From positions 416,001-480,000 of the forward strand of contig CAVZJV010000014.1 of NCBI GenBank assembly GCA_963775685.1: a stretch of DNA of 64,000 nucleotides. The letters run 5' to 3'. This stretch comes from Candidatus Bathyarchaeota archaeon. Lineage in GTDB: Archaea; Thermoproteota; Bathyarchaeia; Bathyarchaeales; Bathycorpusculaceae. The notes below the pieces were generated by a model. It ran no database searches. It worked only from the letters and a program-made list of their open reading frames with translations, and was not told the DNA's origin. Numbering within the stretch: position 1 is the stretch's first letter; every line of letters starts with the position of its first letter. This document shows positions 1 to 64,000 of this stretch, piece by piece. A program made the translations under genes and the position numbers.

Positions 1-239
1 TCATGGAGAACATGTGGCTAATGGCTCAATCCTTAGGAATTAGCTTACAGATTCTGAGTTCTTTTGCCGCGCCACCAGTAGAGGAACAAGTAAAGAAGAT
101 ATTGGGCATTCCTGAACCGTTAAAGATCGCATACACCTGCCGCTTAGGTTATCCAACAGGGGCGTCCAAGTATCTCAGGGTACGCAGGGAGATAGCAGAT
201 TTTGCCCATTATAACAAGTTTGGAAACAAAGGCAAATAG
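1..239 (+). CDS. nitroreductase family protein, C-terminal part (runs off window start)
   Basis: MENMWLMAQSLGIS...VKKILGIPE...RLGYP is the typical nitroreductase C-terminal half. Confidence 0.75.
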   Translation, partial: MENMWLMAQSLGISLQILSSFAAPPVEEQVKKILGIPEPLKIAYTCRLGYPTGASKYLRVRREIADFAHYNKFGNKGK

Positions 240-758
240 AAAGAACGCCTATTGCTTCTTTCTCTCTGAAATATTTACCGTTTCTTTGGTTCCAACATTC
301 AACTATTGTTTGATTACACATTCGCTTAATTTCGAGAAGCTAAATTTTTTTCTAAAAGTAAAAGAGCGATAACTAACACAATAAGGCATGAGTAATCAGA
401 TTTTGAAAAATCCTTCAATTGCAGAACAAAACCACCTGCTCTTGCAAAAATGAACCAGCTTTTTTTGAGCTGGTTATGTTGTTTAGGCTTTGCAAAGTTT
501 GTAGGTTGAGGCTAGAAAAGGTGCGGAAAGGAGAATATATTAAGTGCTCCCCTGGGCCGTTAAGATTTAGATGGGGTTTTTTAAATCTGAAGATTGCTTG
601 GGGTTTTGCTCTCCACGAATATTTTTCCTTTGATTTTACATCATAAATCTGTAATGTTTTTTGAGGATTTTTCGGTGAACTGGTAAGGCAGGGCTGTCAG
701 CGGCGATACAACTACCTTCTTTATTTGTGCTATAAGCAAAAGAGCAAAAAAGAAATGC

Positions 759-962
759 TTATTCTTTTTCTTCTTCTTTGATTTCGCACTGCAGCTTCTT
801 TATGATTTCATCTGCTCGCAAGGGCTCAATTTTTAGGGTGTAGAGTTGGCTGGGTGTGCGAAGCTTCAATTTTACGGTGTCTTTGAGACGTTTAACTTGA
901 CATTGTTTTGCTTTGGCGCTCATGGCCACGAATTTATCAACATCAGTAATTTCAGATGGCAT
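759..962 (-). CDS. rpl38e: 50S ribosomal protein L38e
   Basis: 67 aa, MPSEITDVDKF...VKLKLRTPSQLYTLKI matches the L38e signature (KxKxRT..LYTL). Confidence 0.85.
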   Translation of the reverse strand: MPSEITDVDKFVAMSAKAKQCQVKRLKDTVKLKLRTPSQLYTLKIEPLRADEIIKKLQCEIKEEEKE

Positions 963-1151
963 AGATTTATCCTCTTATGTTAGTTCGTTGAGATGGATGC
1001 AAAGCCACGTTTTTATCTGTTTTGGTGCAACATGTGATTCCCATGGAAAACTGTAGGTTATTGCAACTCTTATATTCAATCAGCATTCAATATAACATAT
1101 AATAAAAAGTTAGGCCAAAAAAATGCTTAATTTATTGGGGAAGCAAAGCGG

Positions 1152-2387
1152 ATGAAACAAGTACACATCCTCTCACTTGTTCTGATCGTAATTCTACTTT
1201 CTGCTTCCGCAGCATTGCTTGTTTCATACTCCCTGAACAGTAACACCGAAAAAAACCCCGTTTATGTTGGTGTCGCTTTCGGCGGCGACACCATAGCTCA
1301 AGCCAAACTTATCATCGATAGAACAAAAAGTTACACCAATCTCTTCATCTTAGACTCAGGCATAAACCCAATAAGCACGAACGAAACAGCAGCAAGAGAA
1401 ATCTGCGATTATGCCGTGAACGCTGGCTTAAACATCATAATAAACATGGGCTCTTGGACTCCAAACAACTGGCCTTGGCAAATTCAATTCTTAAACACAT
1501 CCCGAGCCATCTACGACGACAAGTTCCTTGGTGCCTACTACGATGATGAACCAGGAGGAATACCTCTTGATTGGAACTGGACAAAACAATTTGCTGAAAA
1601 CAGACTGGTCTTTGGCCCAAACGGAACAGCAAATCCGCTCAGCTTAAATCCGATCTATAATAAAATTCAACTTGCAAACAAAACAGGAACCCAACCGGAA
1701 GACTACACCGTAGAAGCACAATGGTTCAATCAGCTTCTGGAGCGAAACAGAGGACACACCGATCTCAAAAGATACAACATCACAAGCTTCACATCAGACT
1801 ATGCACTATACTGGTTTGACTACATTGGAGGATATGATACTCTTTTTGCTCAGTTAGGTTGGAACGATAGTGTTAATGAGCAAATTGCCCTTCTCCGTGG
1901 AGCAGCTACCATGCAAAACAAAGATTGGGGCGCAATTATCACTTGGAAATATAATGAGGCGCCTTACCTCGACAATGGCATAAACATCTACGACCAGATG
2001 GAAACAGCCTATAGTGCTGGGGCACAATACATCACAATCTTTGACTATCCCTACAACGCAACCGATAACCCATACGGCACCATGACTGATGAGCATTTCC
2101 AAGCGCTCCAAAAATTCTGGAACCAAATTGCAAAAAAGTCATCTCCCAACTTTGTCCACGCAGAAGCTGCTTTGGTTTTGCCCAAAGACTATGGCTGGGG
2201 TATGAGAAATCCAACTGATAAGATTTGGGGCTTTTGGGGTCCAGATGACAAATCACCCATAATTTGGAATGTCACCCAAACGCTTCTAAGCCAGTATGGC
2301 TCTCGCCTGGATATTATTTACGATGACCCTGCATTCCCAATAGAGGGTAACTATTCAAAAGTCTACTATTGGAACCAAACAATCTAG
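1152..2387 (+). CDS. membrane-anchored/secreted hypothetical protein (Bathyarchaeia-type family, possibly glycoside-hydrolase-like fold)
   Basis: 411-aa ORF, N-terminal hydrophobic helix, YYDDEPGG motif, many N-x-S/T sites; a decayed paralog lies at 57820-58245. Confidence 0.75.
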   Translation: MKQVHILSLVLIVILLSASAALLVSYSLNSNTEKNPVYVGVAFGGDTIAQAKLIIDRTKSYTNLFILDSGINPISTNETAAREICDYAVNAGLNIIINMGSWTPNNWPWQIQFLNTSRAIYDDKFLGAYYDDEPGGIPLDWNWTKQFAENRLVFGPNGTANPLSLNPIYNKIQLANKTGTQPEDYTVEAQWFNQLLERNRGHTDLKRYNITSFTSDYALYWFDYIGGYDTLFAQLGWNDSVNEQIALLRGAATMQNKDWGAIITWKYNEAPYLDNGINIYDQMETAYSAGAQYITIFDYPYNATDNPYGTMTDEHFQALQKFWNQIAKKSSPNFVHAEAALVLPKDYGWGMRNPTDKIWGFWGPDDKSPIIWNVTQTLLSQYGSRLDIIYDDPAFPIEGNYSKVYYWNQTI

Positions 2388-2437
2388 AATCAACGATAAA
2401 TCAAAGAAAGGGGGTCAGGTTAGAACTACTGTTTGCT

Positions 2438-2638
2438 CTATTCTTTTTTTGATCGAATGCCAAGCTTAAGGTTTACTTCGACAGTATATTCTTTTTCTGC
2501 TTTTCCAACCGCGAAGTTCCAATCTTTAACTTCAACTTCCATATCCTTAAATTGGCTAACGATTGCATCCTTGTACTCTTGAGCGGTTTGCCCAATTTTC
2601 TGTAACTTCTCGGTAATATTAACTGATGTTTCAGACAT
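2438..2638 (-). CDS. hypothetical protein (66 aa)
   Basis: ATG at 2638 preceded by GGGAGGTG SD; MSETSVNITEKLQK... Confidence 0.65.
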   Translation of the reverse strand: MSETSVNITEKLQKIGQTAQEYKDAIVSQFKDMEVEVKDWNFAVGKAEKEYTVEVNLKLGIRSKKE

Positions 2639-2760
2639 AAATTGCACCTCCCAAAGAAAGATTAACTCTGTTAAAAGCATCAAGGGTTTTCTGCTTTTAA
2701 AAATTTGTGACTGTACAGGCACAACAGCAAACCAAAGGATCGCTTAGTTGCTTTAAAAGC

Positions 2761-2822
2761 AGTCTAGATTTAAGGTTAAACGGTAAATAGGCAACAGATA
2801 AAGAGACTTTTTACACAGTCTG
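2761..2822. mobile_element. solo terminal fragment of the IS1182-family element
   Basis: agtctagatttaaggttaa...gagactttttacacagtctg closely matches the IS end at ~39097-39157. Confidence 0.7.
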
Positions 2823-2854
2823 AAACAGGTTCAAGTCCATTTTAGAACCTTTGA

Positions 2855-3547
2855 TTAAACTTGATAGTATTGCCTCAATGGGTTTTGGGGGTCCGTCGCC
2901 AACTTTACAGATGACGGAACCACAACGCTGGGCCAATCTGCTTCGAGTTTGCGCTCAACGTCATCAACATTGATGCGGTGTATATGAAGAGCATACTTCA
3001 TCGCTTGGTCCTGCGGGTTCTCAAGCTCAAGCATTCGCTTAAGGCTTAAGTGCTCAAAGATTCTTCTAATCGGGCGCATTGAATTGCCATGGCACGAGAT
3101 AGCTATATTACCCGGCTTCAGCTTAAGCCACATTTCAAGCTGCACAACAAAGGGCAAAGTGCGGCTTTCAACCATTTTGAGGCTTTCACCGTCTGGAGGC
3201 GGAAAATCGTAACCTCGATGAACTTTGGCAAACCACTTAGGTTTTTCGGCTTCTATCTCAATCTTGCTTTTGCCCTGCAACGTGCCATAACAACGTTCTA
3301 TCAGGCGGTCGTCTATGAAAACGGGAACGTTAAGGTGGGGTTTAAGGACAATTTCAAGGGTTCTTTTGGCCCTTAAAAGATGCGATGTAAATGCATAATC
3401 AATTTTTTCTTGTTCTAGCTGTTGGGCAATCTCTTGTGCCTGTACAAGCCCTTTTGGAGTTAAGTCTGGGTCACGCCAGCCTGAGAATATTTGGTTGCTG
3501 TTGTCGGTGGTCTCAGCGTGTCTAAAGACGAACAGATTACAGATCAT
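2855..3547 (-). CDS. gpmA: 2,3-bisphosphoglycerate-dependent phosphoglycerate mutase (histidine phosphatase family)
   Basis: FRHAET (RHG-like), FSGWRDPDLT, AFTSHLLRA, ERCYG, CHGNSMR motifs; adjacent to pyk. Confidence 0.8.
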   Translation of the reverse strand: MICNLFVFRHAETTDNSNQIFSGWRDPDLTPKGLVQAQEIAQQLEQEKIDYAFTSHLLRAKRTLEIVLKPHLNVPVFIDDRLIERCYGTLQGKSKIEIEAEKPKWFAKVHRGYDFPPPDGESLKMVESRTLPFVVQLEMWLKLKPGNIAISCHGNSMRPIRRIFEHLSLKRMLELENPQDQAMKYALHIHRINVDDVERKLEADWPSVVVPSSVKLATDPQNPLRQYYQV

Positions 3548-3555
3548 AATTAGTT

Positions 3556-4950
3556 TCACCAAAATGTCGTCAGCGTTGAGGAGGATGCAAATTCTCTTAA
3601 CTCTTTTATTTTATGTATCTCTATTGAGTTGCTGGCGTGCTCCATAGCGGTTCTGATACCCTCGGTAAACAAGACAGTCTCTTCATCATCAACCAGATGC
3701 ATTTCATGAAGTCGGTTTGCAACTGCCAATAATCTGTCTTTTTCTTCACGGTAGTTTATCAGAACGGGGTACACACCGAATATGAGTTCTAGTTGTCTTT
3801 TGACCTTGATTTCAGGCGTAACGGCTATTATCGGCTGTGCAATTTTAAAGCGAGCTATCATTCTCGCAGTATATCCTGACCGCGTCAAAGGAATAACTTT
3901 GTGAACGGGCATGCTTTGGCTTATTCTCTGGATTGCCCTGCTAACCGTGTCCGATATGTTGACGAACGGGGTATCTTTAACGTTGCTCTTAACAGCTTTC
4001 TCTGTTTCATTCGCTATCCGGGCCATCATCTCAACGGCCTCCACAGGATACTGACCTACCGCTGTTTCACCCGAGAGCATAATGGCATCTGACCCATCAA
4101 GTATGGCGTTTGCAACATCACTTACTTCGGCTCTAGTGGGGTTAGGTTGATTAATCATCGATTCAAGCATCTCCGTTGCAGTAACAACAAGCTTACCTTT
4201 TTGATTACATAATTTGATGAGGGCTTTTTGAACCAGCGGTACCTTTTCAGGTTCAATTTCAACTGCCAAATCGCCTCTTGCTACCATTAATCCGCTGGCG
4301 GTATCTAAAATCTCTTCAACGTTTTGAACACCCTCAGAGTTCTCAATCTTGGCGATTATTCCGCCTTCAAAACCGTTGATCTGAGATAAATTTCTTACAT
4401 CTTGTGCGTTTCTTGTGAATGAAAGCGCGATGTATTCGATGTCGTATTTTTTCGCCAACCGTATAATTTCCAAGTCCTTCTCGAGGAAGGTTGGAACCGA
4501 AAGATGCTTGTTTGGAATGTTTACCCCTTTTCCATCTTCTATGATGCCGCTGTCCAGGGTTTGAAGGCGAAGTTTTCGATCTTTCTTTTCAACTACCCGC
4601 ATTCTAATTTTTCCATTGTCAACGTATACTTCGTCTTCAACACACATTTCGTCATAGAAATCATGATTGAAACTGACTTCTTCCCCGTCGAAGCCTATTT
4701 CCAAAATGTCGCCTTTACTAAAGACCTTTTGTTGAGATGCCCTGATTCTGATTTCTGGTCCCTTGACGTCAACAATTATGGGAATATCTGCAACTTCCCG
4801 AACGGTTTCTATAACGGATTGGTATTGAGCGAGATTTCCATAAGCGGTGTTTATCCTCACACCATTCATGCCTGCTTGGAACATCTTTTCAATTACTTTC
4901 TTTGAAAAGTTGGCGGGACCCAGAGTGCATATGATCTTTGTTTTCTTCAA
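3556..4950 (-). CDS. pyk: pyruvate kinase
   Basis: KTKIICTLGP, DVKGPEIR, IIAKIEN, MVARGDL, PTRAEVSDVANAILDGSDAIMLSGETAVGQYP; likely TTG start at 4950. Confidence 0.95.
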   Translation of the reverse strand: MKKTKIICTLGPANFSKKVIEKMFQAGMNGVRINTAYGNLAQYQSVIETVREVADIPIIVDVKGPEIRIRASQQKVFSKGDILEIGFDGEEVSFNHDFYDEMCVEDEVYVDNGKIRMRVVEKKDRKLRLQTLDSGIIEDGKGVNIPNKHLSVPTFLEKDLEIIRLAKKYDIEYIALSFTRNAQDVRNLSQINGFEGGIIAKIENSEGVQNVEEILDTASGLMVARGDLAVEIEPEKVPLVQKALIKLCNQKGKLVVTATEMLESMINQPNPTRAEVSDVANAILDGSDAIMLSGETAVGQYPVEAVEMMARIANETEKAVKSNVKDTPFVNISDTVSRAIQRISQSMPVHKVIPLTRSGYTARMIARFKIAQPIIAVTPEIKVKRQLELIFGVYPVLINYREEKDRLLAVANRLHEMHLVDDEETVLFTEGIRTAMEHASNSIEIHKIKELREFASSSTLTTFW

Positions 4951-5228
4951 AAATATCTTCTCGTTGCATATAGAATATGGCACATTCCAAGTTAAGGTTA
5001 ACGGCGAGTATTTGCGCTGCGCGCGGATTCGCACTTTAAGAAACAGTTTAGAGTAAACACTTCAAGATGCTTAAACGTGAAAGTATTGCCAAAATTCATA
5101 TCGCTTTGCTCATCGTGACCTTAATGACTCCTGCTTGTTTCACTTTGAAATGTAGCAGTGCCCTCACACTCACAACTTGTTATAAGTCTCTACACCTATC
5201 GTTCTATACTTCAGGGTGTGCCCACATT

Positions 5229-5589
5229 TTGTTCAAGACAGCCATAACCAAAAAGCAGCCCATAGAGAAACAAAAAAACCTAAACCTGCTCCACACAGTT
5301 CCATTTGAAAATGGCTTTCATTTTTTCACGGAACTCGGTAAAATTCACAGGAATTACGGCAACTAGCACTGTGGAGTTTGCCGAAAAACTCCAAACAGTA
5401 CCCATTCAATCCGTAACATTCCATTTTCAGCGTCAAGACTTTCAAAAATGGCTCAAAAACACAATTGGCGATGAAGAACTAGCTACAAGAATTAACCAAA
5501 TTAAGGCAGGGTTCCAAGATGAAAATTTGAGGAAAGCACTTTCTACAACAGTTCAAAATCGCATTGCCGAATTACAGCAACATCCCTAA
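5229..5589 (+). pseudogene. DUF5752-like small protein, +1 frameshift near 5341
   Basis: GFHFFTELGK joins FTGITATSTVEFAEKLQTVPIQSVTFHFQRQDFQKWLKNTIGDEELA after removing one A (ggtaaaattc). Confidence 0.6.
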
Positions 5590-5676
5590 ACATTCGTCAC
5601 GGAAGACAAAATAACAACATACCCTTTCCCATGAAAGTCAGATATAATATATTCAACATTAGGTAAGTGGAAAAAG

Positions 5677-6672
5677 ATGAAAATAGCATTTTATGAAGTA
5701 GAAGACTGGGAAGAAGAATACCTCAAAAAGAAGCTGAACGGTCACGTACTTAAGTTCTCAAATGAAAAACTAAGTTTGGAAAAAACCCCAGAAATAAAAG
5801 ATTTTGATGCCGTTTCAGTCTTCATCTACTCTAAAATAGATGAGCCAATCATTCGAGAAATTCCAAATTTGAAATTAATAACTACAAGATCCACCGGCTT
5901 TGACCATATCGATTTAGAAAAATGCAAGAAACAGGGAATTACAATCTGCAATGTTCCATCATACGGGGAGAACACTGTTGCCGAGCACACGTTTGCTTTG
6001 ATTTTGTCCTTGTCGAGAAACATGTGTAAGGCATGCATTAGACGTTTTGAACAGGATTTCTCAATAGAGGGATTAGAGGGGTTTGATTTGAAAGGAAAAA
6101 CTATAGGCGTCATTGGAACGGGTCAAATCGGTTTGCACGTCATAAGGATTGCAAAAGGCTTTGGCATGAACGTTTTAGCCTATGACGTTCGCCAAAACAA
6201 ACTCTTATCTGAGGTCTTAGGGTTTGAATATGTTACGCTTGAGGATCTTTTAGCTAGATCAGACGTAATTACTCTTCATGTACCCTACATGAAAGCCACA
6301 CATCATCTCATGAACAAAGATACATTCAAACTTGTTAAGAAAGGCGCCATTCTGATAAACACTGCAAGAGGCAGCATCGTGGACACTGAAGCATTAATCG
6401 AGGCTCTTGACAACAAAATACTGGCTGGTGCGGGTCTTGACGTTTTTGAAGGTGAAGAAGTTATAAAAGAGGAAAAACAGCTTTTATACGACCCTAAAAA
6501 CCTCGAAGTCTTGAACAGCCTAGTTAAGGATCATATTCTATTAAGCAAAGACAACGTCGTTTTTACTCCCCACATCGCTTTCTATAGCAAAGAAGCCTTA
6601 GAAAGAATACTTGAAACAACAGTGGAAAACATAGCTGCTTTCGTTTCGGGGAAACCGCAGAATGTTGTTTAA
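5677..6672 (+). CDS. D-2-hydroxyacid dehydrogenase (D-lactate dehydrogenase-like)
   Basis: TRSTGFDHID, NVPSYG, GVIGTGQIG Rossmann motif, INTARG, GLDVFEGE, TPHIAFYS. Confidence 0.9.
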   Translation: MKIAFYEVEDWEEEYLKKKLNGHVLKFSNEKLSLEKTPEIKDFDAVSVFIYSKIDEPIIREIPNLKLITTRSTGFDHIDLEKCKKQGITICNVPSYGENTVAEHTFALILSLSRNMCKACIRRFEQDFSIEGLEGFDLKGKTIGVIGTGQIGLHVIRIAKGFGMNVLAYDVRQNKLLSEVLGFEYVTLEDLLARSDVITLHVPYMKATHHLMNKDTFKLVKKGAILINTARGSIVDTEALIEALDNKILAGAGLDVFEGEEVIKEEKQLLYDPKNLEVLNSLVKDHILLSKDNVVFTPHIAFYSKEALERILETTVENIAAFVSGKPQNVV

Positions 6673-6760
6673 CCCAACGCGATATTGTAATTCGCAGAAT
6701 GCGGAGCAATTATTGGAATTTGTCGACTTGTGACATGACGAAATAAAAAATTATTGAATT

Positions 6761-8033
6761 ATGAGCGTGAATTGTTTGAGAATTGCGTTTTTTGTAATGA
6801 AATATCCACCTGCAATTGTTGGTGGATTGGGAACCTACGCTGAGTATATGACGAAGGAGTTTGTGGCTTTAGGATGGGATGTCTCTGTTTACACAGTTAA
6901 CCCTGGAAACCTAAAAATAAGAGAAATTTTGGGCGGTGTTGATATTCACAGGCCGCTCCTCGTTGAAGCTAGCAATGTATTTCCATTGTTTGTGGCAGAC
7001 GACCTTAAAAGATGGGGTACAAACATAAAATTCTTCACCGACATATTCGCTTACAATATGTTGGCAGCTGCACAAATGATAAACACCTCATAAAACAAGA
7101 GAACTACGACTACGCAGTTGTTTCCATTAACGACTGGTTGAGTAGCATAGCTGGAATAATCTGCAAGAATGAGTTGAAAATACCTGTAATATTTCATGTC
7201 CACTCAACCGAGTGGGGATGAAGCGGTGGAGAAGGCTCAGCTATAGTTAACCAGTTGGAGTCAGTGATGGCAGAAAAGGCCGATGGAATAATAACAGTAA
7301 GTCACGCAATGAAAGAAGATTTAGCTAAGCACGGTTGGCCAGAATCAAAAATACATGTGGTTTGGAACGGCGTTGATCCAGAAAAATATGCGCCTCAAAA
7401 AGGCAAGTCAGAGGATGTGCAGAAGCTCAGGCAAAAATACGGAATAGCCAAAGATGAAACCATGATAATTTTCCTATGCCGTTTGACGTGGGTGAAAGGT
7501 GTCAGGAATCTTGTTCAAGCGATGCCCATAGTCTTAGCTGAATATCCAAAAGCAAAGCTGGTTATACTTGGAAAGGGCGAAGAGCAGCGAGACATAACAG
7601 AACTTGCTGACCGACTTGGCATAAGCAAAAACTTAGTTTACTGCTTGGAGTTCGTGCCTGAAGACGAGCGGATTTTGCATTATGCAGCTTCTGACTTGTG
7701 CGTTTTCCTTTCTGTTTACGAGCCTTTTGATAGGTATAGTAAGCTTGGAAGCCATGTCTATGGGAAAACCCATAGTGGTCGGCGCCAAGGGTGTGGTTGG
7801 ATTCCGTGAGCAAGTCATGCCAGCCGGTCCAATGCAAAACGGCGTTCACGTAGATGGTGGGCAACCCAGTGGACATTGCGTGGGAAATCAATGAGGTACT
7901 TAAAGACCCGCAAAGAGCAAAAATTTGGGGCGAAAACGATCGCAAAAGAGTGATAGAGTATTTTACTTGGAGAAAAGCTGCCGAACAAACACTAGATATT
8001 TACAAATCACTTATTGAACTTAGCTCAAACTAA
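6761..8033 (+). pseudogene. GT4 glycosyltransferase (glycogen-synthase-like), disrupted paralog of 21531-22781
   Basis: colinear with the intact paralog but has a -1 shift near 7088, in-frame TGA at 7219, a 4-nt insertion (gata) in EPFGIV and a +1 shift near 7860. Confidence 0.85.
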
Positions 8034-8074
8034 CCTTCTGGTATTTCGAGAAATCATTGCATCTCTAAAAATAT

Positions 8075-9343
<1,269 letters not shown>

Positions 9344-9858
9344 TGTCTCACCTTTGATGCGTAAGATTGATGTGGTTTTGTAACTTTTATCTTTTTGACA
9401 CTTCGCACACTTTGTCTTGTTTCAAGTAAATAGTTGACTGACTAGTAGCCTGGAGTCGGTCTTCTAACTCTTTTCTTATGTTAAGTATTCAATGTCAGGA
9501 ACATTGTTCGATTTTTGGTTAAAGGACCCATTTATTGTACAAATAAACGCAACATACGTCGATGAGGATAATGTTCCTGTAAGCTATTATTGTGATTTTA
9601 AGTCGTATGCTATGTTTTTAGCATATTTTGGGCGGGGTGATCTTTAGAGTCAATCTGCGTAATTGACACTTAAGGCGTTTAAGCCAATACACATATAAGT
9701 GTGTAAACACATAACATCTTATGTTGATAAGCCGATAACTGAATTTGGTGAATGAAAAATGATTACAAATATAGAATTAGTCGTTTGGCAACTCACCCAT
9801 TGGAAAGATGCTTGACACGTGAAATCGTGCACAAAACTCTAAAATGGATGATTTGAAT

Positions 9859-10004
9859 ATGGGCCGAATCAGCGTGGATTTACCTGATGAGTTGGAAAAA
9901 GCAGCTCAGATTGAAAACAATAGCAAAGATTTGGCGGGAAAAAAGGAGACCTATCGCGCGCTATCGAAGAAGCAGTAAAAACGTGGGTAGTCAAAAAAGA
10001 ATAA
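9859..10004 (+). pseudogene. ribbon-helix-helix small DNA-binding protein, two +1 frameshifts
   Basis: reconstructs to MGRISVDLPDELEKQLRLKTIARFGGKKGDLSRAIEEAVKTWVVKKE. Confidence 0.65.
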
Positions 10005-10238
10005 ACCATAGCTCCCCGTCAACTCCCAATGACTCTTTTTTGAATACCCTTTCAGGGGTTAGCATTAGGGAAAGCCAGCCAGTCCTTGACACTTGAAGGC
10101 TTAGATCGCATGAGGGTGCTAGTAGCTGTGGTCCCCTGTTTTGGAATGTGTGATGAAAAAGTTCTGATTTCTGCCTTGATAACTAAAGTTACATATTACG
10201 AACTCATGTCAAATAATTAGTTTGATGGGGGTGAAACG

Positions 10239-10397
10239 TTGGTTGATAGAAATAAAAATTTGGAGCTTGTCTTCGTCGACAAAGAGAACAAGTCTTACAC
10301 GTTAGCCGAAGTTGACAGTAGAGAGCTAGCGAAAGGTCTTGAAAAAATCTCCCAAGAAATTGCAAAAAGACTCCAGTTGCAGAAAGAACAACGATAA
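10239..10397 (+). CDS. small hypothetical protein (52 aa)
   Basis: TTG start after GGGGGTGA SD; MVDRNKNLELVFVDKENKSYTLAEVDSRELAKGLEKISQEIAKRLQLQKEQR. Confidence 0.5.
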   Translation: MVDRNKNLELVFVDKENKSYTLAEVDSRELAKGLEKISQEIAKRLQLQKEQR

Positions 10398-10440
10398 CGC
10401 AGATTAGAATTCCAATAACAAGTTAATCGAGGTGAAAAAA

Positions 10441-11009
10441 ATGAGTAATGAAGAAAAAAAGACTCCGGTGAAAGCAATCGCAAAAGTTAACATTGCAGCA
10501 AAACCCGTAAAACATGTTCCAGCTATAAAAAAAATAGAGTAACACGTTCCACCAAACACGTTCCAGCAGTTCATGTTCTGACGACTTTTGACGATTTAAT
10601 GGATGATTTTCGCAGAAATTTCTTTGAAAGTGTAGCTTCTCCATATGAATGGGTAAGTTTTGAACCCATTGTTCCGGTTCGTGAGGCAACTGTTGATCTG
10701 GTTGATGAAGAAAACAGATTTGTAGTGCACGCTGAATTGCCCGGCGTAGCAAAAGACAAGATAGACGTAAGTCTTACCCAGCATGGCATCGAAATTTCAG
10801 CTGAGACAGACGTTGAAACAGAAGACAAAGAGAAGAACTTTGTTGTCAGAGAACGCGTTTACTCGCACGTTTACAAACAGCTGTCGTTCCCCGAAGAAGT
10901 AATCCCCGAGCAAGCTGAATCCACATTTAGGGACGGATTACTTGAAGTCAGTGTCCCAAAGAAGACGATTGCACCTGTACCTAAAAAGCACAAAGTCGCA
11001 GTGAAATAG
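10441..11009 (+). CDS. Hsp20/alpha-crystallin small heat shock protein (N-terminal extension out of frame in an A-run at ~10530)
   Basis: VDLVDEENRFVVHAELPGV...AESTFRDGLLEVSVPK; upstream ATG 10441 with GAGGTGA SD rejoins the frame by adding one A. Confidence 0.9.
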
Positions 11010-11069
11010 TTGTTATAAAGCGGAGCCTTTTTATGCTCAATAACTATCTCCTGCACTATTTTTGGGAAA

Positions 11070-11591
11070 TCACACCTGACGTGCGTTAGAGAAACCAGTA
11101 GCCTCGTACTCACCACCATAGTTGATGTAGTGCTCTGCAAGTTGCTTATCTTTTGTCCTAGGATCCGAACCGTTGCACATTTGAACAAACGTATTCCGCA
11201 ACATCATAACTCCTTCACTTGATATCTTAAAGGGCAACTCATTCCGCTCATACGCAGCCAATATTGATGACACACCATCTATGTACATTCTATTTTCCAA
11301 AATGTTTTCGCGTTTTTTCCTATATGCTTTGAACGAACTTGAAACCGTACTGCTTGTGATTTGATCAATACAGTCATTGCACACATGTAGTCTGTCACCC
11401 TTTTCGTTTCTGATGACTGAAACATCAAAAATAGGATAATTACCGCAAACATCACATTTCATATGCTGCGCTGAAGCAAAATTATCTATTAAACAATATG
11501 TTTTCCCTTTATATAGAAAAGACCCCCCGATCTCGATGCATTTAGGGATAGTTCGGCTCAACGTCAGCAAAACACCATAAGTTTTTGTCAA
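11070..11591 (-). CDS. hypothetical protein with Zn-ribbon-like CxxC...CxxC
   Basis: CDVC and CNDC pairs in a 173-aa ORF. Confidence 0.55.
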   Translation of the reverse strand: MTKTYGVLLTLSRTIPKCIEIGGSFLYKGKTYCLIDNFASAQHMKCDVCGNYPIFDVSVIRNEKGDRLHVCNDCIDQITSSTVSSSFKAYRKKRENILENRMYIDGVSSILAAYERNELPFKISSEGVMMLRNTFVQMCNGSDPRTKDKQLAEHYINYGGEYEATGFSNARQV

Positions 11592-11613
11592 TTTGCCTAT
11601 CAGTCACACCAGT

Positions 11614-12774
11614 TTACATCGACGGAAATCTTCGTCTAAAATAGCCCTTTAGAAATTCATGATCATTTGCTAATTCTGTGCTTTTTACAATTTGGCCCTC
11701 AAGTCTATCTAAAGCTACCTTGAACGTCTGTTCCACACCATACCCCTCGCCTGAACTGAAAAATCCGCCTTTCTTTGTTCTAAATTGCAGTCGGCAATGA
11801 ATTAACTGATCCCCCTTGAAGTTTGTGCCATGCGTCTTCATGTAGACAAATAGCGTGCCAGCGTCTAAGGTTCCTCCGTATCTGTGGGTAAAAGATTCGA
11901 AGTCGTCCATAACTGCGCCTCGTTGAATTTCATCAATCTCCACGTCTTTAACTGAAAATTGCACAGTAAGCCTTTCCAATGGTTTTTCCAGTTGAGCTAA
12001 AGGTTCAAGAAAGTCTCGTTTAGTTATGATTCCGACAGGTCTTCCTTTGCTGACGATCACCAAAGAGGAAATGTTGAATTTGTGCATTTGCTCTTCAGCA
12101 TCTCGCAATTTGGATTCAGGAAAAACAGTGATTACAGGCTTAACCATTATGCCCTTCGCATGAATACTTAGAACAGGAACTTTCTCACCTACTCTTTCAC
12201 CTAACCTTTGCACATGTCTGGGCTGAAAGATATTCTCAATAATATCGGAAATGCTCACCATTCCTACGAGTTTTCCATCCTTGACTATGGGAACGTGAGA
12301 GATTCCTTCATTTCTTATAAGACTTAGAACTGCCCCTAGCGATTGGTTTTCTTCTACAGTGAACGGCTTCTTGGTCATTATTTCTTCGACATTAGTGTTA
12401 CCCCATTGGTCCATTACAGCACCATGGATAACATCCTCGTCTGTTACAAAACCTAAGAGCTTGTCTTCACTGTAAACGGGAAGTTGCCTGGTTTCACTCT
12501 CGATCATTAACTTAGCGACTTTACTGAGAGAATCCTTCAGGGTAACGGCAGGCGCTGACCGCGTCAAAGTTTTGACTTTGGTCCCAGACGCATCAAAACT
12601 AGACCGTTTTATCGATTTTCGTGAAATAACCCCTTTGTAACTGCCTTCACTATCGAAAACCGCTAAAACAGGCGACATCCCTTCTTTGAAAAGTGATAGA
12701 GATGAAGAAAGTGCGTCATTTTCCTGTACTTCTAAGAACCCCTTTGAAAAAACATCTTCAACGAGTTTAACCAT
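11614..12774 (-). CDS. four-CBS-domain protein with C-terminal HPF/RaiA-like domain
   Basis: repeated CBS motifs (LPVYSEDKLLGFVTDEDV, HVPIVKDGKLVGMVSISDI, PVGIITKRDF); C-terminus CRLQFRTKKGGFFSSGEGYGVEQTFKVALDRLEGQI resembles the HPF fold. Confidence 0.8.
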   Translation of the reverse strand: MVKLVEDVFSKGFLEVQENDALSSSLSLFKEGMSPVLAVFDSEGSYKGVISRKSIKRSSFDASGTKVKTLTRSAPAVTLKDSLSKVAKLMIESETRQLPVYSEDKLLGFVTDEDVIHGAVMDQWGNTNVEEIMTKKPFTVEENQSLGAVLSLIRNEGISHVPIVKDGKLVGMVSISDIIENIFQPRHVQRLGERVGEKVPVLSIHAKGIMVKPVITVFPESKLRDAEEQMHKFNISSLVIVSKGRPVGIITKRDFLEPLAQLEKPLERLTVQFSVKDVEIDEIQRGAVMDDFESFTHRYGGTLDAGTLFVYMKTHGTNFKGDQLIHCRLQFRTKKGGFFSSGEGYGVEQTFKVALDRLEGQIVKSTELANDHEFLKGYFRRRFPSM

Positions 12775-13162
12775 AAAAAACACTTCAGTACTGTTATGTA
12801 TCCTCCCCGAATAATTTAAGCCTTAATAGACTCAGCGCCCTTGCCATAATCGATGTTCTCGTTTTTTAATCAAGTTCACTTCAATTATGTCCTCAGGGCA
12901 AACCTCTACGCCTCTATGATTTGGCTTACTAAAATAGTCGAAGCAAATGGACTGGGTTCATCGGTTATGCTATGCACTTATCCCCGCTGTCCTTGTTCCC
13001 TTTACTGAGGATCCATATACGTCGAACTATTCTGTCAGCTAAGCCAAAGAGAAATAGTAAACAAAATAGTCAACTTTCACGCCGGTTCAAAAATGAGAGT
13101 TATCAATTTTGAGGAAACTAATTATGGGTGGAAGCATTTCTAATTGTAACGAAGAGTTTTTT

Positions 13163-14935
13163 ATGTCTGTTAAAGATCCTGTGTGCGGAATGCCTTTAGA
13201 TGCAACGCTGACCCAGTTTACTGCGAATTTCTTGTCTAAGCAATATTATTTTGACAGCGAGTACTGCATGAATGGTTTTATTGAAGGCGCCAAAATTGCT
13301 TATTTCTCGATGGAAATCGCTATGGATACGGATATTCCTACCTATAGTGGGGGGCTGGGTGTTCTAGCGGGAGACGCGATTAGGTCAAGTTCTGACTTGA
13401 GACTGCCCTTGGTTGCAGTAACCTTAGTGAGCAGGAAAGGCTATCTTAAACAAAAAATAACGCTTGACGGAAGACAATTAGAGTATCCTGAAGAGTGGAA
13501 TCCCTCCAAGTTCATGAAACTGTTGCCAGAAACTGCATCCGTTAAAATTGCTGGACGAGATGTCAAAATCGGCGTGTGGGCCTATGAACAAGAAAGTCTA
13601 ACAGGCGGAACCATCCCAGTGCTGTTTCTCACGACAGATGTTGAAGGGAACACTCAAGAAGACAGAGAAATTACCGATTTTCTTTATGGAGGCGACGAAA
13701 AATACAGGTTAAAACAAGAAATAGTCTTGGGAATCGGTGGAGAACGCATCCTCGAGGCCTTGAAAATCAACGTCAAAAAGTACCATATGAACGAGGGTCA
13801 TTCTAGTCTTCTTACTCTTGAACTGTTAAAGAACAATAATTTGAACATTGACAAAGTAAAAAATTTGTGTGTTTTTACTACGCATACCCCGGTGGCAGCG
13901 GCATTTGATAAGTTCTCATATGACCTCCTCTCGGAAGTACTGGAAACTGAGGTACCGCTAGAAATCCTAAAGAAATATGGTGGACAAGACAAGCTGAATA
14001 TGACCCTTTTAGCTTTAAACCTGAGCAAGTACACAAACGGCGTTACAGAAGCGCATATGGAATACTCAAGGAAGCTTTTTCCTGGATATCACATACAAGA
14101 AATAATCAACGGCGTCCATTCTTACACTTGGACATGCATTCAATTTCGCGAGTTATTCGACAAATATATCCGGGGATGGGCAAATGAACCCGAACTTTTG
14201 GTAAGAATTGATCCCGTTCCTGAAGAGGAGGTGTGGGAAGCCCATTTGAAAGCTAAACAAGATTTACTCCGCTTGGTTCACACCAATACGGGGATTCAGA
14301 TGGATCCAAACGTTTTAACGATAGGTTTTGCCAGAAGAGCCACAGAGTATAAGCGAGCAAAGATGATTTTTTCAGATTTGGAAAAGCTTAAAGAAATCAA
14401 CAGTCAAGGCAAGATTCAATTGATTTTCGCTGGAAAGGCACATCCAAGGGATGAGCTGGGGAAAAGTCTTATCAGAGAAATTTATGAATATATAGAACGG
14501 TTAAAAGGCGTAATGGAAATAGTCTATCTTGAAAATTACAATATGGCGATTGCTGGGAAACTGACTTCTGGAGTTGACGTTTGGCTGAATACGCCCATGC
14601 CGCCAATGGAGGCGTCTGGGACCAGCGGGATGAAAGCTGCGCATAATGGTGTTATCAACTTTAGCGTTTTAGATGGGTGGTGGATAGAGGGATGTGTGGA
14701 AGGTCTCACAGGTTGGGCTATAGGTCCATCGGCCAATCAATGGCTTAATGAACAAGAGACAAGGAAAAGAGAAATTGCTGATCTATACAACAAGCTGGAA
14801 TACGTTATTATTCCAAAATTTTATCGTGAACGCGATAGCTGGATAGACATGATGAAAAACTCTATTGGTAAAGTAGCATATTATTTCAACACTCATCGAA
14901 TGATGCGAAGATACGCCACAGACGCCTATCTATAG
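13163..14935 (+). CDS. glgP: alpha-glucan (glycogen) phosphorylase with N-terminal YHS/TRASH domain
   Basis: AYFSMEI, YSGGLGVLAGD, HMNEGH, FTTHTP, FARRATEYKR, EASGTSGMKA (PLP Lys); N-terminal KDPVCGM...YYFDSEYC. Confidence 0.93.
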   Translation: MSVKDPVCGMPLDATLTQFTANFLSKQYYFDSEYCMNGFIEGAKIAYFSMEIAMDTDIPTYSGGLGVLAGDAIRSSSDLRLPLVAVTLVSRKGYLKQKITLDGRQLEYPEEWNPSKFMKLLPETASVKIAGRDVKIGVWAYEQESLTGGTIPVLFLTTDVEGNTQEDREITDFLYGGDEKYRLKQEIVLGIGGERILEALKINVKKYHMNEGHSSLLTLELLKNNNLNIDKVKNLCVFTTHTPVAAAFDKFSYDLLSEVLETEVPLEILKKYGGQDKLNMTLLALNLSKYTNGVTEAHMEYSRKLFPGYHIQEIINGVHSYTWTCIQFRELFDKYIRGWANEPELLVRIDPVPEEEVWEAHLKAKQDLLRLVHTNTGIQMDPNVLTIGFARRATEYKRAKMIFSDLEKLKEINSQGKIQLIFAGKAHPRDELGKSLIREIYEYIERLKGVMEIVYLENYNMAIAGKLTSGVDVWLNTPMPPMEASGTSGMKAAHNGVINFSVLDGWWIEGCVEGLTGWAIGPSANQWLNEQETRKREIADLYNKLEYVIIPKFYRERDSWIDMMKNSIGKVAYYFNTHRMMRRYATDAYL

Positions 14936-14966
14936 GTTAAAAATTTGGACCAAATAAAAACGGTGT

Positions 14967-16300
14967 GTGACAGAAAACGGGTATTTTTAGAGCTTACGAC
15001 ATAAGAGGAATTTACGGTAAAGACTTGACAGAAGAGATTATGACCAAAATAGGTGAAGCCGCCGGAACTCTATGCCCGGGTACCTTCACGATTGGACGAG
15101 ACTTCCGAGAGCATGGCACCGAACTTGAGATTGCGTTCGTTTCAGGACTGAAAAAAACGGGGTCAAACGCTAATCTGGTTGGAACCTGTCCTGCGAGTCT
15201 TTGCGTCTTTGCCAACTGGAAAATGAAAAACGATGCAACCGCCTACATAACCGCGTCCCATCTGCCAGCAGAGTGGAACGGCGTCAAATTCTTCCACCAA
15301 GACGGAGTCGGCTTCTTCGAAGAACGAAAACAAAAAACTGGGCGAGATCATCATCTCAGAAAAGTTCAAAACAGGCAGAGGAACAGCAAAGAAGCTTGAA
15401 GGAATGGACACAGAATACGCTAATTTCGTGGCCGAAAAAATAAAACCAGAGAAAATAAGTCTTGTCGCTGACTTCGGAAACGGGGCCGCATGTCTATTGG
15501 TACCGAAAATACTCAAGAAAATCGGTGTCAAAGCCACTTTCCTGTTTGATTGGCCCGACCCAACGTTTTCAAACAGAGACCCTGAACCGAAACCAGAAAC
15601 CTTGACTGCTCTGTGCAAGAAGGTTGTATCGGAGAAGGCAGATCTCGGAATAGCGTTTGACGGCGATGGCGACAGAGCAATTTTCGTTGATGACAAAGGC
15701 AAAGTCATAATGACCGAGCAAAGCGCAATCCTCTTCATCAGGGACATAATGAAAACTCACAAGGGTCCTGTCGTCGCCAACATAGAATGTTCAGACATCA
15801 TCGAGGATGAGGTTAAGAAATACGGGGAAAAAGTGTTTCGTGTACCAGTTGGACATACGTTTTTAGTGCAGGAGACCAAGAAGCACAAAGCTGTTTTCGG
15901 GGTTGAAAAATCGGGTCACATTTGCGTTCCAAAGTTCTTCTGGTTTGACGACGCAATAATAAACAGTATGTACATGGCGGAAATCGTCTCAAAAATGGGG
16001 CAGAAACTCTCAGAAGCCGTTAAACAGTTGCCGGGGAGGCTCTTCGAAAGAATCGAAATAAAGTGCTCAGACGAAACGAAGTTTCAAGTTATCAACAAAA
16101 TAAAAGAAAAAGCTATGGCAGCATATCAAAACATAAACACGATTGATGGCGTTAAAATTGTTTTTCCAGATTCGTGGGCTCTGATCAGAGCATCAAACAC
16201 ATCACCGATAATGCGCTTATCGATAGAGGCAAGAGACCAAAAAAGACTTGACGAACTCAAAAAGGAAATGATAAAACTGATAGAGAGTGTCAATTTATGA
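14967..16300 (+). pseudogene. phosphoglucomutase/phosphomannomutase, two +1 frameshifts (~14980, ~15324)
   Basis: GIFRAYDIRG, ITASHLP (catalytic Ser), FDGDGDR, GVEKSGH, IRASNTSP motifs across frames. Confidence 0.88.
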
Positions 16301-18744
16301 GTGAAGGTCTCTTAACCACGGAAGAGGCAAAGAAAGCCAATATTGATGAACTATTAAGCAAACTTTCGGCAGGCAAAGGAGGTCTTTCTTCCTCAGAAGC
16401 AGAAAAACGACTTCAGCAATACGGTCCTAATGAGATTCAGGAAAAAAAAGTTAACCCGCTACTAAAGTTTCTTCACTATTTTTGGGGTCCAATTCCATGG
16501 ATGATTGAAGCAGCAGTAGTAATGTCTGCAGTTATCCAACGGTGGCCTGATTTTGCAATAATCTTGACGCTACTAATGGTAAACGCCATAGTAGGGTCGT
16601 GGCAGGAACGTAAAGCGGGTAATGCTATAGAACTACTAAAGAAGAGATTAGCCTTAAAAGCGCGTGTCCTGCGCGATGGGAAATGGCAGGGAACGCCCGC
16701 TGAAAAACTGGTGCCAGGCGACATTGTTCGACTTCGTTTAGGAGAAATCATTCCTGCCGATGTAAAACTAATCGACGGAGATTACCTCTTAACCGACGAG
16801 TCCGCATTAACGGGAGAATCGCTGCCTGTTGAGAAACATCTCTCAGACATCGGATATGCAAGCTCGATTGTCAAACAAGGTGAAATGAACGCGCTTGTAG
16901 TAAACACCGCAGCCAAGACTTTTTTTGGCAAAACCGCTAAACTCGTAGAGCAAGCCCAAACTCCGAGCCACTTTCAAAAAGCCATCGGCAAAATAGGCGA
17001 TTACCTGATTTTCTTAGCGATAGGACTCGTAATAGTGATCGTTTTAGTTTCGATTTTTAGAGGTCAAAACATTTTAGACATCATTCAATTTGCATTGATC
17101 TTAACTGTTGCAGGGATACCTGCAGCACTTCCCGCGGTTCTCTCAGTTACAATGGCCATAGGAGCCATAGCCCTCGCCAGAAAGGAAGCGATCGTTAGCA
17201 AATTGGTTGCGATTGAGGAAATGGCAAGCATGGACGTGCTATGCTCAGACAAAACGGGCACTATCACTAAAAATGCGCTCACTATGGGCGGAACTAAACC
17301 TTACGATAAATTCTCAGAAAATGACGTACTGTTATTCAGTGCTCTTGCGTCAAGAGAAGAAGATAAAGACCCTATCGACGAAGCAATCTTAACTAAAACT
17401 AAGAGTACACCTGCCATCTCGGATAGAATAGGGCATATCAAAGTGACCAGTTTTAAGCCATTCGATCCCGTCATTAAAAGAGCTGAGGCGACAGTACAAG
17501 GTGAAGATGGAAATCAGTTTAAGGTGACTAAAGGAGCACCTCAGGTAATTCTGGCTTTGGTCGAAGACAAGAAAAAGGTCAATAGCAAATTAACAGAAGA
17601 TGTTAATGAGTTTGCCAAGAAAGGGTATCGTGCGCTGGGTGTTGCTCGAACTGACGAGGAAAACAAGTGGCAGTTTGCAGGTTTAATTGCTTTATTCGAT
17701 CCGCCAAGGGAAGATTCAGCCCAAACGATTAAGACGGCTCAATCGATGGGTGTCAGCGTGAAGATGGTTACGGGGGACCACATTGCTATTGCCAAAGAGA
17801 TTTCGAGTCAGGTCAACCTTGGAAATGATATTGTGTTGCCCGCTGCTTTTTTGGATAAGTCTGACGGTGAGGCTCAGCGCGTGGTTGAAGAGGCTGAAGG
17901 CTTTGCAGAGGTCTTCCCTGAGCATAAGTACCGTATTGTTGAGCTTCTCCAAGAAGAAGACCATGTTGTAGGGATGACTGGAGATGGGGTTAATGATGCG
18001 CCGGCTTTGAAGAAGGCTAATGCGGGTATTGCGGTTGAGGGCGCCACTGACGCAGCAAAATCAGCAGCGGATATAGTTTTGACTAAGCCTGGTCTTTCTG
18101 TTATAATCGACGCGATTAAGGAGAGTCGTAAGATTTTCCAGCGCATGACTAATTACTGCACCTACCGCATCGCTGAAACGATAAGGATTCTGCTTTTTAT
18201 GACTACATCAATCGTCATTTTCCAGTTTTACCCTGTTACTGCTCTGATGCTTGTTTTGTTAGCTCTTTTAAATGACCTGCCGATCATGACTATAGCTTAT
18301 GACAAAGTGAAGTATTCGGATAAACCTGAGAAATGGGATATGCGTTCTTTGTTGGGAATAGCGACGTTTCTTGGAATAATAGGGGTCTTCTCAACTTTTG
18401 GGATTCTCTATCTTGGACTAGTTGTGTTGAAGCTAAACCCACTTGTTTTGCAATCTTTCATATATCTCAAACTTTCAGTTGCAGGGCACTTGACTGTGTT
18501 TGTCGCGAGAACTAAGGGTCACTTTTGGTCAGTGAAACCGGCAAAGCCGCTTCTGTTTGCAGTCATTGCTACTCAACTTGTCGCTACAATAATTACTGTA
18601 TACGGTATTTTGCTTCCTGCAATGGGTTGGGGGTTAGCCGCCCTGGTGTGGGGTTATGCGTTGGTCCTCTTTGTCATAACAGACTTTGCCAAGGTACGCT
18701 TGTATAAGCTACTTGACCATACTGGAATTAAATTTCATGAATAG
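16297..18744 (+). CDS. plasma-membrane proton-efflux P-type ATPase (P3A)
   Basis: FWGPIPWMIE, TGES, CSDKTGT, KGAPQ, FDPPR, GMTGDGVNDAPAL, LLNDLPIMTIAYD. Confidence 0.93.
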   Translation: MSEGLLTTEEAKKANIDELLSKLSAGKGGLSSSEAEKRLQQYGPNEIQEKKVNPLLKFLHYFWGPIPWMIEAAVVMSAVIQRWPDFAIILTLLMVNAIVGSWQERKAGNAIELLKKRLALKARVLRDGKWQGTPAEKLVPGDIVRLRLGEIIPADVKLIDGDYLLTDESALTGESLPVEKHLSDIGYASSIVKQGEMNALVVNTAAKTFFGKTAKLVEQAQTPSHFQKAIGKIGDYLIFLAIGLVIVIVLVSIFRGQNILDIIQFALILTVAGIPAALPAVLSVTMAIGAIALARKEAIVSKLVAIEEMASMDVLCSDKTGTITKNALTMGGTKPYDKFSENDVLLFSALASREEDKDPIDEAILTKTKSTPAISDRIGHIKVTSFKPFDPVIKRAEATVQGEDGNQFKVTKGAPQVILALVEDKKKVNSKLTEDVNEFAKKGYRALGVARTDEENKWQFAGLIALFDPPREDSAQTIKTAQSMGVSVKMVTGDHIAIAKEISSQVNLGNDIVLPAAFLDKSDGEAQRVVEEAEGFAEVFPEHKYRIVELLQEEDHVVGMTGDGVNDAPALKKANAGIAVEGATDAAKSAADIVLTKPGLSVIIDAIKESRKIFQRMTNYCTYRIAETIRILLFMTTSIVIFQFYPVTALMLVLLALLNDLPIMTIAYDKVKYSDKPEKWDMRSLLGIATFLGIIGVFSTFGILYLGLVVLKLNPLVLQSFIYLKLSVAGHLTVFVARTKGHFWSVKPAKPLLFAVIATQLVATIITVYGILLPAMGWGLAALVWGYALVLFVITDFAKVRLYKLLDHTGIKFHE

Positions 18745-18950
18745 ACCCGAGAGCGAAGGAATATTCAGAAAAACAGGACGTAACAAGAAACCCTTTATCC
18801 ATTTAGCCCCAAGATATGTGCAAGTCCATTTACATTATTATTTCTAATTCTCAATCAATAGAAAATCTATCAACAAGAAATAACATCGCCGATATTTGAA
18901 CCCGAATTATGGTAATGCTGTGGTGCGGTCGCAGAGTTGTATACCCATTT

Positions 18951-18968
18951 CAGAGTGTGTGAAAAACC
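18951..18968. mobile_element. solo IS1182-type terminal inverted repeat
   Basis: cagagtgtgtgaaaaacc preceded by accc-attt, the same half-target seen at the other copies. Confidence 0.45.
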
Positions 18969-19126
18969 ATTGATCGCACAATTTTAGGGATTGAATTCCT
19001 CGTTGATGTTTTCGTCTTCATGAGCTCAGCGCTTGTATCTATTTTAAGATTGTGACTGTGTTACTGCAACAACGTGCGTTTAATAGTCTCTGTAATTACC
19101 CCTTACTTGTTTGGAGTTGCTGATTT

Positions 19127-19453
19127 TTGGGCGCTATAGATCAAGTTATTAATTTCATTACCTCTGGAAGCATCGGCGGAATTCCACCGTTAGTTTTGAT
19201 GATTATTCCATTTGTCATCGGACTAATCATCGGCTACCTTGTCCACAAAATGCTAAAGATCGCGATTATAGCTACCATTATACTGGTCGTAGTTGCTTAC
19301 TTTGGGTTTTTCGGTTTAAGCCTTGGCGCCTTGAAAGGCATTGCAGACACATATGGTCCTATTGCAATTCAATATGGAGTACTTCTCATGGGTATGCTAC
19401 CGCTTGGTTTAGGACTAATCGTAGGTTTTGTCATAGGTTTCGTATTATCGTAA
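19127..19453 (+). CDS. small Gly-rich membrane protein
   Basis: 108 aa, several hydrophobic helices. Confidence 0.7.
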   Translation: MGAIDQVINFITSGSIGGIPPLVLMIIPFVIGLIIGYLVHKMLKIAIIATIILVVVAYFGFFGLSLGALKGIADTYGPIAIQYGVLLMGMLPLGLGLIVGFVIGFVLS

Positions 19454-19747
19454 CCAACCAATCCCTCTTTATGAGAAAGCTGCTGAAAATCGGCGTATAG
19501 GCGGTTTGAGGTTATTTCATGCGTGTTATTACCTGCGGAACCTAACAAAAAACAACCGACTCCCAAGATATTAAGTGTGTAAAACCTGTTGAGTAAGCAA
19601 CTGAGGCGAAAATTCAAACTCTAGTGGAAAAAAATATCTATATCTTAAGTAACAAAAGAGCATCAAGTTTAAAGAAAGCGCAAGAGTTACGTCACTAAAA
19701 AACTACAAATGTATTGTCGATTTTAAAACTTTATCGGGTCATTAAAG

Positions 19748-20773
19748 ATGAAACAAGTTCCCCAAAATGTGTTTGAAAAAAAATCGCCACATCTCTCGGA
19801 TAACTTTCGCATGGGGTTTAGAATTTATAGCGGGTTGATCTCAAACCTGCTGGGTGCAAAGGTTCCTTTTTTCTGCGGACATAAATTGACTTACAACTGT
19901 AACCTCCGCTGCAAGATGTGTCCTTTTTGGAGAAGACCCAGCCCAGATCCAAGTCTTGCGCAGGAGAAAGCAGTATTAAGAGAAATTTATTATTCAGGTG
20001 CTGTTGGGGTTGCTTTTGAGGGCGGGGAACCGTTGCTTAGGCATGATTTGGTGGATATTCTTGCTTTTTCCCGATCTCTGCCTTTGCATACAAGCCTAAT
20101 TACCAATGGTACTCTGCTTGAATCCAGAATAGACGAAATAGCTCCCTACATCAATGGTGTTGTTTATGTTTCGCTAGATGGTTTGGAAAAGACTCATGAT
20201 GAAATTCGAGGAATAGATGGCAGTTTTAGGAAATCCGTTCGGGGAATAAATGCAGCCAAAGAAAAAGTTTCTTTAACCATCAACACGACGATTATGGCTG
20301 AGAACATTGATGAAATCGAAAGCATGATCATATTAGCCAAAGACTGGGGTATCAAAATATCGGTTGCAGTAACTCATGAATACTGCAACTCAAGTGCTTC
20401 TTTACCAGACATTAATAAAATACCGAAAATTGCCCGAAAGCTCATGCAAATGAAGCGAGAAGGCTACCCCATCGTCAACTCTATGGGTTACTTTAAAGTG
20501 ATGGCGAAAGAGAAAAAATGGCAATGCAAACCCTGGACTATGATAAACATCGACCCACACGGAAAAGTAGTTTTGCCTTGCTACGTCCACAACGACTATG
20601 TCAGTAGTGTTTCCATTTTTGAGGGAGGATTAAAAGGGGCTATATCTAATTTTGACTGGAAAAAAACAAAAAACTGTCAAAGGTGCAGTCTCCATTGTTA
20701 TGTGGAGCCTTCTTTGGTGCTTTCAAGAGACATCAGCACGTTCATGCATTGGGCATTTCGAGTTAGCATCTAA
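19748..20773 (+). CDS. radical SAM protein (PTO1314-family-like) with C-terminal Cys cluster
   Basis: CNLRCKMC, FEGGEP, ITNGTLL, VSLDG; C-terminal CKPW...LPC...CQRCSLHC. Confidence 0.85.
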   Translation: MKQVPQNVFEKKSPHLSDNFRMGFRIYSGLISNLLGAKVPFFCGHKLTYNCNLRCKMCPFWRRPSPDPSLAQEKAVLREIYYSGAVGVAFEGGEPLLRHDLVDILAFSRSLPLHTSLITNGTLLESRIDEIAPYINGVVYVSLDGLEKTHDEIRGIDGSFRKSVRGINAAKEKVSLTINTTIMAENIDEIESMIILAKDWGIKISVAVTHEYCNSSASLPDINKIPKIARKLMQMKREGYPIVNSMGYFKVMAKEKKWQCKPWTMINIDPHGKVVLPCYVHNDYVSSVSIFEGGLKGAISNFDWKKTKNCQRCSLHCYVEPSLVLSRDISTFMHWAFRVSI

Positions 20774-20945
20774 TTTTCTCCAGATCACTTCAAGACTTGA
20801 AGTCTCTCCCGAACTTAAACGGGAGTCAAATTATAATATTACTCCTAATTTTCAATCAATAGGCAATTTTTCAGCAAGAAATGGTATCGTTGAGATTTTA
20901 ACCCAAATTATGGTGTGTTTAAGGCATATGGAACAATCCTATAAC

Positions 20946-21295
20946 CAGACCCTGTAAAAAACTCGGAATTAGAAACGAACTTTACTTGAATTCAACTCTC
21001 GCCTTAGCTCTTTATTGCTGTCTGTCTTGGCTTTTCTTATGACTTCACGATAGCTTTTAGCGTTCCAACTCCAAGAATATCGATGGCTCGTCTCATGTAG
21101 GCAAGCATCGTAAATCCGACTTCGCCTTTGACCTTCTTAAGTCCCTTCAAGAGCAGATAACCATAATTAAAAACTCTCTTCAAGGTTCTGTTGCGGGTTC
21201 AAAAATGTTTTCTTAGGCATGTATAGCTGATATTTAACCAATTATACTATAAAACTATCATTTCCTCAAAAACCTGATAGTTCTCACACACTCTG
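20946..21295 (-). mobile_element. internally deleted IS1182-family relic (MITE-like, ~350 bp)
   Basis: ends cagaccctgtaaaaaactc / ttctcacacactctg; retains the transposase C-terminus YLLLKGLKKVKGEVGFTMLAY on the minus strand. Confidence 0.8.
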
Positions 21296-21530
21296 ATATT
21301 GGTATGAGTCTCTAATCTATAGTAGTCTGACAAAGCGCCGATGGGGATCATAGCCTCAATTTACCATAAAAAAATCATTCTGAGAATTAGTCGCACCGTA
21401 TTCAGACCCAAAATTTGGGTTTTGTCTCTCATGACGAAAATTTTGAAAACCAAAATATTCTCCAGAAACAACAGTTTATCTTCAGGGAAAAAGAAATAAA
21501 AGAACATTGGAGAGCTCTCTTTGAGTTTCT

Positions 21531-22781
21531 TCATAGAAGTGATTCGTAGATTTTTAGTGTCTCATCTGCTACCTTGCGCCATGTGAAGTATTCTATTACT
21601 CTTTTGCGTCCGTTTTCACCCCAATTTCTGGCTTTTTCGGGGTTTCGTAGAGTCTCTTTTATTCCCCATGCTATGTCGAGGGGGTCTTCGCCGTTTATGT
21701 GCACGCCGTTCTGATCGGGGCCGGAGCTTAATACTTGTTCTCTAAAACCTACTACACCTCGTGCGCCCACGACGACTGGTTTTTCCATTGCCATAGCCTC
21801 TAAGCTAACAATTCCAAAGGGTTCGTAAACTGATGGGAATACGCATATGTCGGAAGCGGCGTAATGGAGGATTCTCTCGGGTTCAGAAACAAAATCAAAG
21901 CGGCATGCAACGTTATTTTGAATGTTTAACCTGTACGCTGCTTCAGTTATTATTTGTTCGTCTCCTTTGCCTAGAATTACGAGTTTGGTGTTAGGATATT
22001 CCTTCAAGACAGATGGCATTGCTAAAACAAGGTTTCTAGCGCCTTTTACCCAAGATAATCTTCCCACGAATAGAAGCATGTTCCAATCTTTTGGAACACC
22101 GTACTTTTCGCGAATTGCTGCTATATCCTCGGGTTTGCATTTTGTCATGTCGTAACGGTCAGGGTCCACTCCGTTCCAAACTACGCTTACTTTTGATGAC
22201 GGCCAACCATGCTTAACTAGGTCTTGTTGCATGGCGTAGCTGACTGTGATTATCCTATCTGAGTTGTGAGCCATGGCATCTTCAAAATGCGAAACTACCT
22301 CTGATCCCTGGCCTTCACTTCTTCCCCATTCGGTACTGTGTGTATGGAAGACCACTGGGATTTTTGTTTCATTCTTTATCACCAGACCAGAAATACTACT
22401 TAGCCAATCGTGCACGCACACAACGTCAAAATGATACTTCTCCTTTTTGATCAAACCGTTGATGAAATTAGTTGCGCTGAGAATATTGTACATGAAAATG
22501 TCATTGAAGAATTTTATGTTAGTTCCCCATTTTTTTAAATCGTCAACCACGAAAAATGGAAAAACGTTGCTCGCATCGGCAATTAAGGGTCGATTAACTT
22601 CAACGCCTCTTAGAATTTCTGTGGTTTTCAAAGTTCCCCCAAAATTTAACGTGAAGACCGAAACGTCATTTCCCATTTCAACATATTCCTGCGTTACATT
22701 TTCAGCATACGTCCCTAAACCACCAACAATCGCTGGAGGATATTCATAAACAAAAAAGCCAATTCTCAAAATGTTCACCAA
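21531..22781 (-). CDS. GT4 glycosyltransferase (archaeal glycogen-synthase-like)
   Basis: EYPPAIVGGLG, HDWLS, FVGRLSWVKG, PSVYEPFGIVSLEAMA; next to glgB. Confidence 0.9.
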   Translation of the reverse strand: MVNILRIGFFVYEYPPAIVGGLGTYAENVTQEYVEMGNDVSVFTLNFGGTLKTTEILRGVEVNRPLIADASNVFPFFVVDDLKKWGTNIKFFNDIFMYNILSATNFINGLIKKEKYHFDVVCVHDWLSSISGLVIKNETKIPVVFHTHSTEWGRSEGQGSEVVSHFEDAMAHNSDRIITVSYAMQQDLVKHGWPSSKVSVVWNGVDPDRYDMTKCKPEDIAAIREKYGVPKDWNMLLFVGRLSWVKGARNLVLAMPSVLKEYPNTKLVILGKGDEQIITEAAYRLNIQNNVACRFDFVSEPERILHYAASDICVFPSVYEPFGIVSLEAMAMEKPVVVGARGVVGFREQVLSSGPDQNGVHINGEDPLDIAWGIKETLRNPEKARNWGENGRKRVIEYFTWRKVADETLKIYESLL

Positions 22782-22842
22782 ATTAGAGTTCTAAATTATT
22801 TTCGAATTGTATTTTATATGGTCAACTAATACTTAAGTTAAC

Positions 22843-23025
22843 CAAAAACATGAGTTGCCCAAGTTTCATGTACAACCTTTCTTAAAATATTTAAAAATAG
22901 GTACAAAAACATGAGTTGCCCAAGTTTCATGTACAACCTTTCTTAAAATATTTAAAAATAGGTACAAAAACATGAGTTGCCCAAGTTTCATGTACAACCT
23001 TTCTTAAAATATTTAAAAATAGGTA
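22843..23025. repeat. perfect 61-bp tandem repeat x3
   Basis: caaaaacatgagttgcccaagtttcatgtacaacctttcttaaaatatttaaaaataggta at 22843, 22904 and 22965 with no spacers. Confidence 0.97.
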
Positions 23026-23059
23026 ACTGCCTTCCTTCTCTGTTTTTGGAATATTATAG

Positions 23060-25090
23060 TTATTGGGATTCTGCTGTCGGGCAGAGGACAAAAGCGGAGC
23101 GAGCTGGCAGATAGAGGCTGATCATATTTTGATTTGTTCCTTCATTGTTGTTTATAATAGTGAAGTGTGCCTGCAACGGGTCCAGCCGGCCGTGTCCCCC
23201 GTACTTTGGAGCATCACAGTCTAGTATCATCCGGTATTTTCCAGGGGGAGCTTCAAAGCGATAATCAGTAAAGGATTGATGGGGATTAAAATTGAAGACA
23301 AAAATCATGTCAGCCCTCTTGAATGCTAATACTTTCTTTGTGGAATCTTCATGCAATAGTTGCGGGATTGATGTTTCAAATAGTTGTTGTGTCTTGGCCA
23401 GTCTGATCATGTCGCGGTCGAATCTGGATAGTAAATGATATTTCAGGCGGGTATCGTCCGCGAGATGCCATTGTCTAATAGCATGCTTGAAGGACCAGTT
23501 GTTTCCTTCGCGAGGAAAATCTATCCAATCTGGATGCCCGAATTCATTGCCCATAAAGTTTAGGTAACCTTTGCTGGCGGTGCTTAGGGTTATCAGGCGG
23601 ATCATCTTGTGCAATGCTATTCCTCGAGCGACCTTTGCATTGTCATCATCTATATCCATGTGGTGGTACATGTCTTCGCCGATTAGTCGGAAAATAAGTG
23701 TTTGGTCTCCTACCAAAGCTTGGTCGTGAGATTCGGCGTAACTAATCGTATTCTCACCTTTCCTGTAGTTGTTAAGTTCAAACCAAAGCTGACTGATAGG
23801 CCAGTCTTCATCTTTGTAATCCTTTATCAGACGAATCCAGTAGTCAGGCACTCCCATTGCAAAGCGATAGTCAAAACCGAACCCTCCCTCTGATTGTGAA
23901 ACGGCTAATCCGGGCATGCCGCTGACATCTTCGGCTATAGTGATGGCATCGGGCCGAATATCATGAATCACTCGATTGGTCAGAGCCAAATAAGAAAGAG
24001 CATCTTCATCCACGCTGCCATCAAAATAATCGTAATATGAGGTGAATTCTCTCTTAAGACCGTGTCCCAGGTAAAGCATGCTTGTAACACCGTCGAATCG
24101 AAAACCGTCAAAGTGGAATTCGTCTAACCAGTATCGGCAATTGGAAAGTAGAAAATGCAGAACCTGAGGTTTGCCGTAATCAAAGACACGTGAATCCCAT
24201 GCCTTGTGGATTCCTCGCAGGCCTTCATGAAAATACTGAAATAAAGTCCCATCGAAGCGACTTAATCCCTCCACCTCGTTGGACACGGAGTGAGAGTGGA
24301 TTAGATCCATGAGAACGGTTAGCCCTTGAGCATGGGCTGTGTCGATCAAAAGTTTCAAATCTTCGGGAGTTCCGTATCGTGATGAAGAGGCAAAAAAGTT
24401 TGATACTTGATATCCAAATGATCCATAGTACGGATGCTCTTGAATCGCCATTAACTGTAACGTGTTGTAACCGGCATCGGCGATTCGCGGAAGTATCCTG
24501 AGCGTAAATTCGAAGAATGACCCGATTTTTTCTTCGTCTTGGGCCATACCGACATGGGCTTCATAGATTAATGGAGCTTCTTTAGGTCGTTTGAAATTGG
24601 TTTTCCAACGATAAGATTCGGTTGGCAACCAAACCTGGGCGTTGAATATCTGAGTTTTTGGATCTTGAACCACCCGTCGTGTGTAAGCCGGAATGCGATC
24701 GCCTTCGCCCCCTTCCCAATAATTACGCAGTCGATACAGGTCGCCATGCTTCAGTTTGTTGGCGGATAGGTGAATTTCCCAGATACCATAGTCGTTGATC
24801 TTTTCCAACTCAAATTCTCTGCTTACTTGCCATTTACTCATTTCTCCTATGAGGTAGATTCTAGTTGCGTTTGGAGCCCATTCACGAAATACCCATTCTC
24901 CTCGTTGGAAATGCAGACCGAAGTATTCATGGCCAGACGCAAACTCAGCCAGACTTTTTTTACCCTGTGTAAGATTATGCTCTGTTTCTTCGATATGCTC
25001 CAATCGGTGTCGAATCTGATCAGAAAACGGTGTAAGGTACGAATCGGTTCTCAGCAGGCGGATTAATCGGTTTTCAAGACAGCTCATCAA
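23060..25090 (-). CDS. glgB: 1,4-alpha-glucan branching enzyme, GH13 (GH13_8-like)
   Basis: FREWAPNA, IYEAHVGMA, YGSFGYQV, FDGFRFDGVTSM, AEDVSGMP, YAESHDQALVGD, NFMGNEFGHPDWIDFPR. Confidence 0.95.
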   Translation of the reverse strand: MMSCLENRLIRLLRTDSYLTPFSDQIRHRLEHIEETEHNLTQGKKSLAEFASGHEYFGLHFQRGEWVFREWAPNATRIYLIGEMSKWQVSREFELEKINDYGIWEIHLSANKLKHGDLYRLRNYWEGGEGDRIPAYTRRVVQDPKTQIFNAQVWLPTESYRWKTNFKRPKEAPLIYEAHVGMAQDEEKIGSFFEFTLRILPRIADAGYNTLQLMAIQEHPYYGSFGYQVSNFFASSSRYGTPEDLKLLIDTAHAQGLTVLMDLIHSHSVSNEVEGLSRFDGTLFQYFHEGLRGIHKAWDSRVFDYGKPQVLHFLLSNCRYWLDEFHFDGFRFDGVTSMLYLGHGLKREFTSYYDYFDGSVDEDALSYLALTNRVIHDIRPDAITIAEDVSGMPGLAVSQSEGGFGFDYRFAMGVPDYWIRLIKDYKDEDWPISQLWFELNNYRKGENTISYAESHDQALVGDQTLIFRLIGEDMYHHMDIDDDNAKVARGIALHKMIRLITLSTASKGYLNFMGNEFGHPDWIDFPREGNNWSFKHAIRQWHLADDTRLKYHLLSRFDRDMIRLAKTQQLFETSIPQLLHEDSTKKVLAFKRADMIFVFNFNPHQSFTDYRFEAPPGKYRMILDCDAPKYGGHGRLDPLQAHFTIINNNEGTNQNMISLYLPARSAFVLCPTAESQ

Positions 25091-25641
25091 AATACCTTAT
25101 TTCTGCTTTAACTTATAACTGATCTAATTCTTTAAATCGTTCGGAATCTATTAAACCTCGTTTACTAAATTTGGTTCCGTCTATCTTAATTGTTTTGGAA
25201 CAATTTTCTCCTTGAATTCGAACCTGAGCATTCAGGACCTCTACTGGGCTCAGTCCCCAACAGGTATGGCTCTTATTAACTAAAGCTATTTGATAAAAAC
25301 AAATATAGCAATTTAGTCAATTAGTCACAATTATTAAATGTGTAATGGGAGTTTTTCTCGAATTTACAGCAAAATAACTAGGAAAATGGGCTTTACCGGA
25401 CTTAACCCCAAACCAGACTTGCAAAAACTCAAATTAGGTTTTGAAAATTGCGACTTATATGTTAAAATCTATCTTAAAACTCTATTATATCACATTAAAA
25501 AGCAAATTTAGAATAAATCATTCGAAAATGATTTTACCAAAGTCATTTTGGCACAAGAATAAGTGGCTTGAGCTTATCCCAACCGAAAGAAAAAAAGAAT
25601 TTAACTCATTGTTTTCCGTTAGTCGTCGAAAAGATGGGGGT

Positions 25642-26067
25642 TTACCCGAAGTTTATGTTTTTTTTGGGCCCCATCATGTTAGCTCTGCTCCAATGGTGAG
25701 CCTGGCATTCTGCTACCTTCATGATGAGAAAACCGGGGCTTTCAGCAGTTATTCCCATTTGTTTGAGGAAGGGCCGCGCTTCTATCACTTTGCGCTTCAT
25801 TTCCATATCTTGCACAAACTCCACCTTGCCCGTAACCCGCACCATGTCTCCGATTTTGCTTTTGGGGTCGAGGAAGCAGACTTCCACTTTAGGGTTGATT
25901 TTAAGCTGCTTGTAGACATCTTTGCTGGCGTCGATGCTGTAGTAGAGGCCTGTTTTGTCGGCGGAGAAAAGCTGCAACGCACGCACTTTCGGCTGGTCGC
26001 CGTCTAAGGTGGAAAAGAAGCTGATTGGGTTGTCGGTTACAAATTTAAGAATTTCGTTCAATTCCAT
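25642..26067 (-). CDS. pyridoxamine 5'-phosphate oxidase-like FMN-binding protein
   Basis: MELNEILKF...FSTLDGDQPKVR...KDVYKQLKINPKVEVCF...VRVTGKVEF. Confidence 0.8.
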   Translation of the reverse strand: MELNEILKFVTDNPISFFSTLDGDQPKVRALQLFSADKTGLYYSIDASKDVYKQLKINPKVEVCFLDPKSKIGDMVRVTGKVEFVQDMEMKRKVIEARPFLKQMGITAESPGFLIMKVAECQAHHWSRANMMGPKKNINFG

Positions 26068-26268
26068 AATAGTCGCCAATGCAGTAGTAGTAACGGTGAT
26101 TATAGGCTTTTCCTCAGCAGACGAGATTACAGTCTGGCAGTTTAGGAAACGCTGCCGAACTTCACTCCGGTGCGGTTGGGTAGAATTTGAAATAAACTGA
26201 ATGGGTTTTAGGGTTATTCCAGAAGTTTGAATAGTTCCTATTGAATAAACGGCTTTAGGGATATTTAC

Positions 26269-26575
26269 CATGAAGGTTAAGTATATCAATTCTGATGAGC
26301 TCCATAAACATAGAGGATTCACCCAAGTCATAAGCGTCAGCTGACCGCACAAAACAATCTACGTTGGCAGGCACGACCCCGTAAGCGAGACGGCGAAACC
26401 GTTGGAAAGAGCAACTTAAAACAGCAAACCAGCAGGTTTAACGAACATAAAAAAAAAGCCCTTTAAGATGCTGGCGCAAAGCTTGAAAACGTGGTTAAAT
26501 GGAACGTTTACATTATTAAAGGACAGAATCTGCGGGAACGCTTTTCTGCTTTTGCTGAGAAATGGGGATTATGCC
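26269..26575 (+). pseudogene. RidA/YjgF family relic
   Basis: MKVKYINSDELHKHRGFTQVISVS*PHKTIYVG...GETVGKSNLKQQT...ALxDAGAKLENVVKWNVYII with stop and frameshifts. Confidence 0.6.
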
Positions 26576-26803
26576 TATTCTTCAGAAGCGATATGTAGAA
26601 TTACGCCGTCGATGCGTTCATTTTTTTTCTGGCAAGATTGGGGCACCCGGTAGGTGAACTGCTTTTTACTGATTTCTGCACTGCAGGATCCAGCGTGGGC
26701 TCTGCAATAATCTTCGCAATCCTCCGCTATGTTTTTTTCTGAGTATCCAAAACCGCAAATATCACATAGAAAAACCGTTTTGTTTCTGATCTTTTTTGTA
26801 ACC
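26575..26803 (-). CDS. small Cys-rich (Zn-finger-like) protein
   Basis: FLCDICGFGY...AEDCEDYCRAHAGSCSAEI. Confidence 0.55.
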
Positions 26804-26972
26804 AACAGAAACGCTTCCGGAAGAATTACTAATTTTCTGGCATTTAAGAACAAATTCAACAAGTTAGCTGAAAAATTCGATCTAACTATTTAGAAGAGCA
26901 GGAGGTAAGTCTTGAACATTCTAATAAAGTATTACATCATACTCTTTTTTGCCACTATATCAAAGAGAAGAG

Positions 26973-27046
26973 TGGGCCGTACCGGATTTGAACCGGTGAT
27001 CTTCGCCGCGTGAGGGCGACGTCCTAGCCAGCTAGACTAACGGCCC
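26973..27046 (-). tRNA. tRNA-Val(CAC)
   Basis: reverse complement GGGCCGT...TCGCC-CT-CAC-GC-GGCGA...GGTTCAAATCC...ACGGCCCA folds as a cloverleaf. Confidence 0.95.
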
Positions 27047-27131
27047 GCTGTTTCGGATTGTGAATACATAGGTTTCTTTCATAAAACCTTTACCTATCAA
27101 ATGCACATCAACAAGTCAAGGTAACCTCAAA

Positions 27132-27254
27132 ATGAATGAAACCAGCCGCTATGAAGAACACAAACACGACGGTTTTCTAATTTTCGCCTGTTTCTTAGGC
27201 AGCGCACTAGCCGGCTACATATTAATGAACCACTATGCTTTGTTTGGAATCTAA
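27132..27254 (+). CDS. small membrane protein (40 aa)
   Basis: MNETSRYEEHKHDGFLIFACFLGSALAGYILMNHYALFGI, one TM helix, between the two tRNAs. Confidence 0.4.
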   Translation: MNETSRYEEHKHDGFLIFACFLGSALAGYILMNHYALFGI

Positions 27255-27321
27255 GCAAAAAAAACATCAGAAACCTTTAAAATACCTATCTTCACTTTTG
27301 ATTTGATATCCCAGGTTATTT

Positions 27322-27398
27322 GCCGAGGTAGCTCAGCCTGGGAGAGCGCTCGGCTGAAGACCGAGTCGTCGCAGGTTCAAACCCTGCCCTCGGCACCA
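27322..27398 (+). tRNA. tRNA-Phe(GAA)
   Basis: GCCGAGG...CTCGG-CT-GAA-GA-CCGAG...GGTTCAAACCC...CCTCGGCACCA with encoded CCA. Confidence 0.97.
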
Positions 27399-27619
27399 CT
27401 AACTAACACGGAATTAAGCTCATTTTGAGCAAGTTTTAGTCAAATGGGTTGCGTAAATGTTGCTTTTTCTTTGCTTCTTTTCTAATGCATTAGACAAAGA
27501 TATTGCAGATTAGATTTGACCCATTACAGGTATAAAACGCAAGACAAGCAAATAAAAAATCGTTAAAGCGAAAGCTAAAAAAATGTTTTTAGACATAAAA
27601 CCTTGAAGGCTGTAACTAT

Positions 27620-28213
27620 ATGAGAAAAATAATCGTTTTATCAATGATTACATTAGATGGAGTAATGCAAGCACCCGGTGGACCTGAAGAAGATACATCG
27701 GGCGATTTCAAATATGGCGGTTGGGTTGCACCTTATTTTGACGAGGTTTATGGTAAGGTCATGGAAAAACAGATGAAACCTGCAGACCTTCTTTTGGGCA
27801 GAAAAACATTTGAGATTTTTGCCAACTACTGGCCAAAGCATGAAAATGTATGGCCAGGTATCAATGATGTCACAAAATATGTCATGTCCAAAACCATGGA
27901 AAAGTCAGATTGGAAAAACTCAGTTTTCCTCAAAAGCTTGGCAGATATCGAAAAGCTCAAAAATTCAGAAGGTTCCGACATTCAAGTTCACGGCAGTGGT
28001 AAGCTCATTCAGCTATTACTGGGGAATGATTTAGTGGACGAGCTCTGGCTTAAAATTTACCCATTGACTCTTGGTCAAGGAAAAAAATTGTTTGACAATG
28101 GCACGATTCCGGCAGCATTTACATTAATAGAGAGTTCTGTTACACCAAGTGGAGTGATTATCGCCAATTACAAACGAGATGGAAAAGTCAAGACAGGTAC
28201 TCTTGGAGCTTAA
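27620..28213 (+). CDS. dihydrofolate reductase-like / RibD C-terminal domain protein
   Basis: ITLDGVMQAPGGP, LLLGRKTF, HGSGKL, LVDELWLKIYP..LGQGKKLF. Confidence 0.88.
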   Translation: MRKIIVLSMITLDGVMQAPGGPEEDTSGDFKYGGWVAPYFDEVYGKVMEKQMKPADLLLGRKTFEIFANYWPKHENVWPGINDVTKYVMSKTMEKSDWKNSVFLKSLADIEKLKNSEGSDIQVHGSGKLIQLLLGNDLVDELWLKIYPLTLGQGKKLFDNGTIPAAFTLIESSVTPSGVIIANYKRDGKVKTGTLGA

Positions 28214-28373
28214 GACGGCTAACCTGTTAATAATTCCCTGGATAAGCGGAATCTTACAAGATGCGTTAGTCCATAATTATTGGTATCATTGATAGCAGAT
28301 GTTTGCAATGTCATTGACCTAACCAATCGATTATTCAGTGAACAAAGAAATAGCTTTTTGAACTATTGCTTAT

Positions 28374-29267
28374 CTAAACGATGGCTTTTTTTCCTCCTCG
28401 AGTAGTGAGCCTCCAAACAAAAAATGCTTCAACACATAAAACCATGCTTGCAACAAGGACAAAAACCGGATTTAATGGAAAAACATACCCCGAGATCCCG
28501 TTAACTGAAAGAGCAGCAGAAAAAATTAATAAGAAACCACCCACTGCAAGTAAAGTATAATAGACCTTTCTTTTTTTGTTCTTCTTAAACCAGCCTCCAA
28601 TAAAAAACAGCACAATAGCGGATAAAAAGCTAAGAGGAGGAATAATTTGCGTTGAAAATAAGAGGTTTTTTCCAGCCATAGCAAAAGTGGGGTTTATCAA
28701 AGCATAAAGAGCAAACAGCGAAAAAGATGCCAATGCAAGCCACCTGTCCAGCAGTTGCCCGTTCGCTGCAGGCCCATAGGTCCTACGCCAAGGAACAGCA
28801 CGCGTTTCCTTCAAATCAGGGTCAGAAAGCTTTGTAGCCTCAGCAGAATCTTCATTGATAAAACAAACCCTATCAGAAGGTTGCAGATCCATTAATTCCA
28901 ATTTGCATCCACCATCCTTCGACCTTGCCGACAACGAAAAACGTCCTCGCTTCACCAATCTAGAAAAAGGAAAAAGCCATTCAACACCCCTGTCTTTTTC
29001 AGTTGTGAAAGAATCTAGGAAACTGTGCAAGAACGCTCCTAATGCGAGCCAAATATTCACAAAGAACAGGCCAGATAAAAAAAGGAGATTATGGAATAGG
29101 GCACGATGAAATTGTTCTTTTCGAAAAGTTTGTCGGCTAACAAATATATATTCACGGTCGAGGTCAGGAATAAAGCTGCCGATTCCAGCCAAAAGGGCAA
29201 AGTAAGGGTTACCAGTAAAGATAGCTGTAACTACTCCAGCAAGAAAGATGTGACTCGCAAGATTCAA
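28374..29267 (-). CDS. membrane-bound metal-dependent hydrolase (YdjM-like)
   Basis: SH..., PDLD, HRALFHN, HSFLDSFT, GVEWLFPF. Confidence 0.8.
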   Translation of the reverse strand: MNLASHIFLAGVVTAIFTGNPYFALLAGIGSFIPDLDREYIFVSRQTFRKEQFHRALFHNLLFLSGLFFVNIWLALGAFLHSFLDSFTTEKDRGVEWLFPFSRLVKRGRFSLSARSKDGGCKLELMDLQPSDRVCFINEDSAEATKLSDPDLKETRAVPWRRTYGPAANGQLLDRWLALASFSLFALYALINPTFAMAGKNLLFSTQIIPPLSFLSAIVLFFIGGWFKKNKKRKVYYTLLAVGGFLLIFSAALSVNGISGYVFPLNPVFVLVASMVLCVEAFFVWRLTTRGGKKAIV

Positions 29268-29355
29268 AAAACAGACCGGTTAAAAAGTAATAACTGCTAA
29301 AATAAAAAGGTTAACAAACTTTCAAATGGAATTATGCGATGCTCTTCTTAAGAGC

Positions 29356-29847
29356 TTATCTTCTGGTTGAATTTGGGTCTTTCAAAAAATTTTGGAGAAA
29401 TTCTTGAATGTTTTCATGTAACTTGAGAATAGGTTTTTGCATTTCTCCTTTGGTTTTAAGGTTTGGTTGGAAAAATCCATGTTCTGTCAAGTAAAACATC
29501 ACACTTGAGAAATTTTCAGCCAGCGCACAATTAACCCTCTTTTTGCCCATTTCTAAATATGCATAATATCTATGGTGACCATCCAAAACTGCGTAAACAT
29601 CGAATCTTGGATGTTTAATCACGATTAAAGGCGCAATTTTTTCGCCCTTCTTGATTTTCTGTTTGTAGAACTCAATGGCTTCTGAAGAAACTTTTGTGTC
29701 GGCAATAATTTTGTCTATAGACAACCGTATCAAGTATTTTTCAGGATTAGAAAATACGTCTACATTAAATTCCCGTTCGTTTCGCATAATCAAACGCCTA
29801 ACTTTCAAAATTGATGGATCCAAAATGTCTCTAATTTGACTTAACAA
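29356..29847 (-). CDS. ParB/sulfiredoxin-like N-terminal domain protein
   Basis: PLIVIK...AVLDGHHRY motif. Confidence 0.75.
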   Translation of the reverse strand: MLSQIRDILDPSILKVRRLIMRNEREFNVDVFSNPEKYLIRLSIDKIIADTKVSSEAIEFYKQKIKKGEKIAPLIVIKHPRFDVYAVLDGHHRYYAYLEMGKKRVNCALAENFSSVMFYLTEHGFFQPNLKTKGEMQKPILKLHENIQEFLQNFLKDPNSTRR

Positions 29848-29925
29848 TAAATAACAACACCTTCCGGGAGGATAGAAAAGGAAAAGGAGATTATTGTCGC
29901 TATGCCATCGATTCTATTGAAACTG

Positions 29926-30153
29926 TTATTGATTGTGGACATTTATTGTTCCTTTGGGTTTTGACGATTGGTAAGAATACCATCCATATGCTAACATGAA
30001 AAGTGCTGCAATTATAATAATTATCCCTATTGGAATATCGTAGCTTGTCGGAATGAACATAATTAGGCCTGAAATCACTCCAACCCCGACAAATGATACC
30101 ACAACAGCTAATATACCGAGCAATATGCCACCAATGAAACTGCCAAAGCCCAT
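29926..30153 (-). CDS. small membrane protein
   Basis: 75 aa, two TM helices. Confidence 0.65.
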   Translation of the reverse strand: MGFGSFIGGILLGILAVVVSFVGVGVISGLIMFIPTSYDIPIGIIIIIAALFMLAYGWYSYQSSKPKGTINVHNQ

Positions 30154-30253
30154 ATTTTTCCACTTTAAGTCTAAATTCCAGTTTTAATTGTTTAACAAAA
30201 CACTAACAAAAAATAGTCTAAATAAAAAAAGAAATTATTGATGCGAACACTTT

Positions 30254-30565
30254 CTAAGCTTTCTTAGATAGCGCAACTATCAGTCCCAATATTCCGCCGA
30301 GAAGCACTAATAATCCGCCCAATCCACCGCCGATAAGTCCAACAATAATCAAAACAATAGCCCAAACAAGAGTCCCTGCGCTTCTAGCACCAACGATCGC
30401 AATCACTCCCATAATTAAGGTCATGATTCCACCATAAGCAAAGCCCCAGTGAAGATAATAAGCTCCAAAAGACCCAAAAAAACCTAATAATCCAAAAAGA
30501 ACCATCAGAATACCGCCTATAAGAGCTAAATAGTAAGCTACCGTTGAAACAGAAGTTCCAGACAT
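30254..30565 (-). CDS. small Gly-rich membrane protein
   Basis: 103 aa, GGAGGTGA SD, hydrophobic helices. Confidence 0.7.
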   Translation of the reverse strand: MSGTSVSTVAYYLALIGGILMVLFGLLGFFGSFGAYYLHWGFAYGGIMTLIMGVIAIVGARSAGTLVWAIVLIIVGLIGGGLGGLLVLLGGILGLIVALSKKA

Positions 30566-30598
30566 TATTAATTCACCTCCGCATGAAAACGCATTTTT

Positions 30599-31003
30599 TC
30601 ACCAAAAGCCGCCTTTTGAGATGACTGAAGCTGTGGCATCCAATAACCCGACACCTATTGTTCCGAAAGTAAAATTGTAGTTTCCGCTTGGAAGCGAAAT
30701 CCAGCCGCTGATGTAGCTTTGTTGCTCGCCTTGCACCGCTGCATGTTCCCAAATGATTTGGTCACCGTTTAAGATTTGAGCCCGCCACAGAGCAGCGCCG
30801 GTCTGTACGGTTACTTGAATCTGAGCCTTGTCGTCTAAGAATGGTTGATCAAATGCTATTGTCTTCTTGTCGGCACCAACTGTAAAGGAGACTTGCGTAT
30901 TCGCAGTTGATCTGGGATAGGTTACTCCGGTATATATGGCGAAGGCTGCAACCACTATTATTACAATTGCGATTATAGCTATTATTGCTCTTGATTTTCC
31001 CAC
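30599..31003 (-). CDS. membrane-anchored hypothetical protein
   Basis: N-terminal TM helix followed by a beta-rich domain. Confidence 0.7.
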   Translation of the reverse strand: MGKSRAIIAIIAIVIIVVAAFAIYTGVTYPRSTANTQVSFTVGADKKTIAFDQPFLDDKAQIQVTVQTGAALWRAQILNGDQIIWEHAAVQGEQQSYISGWISLPSGNYNFTFGTIGVGLLDATASVISKGGFW

Positions 31004-31151
31004 TTACAAAGTCTCCATCCTATGTTTTCATCGACAAGCGCTTCTCGTTACATTGACAATAAATTAGCCCTCATATAACGGATTGTTACTGTCGCACACC
31101 AATCACATACCCTAATGAATTCAAAGTCCTTCCTCTTTTCTGGTGATTTAA

Positions 31152-31313
31152 ATGCCTGTTCCTAAACCTAAATCGAATGAGTCTGAAAGAGACTATATTT
31201 CTAGGTGCGAAAAGTTCATGCACGAGGAAAACAGCGGCAAACCTGAGGGCGAAAAACGTTCGAATGAACAAATTTCAGCAATTTGTTATTCGACTTGGCG
31301 CAAAGATACTTAG
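31152..31313 (+). CDS. small phage-like protein (53 aa)
   Basis: GGTGAT SD; MPVPKPKSNESERDYISRCEKFMHEENSGKPEGEKRSNEQISAICYSTWRKDT; below the ORF-track length cut-off. Confidence 0.65.
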   Translation: MPVPKPKSNESERDYISRCEKFMHEENSGKPEGEKRSNEQISAICYSTWRKDT

Positions 31314-31852
31314 ATGCAAATCACTGTGTGGGAACATATTTGTATGATCAATAAAACTAAAATGATTTTTGAACCTGGAAAGCAGGAAATTCTTATCGTC
31401 AGAGAACTTGAGGCTCCCCGAGAACTTGTTTTCGAGACATTTACCGATCCAAAGCTTTATTCGCAATGGCTAGGTCCCAGACGATTTACAACGATTTTTG
31501 AAAAGCTCGAACCAAGAAATGGTGGAAGTTACCGATTTATCAATGAAGATGAAAAAGGCAACAAATTCGCTTTTCATGGTGTATATCATGAAGTGCTTGA
31601 GCCTGAACGAATTATCGGTACATTTGAATTTGAGGGTTTACCAGAAAAAGGACATGTGAGCTTAGAGATAACAAAGTTTGAGGAGCTTCCCGGTGGAAGA
31701 ACTAAGTTGACTACTCAGGATGTTTTCATGTCGGTTAACGATCGGGATGGAATGGTGCAAAGTGGCAAAGTGGCATAGAGGAGGGCGTAAATGATTCTTA
31801 TGATAGACTTGAAGAACTCTTGGCAGAGCTGAAGCAAAAACCGTTGGAGTAG
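31314..31852 (+). pseudogene. SRPBCC/Aha1-like protein, C-terminus shifted by an 8-nt tandem duplication
   Basis: paralog of 59334-59834; caaagtgg duplicated at ~31758-31773 displaces [15 protein letters not shown]. Confidence 0.8.
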
Positions 31853-31939
31853 AACAATTAAGCAACGCAATAAAAAATTGAATGTGATTTTATTAATCGC
31901 AAAAATTGCAAAAAGATTGTGATTAAGGTAGCTTAAATA

Positions 31940-32377
31940 TTGGCGCTTGCTAGAGTATTTGTAGATTTTGCGTTGGTTTTTGAGTTAACAGTTCCAAATG
32001 TACTTTTTACGATAATAGGTTTGATAATTCTCTGGATAGTCGTATCCATACCTGTTTGGTTAGCAGGTAAAGCCATAACAGGTGGAAAAGCAACTTTCGG
32101 CGACGCCCTACTGGCCACTCTGGCAGGACCAATAATCTATTTTATCGTAACTTTTATAGTGGACTTTTTCTTGAGTGCAGTAATTGGAACCAGTGCATTT
32201 GTTTTTGGCTATATTCTTGCACTTATAGCTTGGATGTGGGTTTACAAAGCTAGTTTCCAAACCGGTTGGATTCGGGCCATATTAATTGCGATACTGGCAT
32301 GGGTTATCTTCATTGTGCTAAGCCTTATTGTTGGAGCATTATTTGGAGTGAGTTATCCTTCTCCATTCTTTCCTTAA
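31940..32377 (+). CDS. membrane protein
   Basis: 145 aa, four TM helices. Confidence 0.7.
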   Translation: MALARVFVDFALVFELTVPNVLFTIIGLIILWIVVSIPVWLAGKAITGGKATFGDALLATLAGPIIYFIVTFIVDFFLSAVIGTSAFVFGYILALIAWMWVYKASFQTGWIRAILIAILAWVIFIVLSLIVGALFGVSYPSPFFP

Positions 32378-32591
32378 AATTTCCAATAATTTTTTCCTTT
32401 AAATTGCTATAAAGAAACATTCTTTAAAAAAAAGATTGGCTATTTAATCATGACACAGTTCTCTGAACCACCGCCGGACCTATCCAGACATCCTACAAGA
32501 AATACGTATCAATCATCCAAGAATCACAGAAAAAAGAAGCTTAAACATAAACTGTAACCCATAAAGATTCAACAGTCTTACTCGTAGGCTG

Positions 32592-32864
32592 TTAAACCAA
32601 ACATTCAGAAACATGCTCAACATAGACAGGCGCATTAACCAGCTTGCCCGTGAACGATTGCAGCTCTTCAGAAGTGTAAATGTTGAGGTTGCGACTCATC
32701 CCAGCCGTCATAGCTACCCCCCGAATCTTTAGAGGCTTATCAGCCATCATTTCAAGAACACTAAAAGGCAAAACCGTTGACAAATGCTCCAATGCACGTT
32801 TGCAGCCTTCGCATTTGGCTTTGGCGCCATCTTGCTTGGGTATTTCATTCTCTGGCATGAAAAT
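32592..32864 (-). pseudogene. fragment resembling a viral prohead protease (HK97-type head module) N-terminus
   Basis: KPLKIRGVAMTAGMSRNLNIYTSEELQSFTGKLVNAPVYVEH, then truncated. Confidence 0.5.
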
Positions 32865-32955
32865 CAAAGAATACGTTGGCAAGGGAACGCTGAAATAGAT
32901 TATTAGCCTACTTGCGATAATAACGCTTTAATTCCAAGCCAAGGAAAATAGCTTA

Positions 32956-33198
32956 ATGAACCTTACAGAGCGAGAACGCACCATTCTTCAACTTACAAAG
33001 CAAGGATTGAGCGATTACAAGATAGCACGCAAAATCAAAACAGACCCCCCAAGCGTAACACGCTCACACAAAAATGCCAACAGGAAACTCATACTTGCAT
33101 TGACTGACCTTGAATGGGCAACAAAAATAGGCGTAAGCATCTCGGAAACTGAGTTAACTATTAACAGCCTGAGTAACATTTACAGTTTTTTCCTCTAA
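32956..33198 (+). CDS. HTH DNA-binding protein (LuxR/Tfx-like)
   Basis: LTERERTILQLTKQGLSDYKIARKI...SVTRSHKNA. Confidence 0.75.
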   Translation: MNLTERERTILQLTKQGLSDYKIARKIKTDPPSVTRSHKNANRKLILALTDLEWATKIGVSISETELTINSLSNIYSFFL

Positions 33199-33314
33199 AT
33201 TACTAAATAGCGTTTTGCAAAATTCAATTGAATCCTTTCGTCTATCTATTTTGAAGGTAGCGATTGTGGTCTCATTCATGCAACAACACAGTCTTAACTA
33301 TCCGTTGAGGGTAG

Positions 33315-33572
33315 ATGCGAAACGGACATGAAAATATGATATCTGCAGTAGTTTTAGTAAATACTGACTTAGGTTCTCAAGACCAGATAGTAGAAAACAT
33401 AAAGCTTGTTGAGGGAGTTGAAGAAGCGCATGCCTTATACGGCGTTTATGACCTGTTAATTAGAATCAAAGCCATATCATTTGACAAACTTAAAGAAACA
33501 ATCAAATTAAAGATAAGAAATCTGGTGGGTGTAACTAGCTCGCTAACATTGATGGTTGTTGAAGACCGCTAA
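33315..33572 (+). CDS. Lrp/AsnC ligand-binding domain protein
   Basis: AVVLVNT...GVEEAHALYGVYDLLIRI...IRNLVGVTSSLTL. Confidence 0.85.
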   Translation: MRNGHENMISAVVLVNTDLGSQDQIVENIKLVEGVEEAHALYGVYDLLIRIKAISFDKLKETIKLKIRNLVGVTSSLTLMVVEDR

Positions 33573-33605
33573 AATCAACTTTGCCCTATTTTTTAAGGGA
33601 CTGGA

Positions 33606-33848
33606 TTATGGCGTGAAAACGATTACAGCTCCATCTTCAATTTTCATGCTTAAACCATGCTTCTGTAGAATTGGTTTAATGCAGTCCCAAGAACCGCTAT
33701 CAAAAGCACAGCTCATCTTTATCTCAAAGCCATTTGAATTTTCAAAAATCTGAGAAGTAGAATCCAAAGAAACCTGACTCATCGAAACCGTTTCCCATAG
33801 CGCTTCATATATTTCGTGAAGAACCTCTATGGCTTTAATTCTATTAAT
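33606..33848 (-). CDS. hypothetical protein (80 aa), probable ATT start
   Basis: open frame INRIKAIEVLHEIYEALWETVSMSQVSLD...CIKPILQKHGLSMKIEDGAVIVFTP after a GGGGA SD-like site. Confidence 0.5.
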   Translation of the reverse strand: MNRIKAIEVLHEIYEALWETVSMSQVSLDSTSQIFENSNGFEIKMSCAFDSGSWDCIKPILQKHGLSMKIEDGAVIVFTP

Positions 33849-33976
33849 TTAAAGTCCCCCGGCAATATTACTGTTTGAGGGTGTACGCACTTAAGATTTG
33901 GCCTATTACCGCAGACAAGCCCTAACTAAAAAAGCATAAAAAATTTTGAATTGTTACCGGTACACCAATTTACCGT

Positions 33977-36900
33977 TTATTTCTTTGGGGGGGGGAAACG
34001 CAAAATAAATTTCGTTCCTTTGCCATTTTGACTCTCAAAGGCTATAGTACCGCCCAACGCTTCAGTAATTCGCTTAACAACGGCCAACCCGAAGCCTTGA
34101 CCTTTAGATTTAGTCGTGAACAAAGGCGTAAACAACTTAGGCTTAACTTCGTCGGGAATCCCAACGCCCGTATCTTCAACAACTAAAACTACGGCGGCAT
34201 CTATATCCTTAAAAGCCCTCACAGATAAGTTGCCACCATCTGGCATAGCTTGAATAGCGTTATTCACCAAATTATCCAAAATACGCTTCAATAAATCAGG
34301 ATCACCTATCACACATTTTGCTTCTTTCTCGACAATGCAAGAAACCATGATGTTTGCTGGGAAATGCTTCGTAGAACATGCATGCTCGATTACTTTGTCC
34401 AAGTCAGTTTCTCTTGCAGTAGGTCTAAGCGGTCTAGCATAATCCTGCAAGTCACCTACAATCTTGTTAATGTAATCGATGTTCTTTTCGATTTCTTGTA
34501 GACTTTCCATGACGTTGTTTTTCTCTGGAGTATCTAGAGCTGTAGCTAACTCTGTCTTTGCTAAGTAGACATCGCTGGTTATGGCTTGCAGGGGATTGCG
34601 AACATCGTGTCCAACCATACCTGCTGTCTCGCCAACTGCCGCCAACCGCCGGGCTTGATCCAATTCATTTATGTCTATAAACGCTAAAACAGCACCATCA
34701 ATCTTGCCTTTTTCATCAAAATAAGGCCTAACACGCATTTCATATAAGCGCCCATCTTTGTCTCTGACGCTTTGAGCAATATTGTCTTTGGTTACAATAA
34801 CGCCTGAGAGGGTTTTCTCTAAATTCTCAATATTTATTCCCAAGCTCACGCTGGTTATTGGAAGACCAATCTGTAGTGCCATAAGTTTTAGAATTTTTTG
34901 AGCTGATGGATTGAAAAGTCTAATCTTCAAGTCTACATCAACCAAAATAACAGCTGAATCAACATTCTCACTAATGTTTGTCAAGTCGGCATTAAGACGA
35001 GAGATGACTTGATTTCGTTCTTTAAGTTCGTCATTGAGCGTTGTTAGTTCCTCATTGGTCGATTGGAGCTCTTCTTTGGCAGTTTCCAACTCTTCGTTAG
35101 TGCTTTGCAGCTCTTCGCTGGTTGATTGAACTTCCTCCATAGCGGCTTTCAATTCTTCATTGGTTGTTTCCTGTGCCTCAATAATTGACTGGAACGATTG
35201 TTTGGCTAAGTCTGCTTCCTCTCTTTGTTCAAGAATTTGGCGGTCTTTAGCGCTTTCTCGACCTTCAGGAGTCGAGGTAAGCTCTATGGCTTGCCTCAAA
35301 TGTGCGGCTGCTGAACTCACATCTTCAAAAAGCACCAAAAAGAAAGGTTCTTCATACTGCATTATTTTGACTGGAGTGACTTGAATGTTGGCTGTCAATG
35401 GATTGGATTGATAGTTAAACCTTATTGCTTCTTCCCTGGTTGGTTTGTTTTCTTTTTTTGCCTTATAAATTAGAGTTTGAACCGTTGCCCTGACTTCTTT
35501 GCGAAGAACCTTAGCCAAGTTAAGACTAGCGTCTCCCGATTCAAGTTTTATGTAAGGCGCAACGTTCCCGCGGGTAATGATTACATCCAGGTTATTGTTT
35601 ACCAGAAGGGAAGCAGGAACATATTCCGTTAAAAGTAGTTTGTCAATTTGCTCTCTGATAAGTGAAACAGACTCTTTTCTCTCAGACAAAGGAGCTACTC
35701 CTTTCTTTTGACCAGCGTAAGTTTCAAAGCCAAATGCTAACTGAGGACGTGCCTTCTTCTTTACGTATATTATTCCCCTTGCAGTTTGAGATTCAAATAA
35801 GTTTGTTAGTTTACCTATACTTTCAGATTCGCCCAAATCAAGAAAACCGTTGGGTTTTAAAGCATAATGCAAGATGGGAATTACTTTTTCTTGAAGTTGC
35901 GAATTAAAATAGAAAGTATATTCGGCAACTGACCAGGTCCAAATTCGAAAATGGTGGGTCAGCCGTAACATCTTGCTTTGAGAATACACAAAGTTCGCGA
36001 ATGGCCTTTGATATTCGGTAACCGCCGTTAAAGTTATTGAAGTATTTTTTAAGTTGCGCTTCTGAGACGTTTGCCTCTATGGTTTTTGGGTATATTCCTT
36101 GACGCGCTCTATCTATATTTTTTTGATTGACATCCGTGCCAAAGACTTGGATAGGAATACCTGTTAATGATTTTTCTTCTAAAAATTCAAGTAAGGCTAT
36201 CGTGAATGAGTAAGCTTCTTCACCTGACGAGCAGCCTATGACCCATACACGGATGGCTTGCTGATTTGTCTTGCCTTTGACAAGTTCAGGGAACACTTTT
36301 TCTTTTAGAAGGGTGAAGGTATTTGGTTCTCTGAAAAGGTTTGTGACGCCTACCAGCAAATCGTCAAAGAGTTTTTGAAGCTCATCAGGATGCTTCTTCA
36401 CATAATCACAATATTCCTTAATATTATTTATGTGGTTTAATACCAAGCGGCGTTTGATGCGACGATTTAGAAAAGCTTCTTTGTAGTGAGAGAAATCAAC
36501 TTTGAAATTAGTCTTCAATAAGGAAAATAACGACCCTGAAACGGGTTTATTTTTGTTTTCGGCGGCTTCTATTTCAGCACGAATTAACTGGGGATTGCTA
36601 GCTATTTTTGAAAGCTCCTGAGCGATTTGACCTGGTGAAAGCACTAAATCCGCTGCTTCGGCAGATATAGCGCTTTGAGGCCATCCCTGTGTACTGGGCG
36701 GTTTTTGGGTCTTGCGCGATAGTTATTCCGCCTTCATTTTTAATTTCTCTAAGTCCCTCGGTTCCATCGGTGCCAGTGCCTGAGAGCACTATGCCTATAG
36801 CTTGAGTTTTTCGCTGTTGGGCTATGGAGTCAAAAAATGCGTCTATCGGTTTTAATGAGGCTCCTTTAGGAATCAATTTGAGGCTTTCTCCATCAAGGGT

Positions 36901-37212
36901 CATTATTTTTCCAGAGGGGATAACGTAGACGGTGTTGGGTTCTGTCTGCATTTCATTTGTAACTGCGTAAACGGGCATTTTGGTTGAACGGGCAAGAATG
37001 CTGGGCAGCATACTTTCTTGTCCTGTGGCTAAGTGCTGCACGATGACAAATATTAAGTCCGTGTTTAGCTCAAGCTTTTGAAGTATTGACGTGATGTCTT
37101 CTAAGCCGCCTGCCGAAGCGCCGATACCAACAATTGGAGTACCTTGCTTGTTTTGGTTTGAAATAGATTTCTTATTGGACAGCTTGGCTTTTTCCTTCTT
37201 TTTTTCGGAAAT
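33977..37212 (-). pseudogene. CheB/CheR/PAS/histidine kinase fusion, split by frameshifts (~36681, ~35915)
   Basis: CheB GIGASAGG, VQHL, LSGTGTDG; CheR RVWVIGCSSGEEAYS; EELQSTNEEL coiled coil; HDVRNPL, NLVNNA, DTGVGI, GFGL boxes. Confidence 0.88.
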
Positions 37213-37522
37213 TTTGTTCCACCCTCCATTAGAATCTAAACTTGCTGTTGAGATAGCCCTAGACGCACATTGCTTATACCGATACACAAGATGACTGCAT
37301 AAAAAGCTATGTGTATGGTACGGATAAGGGATGTTAGAGTTTTCCTTTTTTGTTTCTCCCAGATTTCGACCGTAATACAGGTCAATGCCCAATGTCATCC
37401 TCATTTCTCGGCAATATGTACTCACCGAATTCTTTCCTAGCGCTTAATCAATAAGAAATTGACTCAGAAATTTTGAATTTTGTCTTTAACTTTAAATTTT
37501 AGCTGGGGGACTATACCCGTTT

Positions 37523-39157
37523 CAGACGGTGTAAAAACTCGGAGTTTAGAAACAAGTGTTCTTGACTTCAACTCTCATCTAGCATCTGGTTGCTACTTTT
37601 GTCTTGCTTTTCTTAGGTCTTCACCAGAGCCATTAACTTTCCAACGCCAAGAATATTGATGTCCCTTAGCATGTTGTAAGCAAGCATCGTAAAGCCCACC
37701 TCACCTTTAACCTTCCTTAGACCCTTCAAGAGCAAGTACCTCTGATTGAATGCCCGCTTCATGGTTCCAAAAGGATGCTCTACCAACATCCGACGCAACC
37801 GCAACTTCCCTTTCCCCTCAGAACTCTCAAGCCTTGCTCTGAGCCTATCAACCGCACCCTGATACTCCCATCTCACCATTATCCTACCCCGCCTATTCCT
37901 AGTACACTTACTTCTAGAAGTGCAATAAGAACAGAAACCTGTTCTGTAATGCCTACCATTTTCAGGGTTATTCTTGAAACTGCCCTTCCAAAACCCCAAT
38001 TCCTTCCCAACAGGACAAACATAAACGTCTTTGACCTCATCGAAGATAAACCGTTCAGAGCCAAACTCAGGCTCCGGCACACCTACACTCTTAGTCGGAT
38101 TGAAAGCTGGAATCGGCATGAACACTGTTATCCCAGTTTCTTCACATTTAACGAGGTCATTTGCAACGTAGAAGCCTTTGTCACTCAAAACTTCCAATTG
38201 ATCAACGCCAAGCACATGTTTCGCAGCCTTAGCATCAGTCGTTAACTGATGATGGTCAGTTGAATTATTGATAACATCGTAATCCACGATTAAATGCTGC
38301 TTCGCATCAACAGATGCCTGAATGTTGTAGCAGATTTCAAGCCTTTGACTATCTACCCGCATCAAACGGCTATCAGGATCCACAAGCGAAATCTCCTTCT
38401 GGCCTGTTGCCTTCATTTGGCCTTGAATCTGCTCGTACCGTTGCTTTTCTTCTTCAAGTTTGCATATTTTCTCCTTAAGCTCATCGACATTGGTGCTTTC
38501 ATCTTCATCTGAATCAGCTGTGTCGTTTTGGTCCATTTCTTTGAGGTACTCTGCTATCTTTTCTTCTGTTTGTTTGAGCCTCAAAGCGACTGTTTTCTCA
38601 TTGAGGTTATTGCTCTTCGAATTGACAGCCCTGAATTTGGTTCCATCAATGGCTACCAGTTGAGCACCGTAAAGATCAAGGCTTCTGCAGAGGTAAACGA
38701 ATTCTTTGAAGACAGGTTTAATGCAGTCAACGTTGTCTTTTCTGAAGTCAGCTATGGTTTTATGGTCTGGCGAGAGCTTCTTCATGAGCCACATGACCTC
38801 GACGTTGCGGTGGCATTCTTTCTCTAATTTCCTGCTGGATCTTACTTGGTTGAGGTAGCCGTAAACGTAGAGCTTGAGCAAATCTGAAGGGTTGTAGGAG
38901 GGTCTTCCAGTTTCAGCTACTACTGAGTGTTTGAATCCGAGTTTTTCCAGGTTTAGGCTGTCGATGAAGGCGTCGATGAACCTGACAGGGTTGTCCTTGT
39001 CAACGTACTTGTCGATTGTATTGGGAAAAAGCACTGTTTGGTCTCTGTTTGTTCCGATTACATGTTCGCTCATGGGTTTTCAGTTGTTCTAAGGATAGTC
39101 TAGATTTAAGGTTAACGGACACAAAGCCAGCAGGAAGGAGACTTTTCACACAGTCTG
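37523..39157 (-). mobile_element. IS1182-family insertion sequence (copy A)
   Basis: TIRs cagacggtgtaaaaact / acttttcacacagtctg; 4-bp flanks gttt/attt. Confidence 0.9.
37613..39073 (-). CDS. IS1182-family transposase
   Basis: GRPSYNP, SSRKLE, PDHKTIADFR, AIDGTK, DKGF, VEHPFGTMKR. Confidence 0.93.
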   Translation of the reverse strand: MSEHVIGTNRDQTVLFPNTIDKYVDKDNPVRFIDAFIDSLNLEKLGFKHSVVAETGRPSYNPSDLLKLYVYGYLNQVRSSRKLEKECHRNVEVMWLMKKLSPDHKTIADFRKDNVDCIKPVFKEFVYLCRSLDLYGAQLVAIDGTKFRAVNSKSNNLNEKTVALRLKQTEEKIAEYLKEMDQNDTADSDEDESTNVDELKEKICKLEEEKQRYEQIQGQMKATGQKEISLVDPDSRLMRVDSQRLEICYNIQASVDAKQHLIVDYDVINNSTDHHQLTTDAKAAKHVLGVDQLEVLSDKGFYVANDLVKCEETGITVFMPIPAFNPTKSVGVPEPEFGSERFIFDEVKDVYVCPVGKELGFWKGSFKNNPENGRHYRTGFCSYCTSRSKCTRNRRGRIMVRWEYQGAVDRLRARLESSEGKGKLRLRRMLVEHPFGTMKRAFNQRYLLLKGLRKVKGEVGFTMLAYNMLRDINILGVGKLMALVKT

Positions 39158-39424
39158 ATTTGGGTCTGAGACCCTGGGGGCCCGCAAACCCCCGTACGAA
39201 TATGTACTTTTTAGATTAAGGGAAAAAAGATCACCACTCTTCTTTACAGACACCCATTTTTTCTTTTTTTAGGAAACTTCCCAGCCACAAACCGAGTCTT
39301 AGAATGGTTTTTGCAGTTTTACAGGCGGGCTATCTATTTTTACGCCTAGAACTAGAGTTCAGCACCCTCTTTGGGTGATAAGCTTATTAGACTTTTGGAG
39401 TTACAAGATAACTAGGCGATTATT

Positions 39425-39868
39425 TTGGGAGTTAAAGAAAATCTAGAGTTGATGAAAACACTTGATGATGCCTGGAACGCAGGGCCAAATAGCCCATTAT
39501 GGGAGACTTTTAAGAAACGCCACCGAGAAGACGTCAAAGTGTACTGGCCAGCCCAACCGCTTCCCACAATTGGACGCCACAACCACGACGTCGAAGCCAC
39601 AGAATTCTTCAAAACATTTGACAACAAACTAGTCAATAACCCCTATAAGATCATTTTTGGAGAGGGAGATCATACATGTACCGTTGCTGATTGGACTGTA
39701 ACCATGAAAGGACCCATGAAAGGTGCAGAAGGAAAAATGATTCCGTCAACTGGAAAAACGGCGAAACTCGAATTCTGCACAGTCGCCACATGGAAAAACG
39801 GCGAAATCATCGAAGAGCGTCTATTCTACGATGTTGTCGGCTTCATGAAACAACTTGGCCTAATGTAG
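39425..39868 (+). CDS. SnoaL-like ester cyclase / NTF2-fold protein
   Basis: LDDAWNA...TGKTAKLEFCTVATWKNGEIIEERLFYD. Confidence 0.8.
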   Translation: MGVKENLELMKTLDDAWNAGPNSPLWETFKKRHREDVKVYWPAQPLPTIGRHNHDVEATEFFKTFDNKLVNNPYKIIFGEGDHTCTVADWTVTMKGPMKGAEGKMIPSTGKTAKLEFCTVATWKNGEIIEERLFYDVVGFMKQLGLM

Positions 39869-39931
39869 GCCAAGACCTCTTTTTTAAAATGTTTTTAAGA
39901 ATCGTTATTTACTGCTTTGCAGTAGTATTTT

Positions 39932-40815
39932 ATGGAGCGGTTTTTGTTGGAACGAAAAGTCGAAAAAATTTTAGAACAAAGACTAACTCTTGAAGGCGCC
40001 GGAGTGAAACTAAGACGCGTTCTTGGCAATGATGATGACTCCACACTTGATCCGTTTCTGCTCCTAGATCATTTTGGCTCAGAAAACCCCAAAGACTACA
40101 TCAAAGGTTTTCCTTGGCATCCACATAGAGGAATGGAAACAGTCACATACATGTGGACAGGCGAAGTTGAACATGGCGACAGCATGGGCAATAAAGGCGT
40201 CATCGAATCTGGAGATGTACAATGGATGACTGCTGGATCAGGCATTATTCATCAAGAAATGCCCCAAAAATACGACGGTTTAATGCAGGGCTTCCAATTA
40301 TGGGTAAACTTACCCGCAAAGAAAAAGATGGTTAACCCCAAATATCGAGGAATAGAAAAAGAACAAATTCCGATGGTCCAGAAAGATGGCATGAAGATTA
40401 AAGTCGTAGCTGGAGAGATCGATGGAACACGGGACCAGTTCGGGAATTAGCAATCGACATTAAATATTTTGATGTAGAGTTAACTTCAGGAAAAACATTC
40501 GAACATGCAACTGCAAAGGATGATACGGTTTTTGCTTACATTGTCGAAGGCTCCGTTGATGCTAAAGGTAAAACAATAACCCAGGGTCAGTGCGCAGTCT
40601 TTGGGAAAGGCGATTTAGTCAAGATAAGTTCAAAAAACGGAGCTCACTTTCTTTATGTGTCAGGTGAATCATTGAATGAGTCTGTGACTTGGAGAGATCC
40701 TATAGTAATGAATACTGAAGAAGAATTAGCTATAGCTTTCGAAGAGCTGGACGCTGGCACTTTTATCAAAACAAAAAGTTCTTTAAACCCTGATCAAAAA
40801 ATCGATGTGATGTAG
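39932..40815 (+). pseudogene. pirin family protein, -1 frameshift in a G-run at ~40431
   Basis: DPFLLLDHF, GFPWHPHRGMETVTY, QWMTAGSGIIHQE, QLWVNLP; C-terminus PIVMNTEEELAIAF in another frame. Confidence 0.85.
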
Positions 40816-40817
40816 AT

Positions 40818-41156
40818 ATGAGTGCAAGAAAGAAAATACCAGTTGAGAGTAAAAAGAAAAGCACTTTTCATGATAGGCTAGATAATAAAGACAAAGCATT
40901 TGTTCTTTTCTACGCGACCTGGTGCCCATTTTCCCGGGCGTTTTTGCCAACCTTTGAGGAGTATTCAAAGAGCAATCCGGATGAGTGCTTAAGTGTTATT
41001 GTCGATGAAGAGCCTGACTTATGCGAAGAATACGGCATAGAATATTATCCAACAGTGTTAGTGTTCAAAAAAGGAAAAGTGCACAAGCGCTTAGACGCAG
41101 AGCCTTATGTAGGTTTAAGCAAAAAACAGCTTAAGGACCTTACTGAAAAACAGTAA
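40818..41156 (+). CDS. thioredoxin-fold protein (WCPFS)
   Basis: VLFYATWCPFS...YGIEYYPTVLVFKKG. Confidence 0.85.
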   Translation: MSARKKIPVESKKKSTFHDRLDNKDKAFVLFYATWCPFSRAFLPTFEEYSKSNPDECLSVIVDEEPDLCEEYGIEYYPTVLVFKKGKVHKRLDAEPYVGLSKKQLKDLTEKQ

Positions 41157-41173
41157 GGAACCTCAAGCGCGCC

Positions 41174-42264
41174 GCTTTGTCCCTAAATTAGGTATTGAAG
41201 TAAGTCGGTGATACAGCTTTCTCGTGTCTCCCAATTTTTTGAGCTGCTTCTCTATTGAGCACTAAACACAGAATACTACACAATGCATAGAACGTCACTT
41301 GCGCTAATTCCCTGACCTTATTGTTAGCCATGCTAAACTGCGTCTTTAGGAAACTGTTAACTGCCTCAATCAGCGGTCTCTTATGATACGCCGTCTTATC
41401 CTCTAAAGACCCATAAGTCCTAAACTTCCTATCAACCCGCAACAAACCCTCCACACCCTTACGATGATTAGCAGGATATGGAATAGTTGCCTTCTCAACA
41501 GCACACCTGAGCTTAGAATCGCTATATTGGCTATCCGCTACTACACTTCTAACTTTAGCTTTACAGTGTTTGAGAATTCCCTTGGCCTTTTCAAGTAGAG
41601 CCAGTGAATGTTTCTTTTAGTTTTGGTTTGCAGAGACAAAAACGCTTGACAGCGGCAACATGGTTTTGTGGTCGATGATAGGTGCATTTTGTAGCCCAGT
41701 GCATATGATCGACCCGATCTGCCAACTCTGGCTTGAGCATCTGAGAAGCCGATCTGGTTATCTGTTGGGTGACGTGTGCTCCAAGCCTTGATAAACGAGG
41801 CATCCAACACAACATCAACTTCGCTGCTTTGCTGAGATTTGAGCAGTTTGATTACTTTTTGATCGATTATTCTGTTGAGTTTGTCTTGGCCTACTCGTTT
41901 GCTGAATCGGCTCATTACGCTTCGGGTGTAACCTTTTTGGTTGTCTTTGATTAGGCAGAGCTTTCTAATTCTTAAATCAGTGTTTAGGATGCGTGTCATT
42001 TCTTTTAGACTACGTATCGCTTTCATTCGCATAATTAAGAATGCTCGAAATAGTCCCAGTGGGTTTCTGGGTCGTCTTCCTGGGCCGCTTGTGTGGAAGC
42101 ACTGTTTTATTAGGTTATTCGCAAAGCTTAAGTCTACGTTTTTGAAGAGGGTTTCAAGGGTCTCGTGTTCATCCTGTCTCGCAGGGATCACTTCCTTGTG
42201 TGATTGGTTCTCAATGACACGAGGCCCGTTTCTAGTTATAAGCTTTTCAATTTAGGGACAAGCC
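41174..42264 (-). mobile_element. IS5/IS4-like DDE insertion sequence with inactivated transposase (41188-42191)
   Basis: 13-bp perfect TIR core ttgtccctaaatt / aatttagggacaa; VVLDASFI, GYKMH, VADSQY, RPLIEAVNS; -1 shift near 41677 and in-frame TAA (ANQN*KKH). Confidence 0.85.
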
Positions 42265-42552
42265 AGCACTCTGTCTGGAATCAACTAAAAACTTCTTTCT
42301 TGGTCTACATACTGTAATTGAGCATTCCGATGATTGGGCTCGGCTTCAATTGCTTCGTGATATACCTGTTTTGCTTGTAAAAGGAAAGGACTCAACTAGG
42401 GACAATCAGGGTATAGTGGATTTGCTTTTTCAAAATCACTGGACCAAAATTCAAGAGTCCTGGTTTTGCCAGATTGTCATGCGTGCCATACTGTTGCCCG
42501 AGACGAGTTCATCAAAGAACTAGAAATAGTTTATAGCAAAAAATGCAATAGT
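42265..42552 (+). pseudogene. alpha/beta-hydrolase C-terminal relic abutting the IS end
   Basis: LRDIPVLLVKGKDS...VLVLPDCHACH...DEFIKELE. Confidence 0.4.
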
Positions 42553-42755
42553 TGAGGGTTAGGGACCCAGACTCGTTTCGGGGGGTGAGCCCGTTCCGGC
42601 CCACTTATTGCAAAGGAGATATTCAGGATTCAGTTAAATAATTACGCGCATCACTTCAATTGATGATTACAGCCAAAATATCTTGGAATAACTTGTTTTT
42701 TAATTCCCAATTCGATGAGCCGCTATTTTATTAAAACGAGCAAACATTTAGTTTA

Positions 42756-43838
42756 TTGATAGGCATGAACCTGGAAGATGTCGCCAAGCTTCGGTTGATT
42801 AATCATCAGATTGCTTATTCAGCTACCAAAGAACCCGGTGAAGTTGTCGCTTCGCTTGGCGCCATGCAGGCTCAAGATTATCAAGCGGCACTCTGGGCTA
42901 TTGGTCTTCGCGCCAAAGAAGTAACTTTGCCAGAGGTGGAATCAGCGATAGCTAACAGGGCAATCGTCCGAATTTGGCTGTTACGGGGCACATTGCATTT
43001 CGTAGCACCCACTTATGTTCGTTGGATGCTAAAGCTGTTAGGACCACAAATTATTGCAAGTAGTGCTGGACGCCACCGTCAGCTGAAATTGGATGAGGCA
43101 ACTTTTAGGCGGTCCGAGGAACTATTTGTTGAAGCTCTGCAAAATGGTCAGTTGACTCGAGATGAAATGTTTAAGGTTTTGGAAAAAGGAGGTATTTCTC
43201 CTGAGGGTCAACGGGGTTACCATATTCTTTGGCGAGCAGCTCTGAAAGGGTTGATTTGTTTTGGTCCACAAAAGGGCAAGGAGCAGACTTTCGCTTTGCT
43301 CAATCAATATGTACCAAAAGGCAAGAGCATGAAACAGGACGAAGCGTTGGGTGAACTTGCGCGTTGTTATTTTTCAAGTCGGGGTCCAGCGTTGCTTGAG
43401 GATTTTGCTTGGTGGTCAGGGTTGAATCTGTCCAATGCTAAGATAGCTTTGGAAACAGCGTCTTCTCGGCTCAGGTCAGAAACAATCGAAGGGAAAAGAT
43501 ATTGGATGCCCCAAAATATGCCCGAAAATGGAAAAGAGTTGGCAACAGCGTTTCTTTTGCCAGCTTTCGATGAGTATATCCTCAGTTACAGAGACCGAAC
43601 CGTTACACTTGAACAGCCTCATTTTAAGAAGGCAGTATCAACCAACGGCATCTTCTACCCCACAATTATCTTTAATGGCAAAGTAGTGGGAACATGGAAG
43701 CGTACGTTCAAGAAAAGCAACATAGTCATTATGCTCAGCCCGTTTAAGACATTAACCCCAACACAAAGAAGTTCAATTGCTTTAGCAGCGAAACATTACA
43801 GCAGATTTATGGAAATGCCGGTAACAATCACAAAATAA
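42756..43838 (+). CDS. AlkZ-like (HTH_42) DNA glycosylase
   Basis: GAMQAQDY (QxQ motif), RxWLLRGTLH, GPALLEDFAWWSGL, LLPAFDEYILSY, GKVVGTW. Confidence 0.88.
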   Translation: MIGMNLEDVAKLRLINHQIAYSATKEPGEVVASLGAMQAQDYQAALWAIGLRAKEVTLPEVESAIANRAIVRIWLLRGTLHFVAPTYVRWMLKLLGPQIIASSAGRHRQLKLDEATFRRSEELFVEALQNGQLTRDEMFKVLEKGGISPEGQRGYHILWRAALKGLICFGPQKGKEQTFALLNQYVPKGKSMKQDEALGELARCYFSSRGPALLEDFAWWSGLNLSNAKIALETASSRLRSETIEGKRYWMPQNMPENGKELATAFLLPAFDEYILSYRDRTVTLEQPHFKKAVSTNGIFYPTIIFNGKVVGTWKRTFKKSNIVIMLSPFKTLTPTQRSSIALAAKHYSRFMEMPVTITK

Positions 43839-44573
43839 GATCACTATTATGCTGAAAGCGATTCGAACTCCAATTCGGGTAAGTGCCCAATGCAAACCTG
43901 GATTCTTCAGTATGCTCACCTAACTCTTTTTCCAAACGCTTGTTCATTTTAGATTTTTTGCTTATTTGGTAGCGCGTGCTCAGAATAGTTAAAACAAGTT
44001 ATGAAGCGTACTGGCGTGATGGATACCCCGAGCATCTAACTTCCTCAATGAAGGTGAAAGAATAATTCTCTCAAAGAAATCACTCAGACGCGCACACGAT
44101 GAACCTGAAGCTTTCTCATCTTCGTTATTCAGCCGAACATGTTCCTAACCTGCCCTTCTGTCATAGCAACCACGAAGGAAACGCAAACGACGATACCATT
44201 CGCGTAACAGATGGTGGAATTATCAAGAAACATAGGGCTCTACCGTTGCCTCAAAACAAGTTGATCCGCCTGGTCCATAACTTCCCAGTTAATCAAAACG
44301 TTGTTACAGAATTTTGGTGCAGAAGCGCGATATATGACTATCCATTTTATTGGATAACGAGATTTGGGTTATCGCAAAATAAACAAAAATGGAATGCCCA
44401 AATAGAAAGCTGGGTAACCAAAGGTGCTCCCTTTATTATTCACAATTTAGTCATGAAAAAACACAAAGGTATAGCCTGTAAATCGAAAAAGATTGTCAGT
44501 GGGTTTTAGGAAAGATTTTAATAATTTGTTAGTTTATGGACATTTAACATTTGTTTTCTTTTTAGGTGGGTAA

Positions 44574-45989
44574 ATGAGCAAAAAACAATCTAAGAAGTTT
44601 AATGTGTTTGTGAATGAAAGCCAGCTTTCCGGGCAAATGCTCCGCGAAGAGCCTGCTCAATGGATTCTTTCGCCGTTTGTCCATCTATTCAATATTGATG
44701 AATCGACGAAGTGTCTTTTCAATTCTTTAACTCTAAAGAAAGTATATTTAACCAACAAAAAGTACGAAAAGGTTTTATCAGATCTGAGTAAAGGCGAGCG
44801 CAGTAATGACGTTAAAGAATTAATTGAATTAAAATTTGTGGTGCCTCAGGGGTTTGATTCGGAAAAAGTGTTTGATGCTGTTGCATGTAGCTTGCTTAGA
44901 AAAAAAACACAAACTAATCTTGCCTACATTTTGGTGACTGACTTCTGCAATTTCAGATGCGGCTATTGCTTTATCGAAAATAATCTAAAAGGACCAAGCA
45001 TTTCAATGTCCAAGGATTTAGCAAACAAAGTCATAAACATTCTAATCAACGAAGCAAAACAGGTCCCAGAATTAAGGGTCACATTTTATGGGGGAGAGCC
45101 GTTTAGCAATAGCGAAATTGTTTTCTACATTATTGAGAAGCTTGAAGAAGCATCTAAGAAATTCTTGTTTTCCTGCGTAACAAATGGAAGCCTAATAACC
45201 GAAGATATAGCTAAAAAACTCAAACAACACAACGTTTCCGTAGGATTATCACTAGACGGATGGGCCAACATTGACAAAAACCGCGTTTTCACAGATGGAA
45301 AAGAAACCTTTTACCAAGCTCTCAAAGCCTTAGCTATTCTGAAAGAAGCAGGCGTAAACACAGGAATATCATGCACAATCACAAAACAAAACTATATGCA
45401 CGCAGAAGAAATAGTAGAATTTATCCAGAAACTGGGAGTTAGAACCATAGGCTTCAACTTGTTGACCAGACTTAAAGAGGCAAGCAAATTTGAGGTGCCT
45501 GATCCAAAACAACTCGCTCATCATCTTTTTGGAGCTTACTTAAAAGCAAAAGAATTGCACATGTTTGAAGATCGTATAGATAATCGGCGAGCAAGTTATT
45601 TTTTCAAAGAAATACTTCATTTGTACGATTGCCCAGCGTTCGGTCAACTATTATTTTTTTCGCCATCTGGAACAGTAGGACCTTGCCATGCGTTCTATCC
45701 GTCGGGGAAATATCAAATTCCAATTAAAGAGAATTTGAAAATTCAAGAAGAACCATTATTTCATAAATGGCTGGAAATAGGCACGCTAAAAAATAAAGAC
45801 TGCATGCGATGTGCTGCGATTGGAATTTGCGGCGGGGGCTGTGCTTACGATATCTATGTTAAGACTGGGCAACTTGGCATAAAAGAAGACTACTTCTGTA
45901 CTTTTCAAAATGAAATACTAAAGCTGCTAATTTCATACAATTTCCTGCTGCAATCTCAAAAAAACCAAATTGCTAAAACCAAAAGTTGA
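44574..45989 (+). CDS. radical SAM/SPASM peptide maturase
   Basis: CNFRCGYC, FYGGEP, VTNGSL, SLDG; SPASM CPAFG...GPC...CMRCAAIGICGGGC...FC; ~110-aa N-terminal extension (candidate RRE). Confidence 0.9.
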   Translation: MSKKQSKKFNVFVNESQLSGQMLREEPAQWILSPFVHLFNIDESTKCLFNSLTLKKVYLTNKKYEKVLSDLSKGERSNDVKELIELKFVVPQGFDSEKVFDAVACSLLRKKTQTNLAYILVTDFCNFRCGYCFIENNLKGPSISMSKDLANKVINILINEAKQVPELRVTFYGGEPFSNSEIVFYIIEKLEEASKKFLFSCVTNGSLITEDIAKKLKQHNVSVGLSLDGWANIDKNRVFTDGKETFYQALKALAILKEAGVNTGISCTITKQNYMHAEEIVEFIQKLGVRTIGFNLLTRLKEASKFEVPDPKQLAHHLFGAYLKAKELHMFEDRIDNRRASYFFKEILHLYDCPAFGQLLFFSPSGTVGPCHAFYPSGKYQIPIKENLKIQEEPLFHKWLEIGTLKNKDCMRCAAIGICGGGCAYDIYVKTGQLGIKEDYFCTFQNEILKLLISYNFLLQSQKNQIAKTKS

Positions 45990-46077
45990 AGAATTTTTCT
46001 CCAATAATCCAGCCCCAGCTTTACTTCACAATAAACATTAAATAAAACGACTTAATAGATCAATGTAGTGATTGTTT

Positions 46078-46494
46078 TTGTCAAAAAATAAACGCATACC
46101 TAACTCTTCCTTAAAAAAATCAGCGACTGTCCCATCGGAAAAAAAATTGACGCCAGCACAAAAGAAACGTTTACGGATAACTTTGGCGAAAATGCCGACC
46201 ATTGAAAAACTGGATCCTAAAATGTATGCAAAACTGCAATCAACAATACGTGATGCTGTAGCAAAAACTTTACCGGAATATCAGCAATGGGTAAATTCTT
46301 CATTAATAGCAGCCGACGACTGCCCGGTAGAACTCTGTAGTTCATGCGGCAACGACTGCCCGGTAGAACTCTGTAGTTCATGCGGCAACGACTGCCCCAC
46401 GCCAACTAAAAACATTGATGACATTGTCGTAAAAGCTGTCAACGAAGCTATGATGGGAGCAATTCGCCAGGCTATGAAAAAGCAGTTCAAATAA
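46078..46494 (+). CDS. RiPP-precursor-like protein 1 with internal 7-Cys repeated core
   Basis: basic N-terminus, helical leader, core DDCPVELCSSCGNDCPVELCSSCGNDCPTP, helical follower; lies between two radical SAM genes. Confidence 0.8.
   Translation: MSKNKRIPNSSLKKSATVPSEKKLTPAQKKRLRITLAKMPTIEKLDPKMYAKLQSTIRDAVAKTLPEYQQWVNSSLIAADDCPVELCSSCGNDCPVELCSSCGNDCPTPTKNIDDIVVKAVNEAMMGAIRQAMKKQFK
46316..46397 (+). repeat. 36-bp in-frame tandem repeat (2 perfect copies plus partial) encoding DCPVELCSSCGN
   Basis: acgactgcccggtagaactctgtagttcatgcggca at 46316 and 46352, then acgactgccc. Confidence 0.95.
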
Positions 46495-46611
46495 GAAGCT
46501 GCTTTGGGTTCAGAAACCGAACGCCATCAACTGAAAAACAGTTCGCTTATTTACACCATAAAGGTAGTAGTTACCATAAAACCAATGCCTAAGAAGGTTA
46601 GATGATTTAAA

Positions 46612-48201
46612 TTGCCTGTTTTTCTTTGCATTCCGCCAGTTTCTTCTTTAATTCCATATCCAGCAATTCCATACTTAACAAGCAGCCTGAGAGCAAATAA
46701 CCAAAAGGTAAACATATTTGATCTGAACATAAAGGCTTTCAACCTAACTCTTTTCTATCAGAGAATAGATATTAAACCCAGAGAAATTCTAAGGATAAGT
46801 AACAACACGAAAAAGGCAAAATCGAAAAGAGTTCCTAAGGCAGAGATTTACTCGACCATGCGAGAAAGCCAAACAATTTTTGAAGAAATAATGTTACAAG
46901 AGGCTTATGATAAATTAGGCTATAATGTCTCAGACTTGATGTTCAAAGATATTATCAGCGAAGAATCAAAGCAGGCAACGTTGTCGGATGTCTGGAAAAT
47001 TTGTAATGCTTGGTTTCTAGAAGTTGCCCACGATTCCAAACGGCAAAATATAGTGGGATTTCATGTAATAAGTCGTACTGGTTTGATGTGGAGCATCCTT
47101 CTGGCACGTAAATTAAAGAAAATTCAGCCCAGAATTTTGACAGCTTTGGGCGGTCCAGCATTCCTCTCAGTGCAAGAAGTTCTGTCCGTCAATTCAGAAA
47201 TTGACGTAATAGTTCGAGGGGAGGGCGAGGTCACGATTTCTGAGATAGCTAATTCTTATGACGGTAGTTTGGAATCAATAAAGGGAATCGATGGAATTTC
47301 CTACAGAACTGAAAAAAACGGAATTGTTTCCAATGCTGATCGACAATTGATGAAGTCTCTTGATGCTTTGCCTTTTCCCAATTACGATGATTTACCATTA
47401 CATGAATATCCTCAGAATAAGTTTGGGATGCCTGTAATGCCGGTTGTCGGCTCTAGAGGCTGTATTGGAGACTGTGTTTTTTGTGTTGAAAAACGTTTAT
47501 GGGGAAACACGTATCGGATGCGGTCACCAGAAAACATCGTATCGGAAATCAAGAATATTAAAGAAAAACATGGAACTTCCATCATTCGATTCAATGACAG
47601 CTTGATTAATTGTAATATCAAATCGCTAGAAAAACTCTGCGATTTATTGATTGAAGAGAAGGTTGGAATGCAGTGGTCGAGCAACTCCAGAATTCGTCCT
47701 GAAATGAACAACAAACTGCTTAGGAAAATGCGACAAGCGGGTTGTATGGGCTTGTGGTTTGGCATAGAATCTGGGTCCCAGAGAATTCTGCGCAAAATGA
47801 AAAAAGGGATTGATTTGGAAACTGCTAAAAACGTGCTCCGCGATACTGCAAAAAATGGCATCCGAGTTCAGATATTTATGATAGTAGATTTTCCAGGAGA
47901 AACTCAGAGAGATTTTAACGAGTCTGTTGCTTTCTTAGAGCAAAACCACCAATTTATTGACCAAGTCAGCGTTTCACGTTTTGGAGTCTTGCCTGATTCA
48001 GAAGTTTCTCATAACCCCCAAAAATATGGAATTGAGCTGATCAAAGGAAAAACAGGGGCCACTTACAGTTATTTGTATTCGCCCTTGCCCAATAGCTACC
48101 GATTTGAAAATCTACGTTCGGTTTGGAACCGCTTAAGCATGGAAAAAACATCAGGCTCAAAAAGAAATTATCTTCCAAAAATAATTGTTCCATATTACTA
48201 A
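46612..48201 (+). CDS. cobalamin-binding (class B-like) radical SAM protein
   Basis: B12-domain LGGPAF, VIVRGEGE; GSRGCIGDCVFC; RMRSPENIVSEI; GIESGSQRILRKMKKG. Confidence 0.9.
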   Translation: MPVFLCIPPVSSLIPYPAIPYLTSSLRANNQKVNIFDLNIKAFNLTLFYQRIDIKPREILRISNNTKKAKSKRVPKAEIYSTMRESQTIFEEIMLQEAYDKLGYNVSDLMFKDIISEESKQATLSDVWKICNAWFLEVAHDSKRQNIVGFHVISRTGLMWSILLARKLKKIQPRILTALGGPAFLSVQEVLSVNSEIDVIVRGEGEVTISEIANSYDGSLESIKGIDGISYRTEKNGIVSNADRQLMKSLDALPFPNYDDLPLHEYPQNKFGMPVMPVVGSRGCIGDCVFCVEKRLWGNTYRMRSPENIVSEIKNIKEKHGTSIIRFNDSLINCNIKSLEKLCDLLIEEKVGMQWSSNSRIRPEMNNKLLRKMRQAGCMGLWFGIESGSQRILRKMKKGIDLETAKNVLRDTAKNGIRVQIFMIVDFPGETQRDFNESVAFLEQNHQFIDQVSVSRFGVLPDSEVSHNPQKYGIELIKGKTGATYSYLYSPLPNSYRFENLRSVWNRLSMEKTSGSKRNYLPKIIVPYY

Positions 48202-48254
48202 GAGTTTACTTTCACGAAAACGTCTCCTAGCTTAGTCTTAATGTTAATCACCAA

Positions 48255-48300
48255 CCATAATTATTATCTTGAGAGAGCATAAAGAGAGCAGTGATTGTTT
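48255..48300 (+). promoter_or_regulatory. duplicated upstream element (putative promoter/RBS), also at 48832-48878
   Basis: accataattattatcttgagagagcataaagagagcagtgattgttt vs accataaatattatcttgggagatcataaatagagcagcgattattt. Confidence 0.45.
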
Positions 48301-48695
48301 TTGTCAAAAAATAAATCTGCACCTATCTATTCCACAAAAAACCTGACTCCAGCACAAAAGAAACGTTTAGAGAAAACTTTGGTAAAAATGCCAACTATTG
48401 AAAAACTGGATCCTGCAGTTTATGCAAAGCTGCACTCATCGATACGTGATGCCGTGGCGAAAACTTGCCGAAATATGAGAAGTGGGTAAATTCTTCATTG
48501 GTAGCAGCCGATGATTGCCCCCCGCCAACACCTGTATGTAGTTCTTGTAGCAACGATTGCCCCACGCAGCTTTGTAGTTCATGCGGTAACGAATGCCCAA
48601 CTCCAAATAGAAAACTGGACGATATGGTTGTTAATGCTGTCAACGAAGCTATGATGGGCGCAATTCGTCAAGCTTTGAAAGAGCAGTTCAAATAA
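48301..48695 (+). CDS. RiPP-precursor-like protein 2 (1-nt deletion at ~48465)
   Basis: paralog of 46078-46494; core DDCPPPTPVCSSCSNDCPTQLCSSCGNECPTP; aaaacttgccg lacks one T relative to KTLP. Confidence 0.78.
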
Positions 48696-48878
48696 GAAGC
48701 AGCTTTACGGTCAGAAACCGACCGCCATCAACTGAAAAACAGCTCTCGCCCATTTACACAACAAAGGTGTAGTGGCCACTATTTTTCTTTGCATTCCGCC
48801 AGTTTCTTCTTCAGTTCCATATCCTGCAAAAACCATAAATATTATCTTGGGAGATCATAAATAGAGCAGCGATTATTT

Positions 48879-49982
48879 TTGCCAAAAAATAAACCAGCAA
48901 CCAAACCCCTCTCTAAAAGACCTACAAAAGCCAAAAAACAAAATCAACGCCTAAACGCACCTTCGGAAAAACTTCCATATTTTGAAAAGTTAGATCCAGA
49001 AATTTATGCAAAACTGCAATCAACTGTCCGTGAAGTCATTGAAAAAACGTTGCCCGAGTACAAAGAATGGCTAAATTCCGCATTTGGCGAAAAAATCATA
49101 GGTAACGATTCTTCAAATGGTTCCCTGCAAAACATCGACAAGTTAGTGGTTTCGGCTGTTAACAATTTAATGGCAACTGCATTGGGTAAAGCTTTGAAGG
49201 AATGTGATGAGCAGCAAGGGACTATGGAAAAATGGTTTAAAATGAAATTTTATGATGACGTTTCTGACATTAGACCTGAAAGCAGAGCATATTACAAATA
49301 TTGTGTAGAAAAGTTCGTTACCGAATTTTTTACCGGACAAAAAATATTTGAAAAGAAAATCCTCGATTTTGGTTGTGGACCGGGATACTTTTCCAAGATT
49401 TTAGCCCAACGCGGAGCACTTATAACTGGAATTGACAGAAGTTTATTTCTGATTTCGAAAGCAAATGAACTTAAGCAAAGACTATGGCTTGAAAATGTAG
49501 AGTTTTTGCATGGGGATTTTCTTGATTTTGCAAAAAATATGCCCTCGGAAAAGTTTGACTATATTGTCGCGATAGATACGATTGTGAGTTTTGACTATTG
49601 CAGACAAACGCATAATCATAAGGATTTCACTCAGGCTTTAAGCGAAATTAGAAGAGTTATGAAAGACGAGGGTCGATTTTTTATTATTGAAGCGCATCCG
49701 TTTTTTGGTCAACTTGCGAAAGGCATAACTTCCTCAAGCAAAGGACGCTTTCATGGACGTTTACCTAATTACAAAATAGAGTACAATGCTAAAGACAATC
49801 CGCACCATTGGTTTACCCTTGATGAAATGACCCGTGCTCTTAGCGAGAATGGCTTGGCTATTTGTAGGATTTATGAGCCTGATCCAAGTGTTGAATTGGA
49901 AAAAGAAAACCCTCACTTATACAAATTTTATCTGAAGTATCCACATTTAATTGTGTATGAAATATGCAAAGCGAGAACCTAA
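48879..49982 (+). CDS. class I SAM-dependent methyltransferase with N-terminal precursor-scaffold domain
   Basis: ILDFGCGPG motif I, ITGID, FDYIVA, MKDEGRF; first ~110 aa align with the precursor leader and follower. Confidence 0.88.
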   Translation: MPKNKPATKPLSKRPTKAKKQNQRLNAPSEKLPYFEKLDPEIYAKLQSTVREVIEKTLPEYKEWLNSAFGEKIIGNDSSNGSLQNIDKLVVSAVNNLMATALGKALKECDEQQGTMEKWFKMKFYDDVSDIRPESRAYYKYCVEKFVTEFFTGQKIFEKKILDFGCGPGYFSKILAQRGALITGIDRSLFLISKANELKQRLWLENVEFLHGDFLDFAKNMPSEKFDYIVAIDTIVSFDYCRQTHNHKDFTQALSEIRRVMKDEGRFFIIEAHPFFGQLAKGITSSSKGRFHGRLPNYKIEYNAKDNPHHWFTLDEMTRALSENGLAICRIYEPDPSVELEKENPHLYKFYLKYPHLIVYEICKART

Positions 49983-50054
49983 ATCGATTTTCTATTGCAC
50001 TAACTTTTGTAGGAGTTCTTTGCTGTCTAATTACCGAATTTCCTTAAAGTTGAC

Positions 50055-50460
50055 ACTAAATCTCCTGTAGAATGAAGACTGCGTATCCCTCTGGGCGGCG
50101 CAAAAAATTCTCGCCAACCATCCATCTGCGTCCATTAGTCCTCTGAGGATTCCACATTGTTTTCATGGCTCCACCATGCAGCGGCTTTGAACGTCACGTT
50201 TTTCCACTTTGCTTCAACCCATTTTCCTGCCTAAGACTCGCCAAGACTGTTAAGGACGAAGATTAGGCCAGGTTGATTAGTTGTTCCGTTTCTTTGCATT
50301 ATATTATTTAAAGGCTGTCGTCGACATAGAGGGTTGTAGTTGTGCCTGCGGCGTTTTGTTCGTAGATTTTTACGAGTGAGGCAATTCCGTTTGGTCTGTC
50401 TTCTTTGGATAGTTGCAAGTTTAAGTAGTCTTGCTAGAAAACGCATGGGTAGCAGACATA
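50055..50460 (-). pseudogene. GH13 alpha-amylase C-terminal relic
   Basis: YPCVF*QDY...PNGIASLVKIYEQNAAGTTTTLYVDD...IMQRNG...PGLIFVLN...EFFAPPRGYAV with stops and shifts. Confidence 0.6.
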
Positions 50461-51111
50461 TGAATTCGGGATGCATAAAGTTTAAAAAAAAATAAATCCT
50501 TAGGCTGATTGGGCGGGTTCAGAGGGAACTGCTGGATGGTTTGCCATCTTCACGCACTTCCGCAAACTCTCGACCTACCCCCTTTTTTAAAGTCTTCCAA
50601 AATCTGGGGGTTATTGTAGGAAAGGCTTGCGGATTTTACCTTATCATCAAAACCTTTATCGATAGACCTTTCTCTATTTTTTGAAGGCGTTTAATAAAAT
50701 CTAATTCAAAATGAGTTTCTATGTCTACTGGAAGGATCCAAGGTAATTACCTATGCAGACAACTTCTTTGGATCCTAAATTGCAAAGGGAATTGAATCTC
50801 AACTTAATATTCATTCTGGAGGACCATTGGGTTCAAATCCCGCCCGATCCACCTTGCTTTGTGGATAATGTTGTAACGACGGTGTCAAGCTGGTCTCGGC
50901 ACCACCGATTAACAAAAAACAGTATAATTGATGTGGAGTGCATTAGCGTAGAGCGGGCTTAATTTAATTTATTTTGTCTACAAATAATTTTTCAGGTCCA
51001 GGCATTCCCAGAGAGCGTTTAAATCTTACAGCAAGATTCAAAAAGCCATAAAACTATTAAAAAGTTCCAACCCCCTTTTGGGCGCAGAATCATAGAGACC
51101 TGAACCGCATT

Positions 51112-52742
51112 CAGACTGTGTGAAAAGTCTCTTTCTATGCCTAGCTCCATTTACCGTTAAGCTTAAAGCTAGCTTCAGAACAACTGAAAAGCCATGAGTG
51201 AACATGTAAACGGAACCCACAGAGATCAAACAGTCCTTTTTCCCAACACCATCGACCAGTACGTAGACAAAGAAAACCCCGTCAGGTTCATCGACGCCTT
51301 CATCGACAGCCTAAACCTGGAAAAGCTTGGATTCAAACACTCCATTCCAGCGGAAACCGGAAGACCATCTTACAATCCCTCAGATTTACTCAAACTCTAT
51401 CTTTACGGATACCTCAACCAGGTGAGATCATGTCGCAAACTCGAGAAAGAATGCCACCGCAACGTCGAGGTCATGTGGCTCATGAAGAAACTTGCTCCCG
51501 ATTTCAAGACTATTGCTGACTTCAGAAAAAACAATGTGGACTGCATCAAAGGTGTATTCAAAGAATTTGTTTATCTCTGCAGGAACTTGGATCTTTATGG
51601 TGCTCAACTGATAGCGATTGATGGCACCAAATTCAAAGCCGTCAATTCCAAAAGCAATAATCTTAACGAGAAAACGGTCGCTTTGAAGCTCAAACAAACA
51701 GAAGAAAAGATAGCAGAGTACCTAAAAGAAATGGACCAAAACGATACGACCGATTCAGCAGAAGATGAAAATGTCAATGTCGATGAGCCCAACGAGAAAA
51801 TATGCAAACTTGAAGAAGAAAAGCAACGATACGAGCAGATTCAAGATCAAATGAAAGCAACAGGCCAGAAAGAAGTTTCACTTGTTGATCCAGATAGCCG
51901 TTTGATGCGGGTAGACAGTCAAAGGCTTGAAGTCTGCTACAACATTCAGACATCCGTGGATGCGAAGCAGCATTTAATCGTGGATTACGATGTTATCAAT
52001 AATTCAACTGACCATCACCAACTAGCGACGGACGCTAAGGCTGCAAAACAGGTACTTGGCGTTGATCAGCTCGAAGTTTTGAGTGACAAAGGCTTCTACG
52101 TTGCAAATGACCTCATTGAATGTGAAGAAGCTGGGATAACAGTGTTCATGCCGATTCCAGCTTTCAATCCGACTAAGAAGGTGGGTGTTCCAGAGCCTGA
52201 GTTTGGCTCTGAACGGTTTATCTTCAATGATCTGAAAGACGTTTACGTTTGCCCCGTTGGAAAGGAACTGGGATTTTGGAAGGGCAGTTTCAAGAGTAAA
52301 CCTGAAAATGGCAAGCGTTATAGAACAGTTTCTTGTGCTGATTGTAATTCTAGAAGTAGGTGCACTCGTAATAAGCGTGGCAGGATAATGGTGAGATGGG
52401 AGTATCAGGGTGCGGTTGATAGGCTCAGAGCACTGCTGATGAGTTCTGACGGAAAAGAGAAGGTGCGCTTGAGGAGGATTTTGGCAGAGCATCCTTTTGG
52501 AACCATGAAGCGGGCATTCAATCAGGATTATTTGCTCTTGAAGGGTCTTATAAAAGTCAAAGGAGAAGTAGGATTCACGATGCTAGCTTACAACATGAGA
52601 AGAGTCATCAATATTCTGGGAGTTGGTACGCTAATGGGTTTGATGAAGGCGTAAATAGAGAAAATAAGTGAACAATAATCCCAGACAAGAGCTTGAGTGC
52701 CAAATATTCTTAGGCTTTAACTGTAAGTTTTGACACAGTCTG
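51112..52742 (+). mobile_element. IS1182-family insertion sequence (copy B)
   Basis: TIRs CAGACTGTGTGAAAAGT / (rc) CAGACTGTGTCAAAACT; perfect 4-bp TSD catt at 51108-51111 and 52743-52746. Confidence 0.93.
51194..52654 (+). CDS. IS1182-family transposase
   Basis: 486 aa, close paralog of 37613-39073. Confidence 0.93.
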   Translation: MSEHVNGTHRDQTVLFPNTIDQYVDKENPVRFIDAFIDSLNLEKLGFKHSIPAETGRPSYNPSDLLKLYLYGYLNQVRSCRKLEKECHRNVEVMWLMKKLAPDFKTIADFRKNNVDCIKGVFKEFVYLCRNLDLYGAQLIAIDGTKFKAVNSKSNNLNEKTVALKLKQTEEKIAEYLKEMDQNDTTDSAEDENVNVDEPNEKICKLEEEKQRYEQIQDQMKATGQKEVSLVDPDSRLMRVDSQRLEVCYNIQTSVDAKQHLIVDYDVINNSTDHHQLATDAKAAKQVLGVDQLEVLSDKGFYVANDLIECEEAGITVFMPIPAFNPTKKVGVPEPEFGSERFIFNDLKDVYVCPVGKELGFWKGSFKSKPENGKRYRTVSCADCNSRSRCTRNKRGRIMVRWEYQGAVDRLRALLMSSDGKEKVRLRRILAEHPFGTMKRAFNQDYLLLKGLIKVKGEVGFTMLAYNMRRVINILGVGTLMGLMKA

Positions 52743-52851
52743 CATTCGGTTTAAAACCTAAAAATCTCCTTAGTTGGCGCTGCCATGGCTGACTATGCAT
52801 ATCGCCATTAGAATAAACATCAAACTTCTGATCCTATCTATCTTTGTCTCA

Positions 52852-53904
52852 TCAAGACATAGGACCGGAAGTATTCAGGTTCAGATACTTGGAAGCTAAT
52901 CGCCTCATTGTTTCAAAATGCAGACTAATAGCAACCTTGCCTTTATCGGTTATTTGTATGAAGGTGCGGGGTCCTCCTGCCGTTTTGAAGCCTTTACGTA
53001 CGGTTATGTAGCTAGCATCTGATAGAGCATTGACGCTGTAATTCAAAGAGCTTTTTGAAACTTGAACTACCATCAGGAGGTCTGTAAAAGTGATTTGTTC
53101 AACTCCCAAAAGAGCAAGCATAATTCCAACCCTCGTAAAACTGGATAAAACACCTCCTGAAGCAAATTCGGAAAGACTAACATCATCCTGTTTTCTTGAG
53201 GGTAAGGGGTCTGTGCTGAAGCTGTCCTTTGCGCTCAAGACTTGCACGAGCTCTTGTGGAGCTTCAAACGACGATTTGATGCCAGCCAATAGAAACACAA
53301 GAATTAGGGAAACCAAATAGGTCGTTGTATTTATTTCCTGGAAAAAAGAAAGCATCAGCAACGTTGCAGGAAAAACTGCGACCAGCCAATCTTCTATGCG
53401 CCAAGGAAGAACACTGTCCGCGGACTGTTTTGAAAAAACAAGAAAGTAATAGAATAGTACATAACCAACAAATGCAATCAGCACTACGGAGCCAAGAACT
53501 GCACTGCTCGTTACTTCAAATATTGCGGCAGCAACTAAAGGCAAAAGAACAAGAGCAGTTCTTGCACTCTCCAAAAGCCTATTTAATCTGTGCCTATGTT
53601 TTTCCTGTTTTTGTTCAAAAAGATCCATGACAAGCCGCATTTGATAGAAGCGGTTCATTCCTGCCAAACGAGAAAAAAACAAAATCCCCAAAACCAATAG
53701 ACCTACAGAAATTAGTATAGCATACAAGGGCGCGGATAAAGAAACTAAAACGCCCACAAGAATCGGCACCATCGAAAGCAGGGCATAATAAACTCCAATT
53801 CCTCGTCTGGCTCTAAACCTAAATATTGATAGTGCAATATTTTTCGGCTTCTGCTCTTCCTCTTCTAGTAACTTTGCAATGCTATTCCCACTCGCCTTAG
53901 TCAT
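52852..53904 (-). CDS. multi-TM membrane protein with C-terminal winged-helix (MarR/HTH_34-like) domain
   Basis: about six hydrophobic helices, then TRVGIMLALL...ITFTDL...SKSSLNYSVNALSDASYI...PRTFIQITDKG. Confidence 0.75.
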   Translation of the reverse strand: MTKASGNSIAKLLEEEEQKPKNIALSIFRFRARRGIGVYYALLSMVPILVGVLVSLSAPLYAILISVGLLVLGILFFSRLAGMNRFYQMRLVMDLFEQKQEKHRHRLNRLLESARTALVLLPLVAAAIFEVTSSAVLGSVVLIAFVGYVLFYYFLVFSKQSADSVLPWRIEDWLVAVFPATLLMLSFFQEINTTTYLVSLILVFLLAGIKSSFEAPQELVQVLSAKDSFSTDPLPSRKQDDVSLSEFASGGVLSSFTRVGIMLALLGVEQITFTDLLMVVQVSKSSLNYSVNALSDASYITVRKGFKTAGGPRTFIQITDKGKVAISLHFETMRRLASKYLNLNTSGPMS

Positions 53905-54041
53905 AACTTGTGGATAACCTTAGATTTCAAATTATCCAAGATACCTTTAAAGTAATGCTGTTCAAAAATTGAACAACTAGCCCCACTTAAATAAAACGCA
54001 CTTTTTCTAATATCAATACAGAACTTAAACCTAAATCGCGG

Positions 54042-54974
54042 TTGCTTAATATGATTGAGACCGAGAACCTTACAAGAAAGTTCGGTGACCACATTGCAGT
54101 CGATAACCTAACTCTTCACGTAAACAAAGGGGAGGTCTTTGGCTTTCTTGGTCCCAACGGAGCAGGAAAAACCACAACCATACGAATGCTTTGCTGCTTA
54201 ATCTCCAAGACCAGCGGCAACGCCAGAGTCGGTGGTTATGAGATTGGTAAGCCAGAAAATTCTCTAATGATTAGAAAGATCATCGGACTTGTCCCTGACA
54301 ATGTGGGTCTCTACGAGTCTCTTACTGCCTACGAGAACCTTGACTATTACGGGAGACTGTACAGGCGAACTAGCGCCCAGCGGAAAGAGAGCAACGCGCA
54401 CTTTCTAAAGTTGCTTGGACTCTGGGAGAAAAGAAACGCGCTGGCGGGGACATTCTCAAAAGGGATGAAACAGAAACTCGCCATAGCACGAGCACTCGTT
54501 CACGACCCCGAAATACTTTTTATGGACGAGCCAACTGCGAACCTGGATCCCGAAGCTGCGAAGGCAGTAAGGGAATTTATTCTTGATTTAAAGAAAGAAA
54601 AGAAGACTATTTTCATCAATACCCACAACCTTGATGAGGCGCAAAGAATCTGCGATAGAATTGGCATCTTGAATACCAGGTTGATGGCAGTAGGTACTCC
54701 TGAAGAACTTGAACGGTCAATCCACGGGAGAAAAACTGTGATTCAACTTAGAATAGTAAGTAAAGCTATCTTGGATTCACTGAAGAGACTGCAGGTTAAA
54801 AACTTAGTCAAGGAAAGCAACAAGCTTACGGTCGATGTCGTGAATCCCGAGGAGGAGAATCCTGACATAGTAAGTGCTATTGCCACTGCCGGAGGACGCA
54901 TCGAAACGGTTACGGTAACCAGCAGTTCGCTAGAAGATGCTTACCTAAAACTAGTGAGGGAGAACACACAATGA
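54042..54974 (+). CDS. ABC transporter ATP-binding protein
   Basis: GPNGAGKTT, FSKGMKQK, LFMDEPT, H-loop NTH. Confidence 0.93.
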   Translation: MLNMIETENLTRKFGDHIAVDNLTLHVNKGEVFGFLGPNGAGKTTTIRMLCCLISKTSGNARVGGYEIGKPENSLMIRKIIGLVPDNVGLYESLTAYENLDYYGRLYRRTSAQRKESNAHFLKLLGLWEKRNALAGTFSKGMKQKLAIARALVHDPEILFMDEPTANLDPEAAKAVREFILDLKKEKKTIFINTHNLDEAQRICDRIGILNTRLMAVGTPEELERSIHGRKTVIQLRIVSKAILDSLKRLQVKNLVKESNKLTVDVVNPEEENPDIVSAIATAGGRIETVTVTSSSLEDAYLKLVRENTQ

Positions 54975-55705
54975 CCACCTGGATGCCATGGAATATAGCG
55001 CGCAAAGAAATGAAAGTAATAAGCAGAAAGAAAAGCATCATCGCCTACACCATTATACTTCCCATTCTCCTCTCATTTCTTTTCTCGCTCATCGTCAAGA
55101 ACCAAATAATTACGTCCTCGGGGGTTATCTCGAATTATTCACTGGGTCTTGAATGGCTCACGTACTTCTTTGTTGTTTTGGCAGCTATCTTGCCTAGTTC
55201 GATTGCAGCATATAGTATTGTGGGAGAGAAAGTGGAGAAGACTTTGGAACCGTTACTTGCAACTCCTATATCCGATGATGAGATACTGCTGGGAAAAAGC
55301 ATCGCTGCATTTCTACTTCCTATTCTTTCAATCTGGATAGGCGCTTCAATTTTCATGGCAGCAACGGATTTCCTAACTCATAATGTGTTGTCGTTCTATT
55401 ATTTTCCCAATTGGACTTCGGGGGTCATTTTGTTCTTCCTCGCTCCTCTTGGAGCAATATTAAGTATTGAACTGTCTGTTATTGTGTCGGCGCGCGTTAA
55501 CGATGTTAGAGGAGCGAACCAGATTGGGAGCCTCATGTTTATTCCGTTCATAGTTTTCTTCCTTGCAGGCGTGGAAGGAATAATAACGTTCAGTATCGAT
55601 AACCTGCTGATCTTCTCGGGCATTTTATTGATCGCTGATGTTCTCCTGTTCTTTTTGAGCAAATCAACATTCAGGCGAGAAGAGATACTGACCAAGTGGA
55701 AGTGA
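54971..55705 (+). CDS. ABC-2 type transporter permease
   Basis: SIVGEKVEKTLEPLLATP...ILLGK; six TM helices. Confidence 0.9.
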   Translation: MTTWMPWNIARKEMKVISRKKSIIAYTIILPILLSFLFSLIVKNQIITSSGVISNYSLGLEWLTYFFVVLAAILPSSIAAYSIVGEKVEKTLEPLLATPISDDEILLGKSIAAFLLPILSIWIGASIFMAATDFLTHNVLSFYYFPNWTSGVILFFLAPLGAILSIELSVIVSARVNDVRGANQIGSLMFIPFIVFFLAGVEGIITFSIDNLLIFSGILLIADVLLFFLSKSTFRREEILTKWK

Positions 55706-55714
55706 ATATAGAAT

Positions 55715-56890
55715 TTGGCTGCTAGAGCTACAGGAGCGGAACATAAAACCCGCCTTTATTTTGTAGACTACCTTAAGGCGGCACTCGTAAGCCTTGTAAT
55801 CCTGCATCACATAGCTATTACCTATGGCGCAAACGGATCCTTCTACTACACAGAGCCTGCCACTGACTCTTCTGCCTTGGGAGTGCTATCGCTTTTTACT
55901 AATTTCAATCAAGCCTGGTTTCTGGGGCTGTTCTTCCTAATTTCAGGGTACTTTTCCCCTGCTTCATTCGACCACAAGGGTCCCAGACAATTTCTAAAAG
56001 ATAGGTTGACACGACTCGGCATTCCACTGCTGATATTTTTCTTTGTGCTCAACCCAGTTACTGTTTACATCGCTTTTACCCATTTGCCTGCAGCGCAGGT
56101 TGTGGCACAGGGGATTACGTTTCCTGTAGCTTTGACATGGCAGTTTTACGTTCAGGCGGTCGGTACAGGACCTCTTTGGTTTGTGGAAATGCTACTGATT
56201 TTTGAATTCGCCTATGCAATTTGGCGTGTCACTGCCAAAAAAAGAGAGGCAAAGAAAGAAAATGGTTGCCCCTTTCCGTCTTACCGCAAAATCACCGTTT
56301 TCATTTTGCTGCTGGCAGCGACAAGTTATCTACTAAGGAGCGTTGTGCCAGCCAGTGCACAAGTGCTTGGGTTTCCCTCTTTGTTTGATTTGCCGCAATA
56401 TCTGAGTTTCTTTGTTGTTGGCACGATTGCTGCACGAGGCGACTGGCTACGCAAGCTGCCCAATTCCATGGCCAAGCGGATGTTTGGTATCGCGCTTATC
56501 GCATCGGTAACACTGCTTCTACTGGCGCTAATAGGCACAGAAGTGAGTTCACTTGGGTGGGGCAGCTTGGCTGGGTATGGGTCGTTGTCTTCGATGTTTT
56601 ATGCGCTGTGGGATTCAACTTTCGCCGTCGGAACCAGCATGTTTGCAATTGCACTGTTCCAACGTTACTTTAATTCTCCAGGAAAACTCTGGAGGTTCTC
56701 TTCTCAGCACTTCTACACAGCATACATTCTGCAAGCGCCAATAATCGTTATAATTACGGCTATTGTGCTCTCTTCAAGTCACATGGAATCACTGCTCAAA
56801 TTTGGTGTGGCATCGGTGATTATATTACCGCTGATTTGGGGAGCCGCTTATGTGGTAAAAAAAATCCCGTTCGCTAACAGAATTCTATAG
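55715..56890 (+). CDS. acyltransferase family 3 (MdoC/OafA-like) membrane protein
   Basis: RLYFVDYLK...LVILHH, LFFLISGYF, RLGIP, GPLWF. Confidence 0.85.
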   Translation: MAARATGAEHKTRLYFVDYLKAALVSLVILHHIAITYGANGSFYYTEPATDSSALGVLSLFTNFNQAWFLGLFFLISGYFSPASFDHKGPRQFLKDRLTRLGIPLLIFFFVLNPVTVYIAFTHLPAAQVVAQGITFPVALTWQFYVQAVGTGPLWFVEMLLIFEFAYAIWRVTAKKREAKKENGCPFPSYRKITVFILLLAATSYLLRSVVPASAQVLGFPSLFDLPQYLSFFVVGTIAARGDWLRKLPNSMAKRMFGIALIASVTLLLLALIGTEVSSLGWGSLAGYGSLSSMFYALWDSTFAVGTSMFAIALFQRYFNSPGKLWRFSSQHFYTAYILQAPIIVIITAIVLSSSHMESLLKFGVASVIILPLIWGAAYVVKKIPFANRIL

Positions 56891-57249
56891 AAATGTACGA
56901 TGACCCTAAATTTTTAATGATTTTCTGGATTTGACGTCGATTCTAACTTTGTTTGTTAAGTAAGCCTGATCCATTCGGGTCTGAGACCCAAGGATACTTG
57001 CTCCTAATCGAGTGTTAGAGAATATATAAGAGGCTTCTAACAGAAAAGAGAAAGAAGTGAATACATCGAACTTCACTTCGAAACAATATTTTTTGCTCGG
57101 CAAGAATTGGAAAACTAACATACTTGAAATCCAATTTACCACTTATTTTTTTGGGTAAAAAACATACACTGAAAGATAAAGCAACCCAAAATATTCATAG
57201 GGCATGATGAAAATGAATAAATTCCCATTCTCAATAAGTATAGTAGGAG

Positions 57250-57654
57250 TTGATGTTTTTGAAGAAAATTGGAGAATTAGTTCAAGAAGCCGACTGGAAG
57301 ATGGAGAAGCATGTGCCAGTTATTGAATGCGCGGACTTTGTGAAGGCTGATGAGCTTTTTGAAGTTAAAGTTACCGTTGGCAGAGAAGTTGCTCACCCGA
57401 ACACTACAGAGCATCATATCAGTTGGATAACGCTATTCTTCTTGCCTGAAGGTGAAAAGTTCCCGTATCAGGTTGTACGCTATGAGTTTGGAGCCCATGG
57501 CGCTTCGGCGCAGGGACCGAACACAAGTACTGTTTATACGCATCATGCGGGGACTGGTTGGATCAAAACAGCCAAAGCAGGAACTTTCATAGCGGTTTCA
57601 ATGTGTAACATACATGGGTTATGGCAGTCTTCGAAAGAAGTTAAGCTCAAATAA
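57250..57654 (+). CDS. superoxide reductase (neelaredoxin/desulfoferrodoxin-like)
   Basis: EKHVP, HPNTTEHHISW, CNIHGLW. Confidence 0.9.
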   Translation: MMFLKKIGELVQEADWKMEKHVPVIECADFVKADELFEVKVTVGREVAHPNTTEHHISWITLFFLPEGEKFPYQVVRYEFGAHGASAQGPNTSTVYTHHAGTGWIKTAKAGTFIAVSMCNIHGLWQSSKEVKLK

Positions 57655-57819
57655 ACTCGTTTTTTGATACAGTAATTAATTTCCCTCTTCTTTTTTTCTT
57701 ATCTAATGTTATATAGATCCTTAGCTGTCTGTTGCGCACGCTTGAATGGTGCATTTCTAATTAACTCATTTTTCTTATATCTCACCCGTAAAGGTGAGAG
57801 AAAATTAAAGCTCCACCTT

Positions 57820-58245
57820 AGAGCAAGATGTGGTGTGTAGTGTTATCTGCGTTCCACAAACCCCACATAGTATTCTGCGGGTTTCTCATGACCACCCATA
57901 ATTTCTATGCAAAACCAGCACTGCCTCAGCCATAATTGCCCCAGCACCTCCATGGCATTCCGCACAACATCGTTCCAAGTGCTCAAGAGCTTGAAAATGC
58001 TAGTCTCCCAGAAGACCACACCATCACCGTCAGTGCATAATTAAAAACAACCAGATACTTAGCGCCACCTTCATGCGCCATAACCATTTGATTGTACATT
58101 TCGTCGCCGCTTGATAGATAAGGTGCATCTTGAAATTTCCAATTTAACATTTCACCCCAATCTTTGCCCTTGCGGGTTTGCTACACCCCTACCCAACGCA
58201 AATATCTTGCATTGTTGTGTGGTTTCAGTCGAACTGTGCAAGGCA
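57820..58245 (-). pseudogene. decayed paralog of the 1152-2387 family protein
   Basis: QGKDWGEMLNWKFQDAPYLSSGDEMYNQM...GAKYLVVFNY...AEAVLVL..NYGW..RNPQNTMWGLW matches its C-terminal half. Confidence 0.7.
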
Positions 58246-58579
58246 TTATGCTTTTGGCTTGCCTTCTAAGTATTTTCTTTCAATGACCTACCTAATTGGA
58301 TTATTACGTTTGAAACTTTTATTTGCCTTCTCCTATTTTTTCGATCTTTGGGACTCAAGAATTTAACAGGGGAGATTTAACGACCACTTCTTTTTCTGTT
58401 TTGTCGGGGGATCCTATCCCCAAATTACAGTAAAAAAATATCAAGAACGAGCGGCACTGGACTTACCCCTCGAAACGGGTCTGGGTCTCTTTGCTCAAAT
58501 TTGCCGGTTAAGCCTGACGTCCCTGCAAATATCCAGCCTAAGTCAGATACGACAGGAAATTCCGTATAACTGGAAAGAC

Positions 58580-58690
58580 GATGAAAAAAGTGGTTCCCGG
58601 AGAGTCGAATCTGCACCTCAATTGATAGACCGAGAATCCAGGAAATAGAGAACTGGCGCGGAGAGATGCTTTCCAGTTTCTATGTGTTTT
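58580..58690 (+). pseudogene. DUF1801-family N-terminal relic
   Basis: ESAPQLIDxRIQEIENWRGEMLS. Confidence 0.4.
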
Positions 58691-58772
58691 TATTGTTAAT
58701 GCTTGCTAAGCCTGTTTCATAGGCCTTTCTTTGGGGAGAGTTTAGTATGTGTTTGCTCATTATATTTTTCTC

Positions 58773-59170
58773 TTTATTTCCATTTCCCATATTATAAGTG
58801 TCAAATCACCGTTTTCTTCAGTCTCAAGCTCGGATATCCCATTATTTTGTTTAATCGACCTAGTTTCTCAGAACTCGTTATATAATAAATTGCTTCTCGA
58901 AAGGAAGATGCTCGCCCCTTTCCGACAGCCACACTCAACCTTCTTATTCGCATAACTGCGACATCATGATCCAAAGTTGTTATTTAGTCCGTTTCATCTC
59001 TCAATCAATTGTCCGTTAGCCATCCGTGAAAAAACACCTGTCGACGCATATGCGGCATTAATTCCAAAAATCTTTCCTGTTCCATTAACTGTCATTTCAG
59101 TATGTTCCCCAGAGAGAAGTCTAACTCAGATATTTTGCCTCTAAAATCACCAATTAAATCACCAATTATT
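58773..59170 (-). pseudogene. decayed archaeal hypothetical gene
   Basis: GDLIGDFRGKI...GTGKIFGI...YITSSEKLGRLN...ETEENGDLTLIIWE-WK with frameshifts and stops. Confidence 0.45.
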
Positions 59171-59333
59171 TCTTTCACCTTTAAAAAAACAAAACTTCAT
59201 AATTCAACTCTCAACTCAATTATGTTCGCTGTAATGAAAAATCATGTTACTTCAGACTGCGACAACAAAAATTTATTTGCATAGAATATTCAATGTGATT
59301 AGAACAAAAATTTTAGTTACACGACTGAAATGA

Positions 59334-59834
59334 GTGACTGTTATGACGAATAAAACTAAAATTAATGCCGAACCCGGAAAACAGGAGATTTTTATCGTCA
59401 GAGAACTTGATGCCCCTCGAGACCTTGTGTTCAAAACATTTGCAGATCCAAAGCTCTATTCACAATGGCTATGGCCAAGAAGGCTGACAACAAAATTTGA
59501 AAAACTTGAACCAAAAGATGGCGGAAGCTACCGATTTATCAACGAAGACGAAGAAGGCAACAAATTCGAATTCCACGGCGTTTACCATGAAGTTCTTGCG
59601 CCACAAAGAATTATTGGTACTTTTGAGTTTGAAGGCTTGCCGGAAAAAGGACACGTAAGTTTAGAAATCACTTTGTTTGAAGAGTTACCCAGTGGAAGAA
59701 CCAAGTTGACTTCTCAGGACGTTTTCATGTCAGTCGCTGATCGGGACGGAATGCTAAGCGGCATGGAAGAAGGAGTCAACGACTCGTACGACCGACTTGA
59801 AGAACTTTTGGCAACAATGAAAGCCAAACAATAA
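59334..59834 (+). CDS. SRPBCC/Aha1-like (activator of Hsp90 ATPase homolog 1-like) protein
   Basis: [11 protein letters not shown]...GGSYRF...[20 protein letters not shown]...[17 protein letters not shown]. Confidence 0.88.
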
Positions 59835-59848
59835 AGAGAATTAGCCTT

Positions 59849-59989
59849 GTGATTGTCAAGCGTGAAGAAGGATATTATGTTGTTTCTGAAAAAACAGAAA
59901 AGAATTTAGGCGGACCATACAAGACTTGGGAAGATGCTGAAAAGAAGCTTCATCAAGTAGGGTTTTTTAAGCATCAGAAATCAAGCTAA
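59849..59989 (+). CDS. small protein (46 aa), phage-like motif
   Basis: MIVKREEGYYVVSEKTEKNLGGPYKTWEDAEKKLHQVGFFKHQKSS. Confidence 0.6.
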   Translation: MIVKREEGYYVVSEKTEKNLGGPYKTWEDAEKKLHQVGFFKHQKSS

Positions 59990-60169
59990 TTCTTTTTTCC
60001 ACTCTTTTTTATCTCGTGGTTTTCCTGAGTTGTATGAATAACATCCATTTACGACTAAGAATAGTGGTACAATCAATATTCCTATTCATAATATATTTCC
60101 CACTAAGGGATGCGACGCGAAAAGCTATTAGGAGAAGCTCTGCAAATATTCTATAGGTGTTTTTAGTCC

Positions 60170-60550
60170 ATGAAAAAGAATTTTGAGTCGATTGATGAAT
60201 ATATTACTTCTTTTCCCAAGAACGTTCAAACTGTTTTAGAACAAATAAGGCAAGCAATTAAGGATTCTGCACCCAAAGCAGAAGAAACAATCAGTTACAA
60301 CATGCCAGCGTTCAAACTGAACGGCAACTTAGTCTGGTTTGGAGCCTTCAAGAATCACATAGGTTTCTATCCGCGGGAGTCGGCCATAGAGGAATTCAAA
60401 GAAAAACTGTCAGGCTATGAAGTAAGCAAAGTCCAAGGTACCGTCAAATTTCCATTGGACAAGCCAATGCCATTAGATTTAGTAAAGGAAATGGTAAAGT
60501 TCAGAGTAAAGGAAAACCTGAAAGAAACAAGCGGTTCCAAATATTCATGA
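60170..60550 (+). CDS. DUF1801 (YdhG-like) protein
   Basis: IDEYI...APKAEETISYNMPAF...FKNHIGFYP...GTVKFPLDKPMP. Confidence 0.85.
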   Translation: MKKNFESIDEYITSFPKNVQTVLEQIRQAIKDSAPKAEETISYNMPAFKLNGNLVWFGAFKNHIGFYPRESAIEEFKEKLSGYEVSKVQGTVKFPLDKPMPLDLVKEMVKFRVKENLKETSGSKYS

Positions 60551-60581
60551 TTCCAAATAAGACTTGCCAATCTCCATATTA

Positions 60582-60982
60582 CTACGAATATACCAGCTGT
60601 GTGATTTGTATTAAATTGCCACAAGTGTCATCCAGGACTGCTATGGTCGAAGGGATACCTGGTAGCTTCGTTGGCTGCATAGTAAACTTCACACCAAGCT
60701 TTTTCAATCGTTCATACTCTTTTTGGATATCATCCACAACGAAGTTAGAGTTGCGCGAATACTCTGCTTGAAGAGAGCTTCTTGATATGCCTTTGCAGCT
60801 GGGTTTTCATTTGGCTCAAGAACTAACTCGACACCATCCGGGTCTTCAGCCGAAGTAACAGTCAACCACCTATATTTTCCTGCTGTTATATCTGCCTTTT
60901 TTACAAAACCAAGGGCCTCAGTATAAAACTTTAATGCTCTGCCCTGATCACTAACGTACACACTAGTATATTTAATCCTCAT
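60582..60982 (-). pseudogene. VOC/glyoxalase family protein, frameshift near 60745
   Basis: SVYVSDQGRALKFYTEALGF...ELVLEP; FVVDDIQKEYERL...DDTCGNLIQI in another frame. Confidence 0.8.
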
Positions 60983-61195
60983 AAAAACACCAATTACAGC
61001 TAACGTTCTTAAAATTAATAATCTTTGCGCTAAGTTATCGGGAAGGTCAAGCTTACGTCAATTAACGCGCTTCAGACGGTTTGGGGGACGCCAGCAATGG
61101 CTTCAAAAAAAATTTAGACTGTTAAATTGAGGATAGGATCCCCCGTCCCAACACTATTCGAGCTTGAATAATCATTTAAGGTTCCGAACCCACTT

Positions 61196-61326
61196 GAGAC
61201 TGTGTAAAAACTAATTTCAAATTCAGAAAAATGATAGCTTTGTTCGAATAGTGTTGAAATATGACTATGATTTATGCATGTTACATAGCAATTTCGAAAG
61301 CTAAAATTTAGTTTTCACATACTCTG
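61196..61326. mobile_element. 131-bp MITE with IS1182-type ends
   Basis: gagactgtgtaaaaacta ... tagttttcacatactctg; flanks accc-actt / attt-gggt. Confidence 0.75.
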
Positions 61327-61780
61327 ATTTGGGTCTAAACCCAGCGGCCCCATTCAAGATTCCAAAAAGGTTCTGGTTCAAGTTCATAGAGACTTACACC
61401 ATTCAGGGTATGAAACTATTGTGATTCTATCTTCTATCCGCAAACACCCATTAAGCATAGCCCTTTCCAATCGCGTACTGGAGAAAATAGATAAAGAAAC
61501 CTCAAAACAGAAAAGATCGAGAAGCTAATATGTAGAACTACATATTTTTTGCTCAGAGGAATTAAAATCTAAGCTTAAATAGAAAACGACGTCTTCCAAC
61601 TTTGGTGAAATGGACGAAACTGAAAACTGCTTGAGCTATCACTCTTCCAAATAACGCGCAGTAAACATAGTCTCTATCTTAATTACCGATTCTGCTAAAA
61701 GAATAAAAAATAAGAAAAAATAGGTCATTAGGGGAACTGACACCCAGCGGTCGAGGTCGTGCTCAGGGTGTGCCGCTAAT

Positions 61781-61972
61781 TTAGTTCTCTGATTTCTTCT
61801 GCCGCGGCTTATAAATAATGCCGGCAATAAGCAATACCACTCCAAAGATGGGTAATACGAGCGCTTCTTGGATGCCTTTTGCAAAAAAGAGGACGATGCC
61901 CAAAACAATTAGTACGGTTCCAAAAGCAAGGAGTCTCCCCTTATTTGTCTGATAATATTTACTCGGATCCAA
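61781..61972 (-). CDS. small membrane protein downstream of the ABC permease
   Basis: GGAGGTG SD, TTG start, two TM helices. Confidence 0.65.
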   Translation of the reverse strand: MDPSKYYQTNKGRLLAFGTVLIVLGIVLFFAKGIQEALVLPIFGVVLLIAGIIYKPRQKKSEN

Positions 61973-62006
61973 TGTTCCACCTCCGCCCTCTTCGCTTCCA
62001 ACTTTG

Positions 62007-62750
62007 CTACTTCCACCTTGTTAGTATTTCCTCTCGTCGAAAAGTTTTTGTACTCAAAAAGAAAAGCGCCACATCAACCGCTAAGATGACCCCTGAGATT
62101 ATAAGCAGACCGTTTACGTCAAGGGTTATTATGCCTGTCTCGCTGAGAAGGTATATACCCAAGAGGGGAAAGAGAATGAAAATTCCAAAACTATTAGCGC
62201 TGCGCACATCATTAACTCTCGAAGAAACAAAGACGCTGAACAGAACACTCATCACAATAGCGACCGGCATCAGAACCAACAGCAAAGTGTCGATGTTCCA
62301 GTTTGGAAAATAATAATAGCCAAGCGTACTAAAAGTAACCTCATCAACGCCCACCATGAAAACTACAGCAGCAGCATACATTGCCATTAAAGTTGGAATA
62401 ACTGCGGAAACGGCTTTTCCAAGCAATATTTCACCATCAGTAAGAGGCGTAGCTAGAAGCGGTTCCAGACTCTTCTCCACTTTCTCCCCCACTATACTGT
62501 AGGAGGCAATTCCTAAGGGAACGTACGCTGCTCCTATAACTAAAAAGAAGGAAAAAGAGTTAAGCAAATTTGGAAGCACCGCCGGCGCTGCGAGTCCCGG
62601 GCTCCCCCTTAATGCTAAATACTCCAGTATCGACGGAAACATGACCGAGATAATAACTGGAAAAATAATAATTGAGTACCAGACGTTTTTTACTCGCCTA
62701 AATATCTTAAAGTCCCTAGCCGCTATAATCCACGCCTTTGAGATTCGCAT
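62007..62750 (-). CDS. ABC-2 type transporter permease (paralog of 54971-55705)
   Basis: SIVGEKVEKSLEPLLATP; ends TFRREEILTRWK. Confidence 0.9.
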   Translation of the reverse strand: MRISKAWIIAARDFKIFRRVKNVWYSIIIFPVIISVMFPSILEYLALRGSPGLAAPAVLPNLLNSFSFFLVIGAAYVPLGIASYSIVGEKVEKSLEPLLATPLTDGEILLGKAVSAVIPTLMAMYAAAVVFMVGVDEVTFSTLGYYYFPNWNIDTLLLVLMPVAIVMSVLFSVFVSSRVNDVRSANSFGIFILFPLLGIYLLSETGIITLDVNGLLIISGVILAVDVALFFLSTKTFRREEILTRWK

Positions 62751-62752
62751 AT

Positions 62753-63670
62753 TTATTTCCTCACAAGTTTTAGATAGGTATCTTCTAAAGTTGAGCCCAC
62801 CACATTGATTGATCGGACATGACCTCCCGCCAGTACTATAGCCTCTATAACAGGTGAATTTTCCTTGTCTGGGTCGTCCACACTAAATATTACTGTGTCG
62901 CCGTCGGTGGACAGGTTATTGAGCGGCAGTTTTTTCAGTGCTCCCAAAACGGCATCGCTGATTTGCTGTTCTAATCCGATAACTGTCTTTTTGCCGCTAA
63001 CGGACCTTTCAAGGTCTTGGGGAGTGCCTATTGCCCTAAGGCGCGTATTTATTATTGCTACTCTGTCGCAGATTCTTTGCGCCTCATCAAGGTTGTGGGT
63101 GTTTAGAAAGATTGTTTTCTTCTCTTTTTTTAGTTGAAGAATGAAATCTCGCACTGTTTTTGCAGCTTCGGGATCTAGATTTGCGGTAGGCTCATCCATG
63201 AAAAGGACTTGTGGGTCATGGATGAGGGCGCGGGCTATGGCGAGTTTTTGTTTCATGCCCTTGGAAAAGGTCCCTGCCAAAACGTTTCTCTTATCCCAAA
63301 GCCCCAACATCTCAAGAAAACGCTGGATGTTCTCTTTTCTTTGTGTTTCGGGGCAATCATATATCCTTGCAAAAAAGTCTAGGTTATCGTAGGCTGTCAG
63401 ATTTTCAGATAATCCAACGTTATCAGAGACAAACCCGATGATTTTGCGGATTTTGAGTGAGTCTTCTTTGTTGCCTATTTCATAATTGCCAATTTTGCCG
63501 TTTCCGCTGGTTTTGGAGATTAAGCAGCAAAGCATCCTGACAGTCGTAGTTTTTCCTGCGCCATTTGGACCCAGAAAACCGAAAACTTCCCCTTCGTTAA
63601 CATGTAATGTGAGATTGTCTACCGCTGTGAGGTCTCCGAATTTTTTGGTCAACCCATCTGTGTCTATCAA
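62753..63670 (-). CDS. ABC transporter ATP-binding protein (paralog of 54042-54974)
   Basis: GPNGAGKTT, FSKGMKQK, LFMDEPT. Confidence 0.93.
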   Translation of the reverse strand: MIDTDGLTKKFGDLTAVDNLTLHVNEGEVFGFLGPNGAGKTTTVRMLCCLISKTSGNGKIGNYEIGNKEDSLKIRKIIGFVSDNVGLSENLTAYDNLDFFARIYDCPETQRKENIQRFLEMLGLWDKRNVLAGTFSKGMKQKLAIARALIHDPQVLFMDEPTANLDPEAAKTVRDFILQLKKEKKTIFLNTHNLDEAQRICDRVAIINTRLRAIGTPQDLERSVSGKKTVIGLEQQISDAVLGALKKLPLNNLSTDGDTVIFSVDDPDKENSPVIEAIVLAGGHVRSINVVGSTLEDTYLKLVRK

Positions 63671-64000
63671 TGCGATTATCCTTCAAGTTTAGATTAAAAC
63701 CTTGCCGATTGTTCTACTACTATAAGTCGATGATTTATAAATAAAGTTTCATTGGTACAAAATTTGTACGATAACGGGAAAAGTCAAAAGAGATGTAGCA
63801 CTCAGATAATAAAATCAAGGAGCTAAAGGGGTATGGTCCAGGATGTTTCACCAGAGCAAATTAAGCGGGTCGCAGAAAAAGCCCTAGTTATAGAACGGTA
63901 CATACTAGAGAGAGCTTGGGGACTCTGTTATGCTGCAGTCGTCGCTGAAATTGTCCTCATTCCTTTTCTGCCCTTGATTGTCCTATTCCTTGGGCTTTCA

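Follow-up and report, generated by a model that had tools for sequence, protein, structure and literature searches.

A radical-SAM gene cassette of Bathyarchaeia encoding Cys-repeat proteins, related to known peptide and protein modification systems

A 5.4-kb cassette in a 64,000-nucleotide stretch of Bathyarchaeia DNA (the window) is uncharacterised and related to the known radical-SAM systems that modify peptides and proteins. Judged from sequence, its three enzymes probably cross-link and methylate the short Cys-repeat proteins encoded beside them. Our preferred reading, to which we give roughly two chances in three, is that of a self-contained accessory cassette for the post-translational modification of a small, ribosomally made protein, the product being the intact modified protein.

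Gene content and conservation of the cassette

Reading the open frames of the window, we located all five co-oriented genes claimed by a preliminary description, on the + strand at 44574–49982: a SPASM radical-SAM maturase (471 aa), precursor 1 (a 140-aa open frame, 46072–46494), a B12-type radical-SAM enzyme (529 aa), precursor 2 and a class I methyltransferase (367 aa; Table 1).

Table 1. Positions of the cassette features in the window
Feature	Position	Strand	Details
Radical-SAM/SPASM maturase	44574..45989	+	471 aa; CX3CX2C C125/C129/C132 and 7-Cys SPASM region
Precursor 1	46078..46494	+	138 aa from conserved TTG at 46078; 140 aa from 46072
Precursor 1 core	46321..46401	+	Two 12-aa repeats DCPVELCSSCGN plus DCP; 7 Cys
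B12-binding-type radical-SAM	46612..48201	+	529 aa; CIGDCVFC motif
Precursor 2	48295..48695	+	Interrupted; ORFs 48295-48489 and 48465-48695; 7-Cys core
Duplication scar	48696..48835	+	Copied precursor 3' flank and remnant of first ~55 nt of B12-rSAM gene
Methyltransferase N-terminal domain	48879..49220	+	Residues 1-114; core-less precursor paralogue
Class I SAM-dependent methyltransferase domain	49221..49982	+	Motif I LDFGCGPG

Checking co-occurrence at 30 related loci, we found the gene set to be a conserved unit, with an orthologous SPASM gene directly upstream of the precursor at 26 loci, a B12-rSAM gene at 21, a methyltransferase gene at 23, and all three enzymes in the same order at 21. 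The recurring order was SPASM rSAM, precursor, B12-rSAM, an optional second precursor and methyltransferase. Orphan precursors without neighbouring enzymes were present at 4 of the 30 loci, and there was one such copy in the window's own genome. The SPASM gene was split at 7 of 26 related loci and the B12 gene at 6 of 21, which could reflect decay rather than assembly error. Flanking genes were not conserved (the commonest non-cassette family occurred at 5/30 loci), and no protease or transporter was conserved within 6–8 kb on either side across the 30 loci. A second locus in the same genome encodes a SPASM paralogue (67% identical) and a precursor paralogue with a different Cys-repeat core.

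A homologue search recovered 159 precursor homologues, a very small family (17 clusters among 1.84 billion representatives) that was detected in a single genus, in 22 of 120 genomes. The hosts of the cassette are some uncultured Bathyarchaeia of peat, soil and permafrost. At search-result level, our literature search found no paper characterising secondary-metabolite or protein-modification pathways of Bathyarchaeia.

Precursors, repeat core and duplication

The precursors (substrates of ~138 aa) run from a Lys-rich tail through a leader helix and a Cys-repeat core to a follower helix, and they matched no Pfam or NCBIfam family. For precursor 1, the TTG at 46078 is invariant among 24 orthologues and the first codon varies (TTG, TTA, TTT, ATA or ATT), so the protein is likely to be 138 aa long and to start MSKNK. 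A database gene call (P0079) predicts a 100-aa protein from an internal ATG.

The leader and follower strings that had been described for the precursors were both found in the sequence, as was the 7-Cys spacing, C-x4-C-x2-C-x3-C-x4-C-x2-C-x3-C in precursor 1, with precursor 2 having x6 in place of the first x4. The core had been called variable, and both its sequence and its number of repeats are hypervariable, next to a conserved tail, leader and follower; what the earlier reading missed is that it is built of 12-residue units in tandem, DCP[TV][PE][LI]CSSCGN (in short, DCPxxxCSSCGN), of which homologues have 1–5 copies. The precursors have the general marks of RiPP precursors, namely a conserved recognition part, a variable core and linkage to modifying enzymes. 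A codon comparison of 24 sequences revealed an excess of third-position changes in every part of the precursor, and hence purifying selection throughout, even in the core (0.095 differences per codon at position 2, 0.489 at position 3). This excess shows that the precursors are not chance open frames. The monomer model of the precursor was poor (pLDDT 55.8, pTM 0.28), with the core predicted to be disordered (residues 80–117, pLDDT below 50); a folded 'scaffold' around the core, as had been proposed, therefore has no support from the model.

Two precursors of ~135 aa had been described. A second Cys-rich gene is present, but precursor 2 is not one open frame: one T is missing from a TTT run near 48466, a site at which TTT is kept in four orthologous second precursors and in precursor 1. 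The window thus holds one intact and one frameshifted copy. The precursor 2 region is a segmental duplicate of precursor 1, its 3' flank and ~55 nt of the 5' end of the B12-rSAM gene; the two direct repeats (D1 and D2) lie about 2.2 kb apart and are 80–82% identical.

Enzymes, substrate recognition and product

The maturase has the CX3CX2C motif and C-terminal 7-Cys region (C353, C371, C410, C413, C419, C423 and C442) of the SPASM superfamily, in which that region binds two auxiliary clusters. In an alignment of 20 orthologues and paralogues, every sequence keeps all ten of these Cys. Among solved structures CteB is the nearest (5wgg, E 1.8e-26), and the CX2CX5CX3C blocks of the two enzymes align. 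When we compared it with curated SPASM families, as the preliminary description had suggested with FibroRumin-type maturases as an example, that very model was the best match (TIGR04136, 181.7 bits against a cut-off of 400, residues 33–453 aligned). All its best matches (FibroRumin, PapB, nif11-type, CefB, QhpD, SCIFF) are peptide or protein maturases acting on Cys, and their alignments include the N-terminal domain. No Pfam PqqD/RRE or Pfam SPASM match was obtained for the maturase, even with E up to 5. Its position and its homology to models of RiPP maturases make the N-terminal domain of ~110 aa RRE-like, the curated models aligning from residue 33–35 onward.

The B12-type enzyme has the expected domain order and CX3CX2C motif. 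Its best models were TIGR03975, a RiPP C-methyltransferase family (160.8 bits, cut-off 281.85), and ApyD NF050148 (160.1 bits, cut-off 750), both below cut-off and both aligned over residues 5–490; the hopanoid model HpnJ scored equally high (158.7), and these scores therefore do not reveal the substrate class. Pfam B12-binding gave 27.8 bits (cut-off 32.1). Curated family thresholds were reached by none of the three enzymes, and it is sub-threshold resemblance to families that suggests thioether and C-methyl chemistry.

The class I assignment of the methyltransferase held (Methyltransf_31, 78.8 bits, cut-off 27), with LDFGCGPG invariant in 17/17 orthologues and matches of the generic class I fold to many enzymes. 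Overlooked, however, was that residues 1–114 are a precursor paralogue from which the core has been deleted: the domain aligned with the precursor at 99.9% hhalign probability (E 3.7e-32, 114 columns) with a 36-column gap at the core. The domain keeps the tail and both helices, leader and follower, whereas only a trace of the core is left (DC(S/A/T)N or DDCSNDCPT in relatives). The fusion was present in all 17 full-length orthologues aligned.

A complex model of maturase and precursor scored 0.63, compared with 0.01 for the best control; of 80 solved complexes 58 reach this mark, as do 2 of 110 mismatched pairs. Runs shared at least 41% of contacts, with a partner pLDDT of at least 55. The model, built on shallow custom alignments in which the enzyme sequences are at least 67% identical, docks the conserved follower helix, and not the leader, on the maturase N-terminal domain (residues 28–107). 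Of the eight follower columns that are invariant or nearly so, six are among the predicted contacts (A126, M127, A130, I131, A134, L135), which also include the invariant maturase residues L52, T53, V90, P91, F94, V99 and E346. This controlled model supports binding of the precursor by the maturase.

From these relationships we infer a possible chemistry, order of steps and product. The SPASM enzyme would dock the substrate via its own N-terminal domain, contacting the follower helix, and would then link repeat Cys to side-chain carbons close by; the resulting thioethers would more likely be of the ranthionine than of the sactionine type. The B12-type enzyme would then methylate unactivated core carbons. 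Finally, the class I methyltransferase would use its precursor-derived N-terminal domain to reach the same substrate or the enzyme complex and would methylate a heteroatom (O, N or S). Because the cassette is accompanied by no protease or exporter, an intact modified protein is likelier than an excised, secreted peptide, in keeping with the earlier suggestion of a modified protein.

The same enzymes could nevertheless serve a classical excised RiPP, with unlinked proteases trimming leader and follower so that a cross-linked peptide of ~25–60 residues is released or exported. Conserved flanks around a hypervariable, repeat-variable core are the usual signature of a precursor peptide, orphan precursors lie far from the enzymes, as often happens with RiPPs, and the precursor is modelled without a confident tertiary fold. 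We nonetheless consider excision unlikely, given that the 30 loci have no conserved protease, peptidase-transporter or ABC exporter, that inspection of the sequence by eye revealed neither a signal peptide nor a double-Gly-type site, that it is unusual for a conserved follower to equal the leader in length, and that the methyltransferase retains both helices as a stable domain. It is less probable still that the small proteins are unmodified metal- or Fe-S-binding or metallothionein-like proteins that serve the rSAM enzymes (by electron or cluster delivery) or handle metals, the enzymes having their substrate elsewhere. The C-x4-C-x2-C-x3-C-P of the core does resemble ferredoxin-type cluster motifs, a one-repeat paralogue has exactly four Cys, and CrpA of Methanococcus voltae is itself suspected of a metal-related role in the available part of its source (PMC13692751). 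However, Cys counts follow 3n+1 (7 or 10 in 19 of 24 sequences) rather than 4n, and cores and spacings change freely (P0243, P0245, P0248 and the second locus of the same genome). The maturase's peptide-maturase-type N-terminal domain, modelled on the conserved follower, also argues against a cofactor carrier, for which a core-less copy on the methyltransferase would be hard to explain.

Decay raises a different question, whether the cassette is partly non-functional here, precursor 2 being a pseudogene and the whole a remnant between insertion sequences, with the SPASM enzyme and precursor 1 perhaps still active. The precursor 2 frameshift, the split genes in related assemblies, a degraded SPASM gene beside a precursor at a third locus of the same genome and inverted IS copies flanking a 12-kb segment would all fit. 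Yet the SPASM, precursor 1, B12-rSAM and methyltransferase genes are full-length and 60–92% identical to intact orthologues, and long-read assemblies produce one-base homopolymer changes like this frameshift. Contigs 85–99% identical to the cassette that cover its four intact genes also occurred in two RNA libraries, which is not proof of transcription. Taken together, this leaves decay very improbable.

Within our preferred reading of an intact modified protein, we tentatively raise a more specific scheme, which we consider unlikely. Leader and follower would form a permanent two-helix docking module on an intact ~15 kDa protein, the Cys-repeat loop being methylated and held by thioether staples. 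To find this substrate, the methyltransferase would use its core-less copy of the module, which might pair with the substrate helices or take the same site on the SPASM enzyme. If true, such substrate-mimic docking would be a recognition logic undescribed for RiPP-like enzymes, and follower-based recognition by an RRE-type domain would be new for the SPASM maturase group. The core-less domain offers a built-in natural experiment on recognition. At 5.4 kb and self-contained, the cassette is directly testable by heterologous co-expression and is a good expression target.

Comparison with known systems

FibroRumin gives the best model for the maturase, which scores too low to be a member; our literature search found no paper on the FibroRumin system, so the comparison goes no further than the name of the model. 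PapB and freyrasin ranthipeptides are similar in that SPASM maturases act on repeated Cys motifs. The PapB model NF047865 was second best for the maturase (150.4 bits) and gave 201.8 bits for a PapB-like radical-SAM enzyme that lies downstream of the SPASM and precursor paralogues at the second locus in the same genome, but both scores are below the cut-off of 340. Freyrasin has a regular Cys-X3-Asp spacing that the Bathyarchaeia repeat, with three Cys per 12 residues, lacks, and the precursor here is much longer and has a follower. QhpD and SCIFF maturases, also radical-SAM/SPASM enzymes, introduce Cys thioethers, the former into a small protein subunit (QhpC) and the latter into a Cys-rich peptide (SCIFF). 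The scores for QhpD/QhpC and SCIFF/CteB (114.4 against 453 and 109.7 against 425), the lack of a dehydrogenase context and an unrelated precursor family set the Bathyarchaeia cassette apart from both.

In borosins, the methyltransferase is fused to its own precursor in one polypeptide. The Bathyarchaeia methyltransferase likewise carries precursor-derived sequence, but separate core-bearing precursors are encoded beside it. Unlike in borosins, the fused copy cannot itself be the substrate, since it is N-terminal and has lost the core.

To our knowledge, Crp (2026) is the single example of thioether cross-linking of whole proteins in archaea. In that system, published in 2026, the Methanococcus voltae SPASM rSAM CrpC installs thioethers on the Cys-repeat protein CrpA (PMC13692751), and genome mining has listed ranthi- and sactipeptide clusters in TACK archaea (PMC12144867); both sources, as far as their available parts go, render outdated the preliminary view that no such class was known from an archaeal lineage. 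On the available part of its source, Crp resembles the Bathyarchaeia cassette in being archaeal, with a SPASM rSAM beside Cys-rich tandem-repeat proteins and a conserved N-terminal part shared by the repeat proteins; an RRE is predicted on CrpC (PMC13692751). There the product remains a protein, as is probable here, with no protease assigned, binding involves more than a short leader, and the substrate is accompanied by a paralogue without the same core (CrpB) (PMC13692751). The enzyme family differs, since the CrpC family model TIGR04463 (cut-off 525) gave the Bathyarchaeia maturase 91.8 bits, over residues 43–289 only. CrpA is a 28.8-kDa protein with a 17-residue motif repeated ten times at its C-terminus (PMC13692751), whereas the Bathyarchaeia precursor, at ~15 kDa, has its 12-residue repeat flanked by two conserved helices. 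As described in the available part of the source, Crp is without the B12-rSAM and methyltransferase that the Bathyarchaeia cassette has, and its chemistry has been measured where we infer ours (PMC13692751). The cassette would add a second, unrelated and much smaller substrate than that of Crp, its size making mass spectrometry easier, together with two extra tailoring enzymes.

Gene content and precursor organization

The five co-oriented genes at 44574-49982 reported in the preliminary description were confirmed by ORF listing and direct reading, and the helical leader, the follower and the seven-Cys spacing claimed for the precursors were all found in the sequence. That observation was largely right, except that one of the genes is broken and a fusion was overlooked. 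The core, described as variable, has the Cys spacing but is in fact a tandem 12-residue repeat, DCP[TV][PE][LI]CSSCGN; a terminal DCP closes the array, so that the Cys count is 3n+1, and precursor homologues carry one to five repeats.

Cassette genes and insertion-sequence (IS) elements in the window
Feature	Position	Length	Remarks
SPASM radical-SAM enzyme (maturase)	first gene of 44574-49982	471 aa	ORF listing and direct reading
Precursor 1, Cys-rich protein	46072-46494	140 aa	ORF listing and direct reading
B12-type radical-SAM enzyme (B12-rSAM)	third cassette gene	529 aa	ORF listing and direct reading
Precursor 2, second Cys-rich gene	48295-48489 and 48465-48695		two ORFs, overlapping out of frame
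Methyltransferase	last cassette gene	367 aa	ORF listing and direct reading
IS copy	37604-39098	1495 nt	486-aa DDE transposase with DUF772 domain
IS copy, inverted	51169-52663	1495 nt	486-aa DDE transposase with DUF772 domain
IS fragment	41541-42255

Both precursor genes are present, but precursor 2 is not a single open frame: alignment with precursor 1 and four orthologous second precursors showed that a TTT run near 48466 has lost one T. The stretch with precursor 2 is a copy, by segmental duplication, of precursor 1 together with its 3' flank and roughly the first 55 nt of the B12-rSAM gene. No sequencing run matched above a 0.15 share of the words sampled, and read coverage over precursor 2 was low or nil. 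In two RNA libraries, contigs were 85-99% identical over the SPASM, precursor-1, B12 and methyltransferase genes (for example, 944 nt over 45330-46268 and 315 nt over 46233-46546), which is not proof of transcription; several contigs run from about 48201 straight to 48829, as in relatives without a second precursor.

Translation of precursor 1 probably starts at the TTG at 46078 (product MSKNK...), because the first codon of the frame differs between orthologues (TTG, TTA, TTT, ATA, ATT) and the TTG two codons past it is invariant. The methyltransferase likewise starts at a TTG (MPKNK...), with no ATG before residue 116. Given the invariant TTG and this shared beginning, we set aside the database gene call P0079 (100 aa, internal ATG start) as probably too short. 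The reading frame of the Lys-rich tail was open in all 24 precursor orthologues, and comparison of codon positions indicated purifying selection on leader, core and follower, with weaker constraint on the tail. Precursor 1 matched no family in Pfam or NCBIfam, the sole row, a sub-threshold match to LppA, being taken as chance; an ESM Atlas look-up gave no usable match.

Differences per codon among 24 orthologous precursor genes
Segment	Position 2	Position 3
Lys-rich tail	0.160	0.240
Leader	0.061	0.290
Core	0.095	0.489
Follower	0.108	0.308

The three enzymes and predicted precursor recognition

The fusion that the preliminary description overlooked lies in the methyltransferase, whose residues 1-114 are paralogous to the full precursor without its core. 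Profile-profile comparison of this N-domain with the precursor gave a probability of 99.9% (E 3.7e-32, 114 columns), and a 36-column gap in the alignment falls exactly at the precursor core. Relatives keep a core vestige, DC(S/A/T)N, at this point (DDCSNDCPT in the homologous locus L040). In a structure model of the methyltransferase (pLDDT 63.5), the N-domain has two long helices (residues 40-69 and 81-126). The core-less copy ties the methyltransferase to the cassette, and its fusion to the enzyme suggests that the helices are docking elements common to substrate and enzyme. At two homologous loci (L029 10291-11485 and L033 10538-11723) a frame change splits off the N-domain, and in both the break is in the linker that joins the leader-like helix to the follower-like one, at the vestigial core; it may reflect an error, decay or a separate small gene.

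The remainder of the protein is a class I methyltransferase (Methyltransf_31, 78.8 bits) with motif I invariant in 17/17 sequences. A fold search with the model returned generic class I enzymes only, including CypM and BpumL, which are RiPP N-methyltransferases, and did not discriminate substrates.

The maturase has a CX3CX2C motif and, in SPASM arrangement, seven more Cys; all ten Cys are invariant in 20/20 aligned sequences. The preliminary description had proposed comparison with curated SPASM maturase families such as FibroRumin; the best models were all of peptide or protein maturases, and no family cut-off was reached. PapB and QhpD types outscored sactipeptide models. A number of the alignments start at residue 33-35, pointing to an N-terminal domain common to the maturase and these models; a Pfam search with its first 115 and last 129 aa (E up to 5) found no PqqD or SPASM model. 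The closest solved structure was CteB (5wgg, E 1.8e-26). Close orthologues of the maturase extend to identities of about 61%. After them come P0176-P0189 (36-47% identity), its nearest relatives from beyond the cassette family, in which a GNAT acetyltransferase domain is often fused at the C-terminus (total length 560-596 aa). The B12-rSAM matched B12-type radical-SAM families, again all under cut-off.

Scores of the two radical-SAM enzymes against curated models
Enzyme	Model	Bits	Cut-off
Maturase	FibroRumin	181.7	400
Maturase	PapB	150.4	340
Maturase	nif11-type	126	518.7
Maturase	CefB	121.5	600
Maturase	QhpD	114.4	453
Maturase	SCIFF	109.7	425
Maturase	TIGR04463	91.8	525
B12-rSAM	TIGR03975 (RiPP C-methyltransferase)	160.8	281.85
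B12-rSAM	ApyD	160.1	750
B12-rSAM	HpnJ	158.7	577.6
B12-rSAM	Pfam B12-binding	27.8	32.1

A model of the precursor monomer was poor (pLDDT 55.8, pTM 0.28), with a disordered core and helices spanning residues 28-40, 49-81 and 113-139. The maturase-precursor complex model passed a controlled test, scoring 0.63 against 0.01 for the best control, on a mark reached by 58/80 solved complexes and 2/110 mismatched pairs; these calibration counts are only roughly valid for a model built, as here, on self-made alignments. Between runs at least 41% of contacts agreed, and partner pLDDT was at least 55. The confident interface pairs precursor residues 116-139, in the follower and not the leader, with maturase residues 28-29, 52-53, 87-107 and 345-350. 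Of the eight follower columns that are invariant or nearly so, six are among its contacts (A126, M127, A130, I131, A134 and L135), as are the invariant maturase residues L52, T53, V90, P91, F94, V99 and E346. As a prediction, the model supports binding of the precursor by the maturase and suggests recognition through the follower.

Distribution and genomic surroundings

Scanning a single genome for each GTDB species with a sequence pattern gave 216 matches, 32 of them encoding a relative, at 30 distinct loci. By title, 29 loci belong to Candidatus Bathyarchaeota and one (L038) to Candidatus Sulfotelmatobacter. L038 carries a precursor and a SPASM gene 75% identical to the window's; because its contig is short (10.4 kb), this is possibly mis-binning rather than transfer to Acidobacteriota.

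Co-occurrence of the precursor with SPASM and B12-rSAM genes, a check named in the preliminary description, was borne out when the window's proteins were searched against the 30 loci by tblastn. An orthologous SPASM gene lies directly upstream of the precursor at 26 loci, the B12-rSAM is present at 21 and the methyltransferase catalytic domain at 23, with all three enzymes in the same order at 21. Two loci (L012, L040) have SPASM and methyltransferase without the B12 enzyme, three have SPASM as sole enzyme and four have the precursor alone; a second Cys-core precursor occurs at seven. Some genes are in more than one piece (SPASM at 7/26 loci, B12 at 6/21). The earlier statement that no protease is encoded also stands, none being conserved in the flanks of the 30 loci. 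ORFs that flank the cassette in the window each recur in three loci at most, and in an all-against-all ORF comparison the commonest non-cassette family, a large secreted protein found in five, is not a protease or transporter. This secreted family (about 840-880 aa) lies beside orphan precursors at L010, L028 and L036, and two of the five loci (L028, L036) are orphan-precursor loci; the L010 and L036 precursors carry a Lys-rich C-terminal extension.

Searched with a profile built from the 32 precursors, the family appeared in 3/401 genomes of the class, all of one genus (2/39 other genomes of that genus; 0/361 genomes of 130 other genera). Within the genus it was found in 22/120 genomes, and in 10 of the 73 of high quality. 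Among 1.84 billion representative proteins only 17 matched at E 0.001, one being a 367-aa methyltransferase fusion. Distant members (P0243, P0245, P0248) keep tail, leader and follower around quite different Cys-rich cores.

The window's own genome (G000; 3.06 Mb, 96.9% complete) has three further precursor copies outside the window. One (L011, G000:C14:1181500-1196500; 3420-9549, minus strand) adjoins a 67%-identical SPASM paralogue. Its precursor (193 aa) has a different core, made of PTPACWSCGTG repeats, and a Lys-rich C-terminal extension; downstream are a PapB-like radical-SAM enzyme without the N-domain (201.8 bits against a cut-off of 340) and a radical-SAM/SPASM gene of GeoRSP-like type. 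The locus also has a 95-aa ORF with a terminal Cys, and neither B12-rSAM nor methyltransferase. Another copy adjoins a degraded SPASM gene, and the last is an orphan (L010 7494-8009, contig C7). Elsewhere on contig C14, tblastn searches using the cassette's SPASM and B12-rSAM proteins located a dense radical-SAM region of about 57 kb (about 2,005,000-2,062,500) with at least nine B12-type paralogues (29-36% identity) and two SPASM-type genes. In the window, the two inverted IS copies bracket a 12-kb segment containing the cassette; a composite transposon was set aside, as the arms are only 86% alike (complementary).

Interpretation and comparison with published systems

The cassette is most simply read as a RiPP-like system for protein modification in which the enzymes have three roles. 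Context gives good support to the earlier claim that a radical-SAM system modifies a Cys-repeat protein; the chemistry is in all parts inferred and unproven. The SPASM enzyme would cross-link Cys of the repeats, since its nearest families all make Cys thioethers, the B12 enzyme would C-methylate and the class I enzyme would methylate a heteroatom.

An intact modified protein is favoured as the product, both by the lack of any protease or exporter linked to the cassette and by the conservation of the follower. One main rival is an ordinary excised RiPP, which would be processed by unlinked proteases. The precursor might instead be an unmodified metal- or cluster-binding protein, another main rival, to which the ferredoxin-like Cys spacing and the four Cys of the one-repeat form lend support. 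The remaining main rival is that this copy of the cassette, in which precursor 2 is broken, is partly decayed. The cassette is small and self-contained enough for direct testing.

Literature searches found no paper on Bathyarchaeota radical SAM RiPPs, on Bathyarchaeia biosynthetic gene clusters with ranthipeptides or on FibroRumin; the supplementary cluster list of PMC13692751 might include the family. A mining paper lists uncharacterised ranthi- and sactipeptide clusters in TACK archaea (PMC12144867). The premise of an archaeal lineage without such a class is removed by the Crp system of Methanococcus voltae (2026, PMC13692751), which is the closest published analogue. There, the SPASM radical-SAM enzyme CrpC (TIGR04463) puts ranthionine-type thioethers on CrpA, a 28.8-kDa protein with ten repeats of a 17-residue Cys motif; substrate binding by CrpC extends past a short leader, and CrpB, a core-divergent paralogue, enhances processing. 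The cassette differs from Crp in enzyme family and host lineage, and its precursors belong to a different family, without assignment, whose core sits between two conserved helices. Unlike Crp, it has predicted docking through the follower and adds a B12-rSAM and a precursor-fused methyltransferase.

What the first reader, a model, noticed from the sequence alone, without database searches (positions are those of the whole stretch)
48879..49225. Methyltransferase carries a core-less copy of the precursor scaffold as its N-terminal domain
Seen: MT residues ~30-110 (FEKLDPEIYAKLQSTVREVIEKTLPEYKEWLNS...NIDKLVVSAVNNLMATALGKALKE) align with both the leader and follower of the precursors, but the Cys repeats are replaced by a short Cys-free loop (AFGEKIIGNDSSNGSLQ). 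The start context is also shared (TTG-[T/C]CA-AAA-AAT-AAA). Inference: leader and follower fold together into one helical domain that displays the core as a loop, and the tailoring enzyme uses the same domain to hetero-oligomerise with its substrate or dock on the maturase. That would be substrate recognition by precursor mimicry rather than a standard RRE.
Basis: partly seen in the sequence, partly recalled or inferred. Interest (0 to 1): 0.85.

Follow-up and report, generated by a model that had tools for sequence, protein, structure and literature searches.

The report
Methyltransferase fused to decayed precursor copy
In an uncultured archaeon, a peptide-tailoring methyltransferase is permanently fused to a worn-out copy of the small cysteine-rich protein that its gene cluster modifies, keeping that copy's recognition helix but not its reactive cysteines, which points to an unusual way for such an enzyme to find its substrate or its partner enzymes.

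Summary
Residues 5-108 of the 367-aa methyltransferase (MT, 48879-49982) align with the whole neighbouring precursor A1 (42% identity, E 1e-23). The Cys repeats are replaced by a short loop, and the upstream region and TTG start are shared. The organism is a Bathyarchaeota archaeon.

The fusion is not a one-off:
- All 21 related Bathyarchaeota loci keep it.
- 42 database proteins of 60-100% identity cover the full length.
- The N-domains lie on one side of a single branch of the precursor tree.

The loop is a vestigial core repeat. Distant homologues still read DDCSNDCPTP. Of 41 fused MTs, 4 keep two Cys, 15 keep one and 22 keep none.

The leader-like helix is as constrained as in true precursors (dN/dS 0.24 versus 0.19). 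The follower-like helix is relaxed (0.67 versus 0.28). Met116 matches the start of bacterial MT-only homologues.

The domain most likely works as a leader-mimic docking module. Its partner is unknown: the precursor itself, or a radical SAM maturase. Structure models were of low confidence.

I found no description of such a domain in my searches. I rate it a new variant of a known kind.

The parts
44574..45989 (+). Radical SAM/SPASM maturase (471 aa)
   Evidence: Pfam Radical_SAM 80 bits. The best NCBIfam hit is the FibroRumin maturase TIGR04136, at 181.7 bits and below its cut-off of 400. PapB, CefB and SCIFF maturases follow. The best solved relative is 5wgg/5why, E 1.8e-26.
46072..46494 (+). 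Precursor A1 (140 aa): basic tail, leader helix, two exact 12-aa Cys repeats, follower helix
   Evidence: ORF. Two 100% identical 36-nt repeats at 46316-46387. 159 homologues, none with a Pfam domain. AF2 predicts helices 28-40, 49-82 and 113-138, with a disordered core at 83-112.
46612..48201 (+). B12-binding radical SAM enzyme (529 aa), RiPP C-methyltransferase-like
   Evidence: Pfam Radical_SAM and B12-binding. NCBIfam TIGR03975, 'RiPP maturation radical SAM C-methyltransferase', scores 160.8 bits, below its cut-off of 281.85.
48295..48695 (+). Precursor A2, read in two frames in the window (48295-48489 and 48465-48695). One base is missing near 48464.
   Evidence: The orthologues are intact 133-aa ORFs in L010, L017, L019, L022 and L025. 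Relatives' contigs carry one extra base at 48463-48467 (table 4).
48779..48829 (+). 51-nt remnant of the 5' end of the B12-rSAM gene
   Evidence: 92% identical to 46616-46666 (family D7). The same remnant stands before the MT in L010, L011, L014, L017, L019, L022 and L032.
48831..48878 (+). Precursor-type upstream region. It holds an A/T-rich TATA-like stretch and a GTGAT-like Shine-Dalgarno remnant (both inferred), and is shared with A2.
   Evidence: The 69-nt repeat 48831-48899 is 87% identical to 48253-48321 (family D5). It is found before the MT in 18 of 21 Bathyarchaeota loci. The promoter and SD reading is my inference from the sequence.
48879..48977 (+). MT residues 1-33: basic Lys-rich tail, homologous to the precursor tail
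   Evidence: Alignments. dN/dS 0.38. AF2 pLDDT 30-34, disordered.
48978..49094 (+). MT residues 34-72: leader-like helix 1 (FEKLDPEIYAKLQST...EYKEWLNSAFGEK)
   Evidence: Columns invariant across precursors and N-domains are E36, P40, Y43, L46, P59, Y61 and W64. dN/dS is 0.24, against 0.19 for the same helix in real precursors. AF2 predicts a helix at 40-68.
49095..49130 (+). MT residues 73-84: vestigial core loop (IIGNDSSNGSLQ)
   Evidence: It aligns with ADDCSNNCPTP / ADDCSNDCSTQ / NDDCSSDCPTS / ADDCVNNCPTS in P0033, P0035, P0037 and P0040. Cys counts among 41 fused MTs are 22 with none, 15 with one and 4 with two. The loop is shortened in P0021 and P0027 and absent in P0047.
49131..49208 (+). 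MT residues 85-110: follower-like helix 2 (NIDKLVVSAVNNLMATALGKALKE)
   Evidence: It aligns with the precursor follower NIDDIVVKAVNEAMMGAIRQAMKK. dN/dS is 0.67, against 0.28 in real precursors. AF2 predicts a helix at 83-112.
49209..49223 (+). MT residues 111-115: linker that replaces the precursor's last residues and stop codon
   Evidence: Precursors end ...KEQFK-stop, whereas the MT reads on as ...KECDEQQGT-MEKWF. dN/dS for residues 111-118 is 0.115.
49224..49982 (+). MT residues 116-367: class I SAM-dependent methyltransferase domain, starting at the ancestral Met
   Evidence: Pfam Methyltransf_31 78.8 bits, residues 159-273. Bacterial homologues P0062 and P0084 begin MEQWF / MKQWF at this point. 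M116 is invariant in 41 sequences. dN/dS 0.135.

Best explanation
Origin. The first ~115 residues of the MT are a degenerate paralogue of the cluster's own precursor protein. A whole precursor gene was joined once, in an ancestor of these Bathyarchaeota, to the original start Met (now Met116) of a class I SAM methyltransferase. The joined gene brought its upstream region, its TTG start, its basic tail, its leader helix, one core repeat and its follower helix. That MT family also accompanies SPASM maturases and Cys-repeat precursors in bacteria.

Fate. The core repeat has since decayed and its Cys residues have been lost piecemeal. The leader-type helix has been kept under purifying selection as strong as in real precursors.

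Function (inferred, not shown). The domain is a leader mimic. It lets the MT occupy a site that normally binds a precursor's leader helix. That site could be on a radical SAM maturase (SPASM or B12 enzyme) or on the helices of a precursor molecule. Methylation would then be tied physically to the maturation complex instead of depending on a separate recognition domain.
For: Shown:
- Homology over tail, helix 1, loop and helix 2: E 1e-23. The upstream region and start are shared.
- The fusion is present in all 21 Bathyarchaeota loci found. 14 are intact single ORFs of 358-374 aa, 4 are broken only inside the MT domain, and 3 have a frame change in the loop.
- 42 of 94 protein hits cover at least 98% of the MT at 60-100% identity.
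- Intact short-read versions of the distant clade exist (P0033-P0044).
- 28 N-domains are separated from 31 precursors by one branch with SH-aLRT 99.
- The loop is a vestigial core repeat, with Cys lost in 22 of 41 and partly lost in 15 of 41.
- Indels in the domain keep the frame.
- dN/dS pooled over 15 intact genes: helix 1 0.24, linker 0.115, MT 0.135, helix 2 0.67. The baseline in 16 true precursors is helix 1 0.19 and follower 0.28.
- Polar and hydrophobic residues E36, K37, D39, P40, Y43, K45, L46, Q47, S48, K56, P59, Y61 and W64 are invariant or nearly so across both precursors and N-domains.
- Met116 equals the start of the bacterial homologues. Those sit beside SPASM enzymes and Cys-repeat precursors with a leader and a follower.
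- The scaffold is fused to nothing else. A profile search of 1.84 billion representatives gave 19 hits, and the MT cluster was the only fused form.
- An RNA-library contig of a relative runs across the N-domain/MT junction (X18 record 10, 48920-49308). This is weak support, because such libraries can hold DNA.

Inferred: the docking function, from retention of the leader-type helix and its family-wide invariant residues.
Against: - No binding partner is shown.
- AF2 models give only low-confidence helices for the domain (pLDDT 42-65). They show no confident packing of leader on follower in the precursor (pTM 0.31).
- If the domain occupied the maturase's leader site it would compete with the substrate, which needs an oligomeric or multi-site complex.
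- Bacterial homologues of the MT work in similar clusters without any such domain, so it is not required for the chemistry.
- The follower-like helix is drifting (dN/dS 0.67), so the 'whole scaffold' is not conserved as a unit.
- Translation from the TTG at 48879 is not proven. A product starting at Met116 could coexist.
- The pooled pairwise dN/dS values are not phylogenetically independent.
Confidence: 0.55

Rival explanations
1. Leader in cis. The fused leader-type helix binds the MT's own catalytic domain and holds it in an active (or auto-inhibited) state. The MT can then act on cores regardless of their leader. That would suit a genome with one MT and several divergent precursors.
For: - The genome has a single MT of this family.
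- It has at least five precursor-type genes and two intact SPASM paralogues.
- The short linker is strongly conserved (dN/dS 0.115).
- Engineered leader-enzyme fusions that activate RiPP enzymes are known. I recall this and did not look it up here.
Against: - Nothing here shows a leader-binding site on the catalytic domain.
- Bacterial homologues lack the domain.
- The AF2 model gives no confident placement of the N-domain.
Confidence: 0.15
2. Substrate in cis, borosin-like. The fusion arose as a precursor-enzyme fusion whose single core repeat was itself modified. Lineages that keep 1-2 Cys may still be modified by the SPASM enzyme or the MT. In the window's lineage the domain is a relic on its way out.
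For: - 4 of 41 homologues keep both Cys in a DDCSNDCPTP-like repeat and 15 of 41 keep one.
- MT-precursor fusions exist in borosins. I saw the search listings of 10.1101/2021.12.24.474128 and 10.1101/2024.01.09.574750 only.
Against: - Helix 1 is equally conserved in Cys-less members, including some with the loop shortened or absent (P0021, P0027, P0047).
- The Cys positions change freely to S/G/Y/A/F/R.
- dN/dS of helix 1 is 0.24 in a set where most members lack Cys.
Confidence: 0.12
3. Decoy or regulator. The N-domain competes with precursors for the maturase's leader-binding site and so limits or times maturation, rather than helping methylation.
For: The same evidence as for leader mimicry: a conserved leader-type helix. 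In addition, the MT carries the precursor-type upstream region and so is probably co-expressed with the precursors.
Against: A decoy need not be fused to an enzyme. The fusion junction and the MT are both under strong constraint in every locus.
Confidence: 0.1
4. Untranslated relic. The MT is made from Met116 only, and the upstream 345 bases are a dead third precursor gene that happens to be in frame.
For: - Met116 is the ancestral start.
- The start at 48879 is a TTG.
- Gene callers gave shorter products for some homologues (P0032, P0042, P0045, P0049 and P0051).
Against: - The frame is open and in phase in 42 proteins down to 60% identity, and indels keep the frame.
- dN/dS is 0.24 for helix 1 and 0.115 for the linker.
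- The precursor stop codon has been lost in all of them.
- At least two of the short calls (P0049, P0051) come from contigs with a frame change in the loop.
Confidence: 0.05

Closest known systems
Borosin-type methyltransferase-precursor fusions (OphMA and relatives). Recalled; here I saw only the search listings of 10.1101/2021.12.24.474128 and 10.1101/2024.01.09.574750.
   Same: A methyltransferase and precursor-derived sequence sit in one polypeptide, and both split and fused architectures occur within one family.
   Different: In borosins the core is present, C-terminal, and is the substrate. Here the precursor part is N-terminal, is homologous to free-standing precursors of the same cluster, and has lost its core. 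The MT here is a Rossmann-type class I enzyme (Pfam Methyltransf_31 and others), with no match to another MT fold.
Engineered leader-peptide-to-enzyme fusions of RiPP enzymes (for example lanthipeptide synthetase with the leader fused in cis). Recalled, not looked up.
   Same: A leader sequence is covalently attached to a modifying enzyme.
   Different: Those are laboratory constructs made to activate the enzyme on leaderless cores. This is a natural, conserved fusion that also carries a tail, a vestigial core and a follower helix.
RiPP recognition element (RRE, PqqD-like domain)
   Same: Presumed role: it links a tailoring enzyme to leader-dependent recognition.
   Different: An RRE binds the leader, whereas this domain resembles the leader. 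It has no PqqD/RRE match among the Pfam hits of the MT, and it is predicted to be two long helices.
Crp cluster of Methanococcus voltae: CrpA/CrpB/CrpC (PMC13692751; I read the abstract and sections 8 and 13)
   Same: Both are archaeal. A SPASM radical SAM enzyme acts on a protein-sized Cys-repeat substrate. Paralogues share an N-terminal region, and the authors suggest that recognition may involve domain-domain contacts beyond RRE-leader binding.
   Different: CrpC belongs to TIGR04463, while the window's SPASM enzyme scores best with TIGR04136. Crp has no methyltransferase and no enzyme-precursor fusion.
FibroRumin, PapB and CteB-type SPASM thioether maturase systems
   Same: They give the best family and structure matches of the SPASM enzyme, with Cys-rich repeat precursors next to it.
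   Different: The score is below every curated cut-off (181.7 against 400 for TIGR04136). The precursors are 140 aa with a long helical leader and a helical follower. A B12-rSAM and the fused MT are added.

Membership tests
Class I SAM-dependent methyltransferase (catalytic part, residues 116-367) | Rossmann-type MT domain above the Pfam gathering score | tested here: met
   Methyltransf_31 78.8 bits (cut-off 27), Methyltransf_11 61.6 bits and Methyltransf_25 57.4 bits. Foldseek finds class I MTs at E around 1e-12 to 1e-13.
Class I SAM-dependent methyltransferase (catalytic part, residues 116-367) | Gly-rich SAM-binding motif | tested here: met
   D163, G165, G167, P168 and G169 (DFGCGPG) are invariant in 41 sequences. 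That this motif binds SAM is recalled knowledge.
Unnamed Bathyarchaeota precursor scaffold family (A1-like) | Leader motif EKLDP..Y..L....(K)..P.Y..W | tested here: met
   E36, P40, Y43, L46, P59, Y61 and W64 are invariant across 15 N-domains and 19 precursors. The profile search returns the MT cluster at E 1.8e-35.
Unnamed Bathyarchaeota precursor scaffold family (A1-like) | One or more CP..(L/I)CSSCGND core repeats | tested here: not met
   The window's MT has GNDSSNGSLQ with no Cys. Relatives keep at most one degenerate repeat.
Unnamed Bathyarchaeota precursor scaffold family (A1-like) | Follower helix followed by a stop | tested here: not met
   A follower-like helix is present but relaxed (dN/dS 0.67). 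The stop is lost and the frame runs on into the MT.
SPASM thioether RiPP system (ranthipeptide/sactipeptide type), for the cluster as a whole | Radical SAM/SPASM maturase next to a Cys-rich precursor | tested here: met
SPASM thioether RiPP system (ranthipeptide/sactipeptide type), for the cluster as a whole | Membership of a curated maturase family (TIGR04136, NF047865, TIGR03974 and others) | tested here: not met
   All scores are below the cut-offs: 181.7 against 400, 150.4 against 340 and 109.7 against 425.
SPASM thioether RiPP system (ranthipeptide/sactipeptide type), for the cluster as a whole | Thioether cross-links formed, leader removed, product exported | not testable with these tools
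   Chemistry cannot be read from sequence. No protease or transporter is conserved next to the cassette in the two loci checked, L013 and L015.
Borosin-type MT-precursor fusion | The core peptide is present in the same chain and serves as substrate | tested here: not met
   The core is decayed, with no Cys in the window and in 22 of 41 homologues.
Borosin-type MT-precursor fusion | Borosin alpha-N-methyltransferase fold/family | tested here: not met
   Only class I Rossmann MT families match. That borosin MTs belong to another family is recalled.
RRE (PqqD-like) recognition domain | PqqD-like winged-helix sequence or fold in the N-domain | tested here: not met
   No such Pfam hit at E <= 0.01. 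AF2 predicts two helices only, at low confidence.
RRE (PqqD-like) recognition domain | An RRE in the SPASM enzyme's N-terminal ~118 residues, the candidate docking site | tested here: inconclusive
   Residues 1-119 have no Pfam match at E <= 5 apart from chance-level hits. The NCBIfam FibroRumin alignment starts at residue 33. No structure model was made.

The most novel reading that the evidence does not exclude
Substrate recognition by precursor mimicry. The precursor's leader and follower helices form a hairpin that self-associates. The MT carries a core-less copy of that hairpin and so co-assembles with real precursors, or takes a precursor's place on the maturase. This would be a natural 'pseudo-substrate' targeting domain: a route to RiPP-enzyme specificity that needs no RRE, made by fusing and then gutting a precursor gene.
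Probability: 0.35. Interest if true: 0.8.

Novelty: new variant of a known kind. Interest (0 to 1): 0.62.

Why it matters
How tailoring enzyme families with no known recognition element find their substrates is an open question in RiPP biosynthesis. This family offers a natural, conserved case in which the answer may be written in the enzyme itself: a copy of the substrate's recognition helix with the reactive core worn away.

The family preserves a graded series, with two, one or no Cys and with the loop shortened or absent. That series documents how a precursor turns into an enzyme domain.

The case is directly testable by comparing full-length MT with MT starting at Met116. It also sits in a previously undescribed archaeal (Bathyarchaeota) cassette: a SPASM enzyme, a B12-rSAM, a methyltransferase and 140-aa leader-core-follower substrates. 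If the mimicry holds, it would give a design principle for targeting enzymes to RiPP assembly complexes.

Tried and rejected
- Complex prediction. I ran MT residues 30-118 against A1 residues 38-140, both with alignments. The verdict was 'no answer' (score 0.02 against a mark of 0.32) and the controls were not run. This counts neither for nor against binding.
- AF2 of the full MT and of A1. The helices are predicted but confidence is too low to say whether leader and follower pack together.
- Protein Atlas look-up of the N-domain: no usable hit.
- Pfam and NCBIfam on A1, on the second A2 frame (48465-48695) and on the N-domain. Nothing scored above a cut-off. A weak LppA hit (17.7 bits against 26.4) was rejected as chance.
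- Pfam on the SPASM N-terminus for an RRE: only chance-level hits.
- Foldseek of the MT model. It returned generic class I MTs only, including CypM at rank 21, and gave no clue to the substrate atom.
- Generalising the mimicry to bacteria. I compared the N-terminal extension of the MT with the neighbouring precursor in one Verrucomicrobiota locus and one Bacillota locus. There was no similarity (E 42 and 4.3).
- A search for a conserved protease or transporter beside the cassette. Flanks differ between loci L013 and L015.
- Earlier findings of this scan: none for this place or sequence.
- Literature searches. I found no paper describing a core-less precursor copy fused to a tailoring enzyme, and none on Bathyarchaeia RiPP radical SAM clusters (0 papers). 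I saw listings and abstract starts only, except for PMC13692751. I did not consult supplements.
- Public sequencing runs. No run held half or more of the stretch's sampled words. Parts of the stretch without cover in the four RNA libraries are not used as evidence.
Full report
WHAT IS THERE

The window is G000:C14:416001-480000 of a 3.06-Mb, 14-contig genome. On its + strand it holds a compact cassette:
- a radical SAM/SPASM enzyme (44574-45989);
- precursor A1 (46072-46494);
- a B12-binding radical SAM enzyme (46612-48201);
- precursor A2 (48295-48695, read in two frames in this assembly);
- a 367-aa protein (48879-49982) whose residues ~155-275 are a class I SAM methyltransferase.

Related loci carry record titles 'Candidatus Bathyarchaeota archaeon' in 21 of 24 cases.

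BLASTP of A1 against the MT gives E 1e-23 and 42% identity over 124 columns. A1 residues 16-137 align with MT residues 5-108. The gap falls exactly where A1 has its two Cys repeats.

At the DNA level, 48831-48899 is 87% identical to the region before and across the start of A2. The codons TTG-(C/T)CA-AAA-AAT-AAA are shared. A 51-nt remnant of the B12-rSAM gene's 5' end (48779-48829, 92%) lies between A2 and this region. This shows that the region has been rearranged by duplication and deletion.

The finding's end coordinate coincides with Met116 (49224). Bacterial MT-only homologues start with the same M(E/K)QWF.

THE FUSION IS CONSERVED AND AROSE ONCE

A tblastn map shows N-domain and MT domain contiguous in all 21 Bathyarchaeota loci, behind SPASM, A1 and usually the B12 enzyme. 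The 21 loci divide as follows:
- 14 have one intact ORF of 358-374 aa;
- 4 are interrupted only inside the MT domain;
- 3 (L023, L024, L029) change frame in the loop.

Many of these assemblies show scattered frame breaks in other genes too, so I treat the breaks as probable assembly errors. Intact proteins of the same distant clade exist in other sources (P0033-P0044).

In the protein database, 42 of 94 hits cover at least 98% of the MT at 60-100% identity. The hits of 62% identity or less that cover about 67-73% are MT domain only.

On a tree of 59 rows, 28 N-domains lie on one side of a single branch from 31 precursors (SH-aLRT 99; midpoint root for drawing only).

A profile of N-domains plus precursors, run over 1.84 billion representatives, found 19 proteins. 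The MT cluster was the only fused form. One further 275-aa protein matched the Cys-repeat positions only, at E 3.2e-4.

The free precursor family has 159 hits, none with a Pfam domain and none with a functional description of this family.

THE LOOP IS A WORN-OUT CORE

In the distant fused MTs the loop reads ADDCSNNCPTP, ADDCSNDCSTQ, NDDCSSDCPTS or ADDCVNNCPTS. That is one collapsed copy of the precursor repeat. Among 41 fused MTs, 4 keep two Cys, 15 keep one and 22 keep none. The Cys positions are replaced by S, G, Y, A, F or R. P0021 and P0027 have a shortened loop and P0047 has none. The window's GNDSSNGSLQ is one end of this series.

SELECTION

I computed pooled pairwise Nei-Gojobori estimates for 15 intact genes and for 16 true A1 orthologues.

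| Segment | Fused MT | True precursor |
|---|---|---|
| Tail | 0.38 | 0.75 |
| Pre-helix | - | 0.22 |
| Leader helix / helix 1 | 0.24 | 0.19 |
| Core / loop | 0.26 | 0.19 |
| Follower / helix 2 | 0.67 | 0.28 |
| Linker | 0.115 | - |
| MT domain | 0.135 | - |

The leader-type helix is therefore held as tightly in the enzyme as in real substrates, and the follower-type helix is not.

E36, P40, Y43, L46, P59, Y61 and W64 are invariant across both groups. K37, D39, K45, Q47, S48 and K56 are nearly so. These estimates are not phylogenetically independent and the segments are short.

STRUCTURE

AF2 predicts two long helices in the N-domain (40-68 and 83-112) at pLDDT 42-65.

In A1 it predicts helices 28-40, 49-82 (pLDDT about 80) and 113-138, around a disordered core, with pTM 0.31. 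The models agree with a helix-loop-helix layout. They do not show that the helices pack.

CONTEXT

- The MT catalytic domain has homologues of 54-58% identity in a Verrucomicrobiota MAG and a Bacillota MAG. There they sit next to FibroRumin-like SPASM enzymes and 162-194-aa Cys-repeat precursors that also have a leader and a helical-looking follower. Their short N-terminal extensions do not resemble their precursors. The MT family is thus an old companion of such systems, and the precursor-derived domain is a Bathyarchaeota addition.
- The window's genome has one MT of this family. It has two intact SPASM paralogues plus a broken one. It also has further precursor-type genes on contigs 5, 7 and 14.
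- In two loci examined, nothing next to the cassette is conserved and no protease or transporter is seen. The 140-aa 'precursors' may therefore be modified small proteins rather than cleaved peptides. The Crp system of Methanococcus voltae has been proposed to work that way (PMC13692751; I read the abstract and sections 8 and 13).

EXPRESSION

Contigs from four metatranscriptome libraries of relatives cover parts of the stretch. One (X18 record 10, 48920-49308) runs across the N-domain/MT junction. Such libraries can contain DNA, and contigs show neither starts nor strands, so this is only weak support for one transcript.

HOW IT MOST LIKELY WORKS

Shown: a precursor paralogue was fused to the MT once, lost its core, and kept its leader-type helix under purifying selection.

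Inferred: the helix still does what a leader helix does, which is to bind the partner that recognises precursors. That partner may be a maturase, and the SPASM enzyme's first ~118 residues are a candidate that I could not test. It may instead be the helices of a precursor molecule. I put 0.55 on this docking reading as a whole.

The rivals, in order of confidence:
- leader in cis acting on the MT itself, 0.15;
- substrate in cis, 0.12;
- decoy, 0.10;
- untranslated relic, 0.05.

The relic reading is contradicted by the open, in-phase frame across 42 proteins, by the frame-keeping indels and by the dN/dS values.

COMPARISON AND NOVELTY

The nearest concepts are these:
- borosin MT-precursor fusions, where the core is present and is the substrate;
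- engineered leader-enzyme fusions, which are laboratory constructs (recalled);
- RRE domains, which bind leaders rather than resemble them.

Five literature searches turned up no description of a core-less precursor copy serving as a domain of a tailoring enzyme, nor of this Bathyarchaeota cassette. I saw only listings and abstract starts, apart from PMC13692751, and no supplements.

I rate it a new variant of a known kind. It is interesting mainly because it is conserved, shows its own evolutionary intermediates, and can be tested with simple constructs.

Noticed in passing
window 48295-48695 (break near 48464): Precursor A2 is split into two frames by one missing base (AAAACTTGCCG here, against AAAACTTTACCG in A1). 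Its orthologues are intact 133-aa ORFs in L010, L017, L019, L022 and L025. Contigs of relatives in three RNA libraries carry one extra base at 48463-48467. This is either an assembly error or a strain-specific pseudogene.
   Followed up: partly
window 48779-48829; also L010, L011, L014, L017, L019, L022, L032: A 48-51-nt remnant of the B12-rSAM gene's 5' end stands just before the MT's upstream region. In L011 the B12 gene itself is missing and only this remnant is left. The cassette has a history of tandem duplication of [precursor + B12 gene] followed by internal deletion.
   Followed up: partly
window 48879-49208 and 46072-46150: Synonymous divergence is lower in the N-domain's tail and helices (dS 0.31-0.34) than in the loop, linker and MT domain (0.56-0.66). 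It is also low in the precursors' tail (0.23). Possible causes are gene conversion among paralogues or a constraint on the RNA. I did not examine this.
   Followed up: no
window 46316-46387: The two core repeats of A1 are 100% identical at the DNA level (36 nt each). Homologues carry from one to five or more repeats (for example L002 one, P0176 five), so repeat number changes fast.
   Followed up: partly
G000 C5:19092-19454, C7:31511-31936, C14:1189008-1189319 (L002, L004, L005): There are three more precursor-type genes elsewhere in the genome. One lies next to a second intact SPASM paralogue (67% identity, C14:1189594-1191000). One lies next to a SPASM gene full of stops (C5). There is no second MT of this family.
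   Followed up: partly
L027 5634-6218 and L028 8820-9308: The bacterial relatives of the cassette (Verrucomicrobiota and Bacillota MAGs) encode 162-194-aa precursors. These have long Cys-repeat arrays (CGTNCHSD x6; CAPPVD x7) and a C-terminal follower, beside a FibroRumin-like SPASM enzyme and the MT. They match no NCBIfam family.
   Followed up: partly
window 51194-52654 and 41541-42191: A complete DDE transposase gene (DUF772 + DDE_Tnp_1_6) lies 1.2 kb downstream of the MT, and a partial DUF772 ORF lies upstream of the cassette. L013 also has a DUF772 transposase next to its cassette. The cassette's flanks differ between loci.
   Followed up: partly
window 52852-55705: A membrane protein with a C-terminal winged-helix domain (HTH_34) sits next to an ABC-2 type transporter pair (ATPase 54042-54974, permease 54971-55705), beyond the transposase. 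I did not test whether they serve the cassette. They are not next to it in L013 or L015.
   Followed up: no
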